Origin: a virus
Lineage: Duplodnaviria; Caudoviricetes
IMG/VR virus record: IMGVR_UViG_3300047561_000092
Location: 1-35,974 of that record
Reading direction: 5' to 3' (one strand)
Length of the DNA: 35,974 bases
Below are positions 1-35,974 of this stretch, piece after piece. The first letter of the stretch is position 1. Each line of letters starts with the position of its first letter. Both the position numbers and the translations under genes were made by a program. The notes under the pieces were generated by a model. The model made no database searches and was not told the DNA's origin. It saw nothing but the letters and a program-made list of their open reading frames with translations.

Positions 1-58
1 AAAGCTGGTCGTAAATCTGAAAAGGCTTACCAATTAGCTAAAGCATCTAGTGAAATTA
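1..58. repeat. 58-bp direct repeat identical to 35917..35974 (circular assembly overlap)
   Basis: aaagctggtcgtaaatctgaaaaggcttaccaattagctaaagcatctagtgaaatta occurs at both ends, and the capsid reading frame is continuous across the join. Confidence 0.97.
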
Positions 59-651
59 AACGTGATATGGAAGCAATCCTTTTATCTAACCAAGTAGCAG
101 CTAATGGTAACTCTACAACAGCTCGTAAACTTGGTGGTTTACAAACATGGTTATCATCTAACTACTCTGGTGGTACGAATGGTACTGCTGGTTCGTTAGG
201 TACTACAGCTCGTGTAACAGGTGATGACAGAGCATTTACAGCTACACTTTTAAATACTGTAATGCAATCTGCATTTACTAATGGTGGTTCACCAACAATG
301 TTGTTAGTTACTCCAGCTCAAAAAGTTGTAGCTTCTACATTCACTGGTATTGCTACTCGTTACAGAGATGTACCTTCTAACCAACAAGCTCAAATCATTA
401 ATGCAGCAGATGTTTACGTTTCAGACTTTGGTATTATCCAAATCGTTCCTGACCGTTTCATTCCTAATGCAGACAATGATGATACAGCTTTCTTATTAGA
501 TACAGAAATGGCTGCAGTAGCTTATCTACGCCCATTCCAAACTAATGAAATTGCTAAATCAGGTGACTCTGACATTACCCAACTATTAGTTGAGTATACT
601 TTAGAAGTTAAGAACTCTGCAGCACATGGCATTATCTCTGATTTAACTTAA
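1..651 (+). CDS. Major capsid protein, C-terminal part (DUF5309/SU10-type). Gene starts at 35623 and wraps; about 314 aa in total
   Basis: In frame from base 1 (KAGRKSEKAYQLAKASSEIKRDMEAILL...). C-terminus ...YLRPFQT...KSGDS...LLVEYTLEVKNSAAHGIISDL is typical of this capsid family; follows the scaffold gene. Confidence 0.92.
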   Translation, partial: KAGRKSEKAYQLAKASSEIKRDMEAILLSNQVAANGNSTTARKLGGLQTWLSSNYSGGTNGTAGSLGTTARVTGDDRAFTATLLNTVMQSAFTNGGSPTMLLVTPAQKVVASTFTGIATRYRDVPSNQQAQIINAADVYVSDFGIIQIVPDRFIPNADNDDTAFLLDTEMAAVAYLRPFQTNEIAKSGDSDITQLLVEYTLEVKNSAAHGIISDLT

Positions 652-664
652 TCAGTATGAGGAC

Positions 665-690
665 AGCCCTAGCAATAGGGCTTTCTCTTT
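665..690 (+). terminator. Intrinsic terminator after the major capsid gene
   Basis: agcccta-gcaa-tagggct stem with GNRA loop followed by ttctcttt. Confidence 0.75.
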
Positions 691-734
691 ATAGCTTTTA
701 ATAAGAGTTATAAACAGAAATTAAAAGGAAAAAC

Positions 735-1055
735 ATGACAGATAAAGTAATTAACAATGGAATTACTCAAACATCTTTCCATGATAATGGTGATGATTTA
801 GTTATTGCACACTCACAAAATATAACAGGCATTCTTGATGCTAATAAAGCAGAATATGCACAGTCAGATGAAAAGCAAAGATGGAGTGATGACTCATTTG
901 GTAACAAGGTAGCATCTATTCCTTTAGTAGTATTCCAAGAATTAGAAAAACAAGGTATTACTCGTGGACTAACTGTCATAGATATGCCACGATTTAAAGC
1001 ATGGTTAAACAACCCAGACAACAGAGCATTTAGAACAAGGACAGGTCGCATATAA
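735..1055 (+). CDS. Conserved phage protein between capsid and adaptor genes
   Basis: RBS aaagga; VASIP...WLNNPDNRAFRT motif typical of the small gene after the capsid gene in such podophages. Confidence 0.75.
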   Translation: MTDKVINNGITQTSFHDNGDDLVIAHSQNITGILDANKAEYAQSDEKQRWSDDSFGNKVASIPLVVFQELEKQGITRGLTVIDMPRFKAWLNNPDNRAFRTRTGRI

Positions 1056-1684
1056 TGGCAGCTTTTACTACATATACAGATTTGCAAGCAACACTTGCTG
1101 ATTACTTGGCTCGTACTGATTTAACATCACAAATCCCTACATTTGTTACGTTAGCAGAGAATAGATTAAGACGTGACGTAAGAATTAGACAAATGATTAA
1201 GGTAGTTACAGCATCTACAGCAGCTTCAGACCCTACTGTATCATTACCTAGTGACTTCCTAGAAATGCGTGATTTACACATAGAATCTAGTCCAATACAA
1301 ACACTTGTGTATCAAAATCCAAGTAACTTCTTTAGAAATACAAAGGCATCAACAGCAGATAGTGGTGCTCCTAAATTCTATACTATCATGGGTTCAGAGT
1401 TTCAATTTGCACCTATACCAGATTCTATATATACACTTAAAATGGTTTACTACGCATCACCATCATATTTAAGTTCAACCGTTTCATCTAATAACTTTTT
1501 AGCATATTGTCCAGATTTACTACTTTATGCAGCTTTAGGTGAAGCAGAACCATATTTAATGAATGACGCAAGAGTACAAACATGGGCTTCTCTCTATGAT
1601 AGAGGTTTAGCATCATTAACAGCTTCAAACGACTCTGCTGATAACCCATCTGCACCATTGGTTATATCAGTAGCAACACGATAA
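1055..1684 (+). CDS. Head-tail adaptor (tail tubular protein A-like)
   Basis: TYTDLQATLADYLARTDLTSQIPTF...PDLLLYAALGEAEPYLMND pattern and position; stop/start overlap (taatg). Confidence 0.75.
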   Translation: MAAFTTYTDLQATLADYLARTDLTSQIPTFVTLAENRLRRDVRIRQMIKVVTASTAASDPTVSLPSDFLEMRDLHIESSPIQTLVYQNPSNFFRNTKASTADSGAPKFYTIMGSEFQFAPIPDSIYTLKMVYYASPSYLSSTVSSNNFLAYCPDLLLYAALGEAEPYLMNDARVQTWASLYDRGLASLTASNDSADNPSAPLVISVATR

Positions 1685-1693
1685 GGAAAAATT

Positions 1694-2080
1694 ATGTCAG
1701 AATTTAGCAATTACCTTGAAAATGCACTTGTAAATGCAGTTTTAAGAAACACAACATACACATCACCAGCCACAGTTTATGTAGCATTGTTTACTACAGA
1801 CCCTACAGATGCTGGTTCTGGTACAGAATTATCTGGAAGTGCTTATGCAAGAACTGCTGTGACATTTGGTGCACCTTCTAACGGTGTAACTACTAATAGT
1901 GCTGACGTAACATTTGCAACAGCAACAGCTTCATGGGGAGTAGTAACGCATATTGGTCTATATGATGCTTTAACATCTGGTAATTTATTATTTCACACAC
2001 CATTAGACTCAAGTAAAACTATTGACTCTGGCGATATATTTAAAATTGCTAGTGGTAGCCTTTCTGTAACTTTGGCATAA
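1694..2080 (+). CDS. Virion structural protein (tail or fibre associated)
   Basis: SNYLEN...VYVALFTTDPTDAG.GTE..G..YAR...WG.VTHIG.YDA...GNLL motif of a common virion protein family; RBS aagga. Confidence 0.75.
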   Translation: MSEFSNYLENALVNAVLRNTTYTSPATVYVALFTTDPTDAGSGTELSGSAYARTAVTFGAPSNGVTTNSADVTFATATASWGVVTHIGLYDALTSGNLLFHTPLDSSKTIDSGDIFKIASGSLSVTLA

Positions 2081-2089
2081 GGATAAATC

Positions 2090-3778
2090 ATGGCTTTAGT
2101 CGTTAAAGACAGGGTTCGTGAGAATAGTACAACCACAGGAACAGGCTCGCTTACATTATCAGGTGCAGTTTCTGGGTTTCAAACATTCTCAAGTGCCATT
2201 GGGAATACTAATACGACCTATTATTGTATTGTAAACGGTGCAGAATGGGAAGTAGGTTTAGGAACTGTTAGTGCAGGTGCATTAGCAAGAACAACTGTAT
2301 TATCATCATCTAATGCTGGTTCATTAGTTACATTTACAGCAGGAACTAAAGACGTATTTTGTACATACCCATCTAGTAAGGGTATATATACAGATGCTAG
2401 TGGTAACACTATTGCATTAGGTACACCAGCTTCTGCAACACTTACAAATGCTACAGGATTGCCTTTAACTACAGGTGTAACAGGTACGCTTCCAGTAGCC
2501 AATGGTGGAACAGGCATTACAAGTTTAGGCACAGGGGTAGCAACCTTTTTAGGAACACCAACATCAGCTAATTTAATATCTGCTGTATCAGATGAAACAG
2601 GTTCAGGTTCACTTGTATTTGCAACACTACCTACATTTGGCACTACAGGTGTTAAGTTTAGTGGTTCTACATCAGGAACAACTACAGTATTATCAGGAGC
2701 AACCGCAGGTACGTCTGTTCTTACGCTTCCTGTAGCTACAGATACTTTAGTAGGAAAAGCAACAACAGATACACTAACTAACAAAACTTTAACATCACCA
2801 ACACTAACAACACCAGTATTAGGTACACCAAGTTCAGGAACATTAACTTCTTGCACAGGATTACCACTTACTACAGGTGTTACAGGTACTTTACCAGTTG
2901 GAAACGGTGGCACAGGAGCAGCAACACTTACTGGGGTATTAAAAGGAAATGGCACAAGTGCATTTACAGCAGCCACTTCTGGTACTGATTATTCAGCAGG
3001 CACTTCATCACTAGCTACAGGTATTATAAAAAGCACAACAACTACAGGTGCATTATCTATAGCAGTTGCAGCAGACTTTCCTACACTTAACCAAAATACT
3101 ACAGGAAGTGCAGCAACACTCACTACTGCCAGAAGTGTTTATGGCAATAACTTTGATGGTTCTGCAAATATTACTGCTATCATTGCTTCTACCTATGGTG
3201 GTACAGGCAATGGATTTACTAAATTTACTGGTGCAACAACTGCTGAAAAAACATATACATTACCAGATGCAACTTGCTCAATATTAACAAGCAATGCAGC
3301 AGTTACAGTAGCACAAGGTGGTACAGGTAATACATCAGCAACAGCTTATGCTTTATTAGCAGGTGGAACAACCTCTACTGGTGCATATCAATCATTAGCG
3401 TCTGTAGGAACAACTGGTCAAGTACTTACATCTAACGGTGCAGGTGCATTACCTACATTCCAAACATCAAGTGCTGGTGTAACAGTTACTAATGATACCT
3501 CTACTGCAACAGCTTTATATCCAACATTTACAAGTGCAACATCTGGCTCTATTTCTGGCGTAAGTGTTACAAGTAGTAAATTAACATTTGTACCATCTAC
3601 AGGTAGCGTAACTGCACCACAAGTAGCCGCTAGTAATGGTATCTTTGTAAACAATATGACTATAGGAGCAAATTACACTATACCTACAGGATATGGAGCA
3701 CATAGTGTGGGAGCAGTTACATTATCAAGTGGAGTTTCAGTTACTGTGCCTAGTGGCTCAAGATGGGTGGTTCTATAA
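2090..3778 (+). CDS. Long tail fibre protein
   Basis: [19 protein letters not shown]-terminus; Thr/Gly/Ser-rich; repeated GTLPVxNGGTG units; C-terminal [12 protein letters not shown]. Confidence 0.85.
2417..2917 (+). repeat. Internal 33-codon duplication in the tail fibre (2417..2515 and 2819..2917)
   Basis: [33 protein letters not shown] vs [33 protein letters not shown]. Confidence 0.85.
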
Positions 3779-4311
3779 TGGCAAAAACAAAAATATCAGA
3801 ATATTCAAGTACCGCTGCAAGTAATACGGATGTGCAAAGCATTAACATTGGCGAGGGAATGTTACCTTCAGATGTGAATAATGCTATGCGAGCTATTATG
3901 GCTCATCTTAAAAACTTTCAAGCAGGTTTAGCTAGTGATGATTTAACAGTAGGTGGGAATCTATCTGTTACAGGTACAGGAACAATTACAGGTGATACTG
4001 CTATTAACTCTACTGGTGCTATTAAAATTCCAGTAGGTACAAATGCTCAAAGACCTACCGCTATTAGAGGACAAATAAGGTATAATACTGATACATCTGC
4101 TTATGAAGGTTATGATGGTACAAACTGGTCATCTTTAGGTGGTGGAGCTACAGGCGGTGGTGGTGACCAAGTATTTAACTTAAACACAATAATAGTCACT
4201 ACAAGTTATTCTTTACCTTCAGGCAAAAACGCAATGTCAGTAGGCTCAATTACAATTAATAGTGGTGTAACAGTCACAGTTCCTAGCGGTGCTCGCTGGG
4301 TAGTCTTATAA
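3778..4311 (+). CDS. Short tail fibre/adaptor protein
   Basis: Likely start ATG at 3778 overlapping the upstream stop; [10 protein letters not shown]...EGMLPSDVNNAMR, IPVGTNAQRP...GQIRYNT; C-terminus near-identical to the upstream fibre (VTVPSGARWVVL). Confidence 0.8.
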   Translation: MAKTKISEYSSTAASNTDVQSINIGEGMLPSDVNNAMRAIMAHLKNFQAGLASDDLTVGGNLSVTGTGTITGDTAINSTGAIKIPVGTNAQRPTAIRGQIRYNTDTSAYEGYDGTNWSSLGGGATGGGGDQVFNLNTIIVTTSYSLPSGKNAMSVGSITINSGVTVTVPSGARWVVL

Positions 4312-4321
4312 GGGGAAATAA

Positions 4322-5044
4322 ATGGCATCATCAATAAATGCAAGTACAAGTGGAGCAGGTGGAGTCATAACCACAGCTGATAACACAGGCATATTGCAAT
4401 TACAAACTGCTGGAGTTACAGCGGTTACTGTAAATGCTTCTAGTGCATTAGGTGTAGGTACATCACCTTCTTATGGTACATCTGGACAAGTATTAACCTC
4501 TGCTGGTACTAGTGCAGCTCCTACATGGTCTACTATTAGTGCAGGTGCTACTACATTAAAAACTATAACAGACACTACTGATATTACATTAGTAAATGTT
4601 GCTTCATCTTATGTTACTGTTGGTTCATCATTTTCTGTGTCTATTCCCACTACAGGATTTATTAGAGTTGGTTCATTTGCTGGGCGACTTACATATTCAA
4701 GTGGTGGAAATGAAACAGCATTAGTATTTGGAATAAGAATAGGTGCTACTAATTATTGGTTAGGCACATGGAGTAGAAATGGAACAACTAAATATTCGGC
4801 AATAACAACTTTTATAACTGGTGCTGGATATGAAGAATATGCTGGACCGCCAAGAAGCTATGGTAGCGGTGTATATGGATTAGCATCAATGGTTTCTGAT
4901 ATTACAGCTACTAGCATTCCAACAGGCACTCAAACAGTTCAATTAATAGCAGCTGCCGATGTTGCTTCTTATGCAGGTATTAGTATATTAAAAGGCACAA
5001 CAACTACAACACGAGTTGGTCTTGAATTTGTTTCAGCAAGTTAA
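4322..5044 (+). CDS. Fibre tip / receptor-binding module 1
   Basis: GTSGQVLTS hinge followed by a beta-rich unique C-terminal domain; followed by a small chaperone-like gene. Confidence 0.7.
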   Translation: MASSINASTSGAGGVITTADNTGILQLQTAGVTAVTVNASSALGVGTSPSYGTSGQVLTSAGTSAAPTWSTISAGATTLKTITDTTDITLVNVASSYVTVGSSFSVSIPTTGFIRVGSFAGRLTYSSGGNETALVFGIRIGATNYWLGTWSRNGTTKYSAITTFITGAGYEEYAGPPRSYGSGVYGLASMVSDITATSIPTGTQTVQLIAAADVASYAGISILKGTTTTTRVGLEFVSAS

Positions 5045-5058
5045 TAAAGGAAAATAAT

Positions 5059-5331
5059 ATGGATTATAACGAAGTAATAATTAGTTTAGGTGGAGTAGAA
5101 AGAATTACAGCTCCAGCTGCATTAACATTAACTGACGCTGAATTAGAAACACATATTGCTAACAATGTAATTGGCACTAAACATTCTGTATCTACTGTTA
5201 AAGCACAAGTGCCTGTATTACAAGCTCAATATGAAGCATCTAAAACACAAGTAAAAACAGATACTGTATCTGATTTGAAAGCACAATTAGCAGAACTGTC
5301 TGCTAAATTAACAGCATTGGAGAACGCATAA
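5059..5331 (+). CDS. Small fibre-associated protein/chaperone with C-terminal coiled coil
   Basis: RBS aagga; ends DLKAQLAELSAKLTALENA. Confidence 0.6.
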   Translation: MDYNEVIISLGGVERITAPAALTLTDAELETHIANNVIGTKHSVSTVKAQVPVLQAQYEASKTQVKTDTVSDLKAQLAELSAKLTALENA

Positions 5332-5918
5332 TGTCATCAGTCGTAATAGCTGGGGATACCTCTGGCACAGTAACACTTGCAGCACCAGCAGTCGCTGGTA
5401 GCACTACACTAACACTACAAGCCAATACAGGTAATATTCCTGTAGTAACTGGCACAGGTACATCTGGACAAGTGCTTACATCTGGTGGTTCTGGTGCAGT
5501 ATCTACATGGTCTACTATTAGTTCTGGTGGTATGACATTGTTGGGAACTTTAGCAGCTACTTCAGGCAATTCTCTTTCATTAGGAAGTTTAACTTTAACA
5601 AACTATAAAGCATTACAAGTTGTTATGCAAAGTGTGGTTCCTCAATATGGACCATTGTATATAACTAGCGATAATTCACAAACAGCTAGTTATCAATCTC
5701 CATTTCAAATGAATGCTGGGGTAGCCAATTCTGGAATAGATACTATTTTTTTAGGAACTGGTGCTTTTTTTGGTGGAAGTGGGCAAGATTCAGCAGCAAA
5801 TCCTAATTATGGCGGTGGTAAAACAAATATTACAACAACTACTACAACAGTTTATCTTCGATTGGCAAGTGTTGGTGTATTTAGTGGTGGTTCATTTTTA
5901 GTTTATGGAGTTGCATAA
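5331..5918 (+). CDS. Fibre tip / receptor-binding module 2
   Basis: MSSVVIAGDTSGTVTLAAPAVAG N-terminus; GTSGQVLTS hinge; ends GSFLVYGVA. Confidence 0.7.
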   Translation: MSSVVIAGDTSGTVTLAAPAVAGSTTLTLQANTGNIPVVTGTGTSGQVLTSGGSGAVSTWSTISSGGMTLLGTLAATSGNSLSLGSLTLTNYKALQVVMQSVVPQYGPLYITSDNSQTASYQSPFQMNAGVANSGIDTIFLGTGAFFGGSGQDSAANPNYGGGKTNITTTTTTVYLRLASVGVFSGGSFLVYGVA

Positions 5919-6103
5919 TGGAATTATTTAGAGTAAACACAGACGCTATTACAGGAGAAACAACAAAGGTTCCTTATACTCAAAAAGAAATTGATGAGTG
6001 TAATAACTATGTTGATACTAAACCACATCTAACTGTAAAACAATTACAAGCACAGTTAGCAGAAATATCTGCACAATTACAAGCATTACAAGGAGCAGCA
6101 TAA
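5918..6103 (+). CDS. Small fibre-associated protein/chaperone with C-terminal coiled coil
   Basis: Ends QLQAQLAEISAQLQALQGAA, paralogous to 5059..5331; translationally coupled. Confidence 0.6.
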   Translation: MELFRVNTDAITGETTKVPYTQKEIDECNNYVDTKPHLTVKQLQAQLAEISAQLQALQGAA

Positions 6104-7206
6104 TGTCTATGATTTTAGATGGAACAAATGGAGTCACCTATAACGACTCATCTCTACAAGCTGCTGCAGCGTCACCTTATGTGCTAAAAAACCGCATCAT
6201 CAATGGTGACATGAGGATAGACCAGAGAAATGCTGGTGCTAGTGGAACAGCTAATGTTAGTTACACAGTAGATAGATGGGCTTATTATGGTTCACAGACT
6301 TTAAAAGGAACTTGGCAACAAAATGCTGGTTCTGTTACTCCACCAACAGGATTTAATTATTATCTTGGTTTTACTTCATCTTCTGCATATACTGTTGGAG
6401 CAAGTGAACAATTTTCAATTTATCAGCCAATAGAAGGATACAATGTTGCTGATTTGGCTTGGGGAACTGCGTCTGCTAAAACAATTACTATTTCATTTTG
6501 GGTTAGAAGTTCTCTTACAGGAACATTTGGTGGTTCATTAAGAAATAGTGCAGTAGATAGAGGCTATCCATTTAGCTATACAATTTCTGTGGCTAATACT
6601 TGGGAACAAAAGTCTGTAACAATAGCTGGTGATACTTCTGGAACTTGGCTTACAACTAGTGGAGCTGGTATATATGTAAATTTTAGTTTAGGTGCTGGTT
6701 CAACAGTAAGCGGAACGGCTGGTGCATGGGCTTCTACAAATTACACTTCTGCTACTGGAGCAACATCAGTAGTAGGCACTAACGGAGCTACCTTCTACAT
6801 AACAGGTATCCAACTAGAAATAGGCTCAACAGCAACACCGTTTGAACGCAGACTTTATGGACAAGAGTTAACATTGTGTCAAAGGTATGTATTAGTATCT
6901 GGTTTGCAACAAACAAATTCAGTAGCTGGTTTAGGGTTTGCATATAATACTACTGGTTTTGCAGCTGTTGTAAATTATCCAGTAGCTATGAGAACAGTTC
7001 CTACATTTACTCAAAATGGAGCTTGGGCAGCAAACAATGCTCTTGCTGCTGTTACATTAACTGGAGGTAGCATTAACACTACTTATAGCTCTACTTTAGC
7101 CGCAGACTTATCGTTTACAGGCACAGGATTAGTAGCTTCAACACCATATCGTTTAACTGCTGGAAGTAGTTCAGCTGGCAGTCTTGTATTTTCAGCGGAG
7201 TTATAA
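6103..7206 (+). CDS. Fibre module 3 with carbohydrate-binding-like domain
   Basis: KNRIINGDMRIDQRNAG...YTVDRW...ITGIQLEIGSTATPFERR.YGQEL.LCQRY motif of a widespread phage fibre family. Confidence 0.8.
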   Translation: MSMILDGTNGVTYNDSSLQAAAASPYVLKNRIINGDMRIDQRNAGASGTANVSYTVDRWAYYGSQTLKGTWQQNAGSVTPPTGFNYYLGFTSSSAYTVGASEQFSIYQPIEGYNVADLAWGTASAKTITISFWVRSSLTGTFGGSLRNSAVDRGYPFSYTISVANTWEQKSVTIAGDTSGTWLTTSGAGIYVNFSLGAGSTVSGTAGAWASTNYTSATGATSVVGTNGATFYITGIQLEIGSTATPFERRLYGQELTLCQRYVLVSGLQQTNSVAGLGFAYNTTGFAAVVNYPVAMRTVPTFTQNGAWAANNALAAVTLTGGSINTTYSSTLAADLSFTGTGLVASTPYRLTAGSSSAGSLVFSAEL

Positions 7207-7208
7207 TC

Positions 7209-7361
7209 ATGTATAAATTAAAAATAGATAATAAAAATGAAACTACTTCAATTTTAAGAATTGCTGACGGAGCTAGTATTCCATTAGTAAAAGATAACAC
7301 AGACTACCAAGCCTACCTTAAATGGGTAAGCGAAGGCAATAAGCCAGAACAGGCTGACTAA
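7209..7361 (+). CDS. Small tail fibre assembly-like protein, 50 aa (not in the ORF track)
   Basis: MYKLKIDNKNETTSILRIADGASIPLVKDNTDYQAYLKWVSEGNKPEQAD; the IP...NTDYQAYLKW..EGN.P motif typically follows this fibre family; fills the gap exactly. Confidence 0.8.
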   Translation: MYKLKIDNKNETTSILRIADGASIPLVKDNTDYQAYLKWVSEGNKPEQAD

Positions 7362-7777
7362 TGTTTGGCATAAGTGCATTTGCACAGACAGCATATAGTT
7401 CACTTGCTAGTGGTGTAGTTTATGGTGCAGGTCAAGTAGACGCTACAGCATTTGTCACAGCTAATGGTTATTCAGAAGCATATGCTAGTGGCTTTATAAA
7501 TGCTAATGCTCTTGTATCTAGCAGTGCTATTCGTTTACGCACAGTTAACGCAAGTATACTTGGCACAGCTTTATTTGAAACAACTAATGCCTACTCTTTA
7601 GCCTATGCTCGTGGCATTGTATTTACCAGTGCTAGTGTAACTGCAAAAGGTTATCGTTTAGGTGAAGAGTGGGGAAATATTACAACAGGGTCAGAAACAT
7701 GGACAAGTGTTTCTACTGGCTCTGAAACATGGACAGAAGTATCAACTGGAACAAATACATGGCAACTCAACGGATAA
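7361..7777 (+). CDS. Virion structural protein
   Basis: MFGISAFAQ N-terminus; Ala/Ser-rich; C-terminal repeats of (T)GSETWT. Confidence 0.65.
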   Translation: MFGISAFAQTAYSSLASGVVYGAGQVDATAFVTANGYSEAYASGFINANALVSSSAIRLRTVNASILGTALFETTNAYSLAYARGIVFTSASVTAKGYRLGEEWGNITTGSETWTSVSTGSETWTEVSTGTNTWQLNG

Positions 7778-9177
7778 GTTTTTCAGAATGGACACCAGAC
7801 CAGCCTTCAGTTGCTGGTACATTATTAGATGTTAATAATGCAGTTCCGTTACAAGTAGGATATGGCATATTCCCACAAGCTGTAGACTATTCTAACGCTG
7901 CTAGTGAGTCTTTAAATAACGTCTATGCTGGTAAGTTTAGTAACATTACAGAACTATTTGCTGGTGGTGCTTCCAAATTATTTAAATACAATACTGGCAC
8001 TAGAAACTTAACCAATGTATCTAAAACAGGTGGTTATAGTGGTGAAAGATGGGAGTTTGTACAATTTGGTGATGCATTATTAGCGACTAACAATGCTCAA
8101 AAAATACAAGCATGGTATGTTAATACTTCATCTGCTTTTGCTGATGTAGCTGCAACTGCTCCAGTATGTAAATACATTACAGTAGTTCGTGATTTTGTAG
8201 TAGCTGCTAACATATCTGGTACACCTAATAAATTACAATGGTGTGATATTAATGATGAAACTAACTGGACTTCTGGTGCAGCATCACAATCAGATTTTCA
8301 GATTATTAGTGACGGTGGTAATATTCGTGGCATTACAGGTGGTGAGTTTGGACTCATACTTATGGAACGTGGTATTGTCCGTATGTCTTATGTTGGTTCA
8401 CCTTATTTCTTCCAGTTTGACACTATATCTCGTGGTTTAGGTTGTCTTTCTGGTTCATCTGTAGCCCAATATGCAAGCATTACATACTTTCTTTCAGATG
8501 ATGGATTTTACTCATGTGATGGTACAAGTTTAGTAGGCATTGGCACAGAAAAAGTAGACCGTTACTTTTTTGGTAGCCTAGATTTAAACAACATTGACAC
8601 AATTTCTACAGCAGTAGACCCAATTCGTAACATTGTATTATGGAACTATCCTAACGTATCTGGTGGTCGTTCTATTATTATGTATAACTGGCAACTTAAA
8701 AAATGGTCTAAAGCTGATACAACCGTAGACTATATTTCATCTGTAGCTACTTCTGGTATGACACTAGAAGATTTAGATGGTATTGGTGCTTTAGATGACC
8801 TTACAACATCTTTAGACTCACGACTATACATTGGTGGTAAATTCCTATTTGCTGGTGTAAAAAGCACTAAAATTGTTACATTTACTGGTGCTAGAACTAC
8901 TGCTACATTTACGGTAGGCGATATAGAACAAGGATATAACTCTACAGTACAACTTGCTAGACCTCTTATACAAGATGGTTCAGCTAATATTAAAGTATCT
9001 AGTAGAAAAGAAATAGCAGACACTGTAACTTATGGTTCTTCTGTAACAACATCTACTGAAGGTCGTTGTCCATTACGTTCTAGTGGTCGTTTCCATAGGA
9101 TTGAAGTAACCCCAACAGGGAACTGGACAAATGCAGTATGGGTAGATATAGACTTTGCTGATAGAGGCACTAGATAA
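7759..9177 (+). CDS. Tail nozzle / tubular protein B-like (DNA stabilisation)
   Basis: Likely start MATQRISFSEWTPDQP; beta-propeller-like content (YFLSDDGFY, IGTEKVDRYF, RSSGRFHR); position. Confidence 0.75.
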   Translation: MATQRISFSEWTPDQPSVAGTLLDVNNAVPLQVGYGIFPQAVDYSNAASESLNNVYAGKFSNITELFAGGASKLFKYNTGTRNLTNVSKTGGYSGERWEFVQFGDALLATNNAQKIQAWYVNTSSAFADVAATAPVCKYITVVRDFVVAANISGTPNKLQWCDINDETNWTSGAASQSDFQIISDGGNIRGITGGEFGLILMERGIVRMSYVGSPYFFQFDTISRGLGCLSGSSVAQYASITYFLSDDGFYSCDGTSLVGIGTEKVDRYFFGSLDLNNIDTISTAVDPIRNIVLWNYPNVSGGRSIIMYNWQLKKWSKADTTVDYISSVATSGMTLEDLDGIGALDDLTTSLDSRLYIGGKFLFAGVKSTKIVTFTGARTTATFTVGDIEQGYNSTVQLARPLIQDGSANIKVSSRKEIADTVTYGSSVTTSTEGRCPLRSSGRFHRIEVTPTGNWTNAVWVDIDFADRGTR

Positions 9178-9992
9178 TGCGTGATATGTACCGTAAGCTA
9201 AATTGGCTAGGCGGAACACCACGAGAAATATCAGAAGTGGTAAATAACCTAGTTGAAGGTAAATCTAACAACACAGGTGACATTACTTTAGCTGCTAGTG
9301 GTGCTACTACTACAACTATTTATGATGAACGTATAGGTTATAACTCTGTAGTATTGCTTATGGCAACTACAGCAAGTGCTGCCAATGCTATTAATGACTC
9401 TACACCTTATGGTGCATGGCAAGATAGTACAACACAGTCAGCAGCAAGTACTACTACTGCATATCCTATAACATTTAATACTGTAGACTATGAAAGCAAC
9501 ATTGTATTACAAAGTAGTTCACAATTAAAAGTAACTTACGCTGGGTTATACAATATTCAGTTTAGTTTACAGTTATCTAATTTAGATAATGCTACACAAG
9601 ATGCAGATATATGGTTTAGAGTGAATGGTACTAATGTAGCAAAGTCTAATAGTATATTTGGTTTAGCTCCTAGAAAAAATGCTACAGACCCATATCATGT
9701 TATTGCTGCTATGAACTTTTATACACAATTAGCTGCTAATGACTATGTACAGATTATGTGGAGAGCATCTAATACTGCTGTTACTATTGATGCTGTAGGA
9801 ACACAAACATCACCTACTAGACCAGCAACACCTAGTGCTATTGTTACTATGAATTATATTGCTAATGGTAGTGCATCATCTAATTTATTTGGCGGTGTAT
9901 ATGTAAGTTCTACCAGCAAAGGTAGTGCAATTATCACACATCCAGCAAACACTTTAACTGATAAAAGTTACAGGTATACAGTAGTAGGATGA
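9177..9992 (+). CDS. Tail protein with an inserted jelly-roll (C1q/TNF-like) domain
   Basis: GGTPREISEVVNNLVEGKSNNTG N-terminal module, internal YGAWQDSTTQ...AGLYNIQFSLQL...PATPSAIVT module, short C-terminal module. Confidence 0.6.
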   Translation: MRDMYRKLNWLGGTPREISEVVNNLVEGKSNNTGDITLAASGATTTTIYDERIGYNSVVLLMATTASAANAINDSTPYGAWQDSTTQSAASTTTAYPITFNTVDYESNIVLQSSSQLKVTYAGLYNIQFSLQLSNLDNATQDADIWFRVNGTNVAKSNSIFGLAPRKNATDPYHVIAAMNFYTQLAANDYVQIMWRASNTAVTIDAVGTQTSPTRPATPSAIVTMNYIANGSASSNLFGGVYVSSTSKGSAIITHPANTLTDKSYRYTVVG

Positions 9993-10004
9993 TATAATAT
10001 TAGG

Positions 10005-10394
10005 ATGCAACTTAAATACGTCAACCCTAACGAATTAAAACAAGTTTGGAGTCAAATAAAACCAAGTCTAGGTGAAATATCTGCACTAGGTGGTGATTGG
10101 ATTCCAGAAGATGCCTATTGTGATATTAAGGTAGGCAAGGCTCAACTATATTTAGGTATTAAAGACGGTTACTTTATAGGCTACATTATAACCCAGCTTA
10201 TAAATAACTCTCTTCATATATGGGCTGCTTACAGTAGTTCACATGACATACTGTCAGAAGGTTTAAAAGAAATAGTTGACATTGCAAAACAGATGAACGC
10301 TAAAGAAATAACATTTACTTCTTATCGCAAGGGCTTTGAAAAGATTGCACCTAAATTAGGATTCAGACCATATACATGGAGGTTTGATTGCTAA
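10005..10394 (+). CDS. GNAT-like virion assembly protein (paralog 1)
   Basis: LHIWAAY...ITFTSYRKGFEKIAPKLGF acetyltransferase-like pattern; position before the ejection genes. Confidence 0.6.
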   Translation: MQLKYVNPNELKQVWSQIKPSLGEISALGGDWIPEDAYCDIKVGKAQLYLGIKDGYFIGYIITQLINNSLHIWAAYSSSHDILSEGLKEIVDIAKQMNAKEITFTSYRKGFEKIAPKLGFRPYTWRFDC

Positions 10395-10798
10395 AGTTTT
10401 ATGTAGTCCCTACAGAACATATCCAACAAACATGGGGTAAGGTAGAAATCATGCTAGATAGAGCTATGGCTCATTCTGGTGGTGAGTATGACCTTGACCA
10501 ACTGAAAGTATTGCTTACACAGGGTAGACAAGTATTGTGTGTAGGTACAGAAGAAGATTTAATAATTAAATGTGCTATGACTATAGAGTGGATTAATTAT
10601 CCTAACGATAGAGTGGCATTTATAACAGCTATTGGTGGCAAAACAGACAAACAAGGTTTTGGTGAGTTTGAGCAATGGGTTAAAGCCAATGGTGGTACAA
10701 AAATACAGGGAGCAGCATTTGAAGCAGTAGCTAGGCTTTGGAAGCGTGCTTACGGATTTGAAAACAGATATATTATAGTGGAGAAACAAATAACATGA
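10388..10798 (+). CDS. GNAT-like virion assembly protein (paralog 2)
   Basis: TTG start; INYPNDRVAFITAIGGK...GGTKIQG...VARLWKRAYGF pattern. Confidence 0.6.
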   Translation: MLKFYVVPTEHIQQTWGKVEIMLDRAMAHSGGEYDLDQLKVLLTQGRQVLCVGTEEDLIIKCAMTIEWINYPNDRVAFITAIGGKTDKQGFGEFEQWVKANGGTKIQGAAFEAVARLWKRAYGFENRYIIVEKQIT

Positions 10799-11910
10799 TT
10801 AACCTTAATAACTGGCTATTTAATTTAGTAGACAACTTTACCTTTTACAAAGGTGGAGGTGGTGGCGGTGGCAGTACTTCGCAAACTAACAATCAATTAG
10901 ACCCTACTATCAAACCTTTTGTAGAATATGGTTTGCAAGAAGCCCAAAATCTTTATCAAACACAATCTCCAGAATATTATGCTGGTCAAACTTATGTAGG
11001 TCCATCTGCACAAACAACATCAGCATTGCAAGCTGCTCAAAATCGTGCATTAGCTGGTAATCCATTATTAACACAAGCTCAACAACAACAATCAGATGTT
11101 ATTGGTGGTCAATACTTACAAAACAATCCATATTTTAACCAAGCGTTAGCTGGTGCTGCACAAGGTGCTACACAAAACTATAATGATGCTATTAAGGCTG
11201 CACAATCTAGTGCTTCGCAAGCTGGTCGTTATGGTTCTGGTGTATCTGCTGATATTCAAAATCGTGCTGCTAATACTTTATCTAATACACTAGCCAATAA
11301 ATATGGTGAACTAGCTTACAGTAACTATGCTGGTGAACGTAGTATGCAAAACCAAGCTGCACAAAATGCTCCAGCTTTGGCTAATGCTGATTACGCTGAT
11401 ATTCAACAACTTATGAATGTAGGTAAAACTACTGAAGATTACCAAAAAACTGCATTACAAGCTGACATTGATAGATTTAACTTTGAACAAAATAAACCAT
11501 ATCAAAAACTTTCAGCTTATCTTGGTGCTGCTTATGGTGCTCCTACAGGTTCAGTATCTACAACTACTCAATCTGGTGGTGGTAAGATAGTATGTACAGC
11601 CATGAATCAAGCATACGGTTTTGGTTCATTCCGTCAAGCTATCTGGTTACAACATTCAGCTACAATGCCTAATGCTAAAACAATTGAAAAAGGTTATCAC
11701 AAACTATTCTTGCCAGTTGTTGCATTTGCATTTAGTGACAAACAAACATTTGCTCGTAAACTTGTTCGTAAGATTTCAGAACATATTGCAAGACATAGAA
11801 CTGCTGATGTATGGAAAGAAATGCGTGGTAAAAAACGTGACCCATTAGGTCGTTTATATCGTGCAATTATTGAACCAATGTGCTATGTAGCAGGTAAGGT
11901 GGGTAAATAA
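10795..11910 (+). CDS. DNA ejection/pilot protein with C-terminal KIVCT domain
   Basis: FYKGGGGGGGSTSQT N-terminus; Gln/Ala-rich helical core (NPY, AGRYGSG); Gly linker then KIVCTAMN...GYH domain. Confidence 0.7.
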   Translation: MINLNNWLFNLVDNFTFYKGGGGGGGSTSQTNNQLDPTIKPFVEYGLQEAQNLYQTQSPEYYAGQTYVGPSAQTTSALQAAQNRALAGNPLLTQAQQQQSDVIGGQYLQNNPYFNQALAGAAQGATQNYNDAIKAAQSSASQAGRYGSGVSADIQNRAANTLSNTLANKYGELAYSNYAGERSMQNQAAQNAPALANADYADIQQLMNVGKTTEDYQKTALQADIDRFNFEQNKPYQKLSAYLGAAYGAPTGSVSTTTQSGGGKIVCTAMNQAYGFGSFRQAIWLQHSATMPNAKTIEKGYHKLFLPVVAFAFSDKQTFARKLVRKISEHIARHRTADVWKEMRGKKRDPLGRLYRAIIEPMCYVAGKVGK

Positions 11911-11911
11911 T

Positions 11912-12649
11912 ATGGGACAAATGCTAGTTCCTGCTCTTATAGGTGCAGGTGTAGGTGCTGTAGGCAGTGCTGCAATGGGTAAAAGCCCATTAACAGGTGC
12001 ACTTATGGGCGGTGCTATGGGTGGACTTGGTGGTGCTGGAGGTCTATTTGGAGGTGCTGCAGGAAGTGCTGGTGGCACAACAGGTGGATTAGTAGGCTCA
12101 ACAGGAGAAATTGGAAGTGGTTTATTATCTACTGCTGGAGGTTTAGGAGGTGGTGCTGTTGCATTACCTGCTGCTACATCTGGTGCATTATCTAGTCCAA
12201 GTATTTTATCTGGTGCTGACAGTACATTAACAGGTGCTGGCATGATGAATGAAGCACAAATAACTCCAAGTTTATTAAATTCTGTAGGTGCTGGCGGTGC
12301 TATGACTAATGCAGGTGCTGTACCACTTACAACAATGGATAAATTTGGTAATTATGTATCTAATTTACCATCTAATGCTATGGACTATGTAAAAAATAAC
12401 CCAGTATCTGCTGGTAAGATGGCTTTAGATGTTGCTACACCTACACCACAACAAACACAAGCTGCTCCAGTGATGCCAATTCAACGTGGTAATTTTGACC
12501 CTTCATCTGCTATTCCTGCAACACCTACTATGGGTCTTACAAAAGATGAATTATTAAAAGCAAAAGCTGGGCAATACGCAAATATGGCACACTTATCAGA
12601 CCAAGATAGACGCAAAATCGGTGACTTTTACACCTCATTAATAGGATAA
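11912..12649 (+). CDS. Gly-rich internal virion/ejection protein
   Basis: Glycine-zipper hydrophobic N-terminus (ALIGAGVGAVGSAAMG...GALMGGAMGG). Confidence 0.65.
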   Translation: MGQMLVPALIGAGVGAVGSAAMGKSPLTGALMGGAMGGLGGAGGLFGGAAGSAGGTTGGLVGSTGEIGSGLLSTAGGLGGGAVALPAATSGALSSPSILSGADSTLTGAGMMNEAQITPSLLNSVGAGGAMTNAGAVPLTTMDKFGNYVSNLPSNAMDYVKNNPVSAGKMALDVATPTPQQTQAAPVMPIQRGNFDPSSAIPATPTMGLTKDELLKAKAGQYANMAHLSDQDRRKIGDFYTSLIG

Positions 12650-12653
12650 TATT

Positions 12654-13337
12654 ATGGCATTTTTAGACAGTTTTAGTAATCCATTTGAAGGTTTGAATGT
12701 ATTTGGTGCAAGAGCACCTAGTTATATGGATAGTTTATTAGACCCTGCTGCTTTAGAAAAGGTTAAACAACAATCTCTTGCACAAGGGCTTCTAGGAACT
12801 GCAGCAACCTACCTAGCACAACCTAAAAACCAACGCTATGGGTCAGCATTACCTTATCTTGGTAAAGCGTTTATGGGTGGCATGCAATCATCTCAAGGTG
12901 TATATGACCAAGCTACACAAGATGCAATAATGAAACAAAAGATTGACCAAGCTAAATTACAAAAACAATATATTGACCAATATGCTACTGCACATCCAGA
13001 AATGGCTACTGTGTTAAAAGCATTTCCAGAAGCTGCTCCAAAAATACTTGAAAATACATATAAAGCTCAAGAACCTCCTACAAGTTATCAAGAATTTACT
13101 CTTGCTAAAGATAAGCAAGGATATAGAGGCACTTATGAGGATTGGATGAAGTTAAAACAAGTTAATCAAGGTTTAACTACAGCATATAATACTCAACCAG
13201 CTCCAACAACACCTACACAACCATTTGTTCCTTCAATTATGAAGTCAACATTTCCTGTAACTGTTGGTGGTAAAACATTTAATTTTCCATCACAAGCTGC
13301 TGCTGCAGCATTTAAAAAAGAAGCAGGAGTACAATAA
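12654..13337 (+). CDS. Putative internal virion/ejection protein
   Basis: Position; helical, Gln/Ala-rich; PTSYQEF repeat-like unit. Confidence 0.55.
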   Translation: MAFLDSFSNPFEGLNVFGARAPSYMDSLLDPAALEKVKQQSLAQGLLGTAATYLAQPKNQRYGSALPYLGKAFMGGMQSSQGVYDQATQDAIMKQKIDQAKLQKQYIDQYATAHPEMATVLKAFPEAAPKILENTYKAQEPPTSYQEFTLAKDKQGYRGTYEDWMKLKQVNQGLTTAYNTQPAPTTPTQPFVPSIMKSTFPVTVGGKTFNFPSQAAAAAFKKEAGVQ

Positions 13338-14032
13338 TGGCTGATTTAGATTTAGAATCATTAGCAGCAAAATTTGGTGCTATCACTGCACCGCAAGTAA
13401 ATGTTACACCTACTAATGTACCTGCCATGAATACACCTTGGTCTGGTATGCCTCCAAAAGAAGTTAATGATATGCGTCAAAAAGTATATGACCAATCACA
13501 AAAACGTATTCAATCTATTCGTGATGCTGCTTACCAAGCTGAAAATGTTTTAACTGACTTAAATCGTTTTGGTGAATTAAATAGAGCAACTGGTACAGGT
13601 TCTTTATATGATGCTATTTTTACAGAAACTCCACAGTTACATGGTGCTGCACATAATGAAATGACAGCTATTCAATCAAAACTTGGACCATCTCAACGTA
13701 TTCAAGGTTCTGGCTCATCATCTGATAGAGATGTTAAATTATTTATGACTGGTTTGCCTAATGTAAATCAAAAAGGTGATGTTAATAAAAACATTCGTGT
13801 AGATTTTGAAAAAAAATATAATTATGCTGTAGGTAAAGCAACATTTCTAGAGGATTATTTAAACCAGTATGGTCACTTAAATGGTGCTGATAGAGAATGG
13901 GGTAAATATAAAGACCAATATATTAATCAACCTACAGAATCAAGACCTACATCAGATAAGACATCTGCTCAACCATCTATGACAATACCTAAAGTTAAAT
14001 TTATAGGTTTTGAACCCCCTCAAGGACAATAA
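13337..14032 (+). CDS. Putative internal virion/ejection protein
   Basis: GSGSSSDRDVKLF motif common in podophage ejection proteins; translationally coupled. Confidence 0.55.
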   Translation: MADLDLESLAAKFGAITAPQVNVTPTNVPAMNTPWSGMPPKEVNDMRQKVYDQSQKRIQSIRDAAYQAENVLTDLNRFGELNRATGTGSLYDAIFTETPQLHGAAHNEMTAIQSKLGPSQRIQGSGSSSDRDVKLFMTGLPNVNQKGDVNKNIRVDFEKKYNYAVGKATFLEDYLNQYGHLNGADREWGKYKDQYINQPTESRPTSDKTSAQPSMTIPKVKFIGFEPPQGQ

Positions 14033-14033
14033 T

Positions 14034-15230
14034 ATGCCAATAGCACGATTTCAAATGCCAGATGGACAAATAGGTAGGTTTGAAGTTCCAGAAGGTACAA
14101 GTCCAGAAGATGCACAAACACTAATACAACAACATTTATCTGGTGGTACACAACCTAAAACTAATCCATTTATGGACTTACTTAAAGAGCAAGCTAGTCA
14201 AGTAAAAGAATTATTCCCACAAAATGCAGAAGAAAAAGCAAAACTTCAAGCTAAACTTGGTAATGTTAATCCACAAGACTATTACAATATTGCTCAAGGA
14301 TTTATGCCAGCTACTGGTGTTGGAAAAGTTGTTAATCAATTATTTCCTAATATTGCTGAACAAGCTACTAAATCAGTATCAAGAACATTACCACAATGGC
14401 TTATGCAATCTGCTTTAAAACCAAGCGTTAAAGATTTAGAAACTGGTAAAGCACAGCAAGCTATTAATACTTTATTAGAAGAAAATGTAAATCCTACACA
14501 AGGAAGTACTATTTTTGGTAAAGGTTTAGATACATTGCAAGGCAAGGTAAATGTTCTTAATGACCAAATTAAAAATATGTTATCTACATCTACTGCTACT
14601 GTAAGTAAATCAGATGTTGCTCAATATCTTAATGGTTTAAAAGAAAAAGCCATGAAGCAAGTTAATCCAGAATCAGATTTAGCTGCTATTGATAAAGTTC
14701 AACAAGAATTTGCTAAATATAATAAAGCTGCAATTGAAACACCTACTATGCAAATACCTATTCAGTTAGCACAACAATTGAAACAAGGTACATATAAATC
14801 TTTAGGTGGTAAAGTATATGGTGAATTAAAAGCATCTGATATTGAAGCACAAAAAATATTAGCTAAAGGATTAAAAGAAAAAATTGCTCAAGCTGAACCT
14901 ACTATTGCTGGTTTAAATGCAGAAGAATCAAGACTATTAAATGCCTTAAACGTATCAGAACGCAGAGCTTTAATTGAAGCTAATAAAGATATGCTTGGTT
15001 TATCTAATATGACTAGAGATGCTAAAACTCAATTATTAGCTATGGCTGACAGAAGTGCTCCTGTAAAAGCATTATTGGCTCGCATGGTTTATAACACACA
15101 AAAAATACCAGCTAAACTTGGTGGTTTGTTAGAAAACAAAGTTCCAAATGTTATGACTCCAGACAATCCAGAAGTGATTATTCCTAATATCTTAAAAGGT
15201 ATGGGTTTGCTTTCATCACAAGATAATTAA
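14034..15230 (+). CDS. Putative internal virion/ejection protein
   Basis: Likely start MPIARFQMPDGQIGRFEVPEGTSPEDAQ after RBS aagga; helical; ends GMGLLSSQDN. Confidence 0.6.
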   Translation: MPIARFQMPDGQIGRFEVPEGTSPEDAQTLIQQHLSGGTQPKTNPFMDLLKEQASQVKELFPQNAEEKAKLQAKLGNVNPQDYYNIAQGFMPATGVGKVVNQLFPNIAEQATKSVSRTLPQWLMQSALKPSVKDLETGKAQQAINTLLEENVNPTQGSTIFGKGLDTLQGKVNVLNDQIKNMLSTSTATVSKSDVAQYLNGLKEKAMKQVNPESDLAAIDKVQQEFAKYNKAAIETPTMQIPIQLAQQLKQGTYKSLGGKVYGELKASDIEAQKILAKGLKEKIAQAEPTIAGLNAEESRLLNALNVSERRALIEANKDMLGLSNMTRDAKTQLLAMADRSAPVKALLARMVYNTQKIPAKLGGLLENKVPNVMTPDNPEVIIPNILKGMGLLSSQDN

Positions 15231-15247
15231 TAATAGAAAGTTAATCA

Positions 15248-15457
15248 ATGAGCAACGAAATTGACCCAATACAATACGGACAACTTATAGCCCAAGTGCA
15301 AAACCTACAAGACAAAGTAGAAAGCATGGAAACAGATATAAAGTCACTCCTAGAGCTTGCAAATAAAAGTCGTGGAGGATTCTGGGCTGGCATGGCAATT
15401 GCTTCTGCTATAGGTGGCTTTATGACATTCATAGCCAATCATTTATTAGGAAAATAA
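15248..15457 (+). CDS. Small coiled-coil plus TM protein (holin-like)
   Basis: YGQLIAQVQNLQ...LLELANKSRGGFWAGMAIASAIGG. Confidence 0.6.
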   Translation: MSNEIDPIQYGQLIAQVQNLQDKVESMETDIKSLLELANKSRGGFWAGMAIASAIGGFMTFIANHLLGK

Positions 15458-15458
15458 T

Positions 15459-15788
15459 ATGAAAGTACTTGCTTATTTAACAGTATTAGCAGTATTTTGG
15501 CTTATGTTAATTAATGTACCTTATGCTAAAGAACTTGTAAAAGAAATGAGCATGGTTACAGAAGCAGGTGAAATTGTATTAACAAGTGAAGAGTGTATCC
15601 TTAAAAAAGAAGGGTTACAAGGATATGACTACGCTGCATACGCTACTGATAAAGGACATCCTAACCATGAAGGTTGCTGGAAGTCTGATAGTTACGAAGG
15701 TAAGCACGCAGTATTTATATTCTTTCCAGAATTAAATCAAACAGCAGTATTTGACGCTAAACTATTTCATCCTAAAGCAACAATATGA
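15459..15788 (+). CDS. Hypothetical exported protein
   Basis: Signal peptide-like N-terminus; GEIVLT...C...EGCW. Confidence 0.55.
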   Translation: MKVLAYLTVLAVFWLMLINVPYAKELVKEMSMVTEAGEIVLTSEECILKKEGLQGYDYAAYATDKGHPNHEGCWKSDSYEGKHAVFIFFPELNQTAVFDAKLFHPKATI

Positions 15789-16144
15789 AAAATTTAGCTC
15801 CAATTAAAAGTACTCAATTATCTCCAGAAATGGAAAATCAATATAAGTTTTGGATGGCACAAAATTCTATTAATCCAGATAAAAATTATGATATGCGTGG
15901 ATTTTATCTTGGTGGATTATTAAATGACCCATTAGCACAAACAGAAGTAAATCAATCTGATATGCAAATACACTTTCCAGATAAATGGAAACTTCCTAGT
16001 CATCCTACATTTAGTCAAGAAAGTATTTATAGCAATTCTAAACAAGACCCATATTGGATGGAAAATTTACCTCCATATAAAAAAGGTACTTGGGGATTAA
16101 TTAGTCCATTAAGAGGATTATTAAACTTGGAAGTTCCACAATGA
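15785..16144 (+). CDS. Hypothetical protein (YDMRGF / HFPDKWKLPSHPTFS domain)
   Basis: Coupled ATGA overlaps at both ends; ends RGLLNLEVPQ. Confidence 0.6.
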   Translation: MKNLAPIKSTQLSPEMENQYKFWMAQNSINPDKNYDMRGFYLGGLLNDPLAQTEVNQSDMQIHFPDKWKLPSHPTFSQESIYSNSKQDPYWMENLPPYKKGTWGLISPLRGLLNLEVPQ

Positions 16145-16500
16145 CATTCATCACAGAGAACAACATTGCCAATCTTTATTCGGCTTTGATAGAGTTCCCT
16201 GTATTTGACGAGTATAAACTTCCCCCATCATCTAAAGTAGACTTTGTAATAGTGCATGACCCAGAAATGTATGGTCAGTATGAGCCTCCAGAACAAGGTG
16301 AGCCTCATATAATTACAATAAGCACAGCTAAATGTGGTCATCTTGATACCGTTATAAAAACTCTATGCCATGAAATACTACATATGTGCGTATATTTAGA
16401 AGCACCTAAAACAGATAGATATACAAGCCATAAAGGCTTATTCTTAAAACTACAAAAGCGTGTAGCCAATCATCTTGGCTTTGACCCAAAGGAACTATAA
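16141..16500 (+). CDS. SprT-like zinc metalloprotease
   Basis: TLCHEILH (HExxH) with a downstream H...F (SHKGLF). Confidence 0.7.
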   Translation: MTFITENNIANLYSALIEFPVFDEYKLPPSSKVDFVIVHDPEMYGQYEPPEQGEPHIITISTAKCGHLDTVIKTLCHEILHMCVYLEAPKTDRYTSHKGLFLKLQKRVANHLGFDPKEL

Positions 16501-17967
16501 ATGCCAGCATTTAATACATGGGCAAGTCAACAAGACCCATTATCTTTATCACCACTAGACCGTTTACTTAATAACTATATTCAAAATAGCAATACTGCTG
16601 GTGCATATTTAATGCGTGGTGACCCACAAGGATTATGGAAAGACCTTAATACACCTAAACCAGTTCCATCTACAGATGAAGCTATGCGTAATATGTATAA
16701 CCTAGCAATAGGCTCTATAGCACCTGTTGAAAGTGGATTATCTAAATTTGTACCTAATGTAAAATCTGGTGAAGAATTTTTAGTTCAACATAATCTTACC
16801 CCACAAAAACTTATTGCAGCAAATGAATTAGGTGGTATGCCCGTTCCTTCTTTAGGAATTAGTAAAATATCAGAGCCTGTGCAAGGATATGGAGATATAT
16901 CACTTATTGGCTCTAAAGAAATGGCTATTCCTTCTGCAAAAAATCCAGTATATAAATCTGACGCATATACAAAAAAAGCTCCACAAATTGATTATAATAT
17001 TGATTATAAAAGCCAAGAAAATTTAAAAAGTTTACTTGGTGATGTAATGAAAAAAGTTCCTAACAGTGAGCATGATTTTGGTAATTTGGTTCAAAATTAT
17101 AAAGATAGACAATATAACGATTTATTAATATCTAAATTTTTAGATGAAAAAGGTCTATTACCTACAAATGTTGAAAACACTTATAAATTTGGTTCTGATA
17201 TACAAAGTTTAAGAAGTCAAAATTTACCAGAGTATCAAAACTGGCTTAACAATTTTGAAAATAAATTACCAGAAGCAAATGTTAATGTTCAAGAAAGACT
17301 TTTTAAAGGTTATACACCATCTGGAAATAGAAAATATGTTCCAGTTAATTTGGATAATATTATTAAAGAAATGAAAGGCGGAGCAAGCACTGAAGGATGG
17401 AATTATGGTGTTGGTAATGTAAGAGCATTAGTTACACCTAAATTTAAAAGTTTAAAAGAAATTACATCTAACAGAGATAGAATTGTATCTAATAAAGATT
17501 TTGCTCCAATTAAAGATAAATTTGATGAAGGGTATCAAAATTTAGTTAATAGATTATATGAAATTAATCCTAAATTTAATGCTAATGATACAATGTTAGA
17601 TATAGCTGAAAACAAAAACTTTAGTATTTTAAAAGACCAATATACCAATGTTCCAGATTCTTTAAAAGCAGATATTGGAACTTATTACGATAGTCTTAAA
17701 AAAATGCCTACAGAGTACTTTGAAATTAAACCTCAAAGAGCAGTAGGAATTGGTGAGTTTAAAGGTGCTATTGTTCCTCATGATATACCACAACAAGCAC
17801 ATGATATATTAACCAATGCTGGCATACAAAATATTTTTAAATATACTACAGAAGCAGAAAAGAAAAAATTATTTGAAAAGTTTGGGAATCAAATGTTCCA
17901 AGTTGGTGCTCCTTTATATGGTGCAGACCAATTATATAACAACGGATTATTAGGAGATAAAAAATAA
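16501..17967 (+). CDS. Large hypothetical protein resembling a polyvalent/ejected-protein domain
   Basis: VQHNL...LGGMPVPSLGI...YGDISL...DAYT...EYFEIKPQRAV motifs; ends NNGLLGDKK. Confidence 0.6.
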   Translation: MPAFNTWASQQDPLSLSPLDRLLNNYIQNSNTAGAYLMRGDPQGLWKDLNTPKPVPSTDEAMRNMYNLAIGSIAPVESGLSKFVPNVKSGEEFLVQHNLTPQKLIAANELGGMPVPSLGISKISEPVQGYGDISLIGSKEMAIPSAKNPVYKSDAYTKKAPQIDYNIDYKSQENLKSLLGDVMKKVPNSEHDFGNLVQNYKDRQYNDLLISKFLDEKGLLPTNVENTYKFGSDIQSLRSQNLPEYQNWLNNFENKLPEANVNVQERLFKGYTPSGNRKYVPVNLDNIIKEMKGGASTEGWNYGVGNVRALVTPKFKSLKEITSNRDRIVSNKDFAPIKDKFDEGYQNLVNRLYEINPKFNANDTMLDIAENKNFSILKDQYTNVPDSLKADIGTYYDSLKKMPTEYFEIKPQRAVGIGEFKGAIVPHDIPQQAHDILTNAGIQNIFKYTTEAEKKKLFEKFGNQMFQVGAPLYGADQLYNNGLLGDKK

Positions 17968-18356
17968 TGTTCGGTTCAATCATATCTTTAATCTTACCAG
18001 CCCTAGTCCCAGCATTTGCTGATGGTGCTAGAGGTCTTATAGCCAAGTTTACAGGTGGTGCAGGTGGACAACCACAGAACATGACAGAACGCATAGAACT
18101 TATGAAAGCAGAAGCTGAAAAACTACAGGCTTTAGCTTCATTAGATAACCCTACTGGTGAACCTTCTAAATGGATTATAGACCTTCGTGCTTCATTCAGA
18201 TATGTCATTATTAGTGCTATAATGGTGTTTACTGCTATCGTAGTATTCAACCCAGACGTTGTAGGTGCATCTGTAGTAGCAGTATTCCTTGACATGACTG
18301 GAGCTTGTATGTCTTTTGTTATTGGCGAAAGAATGTACCTGACACTTAAAAAATGA
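17967..18356 (+). CDS. Holin-like membrane protein
   Basis: N-terminal hydrophobic segment, WIIDLRASFR, two TMs, FVIGER C-terminus (3TM-holin-like). Confidence 0.65.
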   Translation: MFGSIISLILPALVPAFADGARGLIAKFTGGAGGQPQNMTERIELMKAEAEKLQALASLDNPTGEPSKWIIDLRASFRYVIISAIMVFTAIVVFNPDVVGASVVAVFLDMTGACMSFVIGERMYLTLKK

Positions 18357-18520
18357 TTGTATTAAACATATTAAACTTTATCGGTTTATCTATACTTAAA
18401 TTACTCGTAGTAGGATTATTATTCTTGGCTATGGGTATGTCATTTGTATTCCTAGCTGTTATGGAATATCTCACAATAGCATTAAATTATCTAAACGACA
18501 TTTATGAAAATCAAAGTTAA
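18353..18520 (+). CDS. Small membrane protein, 55 aa (not in the ORF track)
   Basis: MIVLNILNFIGLSILKLLVVGLLFLAMGMSFVFLAVMEYLTIALNYLNDIYENQS; ATGA overlap with the holin; fills the gap. Confidence 0.55.
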   Translation: MIVLNILNFIGLSILKLLVVGLLFLAMGMSFVFLAVMEYLTIALNYLNDIYENQS

Positions 18521-18893
18521 ACGTTACGAATTTAAAGACACATACACAGTAGGTCGTATGTATATCAATGATGTTTATTTCTGCTATACCCTTGAAGATA
18601 AGGTTAGAGAAGGAGCAAAAGTAGATGGACAAACAGCTATTCCTAATGGCACTTACTCTGTCATTATTGATGTTTCTACTCGTTTTGGTAAGCAACTTCC
18701 CCATATACTAGATGTTCCTAATTTTACAGGCGTAAGAATACACTCTGGCAATACATCTAAAGACACAGAAGGATGTATCTTGTTAGGTCACACATACGCA
18801 GGTAAAGACTTCATAGGCAATTCTAAATTAGCATTTGATGTATTCTTTAACAAACTTAAAGAAGATAAAACATCCACTATTGAAATATGCTAG
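18504..18893 (+). CDS. DUF5675 protein (L,D-peptidase-like; candidate endolysin)
   Basis: FCYTLED...TAIPNGTY...VPNFTGVRIHSGNTSKDTEGCILLG His/Cys motif; next to the holin. Confidence 0.8.
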   Translation: MKIKVKRYEFKDTYTVGRMYINDVYFCYTLEDKVREGAKVDGQTAIPNGTYSVIIDVSTRFGKQLPHILDVPNFTGVRIHSGNTSKDTEGCILLGHTYAGKDFIGNSKLAFDVFFNKLKEDKTSTIEIC

Positions 18894-18994
18894 AGTATTT
18901 AATCTGTGATGTGCTTTGTGCACTAGACCATTTAAAGTATGTTATATGTATCTTATTGATTTTTCTAGTGTATAATAAAGTATCTCAACGCTAG
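18887..18994 (+). CDS. Possible 35-aa membrane peptide
   Basis: MLEYLICDVLCALDHLKYVICILLIFLVYNKVSQR fills the gap; weak RBS. Confidence 0.35.
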   Translation: MLEYLICDVLCALDHLKYVICILLIFLVYNKVSQR

Positions 18995-19003
18995 GAGAGT
19001 TAC

Positions 19004-19741
19004 TTGAAGATACTACTTATAGATATAGAAGTTGCACCAAATACTGCTCATGTCTGGGGAATCTTTGACCAAAACATCTCAATCAATCAATTACTAGAAT
19101 CATCTTACACTCTTTGCTATGCAGCCAAGTGGTATGGTGAATCTAAAATCATGTTTGATTCCATTCAAAAATCTGGTAAACAAAAAATGCTTGACTCTGT
19201 GCATAAACTTCTTGATGAAGCTGATGCCATAGTCCACTACAACGGTTCTAGGTTTGACATCCCCATACTACATAAAGAATTTTTACTCTCTGGTATGCCT
19301 CCTCCAGCACCCTCTAAACAGATAGATTTACTTCAAGTAGCTCGTAGACAGTTTAGGTTTGTATCTAATAAACTAGACTATGTATCACAGGCTTTAGGAC
19401 TAGGTGCTAAAACAGCACATGAAGGTCATACGTTATGGTTAAAGTGTATGAATGATGACCGTAAAGCATGGAAGACAATGGAAGAGTATAATAAGAATGA
19501 TGTTATATTACTTGAGAAGGTTTACGATAAATTCAAAGGCTGGATTAAACAGCATCCAAATCATAACGCATATTCTGTTGACGTTTGTTGTCCTAATTGT
19601 GCTTCACGCAAATTACAAGCTCGTGGTACACAAAGAAGTAGGACTGCTATCTATCAACGCTATCAATGTAAAGATTGTGGTTCGTGGGCAAGGTCTGTTA
19701 AGTCAGAAAAGATTGCCAAAGACTCTGTAGTAACCATTTAA
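19004..19741 (+). CDS. RNase H-like (DnaQ/DEDD) exonuclease with C-terminal zinc ribbon
   Basis: LIDIE, HYNGSRFDIP, YNKNDV motifs; CPNC...CKDC; TTG start with RBS aggagag. Confidence 0.85.
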   Translation: MKILLIDIEVAPNTAHVWGIFDQNISINQLLESSYTLCYAAKWYGESKIMFDSIQKSGKQKMLDSVHKLLDEADAIVHYNGSRFDIPILHKEFLLSGMPPPAPSKQIDLLQVARRQFRFVSNKLDYVSQALGLGAKTAHEGHTLWLKCMNDDRKAWKTMEEYNKNDVILLEKVYDKFKGWIKQHPNHNAYSVDVCCPNCASRKLQARGTQRSRTAIYQRYQCKDCGSWARSVKSEKIAKDSVVTI

Positions 19742-19748
19742 GGATTAT

Positions 19749-19922
19749 ATGTCACTAACGCCTCAACAAATAGTTAATCACATGGTAGGAAAAACAATCT
19801 TGTCATGTGAGTTAGATTATGAAGATAACCTTATCATCCTAGAAATAGATGATGGAAGTTATATAGAGATAGCTGGGGAAGACTTATCTATCTATGCAGA
19901 AATACCTCAATTAGACGATTGA
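19749..19922 (+). CDS. Small acidic protein, 57 aa (not in the ORF track)
   Basis: RBS aagga; MSLTPQQIVNHMVGKTILSCELDYEDNLIILEIDDGSYIEIAGEDLSIYAEIPQLDD; last + gene, overlapping the convergent gene. Confidence 0.65.
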   Translation: MSLTPQQIVNHMVGKTILSCELDYEDNLIILEIDDGSYIEIAGEDLSIYAEIPQLDD

Positions 19923-20272
19923 TACCACGCATCAATAAAGTCTTTTAATCCTTCTATACCATTACCAAGCATTACAAGTTTGTCTTGGGTAACTTTATAA
20001 AAGTTATCTACTTCAGTTCCTGTATTGTCACTATATCCATTTATTACTACTACGGTAAACTTATCTTGGTCTGCTAATGCTTTTAAGAGTATTTTTTGAC
20101 CTAAAGATATTTCCTCATTTGTGCGTTTCCATTCACCTACAAGAAAATTATCATGTCTTTCAAAAACCATGTCAATGTTAGATGGCATAGCTTTTGGATT
20201 ATCTAATATAACACCTCTTAAAAAACCAAAGTCCGTATGACTAGCATACGAGTTACGCATTGCATTAGACAC
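19907..20272 (-). CDS. PD-(D/E)xK-like hypothetical nuclease
   Basis: SNIDMVFE...LVGEWKR...SLGQ motif. Confidence 0.55.
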   Translation of the reverse strand: MSNAMRNSYASHTDFGFLRGVILDNPKAMPSNIDMVFERHDNFLVGEWKRTNEEISLGQKILLKALADQDKFTVVVINGYSDNTGTEVDNFYKVTQDKLVMLGNGIEGLKDFIDAWYQSSN

Positions 20273-20417
20273 AAATAATCATATCCTTGCCTGTAGTGCA
20301 TACTGTTACAGTGCCATCAGGTGCAAAGATAGTAGTTGTATCAGCCAAAGCCTTTTCTGTTCCCCATATAGCTAATGCAGCCATTACAATAATAAATATC
20401 CAATAAATTTTATTCAT
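20265..20417 (-). CDS. Small exported peptide, 50 aa (not in the ORF track)
   Basis: MNKIYWIFIIVMAALAIWGTEKALA|DTTTIFAPDGTVTVCTTGKDMIICV; signal peptide with AxA site and two Cys; overlaps both neighbours. Confidence 0.65.
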   Translation of the reverse strand: MNKIYWIFIIVMAALAIWGTEKALADTTTIFAPDGTVTVCTTGKDMIICV

Positions 20418-20685
20418 CATCAACTCTCCCTAACATAGCTTCAAGTTCTGGTGGATTAATAGCTAATTCATCTCTAGTAGCTTCTAATAACTTATTCTTA
20501 TACCAATCAGATTTTTCCAAGTCTTGCTCTGGATGGTCTTTAAACGGATAACGTAAGTCATACTTCAACTTACATCCTTTAAGATAACCAATGTATTCTT
20601 CTTTAGTTAAGCGACTTTTAATAACATCAATTGCTTCAATTCCACCTACCAAGTAATGTGGAGGTCTATTTACCATATCAACCAT
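20410..20685 (-). CDS. DUF3310 (SaV-like / T7 gp1.7-like) protein
   Basis: DMVNRPPHY..GGIEAIDVI...GYLKG..LKY..R...K....DLEK..WY. Confidence 0.85.
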   Translation of the reverse strand: MVDMVNRPPHYLVGGIEAIDVIKSRLTKEEYIGYLKGCKLKYDLRYPFKDHPEQDLEKSDWYKNKLLEATRDELAINPPELEAMLGRVDDE

Positions 20686-20788
20686 GCTTATCTCCTTATA
20701 AAGACTAAATCAATAAATTGATATAATCCATAAACGAACCATATCATTGCGAATACTACCATAAAATATACAATATAGTCAATGACTT

Positions 20789-21043
20789 TTAGTATCCTAT
20801 CCATTTACCTTCTTCCCTTCCTACGGTTACAGATATATAGTTCCTATTCTTAAAGCGTTTATCTAATGTATTATTGTAAGTCCATTTAGGCAAAGTAAAA
20901 TACCCTTGATTCTCCAAGTACTTTAATCTCACTCTATTGGTAACACAATCTTGCACAATATTCTTAATGCTGCAATTTGGATGTTCTTGTATATACTTGA
21001 TAATAAATTTTGCTTGTCTTTCATCATCTAATTTTGTGTACAT
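20789..21043 (-). CDS. Hypothetical protein (possible winged helix)
   Basis: IIKYIQEHPNCSIKNI...LKYLENQGY. Confidence 0.5.
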   Translation of the reverse strand: MYTKLDDERQAKFIIKYIQEHPNCSIKNIVQDCVTNRVRLKYLENQGYFTLPKWTYNNTLDKRFKNRNYISVTVGREEGKWIGY

Positions 21044-21621
21044 AATTCAGTCCTAATATATTTTAAAATACCATAATTATAACCACGCATTGTACATTCT
21101 ACAAGTGTATAGTCAAGTAACAACTCATCTATGCGTCTACGGTTATATGCACTATGAAACTCTATTAAAAATACCACAGGGAAATTGACTAGGTTTTCTA
21201 GTATCTCAATCTCTGCACCTTCTGTATCTATCTTTATAATATCACATGGAGGTAAGTTTTTAGCACTCATTACCTTTACTAATTCACCTTCTTTAGATTG
21301 CTCTTCACCTTCAAACATACTGGCTTCACCACAGTTATGTAGACCATAATACATCTGTCTTTCACCATCTTCTTTACCTATGGCAAAGTTTCTAATAGCT
21401 ATGTCAGTTCCTTCTATGTTTTGTCTTAATAACTCATAATTAGCTTTTATAGGCTCATAACAGTCTATTTTTGGCTTGTCAAAGTATTCATGTGCCCATA
21501 CCGCAAATCCACCTACATTAGCACCAATGTCTATGATATAAGGATTAGGCATTGAACCTATTGCATATTCCCCTTGAAATATCTTTCCTACATGACCAAT
21601 CATGTTGTTAGGAATTATCAT
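21028..21621 (-). CDS. FkbM-family SAM-dependent methyltransferase
   Basis: IIDIGANVG, CYEP, IIKIDTEGAE, LIEFH motifs. Confidence 0.9.
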   Translation of the reverse strand: MIIPNNMIGHVGKIFQGEYAIGSMPNPYIIDIGANVGGFAVWAHEYFDKPKIDCYEPIKANYELLRQNIEGTDIAIRNFAIGKEDGERQMYYGLHNCGEASMFEGEEQSKEGELVKVMSAKNLPPCDIIKIDTEGAEIEILENLVNFPVVFLIEFHSAYNRRRIDELLLDYTLVECTMRGYNYGILKYIRTELCTQN

Positions 21622-22349
21622 ACAAGCCTACCACTATATTGATAAGTGCCAGTATGAGTTAATTGTGCCCATGCTGCACCCCAAACTTTAATGCCATTAT
21701 CCCTAGCTAACTTACAAAAATGATAATCTTCTGATAATAGTTTTTTATCTTCATCAATGCTAGTAGCAAAGTATTCTACGATTTCATCACCTAGATTAGA
21801 GTTGTCATTTACATCATTCATGTTGTGGATATATTTAGGACATTTATCTTTGAGCTTATCAAATACATCACGCTTAATAACCATAAACCCTGTGCCACCA
21901 TGTTTAATCTCAAAAGGTTTATCTAAAGGCACAAGTTGCTTTGTAACATCACCCATCATGTTTACTACATATTCACCTGTAAAGTATTTTAATTGATTTT
22001 CTGGCACATTTTTTTTAATAGCAAATGCTAATGCACCAAAGTTAATTTCTTTTTTGGGATAAAGACCGCAGATAATATCTACATCTGAATCAATCATCTT
22101 AAATAAATGCTCTGGATTAAAATGAATATCAGCATCAATAAATATCATGTGAGTGCAATCAGACTTTAAGAAGTCATTGACCATTGTATTACGACCACGA
22201 GTAATAAGACTTTCGTTGTAAAGAAATGAAAAGTAAGCATCCATGTCTTTATTAATTAAATGAGCTTGTAGGCTTAATATAGACTCCATATAAGTGCCAT
22301 AACAAAGACCACCATACATAGGTGTAGCTATAAATAAATTAGGTTTCAT
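21618..22349 (-). CDS. GT-A fold glycosyltransferase
   Basis: IATPMYGG, ESLITRGRN, FIDADI (DxD), GTGFM, LSEDYHFC, H.G motifs. Confidence 0.85.
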   Translation of the reverse strand: MKPNLFIATPMYGGLCYGTYMESILSLQAHLINKDMDAYFSFLYNESLITRGRNTMVNDFLKSDCTHMIFIDADIHFNPEHLFKMIDSDVDIICGLYPKKEINFGALAFAIKKNVPENQLKYFTGEYVVNMMGDVTKQLVPLDKPFEIKHGGTGFMVIKRDVFDKLKDKCPKYIHNMNDVNDNSNLGDEIVEYFATSIDEDKKLLSEDYHFCKLARDNGIKVWGAAWAQLTHTGTYQYSGRLV

Positions 22350-22483
22350 TTAGTTTCCTTTTGTTGTTCTTTATAAACATCTATTGATTTATTAGTAATA
22401 ACAGTTGATGCAACATTTAACGCAATGTCTGCACATCCACTAATGCCCAATAGGGTAAAGACTACTATCATATTTTTTAACAT
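22346..22483 (-). CDS. Small lipoprotein
   Basis: MLKNMIVVFTLLGISG|CADIALNV: lipobox-like ISGC; start at 22483 or 22471. Confidence 0.55.
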   Translation of the reverse strand: MLKNMIVVFTLLGISGCADIALNVASTVITNKSIDVYKEQQKETK

Positions 22484-22667
22484 TAGTAACCCTAATAATA
22501 TTTTTGGTATCTGGAATAAGTGGTGTAATAACAACATTGTGCATTTTAGATTTAATATCATTAAACCATGTAAGTTCTAGTGGTTCAAATCTAGTTAAAG
22601 TAATATCCACAAGATTACCTTGACCGTCAAATTCTTCTATCTGATACCCTAAATGTTCTGGTTTCAT
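22440..22667 (-). CDS. Hypothetical protein
   Basis: Coupled to the upstream stop at 22667. Confidence 0.5.
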   Translation of the reverse strand: MKPEHLGYQIEEFDGQGNLVDITLTRFEPLELTWFNDIKSKMHNVVITPLIPDTKNIIRVTNVKKYDSSLYPIGH

Positions 22668-23044
22668 TAATAAAATTCCAAGTTGTTTATAGTTTTTTTA
22701 TGTGTGTGACCAAACCACTTACTTTTTTTCGCAATAGACTTATCATGGAAGTAAAGAGCATTTCCAATTTCGTTACGGTATTTATGAAACACAATTGTAT
22801 CAAGAACCAATAACTTGGTTTCCAAGTAGGTTTTTTCATCAACTGGCTCATGCGTTTCATCCCATACTCCGAAAAATTGTTTATCAGCGTATACAACACT
22901 GCATACAGTCCTACCCCAGCGACCAGTGTTAAGGCGATTACGGATAGTATTGACAATTGCAATTCGTTCATTTTTGTTTGACCCTTCGTGATAAGCTGCT
23001 GTTGCGTAACATACTATATCCATTTCTAAAGATTGAATCTCCAT
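22667..23044 (-). CDS. Cell wall hydrolase, SleB/Hydrolase_2 family
   Basis: C.ATAAYHE...AI...IRNR...TVCSVVY...QF...ALYFH...W...I....FY. Confidence 0.85.
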   Translation of the reverse strand: MEIQSLEMDIVCYATAAYHEGSNKNERIAIVNTIRNRLNTGRWGRTVCSVVYADKQFFGVWDETHEPVDEKTYLETKLLVLDTIVFHKYRNEIGNALYFHDKSIAKKSKWFGHTHKKTINNLEFY

Positions 23045-23100
23045 TATATTACATAGTCCTTTCTAATGGTTTTACAGTCGTGTCAAAATACACATAAGCG

Positions 23101-23132
23101 TATAATGATACTATAAATTCAAAGAAAGGAGA
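23101..23132 (+). promoter_or_regulatory. Candidate -10 box and RBS for pqqA
   Basis: Consensus TATAAT at 23101..23106 (the -35 is weak); SD aaggaga at 23126..23132, 7 nt before the ATG. Confidence 0.55.
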
Positions 23133-23139
23133 ATAGACC

Positions 23140-23211
23140 ATGTGGACTAAACCTACTGCTACAGAAATGCGTTTTGGCTTTGAAGTAACCATGTATGTAA
23201 TGAATAAATAG
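23140..23211 (+). CDS. pqqA: Pyrroloquinoline quinone precursor peptide PqqA, 23 aa (not in the ORF track)
   Basis: MWTKPTATEMRFGFEVTMYVMNK*; hallmark MWxKP...R.GFEVTMY with the Glu15-x3-Tyr19 core; strong RBS; Methylophilaceae-type sequence. Confidence 0.96.
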   Translation: MWTKPTATEMRFGFEVTMYVMNK

Positions 23212-23222
23212 TTATAACTGAT

Positions 23223-23252
23223 TGGGGATGCTCCTAGAAAGGAACATCTCCA
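23223..23252. terminator. Hairpin between convergent pqqA and ssb
   Basis: tggggatgctcct-agaa-aggaacatctcca: 13-bp stem with one mismatch and one G-U; no long U tract. Confidence 0.5.
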
Positions 23253-23473
23253 TCATCTTCATTTACAGGTTTACTAGCACCAGCAGAGTTGTTATCTTTT
23301 AACTGCACAGAACCACTAATAAACTTACCTTTAGCACCTTCACGAATCCAACCACTAATTCTAAATTCAATACCATCTACATTAGCAGTTCCTGTGTAGT
23401 CTGGTCGTTTAGGATTATCACCCTTATCATTTTTAAATAATGCAAAGGTATTTGTATTATCATATTCAGCCAT
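23234..23473 (-). CDS. Single-stranded DNA-binding protein (short phage type)
   Basis: LFKND...PDYTG...ISGW...KFISG; acidic tail DDGDVPF; follows the annealase and exonuclease. Confidence 0.75.
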   Translation of the reverse strand: MAEYDNTNTFALFKNDKGDNPKRPDYTGTANVDGIEFRISGWIREGAKGKFISGSVQLKDNNSAGASKPVNEDDGDVPF

Positions 23474-23474
23474 C

Positions 23475-24059
23475 TTATTGCTCCTTTGGAAATAACAGTT
23501 TATCTTCTTTTACATCTATATCAAATATGGGTTTGCGTTTCCAACGAGTAGGCTCTACATCATCTTCTACAAACTTCATAAATTCTAACACTAAAGGTTT
23601 ATACCAGTCAAACCATTCTTTGCTGCGTTCAATGATTTGTATAGTAATACCCTTTGGAGTCCATACCACAAAATAACATTTTGGTGAGTTACATACTTCC
23701 ATTTGTAATTGGACTTGAAAATAATAACGGTCTGGAATCATACCATAGAATTCCTGCGTAAATGGGCACTTGATTTCACCAACTAACCTGTCAAGAAAAA
23801 AATCAGGTGATGCACCTAATGGTAAATCAGGATGTACTACAAGTTTATTGCCATTCTCACATATCTTATCCATAGTTTTTTCAAACTCACATAGTGCCAG
23901 ATGCTCGTGGTCAATACCATATTCAGTCATTTCATTACCTGCAAATGGTGCTTCACGCAATGTCATTTGCCTCCACAACTTTTGTCTTTCATATACAGCA
24001 GACCAAGCATTAGAGGCAGTAACAATGTTATGCCTCCTATTGTCAGTTAAGTGACTCAT
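23475..24059 (-). CDS. YqaJ/lambda-exonuclease family protein
   Basis: VTASN, YG..HE, LGASPD, EIKCP, YYFQVQLQM. Confidence 0.9.
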   Translation of the reverse strand: MSHLTDNRRHNIVTASNAWSAVYERQKLWRQMTLREAPFAGNEMTEYGIDHEHLALCEFEKTMDKICENGNKLVVHPDLPLGASPDFFLDRLVGEIKCPFTQEFYGMIPDRYYFQVQLQMEVCNSPKCYFVVWTPKGITIQIIERSKEWFDWYKPLVLEFMKFVEDDVEPTRWKRKPIFDIDVKEDKLLFPKEQ

Positions 24060-24673
24060 GCAGATTTCTTAAGTTCATTAGCATAATCACGAAGCTCTAA
24101 TTGCACTTCAGGAGTTAAAGAAAAGAATGATTCTTTTAATTTACCTTTTTTATTAGCTTCTAAAAGATTATTTTTAGCTGCAGTTAAATCAATTTCTATT
24201 GGTTTAATAATTTCTTTTACAGGTGCTTCAGGAATATCCTCACCGCTATATATATATAATCCAATGCCATGTAATGCAATAGCTTTAGCTAAACATCTTT
24301 GCATAGCTGTATTAACTGCCATAGCATCTGGGTTAAGAATAGCTTTATTTGAATAATTGATTACTGGAAGTTGTGCAGTCATAGATTTATTAAAAGCATA
24401 AACTGTGCAAAATACCATAAGTGTTTCACCAAATTGTTTAGGTTCACCATAAGCCCATGAAGCTGTTGGGTCTTGCTGTAAAAGTGTATCTACAGCATAT
24501 GCCCATGATAAGTATGATAGACCGTTCTTTTTCTCAATGTGTTCAGATACATTAATCTTGCGTAAATCGTTATAGTTCATCTTGCTCTCCGTTTGTTGTT
24601 CTAGTTGATGTAGTTCCATCATTACTTGGTCGTAGTGTTGTTGCTGTGACATTTGCTCTCTCCCATTTGTCAT
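24056..24673 (-). CDS. Sak/DUF1071 single-strand annealing protein (Rad52-like); real start may be 24580
   Basis: INVSEHIEKKNGLSYLSWAYA...NTAMQRCLAKAIALHGIGLYIYSGEDIP. Confidence 0.9.
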   Translation of the reverse strand: MTNGREQMSQQQHYDQVMMELHQLEQQTESKMNYNDLRKINVSEHIEKKNGLSYLSWAYAVDTLLQQDPTASWAYGEPKQFGETLMVFCTVYAFNKSMTAQLPVINYSNKAILNPDAMAVNTAMQRCLAKAIALHGIGLYIYSGEDIPEAPVKEIIKPIEIDLTAAKNNLLEANKKGKLKESFFSLTPEVQLELRDYANELKKSA

Positions 24674-24782
24674 TATCTAATTTAAGTTCTTCGTTTAATT
24701 CTTTTAAAATCTTTGCTATGTGTTCTAAACCATTCGCCATATTATATACCCCCAAAATATAAAAAGAAAGAACCATAAGTAT

Positions 24783-24893
24783 TTAGTCATCATGTTTCTC
24801 CTGTTGGTCTAGTTTATGTTGAGCTTCTTTTTCTTGTTCGTCAAGTCTTTCCATGTCATCTAAATATGCGTCTGGGTCTAAATGTCTTTCCAT
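24783..24893 (-). CDS. Small acidic early protein, 36 aa
   Basis: MERHLDPDAYLDDMERLDEQEKEAQHKLDQQEKHDD; RBS aaggag; coupled to the upstream stop. Confidence 0.6.
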   Translation of the reverse strand: MERHLDPDAYLDDMERLDEQEKEAQHKLDQQEKHDD

Positions 24894-24988
24894 TATATTG
24901 CTCCTTCCAATTTACCTATTACATATAAACATAAAGCTACCCAACACCAAAACGCTGCTGCTGTCACAATCATAGTCTTAATACTCAT
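24893..24988 (-). CDS. Small membrane peptide, 31 aa; first leftward gene
   Basis: MSIKTMIVTAAAFWCWVALCLYVIGKLEGAI; RBS aggagag. Confidence 0.65.
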   Translation of the reverse strand: MSIKTMIVTAAAFWCWVALCLYVIGKLEGAI

Positions 24989-25023
24989 CTTTTCTCTCCT
25001 AAAAGTTAAATACTACAATACCT

Positions 25024-25051
25024 ATCTTAATGATATAAAATACCCTGTCAA
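25024..25051 (-). promoter_or_regulatory. Leftward early sigma70 promoter
   Basis: TTGACA-N16-TAAGAT on the minus strand. Confidence 0.7.
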
Positions 25052-25058
25052 GCACTTT

Positions 25059-25085
25059 CTAGTAAAAAACTAGTAAATAAATAGT
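25059..25085. repeat. 11-bp-period tandem repeats between the divergent -35 boxes (operator or UP element-like)
   Basis: ctagtaaaaaa / ctagtaaataa / atagt. Confidence 0.5.
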
Positions 25086-25113
25086 TTACATCTAAATTTT
25101 ATTATGGTAGTCT
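25085..25113 (+). promoter_or_regulatory. Rightward early sigma70 promoter
   Basis: TTTACA-N17-TAGTCT with extended -10 TG. Confidence 0.65.
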
Positions 25114-25143
25114 GTTTTGGCAATATCAACTAAAGGAGAGCAA

Positions 25144-25767
25144 ATGTATAAGATTAAGAACTGGGAGAAGTTTAATCTCTATAACCCAAAGAACCCACGC
25201 TATCAAAAAAAGATGACATGGTTCAAATTCTTTGGTACAGATTATATAAATAACATAGATATTCATAAATTATCTTTTGAACAAAAAGCAGTATTAGTTG
25301 AACTTTGGTGTTTGGGTTCAGAAAGTGATGGAGTACTACCAGAAATATTTGAGATAGCTTTTAGACTTCATTATCCTATTGATTTTGTTGAGAAAATAGT
25401 TAAGGAATTATTTACTAGAGGATTACTAGTAGAAAACTATACAACTGTTAGTATAGAGAATAGAAGAGAAGATAAGATAATAGAAGATAGTAGTGTTGTT
25501 TTAACATCTAGGTTTTTAGAGTTTTGGGAGTCATATCCAAAGAATCCTAGAAAAGTTGCTAAATCATCTTGTCAAGCAAAATGGAAATCTAAAAATTATG
25601 ATACCATTGCTGATACAATAATATCTCATGTAAAAAATATGGCTCAATCTGAACAGTGGAGAAAAGAGAACGGAAATTATGTGCCAATGCCAATGACATA
25701 CCTAAACAGAGAATCTTGGGATGCAGATATTGCTCCTACTCGTAAAGTTTGGGAAGGTGGCATCTAA
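25144..25767 (+). CDS. Replication initiator (lambda O-like / replisome organiser)
   Basis: RBS aaggagag; IKNWEKF N-terminus; FLEFWESYPK...K...W...YVPMPMTYLN...W C-terminal domain; precedes the helicase. Confidence 0.8.
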   Translation: MYKIKNWEKFNLYNPKNPRYQKKMTWFKFFGTDYINNIDIHKLSFEQKAVLVELWCLGSESDGVLPEIFEIAFRLHYPIDFVEKIVKELFTRGLLVENYTTVSIENRREDKIIEDSSVVLTSRFLEFWESYPKNPRKVAKSSCQAKWKSKNYDTIADTIISHVKNMAQSEQWRKENGNYVPMPMTYLNRESWDADIAPTRKVWEGGI

Positions 25768-26690
25768 TGAATTTAGGAGAGGTCATTGATAAGCTAACCG
25801 TAAGTCAATCAACTGTGCAAGAATTTTATAATGAGGGGTATGGTCATGCGGAGTTTAAGGTTAAAAGTACAGATACATTTACTTCTGATTTGGTACGCTA
25901 TTTTGGTGAGGAAATTCATTCTGGAAAATCATTGGGCTGGGTTAAGACGGAAGATAAATTTCGTGTTAGGAAAGCCGAACTAACAGTTCTTACTGGAGTA
26001 TCTGGTCATGGTAAATCTATGTGGCTATCACAAGTTGTATTAGCAATGATGAAACAAGGAACTAAATGTTTAATAGCTTCTTTAGAGATGCGACCAGTAT
26101 TAACATTATCTCGTATGCTTATACAGACTTTAGGTTCACCACAACCAACAGATTCTTATATATCTGAATGGACAGATAGAGCAAAAAATCTATTGTTTCT
26201 ATACGACCAGTTAGGCACTACTACATCTGAAGATATGTTTGCAACTCTTTACTACGGTAAGCACGTTCTTGGATGTGAAGTATTTGTGATTGATAGTCTT
26301 ATGAAGATGTCAGATATTAGCGAAGAGTCTTTAGAGAAACAAAAATTGTTTTTAGATAGACTTGCTGTAACTTGTCGTGATTTGTCAATCCATGTTTTTT
26401 TAGTAGCACATACAAGAAAAATGAAATCAGAAGATGAGATACCAGATGCTACAAATATTATGGGAAGCTCACATATAAGAAACTTGACAGATAATGTTAT
26501 TTGTGTATGGAGAAATCGTGCTAAAGAAAAACTTGTAGAAGAAGGTAAAACTTCTGATGAAGAGTTAAAGATTATTCCAGATGCAAAGGTGTTTGTCCAG
26601 AAGCAGCGTAACAGCCAGTGGGAAGGTAGTTTTAATTTCTGGTACGACCAAAAAGGTCTTAAATATAAAGAGAGTCCAAATGCAAGGTAA
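25767..26690 (+). CDS. DnaB/SF4 replicative helicase
   Basis: Walker A GVSGHGKS, SLEM, VIDSL, LVAH.RK, GSS.I, KQR. Confidence 0.9.
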   Translation: MNLGEVIDKLTVSQSTVQEFYNEGYGHAEFKVKSTDTFTSDLVRYFGEEIHSGKSLGWVKTEDKFRVRKAELTVLTGVSGHGKSMWLSQVVLAMMKQGTKCLIASLEMRPVLTLSRMLIQTLGSPQPTDSYISEWTDRAKNLLFLYDQLGTTTSEDMFATLYYGKHVLGCEVFVIDSLMKMSDISEESLEKQKLFLDRLAVTCRDLSIHVFLVAHTRKMKSEDEIPDATNIMGSSHIRNLTDNVICVWRNRAKEKLVEEGKTSDEELKIIPDAKVFVQKQRNSQWEGSFNFWYDQKGLKYKESPNAR

Positions 26691-26865
26691 AGATACAATA
26701 AATGATTTTTTAAAAGCTATACAAAAGCATTTTGGTGAAGTAGAATATAAAATAACAACAATAGACGGTGTTACATTTAGAAAAACAAAGGGGTGGTATG
26801 ATGCTAAAGTGGAGTTTGACGAAGGACAACTTGCCAATGCTGTACGAAAAGTTGAAAGCACTTGA
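26680..26865 (+). CDS. Hypothetical protein
   Basis: MQGKDTINDFLKAIQKHFGEVEYK...; overlaps the helicase end. Confidence 0.5.
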   Translation: MQGKDTINDFLKAIQKHFGEVEYKITTIDGVTFRKTKGWYDAKVEFDEGQLANAVRKVEST

Positions 26866-27157
26866 CTTTACTCATAGATGGAGAGTAACAGTAACAGATG
26901 CTAAACTTAATCGCAGCATAGAACAAAACGAAAGACTATGGGAGTTATACACAAGTTTAGGAAATCATTTAGGTTTGGACAAACAACAAGTGCACGAGCT
27001 TATGTCTTACCGACTACTTCGTTCACAAACAGAAATAGCTGGTTTCCCTATAGAGATTATTAAATCAACAACAAAACTAACTACAAGTGAGATGGCAGAA
27101 TACCAACAACAGATAGAGGTATGGGGTCAGACTATGGGTTGGGGTTGGGATTATTAA
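26798..27157 (+). CDS. ninB: NinB/Orf-family recombination protein
   Basis: RSIEQNERLW and STTKLTTSEMAEY motifs. Confidence 0.8.
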   Translation: MMLKWSLTKDNLPMLYEKLKALDFTHRWRVTVTDAKLNRSIEQNERLWELYTSLGNHLGLDKQQVHELMSYRLLRSQTEIAGFPIEIIKSTTKLTTSEMAEYQQQIEVWGQTMGWGWDY

Positions 27158-27702
27158 TGATAGCAGTATTGTTTGCAAGGGATGATAGCCGTTATAAAGA
27201 ACTTGATGGATATGATGTATATGATATTCACAGAGATGCTAGAAGTTATTGTAAGAAAATGCCTGTTATAGCACATCCACCATGTAGAGCTTGGGGTATG
27301 TTATCTCACATGGCAAATCCTAGAGAAGGTGAAAAGCAATTAGCTTATTTAGCATTAGCTCAAGTAAGACTTAATGGCGGTATATTAGAGCATCCTGCTG
27401 GAAGTCGTTTATGGAAAGAAGCACCTTTACCTTTGGCGGGGGGGGGGGAAGATGAATTTGGCGGATATACAATTGAGATTGACCAATTTGATTTTGGTCA
27501 TGTTGCACATAAAAATACTAAACTTTATATTTGTGGAATAGCTAAAGATAATTTGCCTCCAATGCCACCTAAAAATTTATCATCTACTGACAGGTCAATA
27601 TGTGGTAATGTAAAAGGAACAAAACGCTGTACTCAATATCAACGAGAATATACACCAGATGATTTAATTAACTGGATGACAAAGGTATGTAATGAACTAT
27701 AG
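27157..27702 (+). CDS. Short C5-cytosine DNA methyltransferase-like protein
   Basis: AVLF N-terminal strand; VIAHPPCRAW (catalytic PC); ILEHP (ENV-like); DFGH...K.T.L. Confidence 0.7.
   Translation: MIAVLFARDDSRYKELDGYDVYDIHRDARSYCKKMPVIAHPPCRAWGMLSHMANPREGEKQLAYLALAQVRLNGGILEHPAGSRLWKEAPLPLAGGGEDEFGGYTIEIDQFDFGHVAHKNTKLYICGIAKDNLPPMPPKNLSSTDRSICGNVKGTKRCTQYQREYTPDDLINWMTKVCNEL
27438..27448 (+). repeat. G11 homopolymer inside the methyltransferase-like gene
   Basis: ttggc-ggggggggggg-aagat, in frame as A-G-G-G-E. Confidence 0.9.
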
Positions 27703-27982
27703 AAACAAAAAACTATTAGAAGTTGTTAGAGAAGCTCCATGTATGATGTGTTCAATGGAAGATGGAACAGTTTGTGCAGCTCATAGTAATCAGTTAAGGG
27801 ATGGTAAAGGAACTGGCATAAAAGCACATGATTTTAGAATTTCAGCATTATGCCATCAATGTCATCACATGATAGATAATGACAAATCATTAGATAAACA
27901 TGATAGAATATCAGCATGGGAAGAAGCACACCGTAAAACTATAGCTTGGCTATTCACTAATGGACATTTAGGAGTAAAATAA
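27692..27982 (+). CDS. DUF1364-like zinc-binding nuclease
   Basis: YRNKKLL...PCMMC...AAHSN...GKGTGIKA.D...LCHQCH..ID. Confidence 0.75.
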   Translation: MNYRNKKLLEVVREAPCMMCSMEDGTVCAAHSNQLRDGKGTGIKAHDFRISALCHQCHHMIDNDKSLDKHDRISAWEEAHRKTIAWLFTNGHLGVK

Positions 27983-28222
27983 ATGGGTAAGGGTTCTGGA
28001 AGAAGACCATTATTAATTTCTGAAAAAGAAGCACAAGATAATTGGGATAAGATATTTGGTAAAAAGAAACATTACGAACTTGATGATGGGCAACTTATAG
28101 ATGAGCAATACAAAAAAATAAAAGATTATGAATACGAATTAAATAAATCTACAGGTGAAGTAGAAAAGCGTTTCCTAGATGGCATATCTAAACCTAACGA
28201 AAGTCAATTTAATGGCAATTAG
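27983..28222 (+). CDS. Hypothetical protein
   Basis: MGKGSGRRP...NWDKIFG small phage family motif. Confidence 0.65.
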   Translation: MGKGSGRRPLLISEKEAQDNWDKIFGKKKHYELDDGQLIDEQYKKIKDYEYELNKSTGEVEKRFLDGISKPNESQFNGN

Positions 28223-28529
28223 CCCAACGCAGTTAAGTCTTAAAAAATTACGAGAAGAAGGATACACTGTAGCAGTAGTAGAACACTGGAACGCATTTGC
28301 CAGAATAAGACAAGACCTATTTGGTTTCATTGACCTATTAGCCCTAAAAGGCAAAGAAGTTCTTGCTGTACAAACAACAACCACTACTAACATGAATGCT
28401 AGGATTAAAAAAATAGCAGACCATGAGAATGTAGGCATAGTTCGTGATGCAGGTTGGAATATTCATGTGCATGGATGGAGTCAGAACGATAAGAAAAAAT
28501 GGCAATGTAAAGTCAAAGATGTGTCCTAG
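28212..28529 (+). CDS. PD-(D/E)xK nuclease, Holliday junction resolvase-like
   Basis: LREEGY.V..VE...DLFGFIDLLAL...LAVQ. Confidence 0.7.
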   Translation: MAISPTQLSLKKLREEGYTVAVVEHWNAFARIRQDLFGFIDLLALKGKEVLAVQTTTTTNMNARIKKIADHENVGIVRDAGWNIHVHGWSQNDKKKWQCKVKDVS

Positions 28530-28914
28530 TAGAGAACAAATAAACAATGAACGCAAACAATTTCTAAAAAAACAAATAATGGAATTGATTGGTGATGAAA
28601 AATGGACTTCAGTTCAGTTAGCTAAAGTTATTGAAGTTGAAAGGTATCATCTTAAATACGCACTTATGGATTTAGAGGCAGAAGGTTTATTGCATCATGA
28701 GCCTAGAGGAAGTAAACTATACTTTTACTACAAACCTAAACGACATCCGTTAGATGAAATCTTTAACCACAATGTAAACATTCCACAAGAGTTAATCAAA
28801 GAAAGCCATATATATACCGAAAAAGATACTAAACATAATCTGCGACACAATGTAATATTAGATTCATTTGGTAGTAGTGGCATAGATAGCGAAGGGTTGG
28901 GTATAGGAACATGA
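28519..28914 (+). CDS. Winged-helix DNA-binding protein
   Basis: WTSVQLAKVI...LKYALMDLEAEGLL. Confidence 0.6.
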   Translation: MCPSREQINNERKQFLKKQIMELIGDEKWTSVQLAKVIEVERYHLKYALMDLEAEGLLHHEPRGSKLYFYYKPKRHPLDEIFNHNVNIPQELIKESHIYTEKDTKHNLRHNVILDSFGSSGIDSEGLGIGT

Positions 28915-29033
28915 CACAAGAAGATATTATTAAAATTTATAATCAAGCATTTCCAACTAGATACGAACCTATGACTTTAGAACGTATGATAATGTTTGCA
29001 AGACTGATAGAGGAAAAAGTTAAGCATGATTAG
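28911..29033 (+). CDS. Small protein, 40 aa
   Basis: MTQEDIIKIYNQAF...FARLIEEK; ATGA coupling. Confidence 0.6.
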   Translation: MTQEDIIKIYNQAFPTRYEPMTLERMIMFARLIEEKVKHD

Positions 29034-29358
29034 TATGGGACGCTTGCTAACAATCCTAGATGATTGGAAAAAACATATGAAACCATTAAATCATAGGCTT
29101 GGTTATCCATCTCGTTCATTAGGTATGTCTTCTGGAGGAGAATCTACAGAAGATGAATTTGAGCATATGCTTGACAAAATGGATAAAGAAAATGTCAGGA
29201 TTGTTCATATTATTATATTTGATAATTTACCTACTGGACAAAAGCAAGCTATATTAGCTAAATATTTAAAAGAAAAACCACCTATAGCTTATGAGTGGCA
29301 ATTAGATATGGCATATGATAATTTACTTACTATGGCAGGAAAAAAGATAAATGCGTAA
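29026..29358 (+). CDS. Antitermination protein Q-like
   Basis: L..W...LGYPS...LP..QKQAI..KY pattern; last early gene, directly before a promoter-hairpin unit. Confidence 0.6.
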   Translation: MISMGRLLTILDDWKKHMKPLNHRLGYPSRSLGMSSGGESTEDEFEHMLDKMDKENVRIVHIIIFDNLPTGQKQAILAKYLKEKPPIAYEWQLDMAYDNLLTMAGKKINA

Positions 29359-29362
29359 TGAC

Positions 29363-29392
29363 TAGACCTAAAGCACCTACATATGGTATAAT
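29363..29392 (+). promoter_or_regulatory. Late promoter (pR'-like)
   Basis: TAGACC-N18-TATAAT with extended TGn. Confidence 0.65.
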
Positions 29393-29438
29393 ACCAGCTA
29401 TGTGGGCAGAGCCTACCCCAAAGAAACGTAATCCTCCA

Positions 29439-29488
29439 AAACCCTGACCAACCTCTCCTAAATCTCCGTTGGTTGGGGTTTACTTTAT
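29439..29488 (+). terminator. Leader hairpin/terminator (tR'-like)
   Basis: aaaccctgaccaac ... gttggttggggttt stem followed by actttat. Confidence 0.55.
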
Positions 29489-29653
29489 ATGACAATATCT
29501 GTAGCAATATGCACTACCTGTGGCGAGCCTTTTGACCGCACAGAGTATTCGCTTTGCAACGATTGCAGATATGACAAAACCTATATTAAGCTAGACAAAG
29601 AACCCACACAGGAAAAAGAACATGGCACAATCATTCAACACAGCAGTGAGTAA
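29489..29653 (+). CDS. Small zinc-finger protein, 54 aa (not in the ORF track)
   Basis: MTISVAICTTCGEPFDRTEYSLCNDCRYDK...: CxxC...CxxC. Confidence 0.55.
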   Translation: MTISVAICTTCGEPFDRTEYSLCNDCRYDKTYIKLDKEPTQEKEHGTIIQHSSE

Positions 29654-30020
29654 AGATAAAGTAGCAAGCATATTTGCACTTATGTTACTTCACGAAGTTA
29701 CTAATGCTCATTTATTACATTGGGCAAGTAGTTCTTTCTCACAGCACGTTACATTAGGTGAGTTTTATGACAGCCTAGCAGACAAAGTAGATGACTATGT
29801 AGAAGCATACATGGGTAAATACGGACAACTTAAGATTGAAGGTTACCCAGAAGTATATTCATTGCCTAAAACAGATTCTGTAGCCCAATTAGAAGAACTA
29901 TCGCATAATGTTGAAGCATTAAGAGAAAAGTTACCACAAGATACAGAACTACAAAACTTGGTAGACGAAATAGCAGACCTAATTGATTCAACCCTTTATA
30001 AACTACGTTTCTTAAAATAA
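29622..30020 (+). CDS. Ferritin/Dps-like protein (DUF5856-like)
   Basis: HLLHW..SSFSQH..LGEFYD.L...VD.YVEAYMGKYG...ELQN..DEI......TLYKL. Confidence 0.75.
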   Translation: MAQSFNTAVSKDKVASIFALMLLHEVTNAHLLHWASSSFSQHVTLGEFYDSLADKVDDYVEAYMGKYGQLKIEGYPEVYSLPKTDSVAQLEELSHNVEALREKLPQDTELQNLVDEIADLIDSTLYKLRFLK

Positions 30021-30029
30021 GGAAATAAC

Positions 30030-30194
30030 ATGGCAATGTCAAAACCAAAAATGGCTAAAGTAAGTAAAGTCATGAAAGAATACAAAGCAGGTACACTTAA
30101 TTCAGGTTCTAAAAAAGGTGCAATCGTTAAGTCACCTAAACAAGCTATTGCTATTGCATTATCTTCAGCAGGTATGAGCAAGAAGAAGAAATAA
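30030..30194 (+). CDS. Small basic protein (DUF6496-like), 54 aa (not in the ORF track)
   Basis: KVSKVMKEYKAGTLNSG...VKSPKQAIAIALS; RBS aagga. Confidence 0.8.
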   Translation: MAMSKPKMAKVSKVMKEYKAGTLNSGSKKGAIVKSPKQAIAIALSSAGMSKKKK

Positions 30195-30667
30195 TGACTA
30201 AAACTTGTCCAATTGCTACGCATGATATTCAACTTAATCTAAAGCATAGGGATTGGGCATTTAAGAACGTGGGCTATGGTCCAGTAAATCCAGACATAGA
30301 AGATAAAGTATTCTGGGCTAAACGTGCAGATGAATGGGCAACTACTCCAGAGATTGCTAAACAATCACGTTGTGGCAATTGTTCTGCCTTTATACAGACA
30401 CCAGAGATGATGGACTGTATTGTTAATGGTATTGCAGGTGATGAATCAGTAGATGAGTCTTATGCACCAGAAGTCATTGCTTCTGCTGAACTAGGATACT
30501 GTGAACTATTTGACTTCAAGTGTGCTGCAGATAGAACTTGCTCTGCATGGCTAGTAGGTGGTCCGATTAAAACAAAACTCACATCAGCACAGAAGAAGAT
30601 GCTTATGATGGCTAAATTTGAGAACGGTAACAAAGAAAACGATACAGAAGAAGGCTATACAGACTAA
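30194..30667 (+). CDS. Cys-rich protein with HiPIP-like motif
   Basis: RCGNCSAF...GYCELFDFKCAADRTCSAW. Confidence 0.6.
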   Translation: MTKTCPIATHDIQLNLKHRDWAFKNVGYGPVNPDIEDKVFWAKRADEWATTPEIAKQSRCGNCSAFIQTPEMMDCIVNGIAGDESVDESYAPEVIASAELGYCELFDFKCAADRTCSAWLVGGPIKTKLTSAQKKMLMMAKFENGNKENDTEEGYTD

Positions 30668-30702
30668 CAACAAAGGTAATGACCCAGTAATGGAGTTACA
30701 AC

Positions 30703-30984
30703 ATGGAAGAAACAAACAATAAAGTTGGTGCACCGCTTGGAAACAAAAACTCTATTAAATCCAATAGGTTATGGGCGGAAACAATTAGACGAGCAGTAAT
30801 ACAAGATGATGCTCAAAGATTAAGACAAATAGCCGAAGCATTGCTTATAAAAGCATCCGAAGGCGATATGACTGCTATCAAAGAGTTAGGTGATAGATTA
30901 GATGGTAAAGCCTTACAAGAGAACAAACTAACTGGCGATTCAGACGAACCAGTAGTGATTAAGATTGTAACAGGCATTGAATAA
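30703..30984 (+). CDS. terS: Terminase small subunit
   Basis: GAPLGNKN N-terminus, AIKELGDRLDGKA; immediately upstream of terL. Confidence 0.75.
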   Translation: MEETNNKVGAPLGNKNSIKSNRLWAETIRRAVIQDDAQRLRQIAEALLIKASEGDMTAIKELGDRLDGKALQENKLTGDSDEPVVIKIVTGIE

Positions 30985-32239
30985 TGTTCTAAATACTGGG
31001 TACGAACCCAGAGAACCGCAGAAGTTGATTCACCGTATGGTGAAGGACAACAGGTTCACAGTAGTGGTTGCTCATAGACGTATGGGCAAGACTGTATCAG
31101 CCATAAATCAACTGGTACATTCAGCACTACTGTGTGAAAAACCTAGTCCAAGACTAGCTTATATAGCACCTACATACGCACAGTGTAAGCGTATAGCATG
31201 GGATTATCTACTAACCTATACTAGACCATTGGGTGCAATAGCAAACATAGCAGAGTTAAGAGTAGACTTCATGGGAAGACGTATATCTTTATACGGTGCT
31301 GATAACCCAGACTCATTACGAGGTATCTATTTAGACGGTGTTGTGATTGATGAGATTGGGGATATTAACCCTACCATATTTAGTGAAGTAGTTAGACCTG
31401 CATTAGCTGACCGATTAGGTTGGGCAATGTTTATTGGTACACCTAAAGGCAATAACCACTTTAAAGACTTAAGAGATAGAGCAGATAAAGGCAATGATAG
31501 CTGGAAGCTGTTAGAGTTCAAAGCATCTGAAACAAACCTATTAGATGCACAAGAATTAGCATCTGCTAAAGTTGAAATGGGTGATGATAAGTTTCAGCAA
31601 GAATTTGAATGTTCCTTCAATGCAGCAGTAGAAGGTTCATATTATGGACAACTCATAAACGATTTAGAAGCAAAGCATCAGATTACTACTATTCCTAGAG
31701 AAACATTAAGCAAGACTTATTGTGCATGGGATTTAGGTATGTCTGATTCAACAGCTATTTGGGTAGCACAAGTCGTAGGTAAAGAAATAAGACTTGTAGA
31801 CTTTTATGAGAATCATTCTCAAGGATTGGATACTTATGTTCAGTGGTTGCGTGATAACGGATGGTCTGATGCTGTGCAGTTATTACCTCATGACGTGGTA
31901 GTAAGAGAACTAGGCACAGGTAAGTCAAGACAAGAAATGCTTGAACAAGCAGGACTAGAGATAACAGTAGTAAAGAAATTACCAATAGCAGATGGCATAC
32001 AAGCTGTAAGACGTTTATTGCCTCGTTGTTGGTTTGATAAGAATGTAAAGCAAGGGCTAGATGCACTACGCAATTATAGACGTAACTATGATGAGAAGCG
32101 TAATGTGTTCTTTGACTCACCTTTGCATGACTGGTGTTCCCATGCTAGTGACGCATTTAGATACCTAGCAGTAGGACTAGATGAGTCTGATAACGACTGG
32201 GGTCAACCCTTACAAATTAATAATTCATGGATAGTATAA
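30977..32239 (+). CDS. terL: Terminase large subunit
   Basis: Walker A HRRMGKT, LRGIYLDGVVIDE, FIGTPKG, WDLG, HDWCSHASDAFRY. Confidence 0.95.
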   Translation: MNNVLNTGYEPREPQKLIHRMVKDNRFTVVVAHRRMGKTVSAINQLVHSALLCEKPSPRLAYIAPTYAQCKRIAWDYLLTYTRPLGAIANIAELRVDFMGRRISLYGADNPDSLRGIYLDGVVIDEIGDINPTIFSEVVRPALADRLGWAMFIGTPKGNNHFKDLRDRADKGNDSWKLLEFKASETNLLDAQELASAKVEMGDDKFQQEFECSFNAAVEGSYYGQLINDLEAKHQITTIPRETLSKTYCAWDLGMSDSTAIWVAQVVGKEIRLVDFYENHSQGLDTYVQWLRDNGWSDAVQLLPHDVVVRELGTGKSRQEMLEQAGLEITVVKKLPIADGIQAVRRLLPRCWFDKNVKQGLDALRNYRRNYDEKRNVFFDSPLHDWCSHASDAFRYLAVGLDESDNDWGQPLQINNSWIV

Positions 32240-32241
32240 CA

Positions 32242-34332
32242 ATGGCAAACCCTAAAAAATCTGGCTACATAATGGACGAAGGCAAACTGAAAGCCATTCT
32301 TGAGTCTGAAATATGGTCATCACTTGGTTACATTCAATCTGAAACAACAGGTGAAAGACAACAAGCATTAGAGTATTATCTTCGTAGACCTTATGGTAAT
32401 GAAGTAGAAGGTAAGTCACAGATTGTTACTGGTGAAGTAGCTGAAGCTATAGACGGTGCATTGCCACAACTTATTCGTGTATTCACATCATCAGATAACA
32501 TTGTAGAGTTTAGTCCAGTTCACGAAGGTGACCAAGATTTAGCTGACGGTGCTACTACATACGTTAATCATGTATTCTATAAAGACAATGATGGATTTAG
32601 CGTATTACATAACTGGTTTAAAGACGCATTACTAGAAAAAGTAGGCGTAGTAAAAGTATATTGGGATGATGAAACAAACATCACTAAAGAAGAATATAAA
32701 GGTTTAACCGAAGATGAGCTTGCACTTATCTTACAAGACCAAGAAGTAGATTTGGTTTCGCACCAAGAAGTAGTTAAAGTAGAGCAAATTGTTGACCCAA
32801 TCACAGGGTTACAAACAGACCATAGTACAGTAACGCATAATGTTAAGGTTCGTAAGACAGTACGCAATGGAACAGTTCGTGTAGAAAATGTACCGCCAGA
32901 AGAGTTTATCATCTCTAAACGTGCTAGAAACATTCAAGAATCAGGTTTCTGTGCTCACCGTAAGATGCTTACTCGTAGTGAACTTATCTCTATGGGCTTT
33001 GACCCTAAAGTCGTAGAAGGTTTAGCTACTGGTAACGCATTAGAATATAGTCCTGAAAGAATTGCTCGTTATACTCGTGGTGAACAACCTACAGATATGA
33101 TGTCACAAGACCACTCTATGCAATTGTGTGAAGTGTATGAGTGTTATATCAAGGTTGATTACAATGATGACGGTGTTGCAGAATTACGCAAGATTGTATA
33201 CGCTTCTAATGAAATCTTAAGTGATGAGGATTGTGATTACATTCCTTTCCATTCTATTTGCCCATTACCAATACCACATAAATTCTTTGGTAACTCATTA
33301 GCAGACAGAACAATGGACTTGCAACTTATCAAGTCTACAGTAACTCGTCAAATCCTAGACAATATGTACCTTACTAACAATGCTCGTGTATTGGCAGTAG
33401 AAGGTCAAGTAAACTATGATGACTTATTAACATCTACAGCAGGTGGTGTGATTCGTGTTAAGAACCCAGCAGCAGTATCACAGTTATCTGTGACTTCAGC
33501 AGCAGGTCAATCATTCCCTATGTTAGAGTATTTAGATGGCGTACAAGCTAAACGTACAGGTGTTAGCGACATGAATCAAGGTTTAAGTGCAGACGTACTA
33601 CAAAACGCTACAGCTACAGCAGTGGCTACTATGTCTAACGCTGCTAACGGTAAACTAGAACTAATAGCTCGTATCTTTGCAGAAACAGGTGTCAAATCAC
33701 TATTCCAATCTATCTTTAGATTATTATGTAAGTATCAAGTTCAATCACGCACTCTTATGATTAACAAGAAACCAATGGTATTTAATCCTAGAGAATGGTC
33801 AGAACAATACGGTATCAATATCAATGTAGGTTTAGGTACTGGTTCTCGTGCTGAACAACTTGCTACTATGCAAATGATTCTAGGTAAACAAGAACAAATC
33901 ATTCAAGGTTATGGTCTTAATAACCCAATAGTCAACCTTAAACAATATAGAGATACATTAGCTAAATTCATCCACATGGCTGGATTTAAAGACGCTAGTG
34001 GTTTCTTACAAGACATTACGCCAGAACAAGCTCAACAATTAGCACAAGCAGACCAACCTAAAGTTGACCCAAGTGTAGAAGCTGCTCAAGAGTTTGCTAA
34101 AGTTGAACGTGAAAAAGCACAGTTAAGAGCACAAACAGAGATGGCTAAACTTGAACTACAAAAACAACAAATGGAACTAGACAATGCTCGTAAGCAATTA
34201 GAGTTACAGATGCAAGAATTTAAGATTCAAGCAGAAGCTCAAAATGCTTCAGATAAATCTAGGGCTGATTCTATGAAATCAGTGATGGCATCATTAAAAG
34301 ATATTAAGGACTTACAAGCACCTAACTTCTAA
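32242..34332 (+). CDS. Portal protein
   Basis: About 700 aa after terL; KDAL...GVVKVYWD, VPPEEF, PIPHKFFG.SLAD, C-terminal coiled-coil barrel; start 32242 or 32227. Confidence 0.92.
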   Translation: MANPKKSGYIMDEGKLKAILESEIWSSLGYIQSETTGERQQALEYYLRRPYGNEVEGKSQIVTGEVAEAIDGALPQLIRVFTSSDNIVEFSPVHEGDQDLADGATTYVNHVFYKDNDGFSVLHNWFKDALLEKVGVVKVYWDDETNITKEEYKGLTEDELALILQDQEVDLVSHQEVVKVEQIVDPITGLQTDHSTVTHNVKVRKTVRNGTVRVENVPPEEFIISKRARNIQESGFCAHRKMLTRSELISMGFDPKVVEGLATGNALEYSPERIARYTRGEQPTDMMSQDHSMQLCEVYECYIKVDYNDDGVAELRKIVYASNEILSDEDCDYIPFHSICPLPIPHKFFGNSLADRTMDLQLIKSTVTRQILDNMYLTNNARVLAVEGQVNYDDLLTSTAGGVIRVKNPAAVSQLSVTSAAGQSFPMLEYLDGVQAKRTGVSDMNQGLSADVLQNATATAVATMSNAANGKLELIARIFAETGVKSLFQSIFRLLCKYQVQSRTLMINKKPMVFNPREWSEQYGININVGLGTGSRAEQLATMQMILGKQEQIIQGYGLNNPIVNLKQYRDTLAKFIHMAGFKDASGFLQDITPEQAQQLAQADQPKVDPSVEAAQEFAKVEREKAQLRAQTEMAKLELQKQQMELDNARKQLELQMQEFKIQAEAQNASDKSRADSMKSVMASLKDIKDLQAPNF

Positions 34333-34559
34333 TGAACACACAAAACATTAAAAACATTTTAAATGATGATGACTTTAAAGGTGTCTTACAAGGCATGATT
34401 GATGGTCATATACAACAAATTATAAACTCTAATGACTCTGATACAGAAATTAGAGAGCAGTCCTATTATAAGATAGCTGCTATAAAAGAATTAATCGGCA
34501 GTCTTGAGGCTATTGCAGCAGGTCAAGCAATAGATGAGAACCGATTTAAGATATTGTAG
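34332..34559 (+). CDS. Small conserved head-region protein
   Basis: Coupled to the portal gene; typical gene between portal and scaffold. Confidence 0.65.
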   Translation: MNTQNIKNILNDDDFKGVLQGMIDGHIQQIINSNDSDTEIREQSYYKIAAIKELIGSLEAIAAGQAIDENRFKIL

Positions 34560-34608
34560 ATAATTCTACATTTGGTACGCCTCCCATAGAGGTAATATAG
34601 GAAAATAA

Positions 34609-35610
34609 ATGAGTGAAAACACCATGACTCCAGAAGAATCTGGAAGTGGCACGCTTACTGTAAGTCAAGCAGCCAATGCGTTTGAAGGTCTAATGGACAC
34701 CCCAGCTAACTCTACGGAGCAACTAGCAGGTGAACTGGAAGCTGAACAAGCACTGGAGCAAGAAGCAGAGCCACAACAAGAAGCTGAACAAGTAGAAGAA
34801 GTCGTTGATGACGAAGCTGAAGTACAAGAAGATGATAGTCAAGAAGAAGAGCCTTCATATGTAATTAAAGCCGCAGGGGAAGAAAAAGAAGTACCTCTAT
34901 CTGAATTGATTAAAGGTTATCAGCTTGGTGCTGACTATACGAAAAAAACTACCGAAGTAGCAGAACAACGTAAGCTAGTGGAAGCTGAACGTGGTGCTAT
35001 TGAGGAAGCCAAGTATGCTCGTGATTCATATGCTCAACGTTTGCAAGCAATAGATAACTTTCTAACTTCGCAAATGCCACAAGAGGATTTACAATCTCTT
35101 AAGGAAAACGACCCTATAGGATATGCAGTTAAAGTTGCTGAACTTTCTGAAAAGAAAGAACAACTACAGGCTATTAGAGCCGAACAAGGCAGAATTGCTC
35201 AAGAGCAACAATCTGACTATGCTCGTGCCATGTCTGATAGAGTTCAACAAGAAGCATCTAAACTAGCACAAGTCCTACCAGAGTTTTCAGACCCAGCCAA
35301 AGGCGACAACTTCCGTAAGGAAATTCGTTCATATGGCAAGACGTTAGGATTTACTGAAGAGGAACTCTCACAGGTATATGACTCTCGTCATGTTCTTACT
35401 TTGCACAAGGCAATGATGTATGACAAACTTCAAAAGTCAAAGCCAGCTATTACCAAGAAAGTAAATGAAGCTCCTAGAATGTTAAGAGCAGGTACTTCTG
35501 GTAGTAACAAACAAAGTGATGCACAGAAACTAACACAACAACAAACCCAGTTGCGTAACTCTGGTAAAGTCAGAGATGCCGCAGCTTTATTTGAACAATT
35601 TTTAGAATAA
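34609..35610 (+). CDS. Scaffolding protein
   Basis: Acidic N-terminus; EVPLSELIKGYQLGADYTKKT; coiled coil; C-terminal LRNSGKVRDAAALF. Confidence 0.88.
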   Translation: MSENTMTPEESGSGTLTVSQAANAFEGLMDTPANSTEQLAGELEAEQALEQEAEPQQEAEQVEEVVDDEAEVQEDDSQEEEPSYVIKAAGEEKEVPLSELIKGYQLGADYTKKTTEVAEQRKLVEAERGAIEEAKYARDSYAQRLQAIDNFLTSQMPQEDLQSLKENDPIGYAVKVAELSEKKEQLQAIRAEQGRIAQEQQSDYARAMSDRVQQEASKLAQVLPEFSDPAKGDNFRKEIRSYGKTLGFTEEELSQVYDSRHVLTLHKAMMYDKLQKSKPAITKKVNEAPRMLRAGTSGSNKQSDAQKLTQQQTQLRNSGKVRDAAALFEQFLE

Positions 35611-35622
35611 GGACATTAACAA

Positions 35623-35974
35623 ATGGCAACGTATCAAACCTATACAGCTATCGGTCAAAGAGAAGACCTTTCAGATGTGATTTACAACATTTCTCCAACA
35701 GAAACACCATTCTTAAATTCAGTAGGCAAATCAAAAGCTACTGCTGTTTATCATGAATGGCAAACTGACTCATTAGCTGCGGTAAACGTATCTAACTATG
35801 CAGTTGAAGGTGCAACAGCATCTGATGCTACAATTGGTGTAACAACACGAGTTGGTAATCGTACACAAATCTCACAAAAGACTATCAAAATTTCTGGTAC
35901 TCTTGATGCAGTAAACAAAGCTGGTCGTAAATCTGAAAAGGCTTACCAATTAGCTAAAGCATCTAGTGAAATTA
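35623..35974 (+). CDS. Major capsid protein, N-terminal part (continues at the window start)
   Basis: RBS aagga; MATYQTYTAIGQREDLSDVIYNISPTETPF...HEWQTDSL; open to the end and in frame with 1..651. Confidence 0.92.
   Translation, partial: MATYQTYTAIGQREDLSDVIYNISPTETPFLNSVGKSKATAVYHEWQTDSLAAVNVSNYAVEGATASDATIGVTTRVGNRTQISQKTIKISGTLDAVNKAGRKSEKAYQLAKASSEI
35917..35974. repeat. 58-bp direct repeat identical to 1..58
   Basis: Exact match. Confidence 0.97.

Follow-up and report, generated by a model that had tools for sequence, protein, structure and literature searches.

Why would a phage carry the gene for a PQQ precursor peptide by itself? PqqA is the precursor that is consumed in PQQ synthesis, and Methylophilaceae amplify only pqqA. 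The question is raised by the window (the whole stretch of DNA analysed here, an entire virus record of 35,974 bp with direct terminal repeats, 100% complete), in which an initial annotation, made from the letters alone, described a stand-alone pqqA and proposed that the phage uses it to supply a Methylophilaceae host with the consumable part of the PQQ pathway.

A stand-alone pqqA in a complete phage genome

The peptide encoded at 23140-23211, MWTKPTATEMRFGFEVTMYVMNK, is 23 aa long and has a W..P leader (W2, P5) and an ExxxY core (E15, Y19). It scores 40.7 bits (E 2.2e-10; cut-off 21.1) against PF08042 of Pfam and 39.3 bits (cut-off 20) against TIGR02107 of NCBIfam, and has no match among the PHROG families. 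With both profiles over their cut-offs, the ORF is confirmed as a genuine PqqA family member, and the ORF, Shine-Dalgarno sequence (SD) and TATAAT of the initial annotation were all found (Table 1). An SD-like motif also precedes the gene in 53/53 relatives and 135/135 viral pqqA regions. An antisense ORF of 47 aa (23049-23192, minus strand) overlaps pqqA and is likely spurious; comparable antisense ORFs are annotated in place of pqqA in Melnitz and MW202481.

Table 1. Features at and around pqqA in the window
Feature	Position	Strand	Remarks
Endolysin/cell-wall-hydrolase-like gene	22667-23044	-	PHROG 938; divergent neighbour of pqqA
Upstream promoter motif (pqqA box)	23063-23079	+	Left half-site TAATG at 23064-23068; right palindrome half degenerate
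-10 element, host pqqA type	23098-23106	+	GCG + TATAAT (TATAAT 23101-23106); predicted; no canonical -35
Shine-Dalgarno AAGGAGA	23126-23132	+	7 nt 5' of the ATG
pqqA	23140-23211	+	72 nt including stop, 23 codons; PQQ precursor peptide with Glu15 and Tyr19
Conserved hairpin	23223-23252		Right arm formed by the last codons and stop of convergent ssb
ssb	23234-23473	-	PHROG 18154; convergent neighbour of pqqA

The leader and core residues are invariant across 161 distinct viral pqqA coding sequences, though for the Glu and Tyr only two of the sets, leader-only and exonuclease-selected, are free of bias. The leader-only viral scan returned 120 copies, and E15 and Y19 are kept in every one of them (120/120). 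The most frequent viral PqqA peptides are identical to the most frequent host peptides.

The 66 ORFs scanned in the window include portal, terminase, capsid, Sak, exonuclease and ssb genes, and pqqA runs against the minus-strand block that surrounds it (19907-24988), as originally described. Its placement between ssb and SleB holds for the ssb and lysis-like flanks; the name SleB finds no support in the present analysis, which assigns that gene to PHROG 938 instead. An HMM search of the window found no PqqD, tblastn with host proteins found no PqqB, PqqC, PqqD or PqqE, and the window has no PQQ dehydrogenase gene, tyrosine integrase, or LysR or response-regulator gene. Because pqqB-E are absent from the genome, as had been claimed, the locus is classed as an orphan pqqA and not as a pqqABCDE operon. 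It is embedded as an auxiliary metabolic gene (AMG) would be: the virus record is complete, the flanks are ssb/exonuclease/Sak and the endolysin-like gene, and the same is seen in cultured phages.

Other genes in the window deserve mention in their own right. The plus-strand gene at 29622-30020 belongs to PHROG 858 (“starvation-inducible transcriptional regulator”), which we take to be Dps-like, and is another possible host-derived gene. An FkbM-family methyltransferase and an adjoining 243-aa PHROG 1574 protein, glycosyltransferase-like by eye, lie at 21028-22349 on the minus strand and are possibly a surface or DNA modification pair. A stand-alone gene of a DNA polymerase exonuclease-subunit family (PHROG 403; 19004-19741, plus strand) lies outside the replication block, with -10-like sites at about 18968 and 19484.

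The host is likely a freshwater Methylophilaceae, to judge from sequence relationships and sample origin. The terminase is 71% identical to that of OM43 phage Venkman and to that of a pqqA-bearing Manatee Spring phage, versus 44-46% for pelagiphages; portal identities to Venkman and the Manatee Spring phage are 56% and 63%. The runs holding window-type sequence are freshwater. (None of the 24 listed holder runs is an RNA run, which carries no weight either way on expression.) A terminase search of 361 Methylophilaceae genomes gave three matches, at 30-46%, too distant to indicate a host genus. The host family proposed at the outset is thereby upheld, and so is the multi-copy nature of host pqqA: M. 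universalis has three copies in a 1.3-Mb genome, ten Methylopumilus-genus genomes have one to three each, and Methylophilaceae hosts are reported to hold 3-12 pqqA copies versus one pqqB-G set (PMC4109929). These copies are mostly orphan cassettes, with pqqB within 6 kb in only 22 of 80 host pqqA loci.

Relatives, cultured phages and viral metagenomes

From 114 viral relatives of the exonuclease next to pqqA, the best 80 were examined; 76 of these carry pqqA, in every case on the opposite strand and after the ssb position. When 12 loci with less than 800 nt downstream are dropped (10 of them still had pqqA), the gene occupies the same slot in the same orientation in 66 of the 68 relatives with at least 800 nt. 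In one exception, L500, a different gene at the ssb position lies 18 nt from the lysis-like gene (L500:4829-4846), versus 189 nt in the window; this is an empty site with no cassette and no obvious hairpin. In the other, L443, the locus is rearranged. The exonuclease-selected relatives are redundant and collapse to 33 distinct pqqA coding sequences, over which dN/dS is 0.055 and synonymous changes dominate. Synteny and purifying selection, the two checks in relatives that the initial annotation had suggested, thus both came out in its favour, and on this substitution pattern we regard pqqA in the window as maintained by selection and not as a relic.

A chimeric assembly, which the initial annotation had named as a possible undoing of its proposal, is not borne out. 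Metagenome depth is 208 over pqqA and 3-6 on its flanks. Two contigs from one lake run connect pqqA to each flank with 0 mismatches, and in Venkman the exonuclease, a small gene and the inverted pqqA follow one another as they do in the window. Since that lake run may be the window's source sample, cultured Venkman is the better witness against a chimera. The idea of an attachment site (attP) with an integrase was rejected on the lack of a tyrosine integrase in the genome.

Searching 50,697 phage records with tblastn gave 12 matches. Six cultured Methylophilaceae phages account for nine of them (Venkman, MEP301, P19250A, MEP401, MEP402 and, four times, Melnitz); the other three are the Manatee Spring phage genome and two contigs labelled Acinetobacter “phage”. 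NCBI taxonomy also lists HIM624-A, pHIMB624-A, MEP431-434, Venkman EXVC038S, Mg-mtP1 and Rsa-mfP1, which are not among the 12 matches and either lie outside the collection or lack the gene; pqqA is therefore not claimed for every cultured phage of the family. The six phages fall in four groups, and pqqA is found in podo-, sipho- and myoviruses alike, whose tails differ. Pelagiphages gave no pqqA match in the same search, nor did three records from Manatee Spring whose portal identity is 54-55%; the gene therefore tracks the host and not the phage family. In the seven records inspected, pqqA is either unannotated or covered by an antisense hypothetical. Because gene callers pass over a 23-codon gene or choose the wrong strand, AMG surveys overlook it.

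A core-motif scan of IMG/VR puts the number of stored stretches with the motif at about 2,300, an estimate that is redundant and extrapolated from 4/64 parts. Eighty-eight viral pqqA loci fall into 19 neighbourhood groups in every orientation; among 69 classifiable loci, pqqA is opposite to both neighbours in 31 and co-directional with both in 21. A pqqB fragment occurs in only one locus, L406, among the window and 257 viral loci.

These loci are not all of one kind. A second viral PqqA type (core RLGFEVTMYF, ending FKNS, FKQV or FKAV) makes up about 40 of 51 matches (L374-L424); it lies directly after the major capsid gene in L388 (about 3960-4040) and near a ribonucleotide reductase in L423, and occurs also in L380. 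None of the 19 upstream regions scored for this type reaches 4 bits on the Methylophilaceae box described below. The core RLGLEVTLY, presumably the enterobacterial PqqA type, is found in L393, L394, L413, L381, L395 and L406, several of them near contig ends; pqqA adjoins tail-fibre and UmuD-like genes in L393 and the pqqB fragment in L406, and these loci are probably prophage edges running into host DNA. Rare variants (L396, L414, L424 and one promoter-scan locus) have altered pre-core residues (for example RIGFEVTMY and RLGMEITAY) and keep the Glu and Tyr.

A promoter motif common to hosts and phages

Upstream of pqqA, hosts and phages have in common a motif that we call the pqqA box: T(C/A)ATG-N5-palindrome, 37 nt before the -10 box. 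Both this box, which begins at 23063 and hence outside the segment 23101..23211 first annotated, and the downstream hairpin are absent from the initial annotation. A generic sigma-70 scan missed the pqqA promoter because a canonical -35 is absent. The box covers roughly positions -49 to -35, the stretch in which a -35 would be expected and is lacking. Activators act in this region, and the position of the box fits a class II, activator-dependent promoter and suggests that it would bind an activator.

The half-site TMATG has a spacing peak at 37 nt in 26/135 host and 43/136 viral upstream regions, with 2/174 and 1/441 in controls; the peak persists with the -10 picked first (27/135 host, 35/136 viral). 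Host promoters carry an extra 17-bp palindrome 23 nt farther upstream. Of 61 family genomes, 51 contain this two-site motif, against none for the reversed control, and pqqA follows it at 82-134 nt in 28 of the 30 host loci fetched. The perfect 16-mer has five sites in M. universalis: upstream of each of the three pqqA copies, upstream of pqqB, and one within a gene. No box lies within 1 mismatch at the dehydrogenase genes of that genome, which ties the box to PQQ synthesis and not directly to methanol oxidation. In viruses, scanning for motif + 22 nt + -10 with no pqqA reference gave 120 matches, about 250 being estimated overall. Among the matches listed, 97/120 lead to pqqA (64 distinct promoters), although the pattern was built from the viral consensus and some matched contigs belonged to its source set; with a wrong spacing of 26 nt, 0/19 matches lead to pqqA.

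How well does the window fit? Its TMATG at 23064 stands exactly 37 nt before the -10 at 23101. A promoter model built from 26 host promoters gives 23063 the highest score of all 71,860 positions in the window (17.2 vs 12.5 bits); the site also ranks top on the -10 part alone (13.5 vs 10.2 bits), and the half-site contributes about 3.7 bits. The window misses the viral pattern of motif + 22 nt + -10 by 2 bases, and it retains the left half and the centre but neither the full 17-bp palindrome (-8.5 bits on the full-palindrome matrix) nor the second site. About a third of viral copies (45/136) reach at least 8 bits for the full palindrome; among close relatives 3/43 do so, whereas the half-site at 37 nt is present in 27/43. 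Scores are 12-18 bits for Venkman, P19250A and Melnitz and 6 for MEP301, and the box is absent upstream of pqqA in MEP401 and MEP402. Proximal viral sites are nearer to the strong distal palindrome of hosts than host proximal sites are (median 5.4 vs -11.7 bits).

That hosts and phages share the motif suggests a PQQ-specific regulator. Near host pqqA, an OxyR-like LysR gene and a NarL-type two-component pair each occur at 9 loci, neither convincing as a candidate. Methylopumilus-type host genomes have only about 3 LysR and 8 response-regulator genes, a small candidate set. In M. universalis, a PqqU/YncD-like TonB-dependent receptor gene directly after pqqE (L560:220-2469; G001:C1:580919-583168) has a 1-mismatch box upstream and is possibly a co-regulated PQQ importer.

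The hairpin downstream of pqqA, with z<-2 in 48 of 53 relatives, is likely a shared terminator or 3' stabiliser. It has no clear U-tract and no strand bias: the plus strand is more stable in 17, the minus strand in 19 and the two are equal in 5 (n=41), a null result for its strand of action. The whole predicted pqqA RNA shows only a modest gain in folding over shuffled sequences (z -1.87), and a search for an Rfam family in the pqqA region gave none, with one chance-level match. Some relatives (for example L428, L431 and L454) have a 5'-UTR stem-loop between the -10 and the SD that is absent from the window; it reaches z<-2 in 25/53 relatives, 43/135 viral and 40/131 host regions and is a possible mRNA stabiliser.

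What an extra pqqA may do during infection

The reading that we favour, at a probability of about 0.65, is that the locus is an extra-dose pqqA cassette, likely driven by a host activator, which feeds the host's PqqB-E and likely sustains methanol oxidation during infection. The 189-nt cassette would bring in an intact stand-alone pqqA under a putative host-type promoter motif. Host RNA polymerase and the host pqq activator would transcribe it from incoming phage DNA, and the short RNA would end at the hairpin shared with ssb. The phage peptide would then enter the host PqqD/E/B/C route to PQQ, in cells where PqqA supply would be limiting for PQQ. PQQ is a reusable cofactor, so the need for fresh PQQ within one infection is not obvious. 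Extra PQQ might support methanol dehydrogenase through a long latent period, with PQQ leaking from producers. The MEP401/402 paper gives latent periods of 17-20 h for these phages, and producers are described as losing PQQ by diffusion (PMC12124388). PqqB and PqqC may be rate-limiting according to another source, which describes limited gains from overexpression of pqq genes (PMC9851590).

Several other explanations have to be weighed. It is unlikely that the peptide leads to PQQ but pays off as a redox buffer or through another quinoprotein and not through methanol oxidation. M. universalis does have a second dehydrogenase homologue (below the cut-off), the OxyR-like gene stands near host pqqA at the 9 loci mentioned (divergence not established), and the second viral PqqA type occurs in phages without an assigned host; yet among cultured phages pqqA tracks methylotroph hosts, and a redox role lacks direct support. 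We find it decidedly unlikely that leaked PQQ closes a PqqU-like TonB-dependent importer used as a receptor by competing phages, giving superinfection exclusion. PQQ is reported to block a PqqU-targeting coliphage (PMC12124388), and the M. universalis receptor after pqqE, with its near-match to the motif upstream, has best PDB matches at E 2e-106. However, the receptor fragment scanned falls below the PqqU cut-off (276 of 1200 bits), and the phages that carry pqqA differ in their tails.

A decoy or titration effect, in which the peptide jams PqqD/PqqE or phage promoter copies soak up the host regulator and so lower host PQQ, is very unlikely. The likeness of proximal viral sites to the host distal palindrome is what titration might produce, but the window's own site is weak. 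The initial annotation had offered a PqqD/E decoy as its alternative; for a catalytically dead form, this is disfavoured by the Glu15 and Tyr19 kept throughout the unselected leader-only copies, and many viral peptides are host peptides. Roles of the peptide or RNA unrelated to PQQ, whether in anti-defence, in signalling or as an antisense control on ssb or on the lysis gene, are highly improbable. Loci opposite to both neighbours and the overlap of the hairpin with the ssb stop could be read that way, and one survey has a PqqA-annotated family co-expressed with defence systems (PMC11118758); against this, selection acts on the peptide, other loci are co-directional with both neighbours, and the promoter motif is pqq-specific. 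Least credible is an artefact, relic or attachment-site by-product: pqqA is a high-depth metagenome repeat and as such a possible source of misjoins, but the joining contigs, the 66 relatives with the same arrangement, the low dN/dS and the missing integrase speak against it, and with the cultured-phage genomes also counting against it this reading is largely refuted.

A cassette that adds to the host's dose of pqqA is thus the reading to set beside earlier work. Its novelty was overrated at first: viral pqqA itself has been known since 2020, and the box common to hosts and phages is what is added here. Coutinho et al. (2020; PMC7678222) describe a Lake Baikal population, VP_266, that encodes PqqA, is predicted to be a Methylophilaceae phage and for which an AMG role was proposed, namely boosting PQQ and methanol oxidation, as for the window phage. 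VP_266 is T4-like and also has a methanol dehydrogenase, whereas the window is a 36-kb Venkman-like phage with pqqA alone. The same paper says that P19250A has none of these AMGs; contrary to that statement, P19250A carries an unannotated pqqA. Its available text does not mention a promoter motif or the prevalence of pqqA. A 2026 reservoir study lists viral pqqA/D/E. In the available texts, “pqq” appears neither in the papers on Venkman, MEP301 and MEP401/402 nor in a survey from 2024 of viral methane-metabolism genes, and the Melnitz paper names PQQ only as a medium component; according to the MEP401/402 paper, Venkman, MEP301 and Melnitz were the only earlier OM43 isolates. We found no published report of pqqA prevalence or of the box, in a search little aimed at the motif and with subscription papers (the P19250A description; Ge et al., 2015) and supplements outside its scope.

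The closest counterpart is the orphan pqqA of the Methylophilaceae hosts (PF08042/TIGR02107), with which the phage gene has in common the peptide, the promoter-SD-ORF-hairpin layout and TMATG 37 nt before the -10. There are differences: host pqqA has two sites (a distal palindrome and a proximal half-site, 7 nt apart), whereas many phages have one palindrome-like proximal site, and host terminators are sense-biased (G-U 68 vs A-C 12), unlike those of the window phage group (42 vs 34). A broader proposition, on which we stay tentative and slightly on the sceptical side, is that pqqA may belong to the core AMGs of nearly all Methylophilaceae phages and has been overlooked as such. Unrelated lineages would have picked it up along with a host operator not described before; phages would have reduced this operator to one activator site, at which a host regulator would drive precursor synthesis from incoming phage DNA. 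If so, the 72-nt gene and its box together could serve to predict the host of about 2,000 viral contigs and to track down the PQQ regulator of these abundant methylotrophs. Methanol in lakes and along coasts is consumed by Methylopumilus and OM43, both of them abundant there; should a PQQ-precursor cassette be present in most of their phages, infected cells may go on oxidising methanol. Cultured phage-host pairs exist, and the question is therefore directly testable.

Among AMGs at large, cyanophages offer the nearest parallels: psbA is a phage-supplied, high-turnover part of host energy metabolism, and pstS, under pho-box control, is a phage AMG wired to a host regulator site. Phage pqqA would resemble them in supplying a part of host energy metabolism and in using a host regulator site. 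It is unlike them in that its product is a consumed RiPP precursor and not an enzyme subunit, and in that its regulator is only putative.
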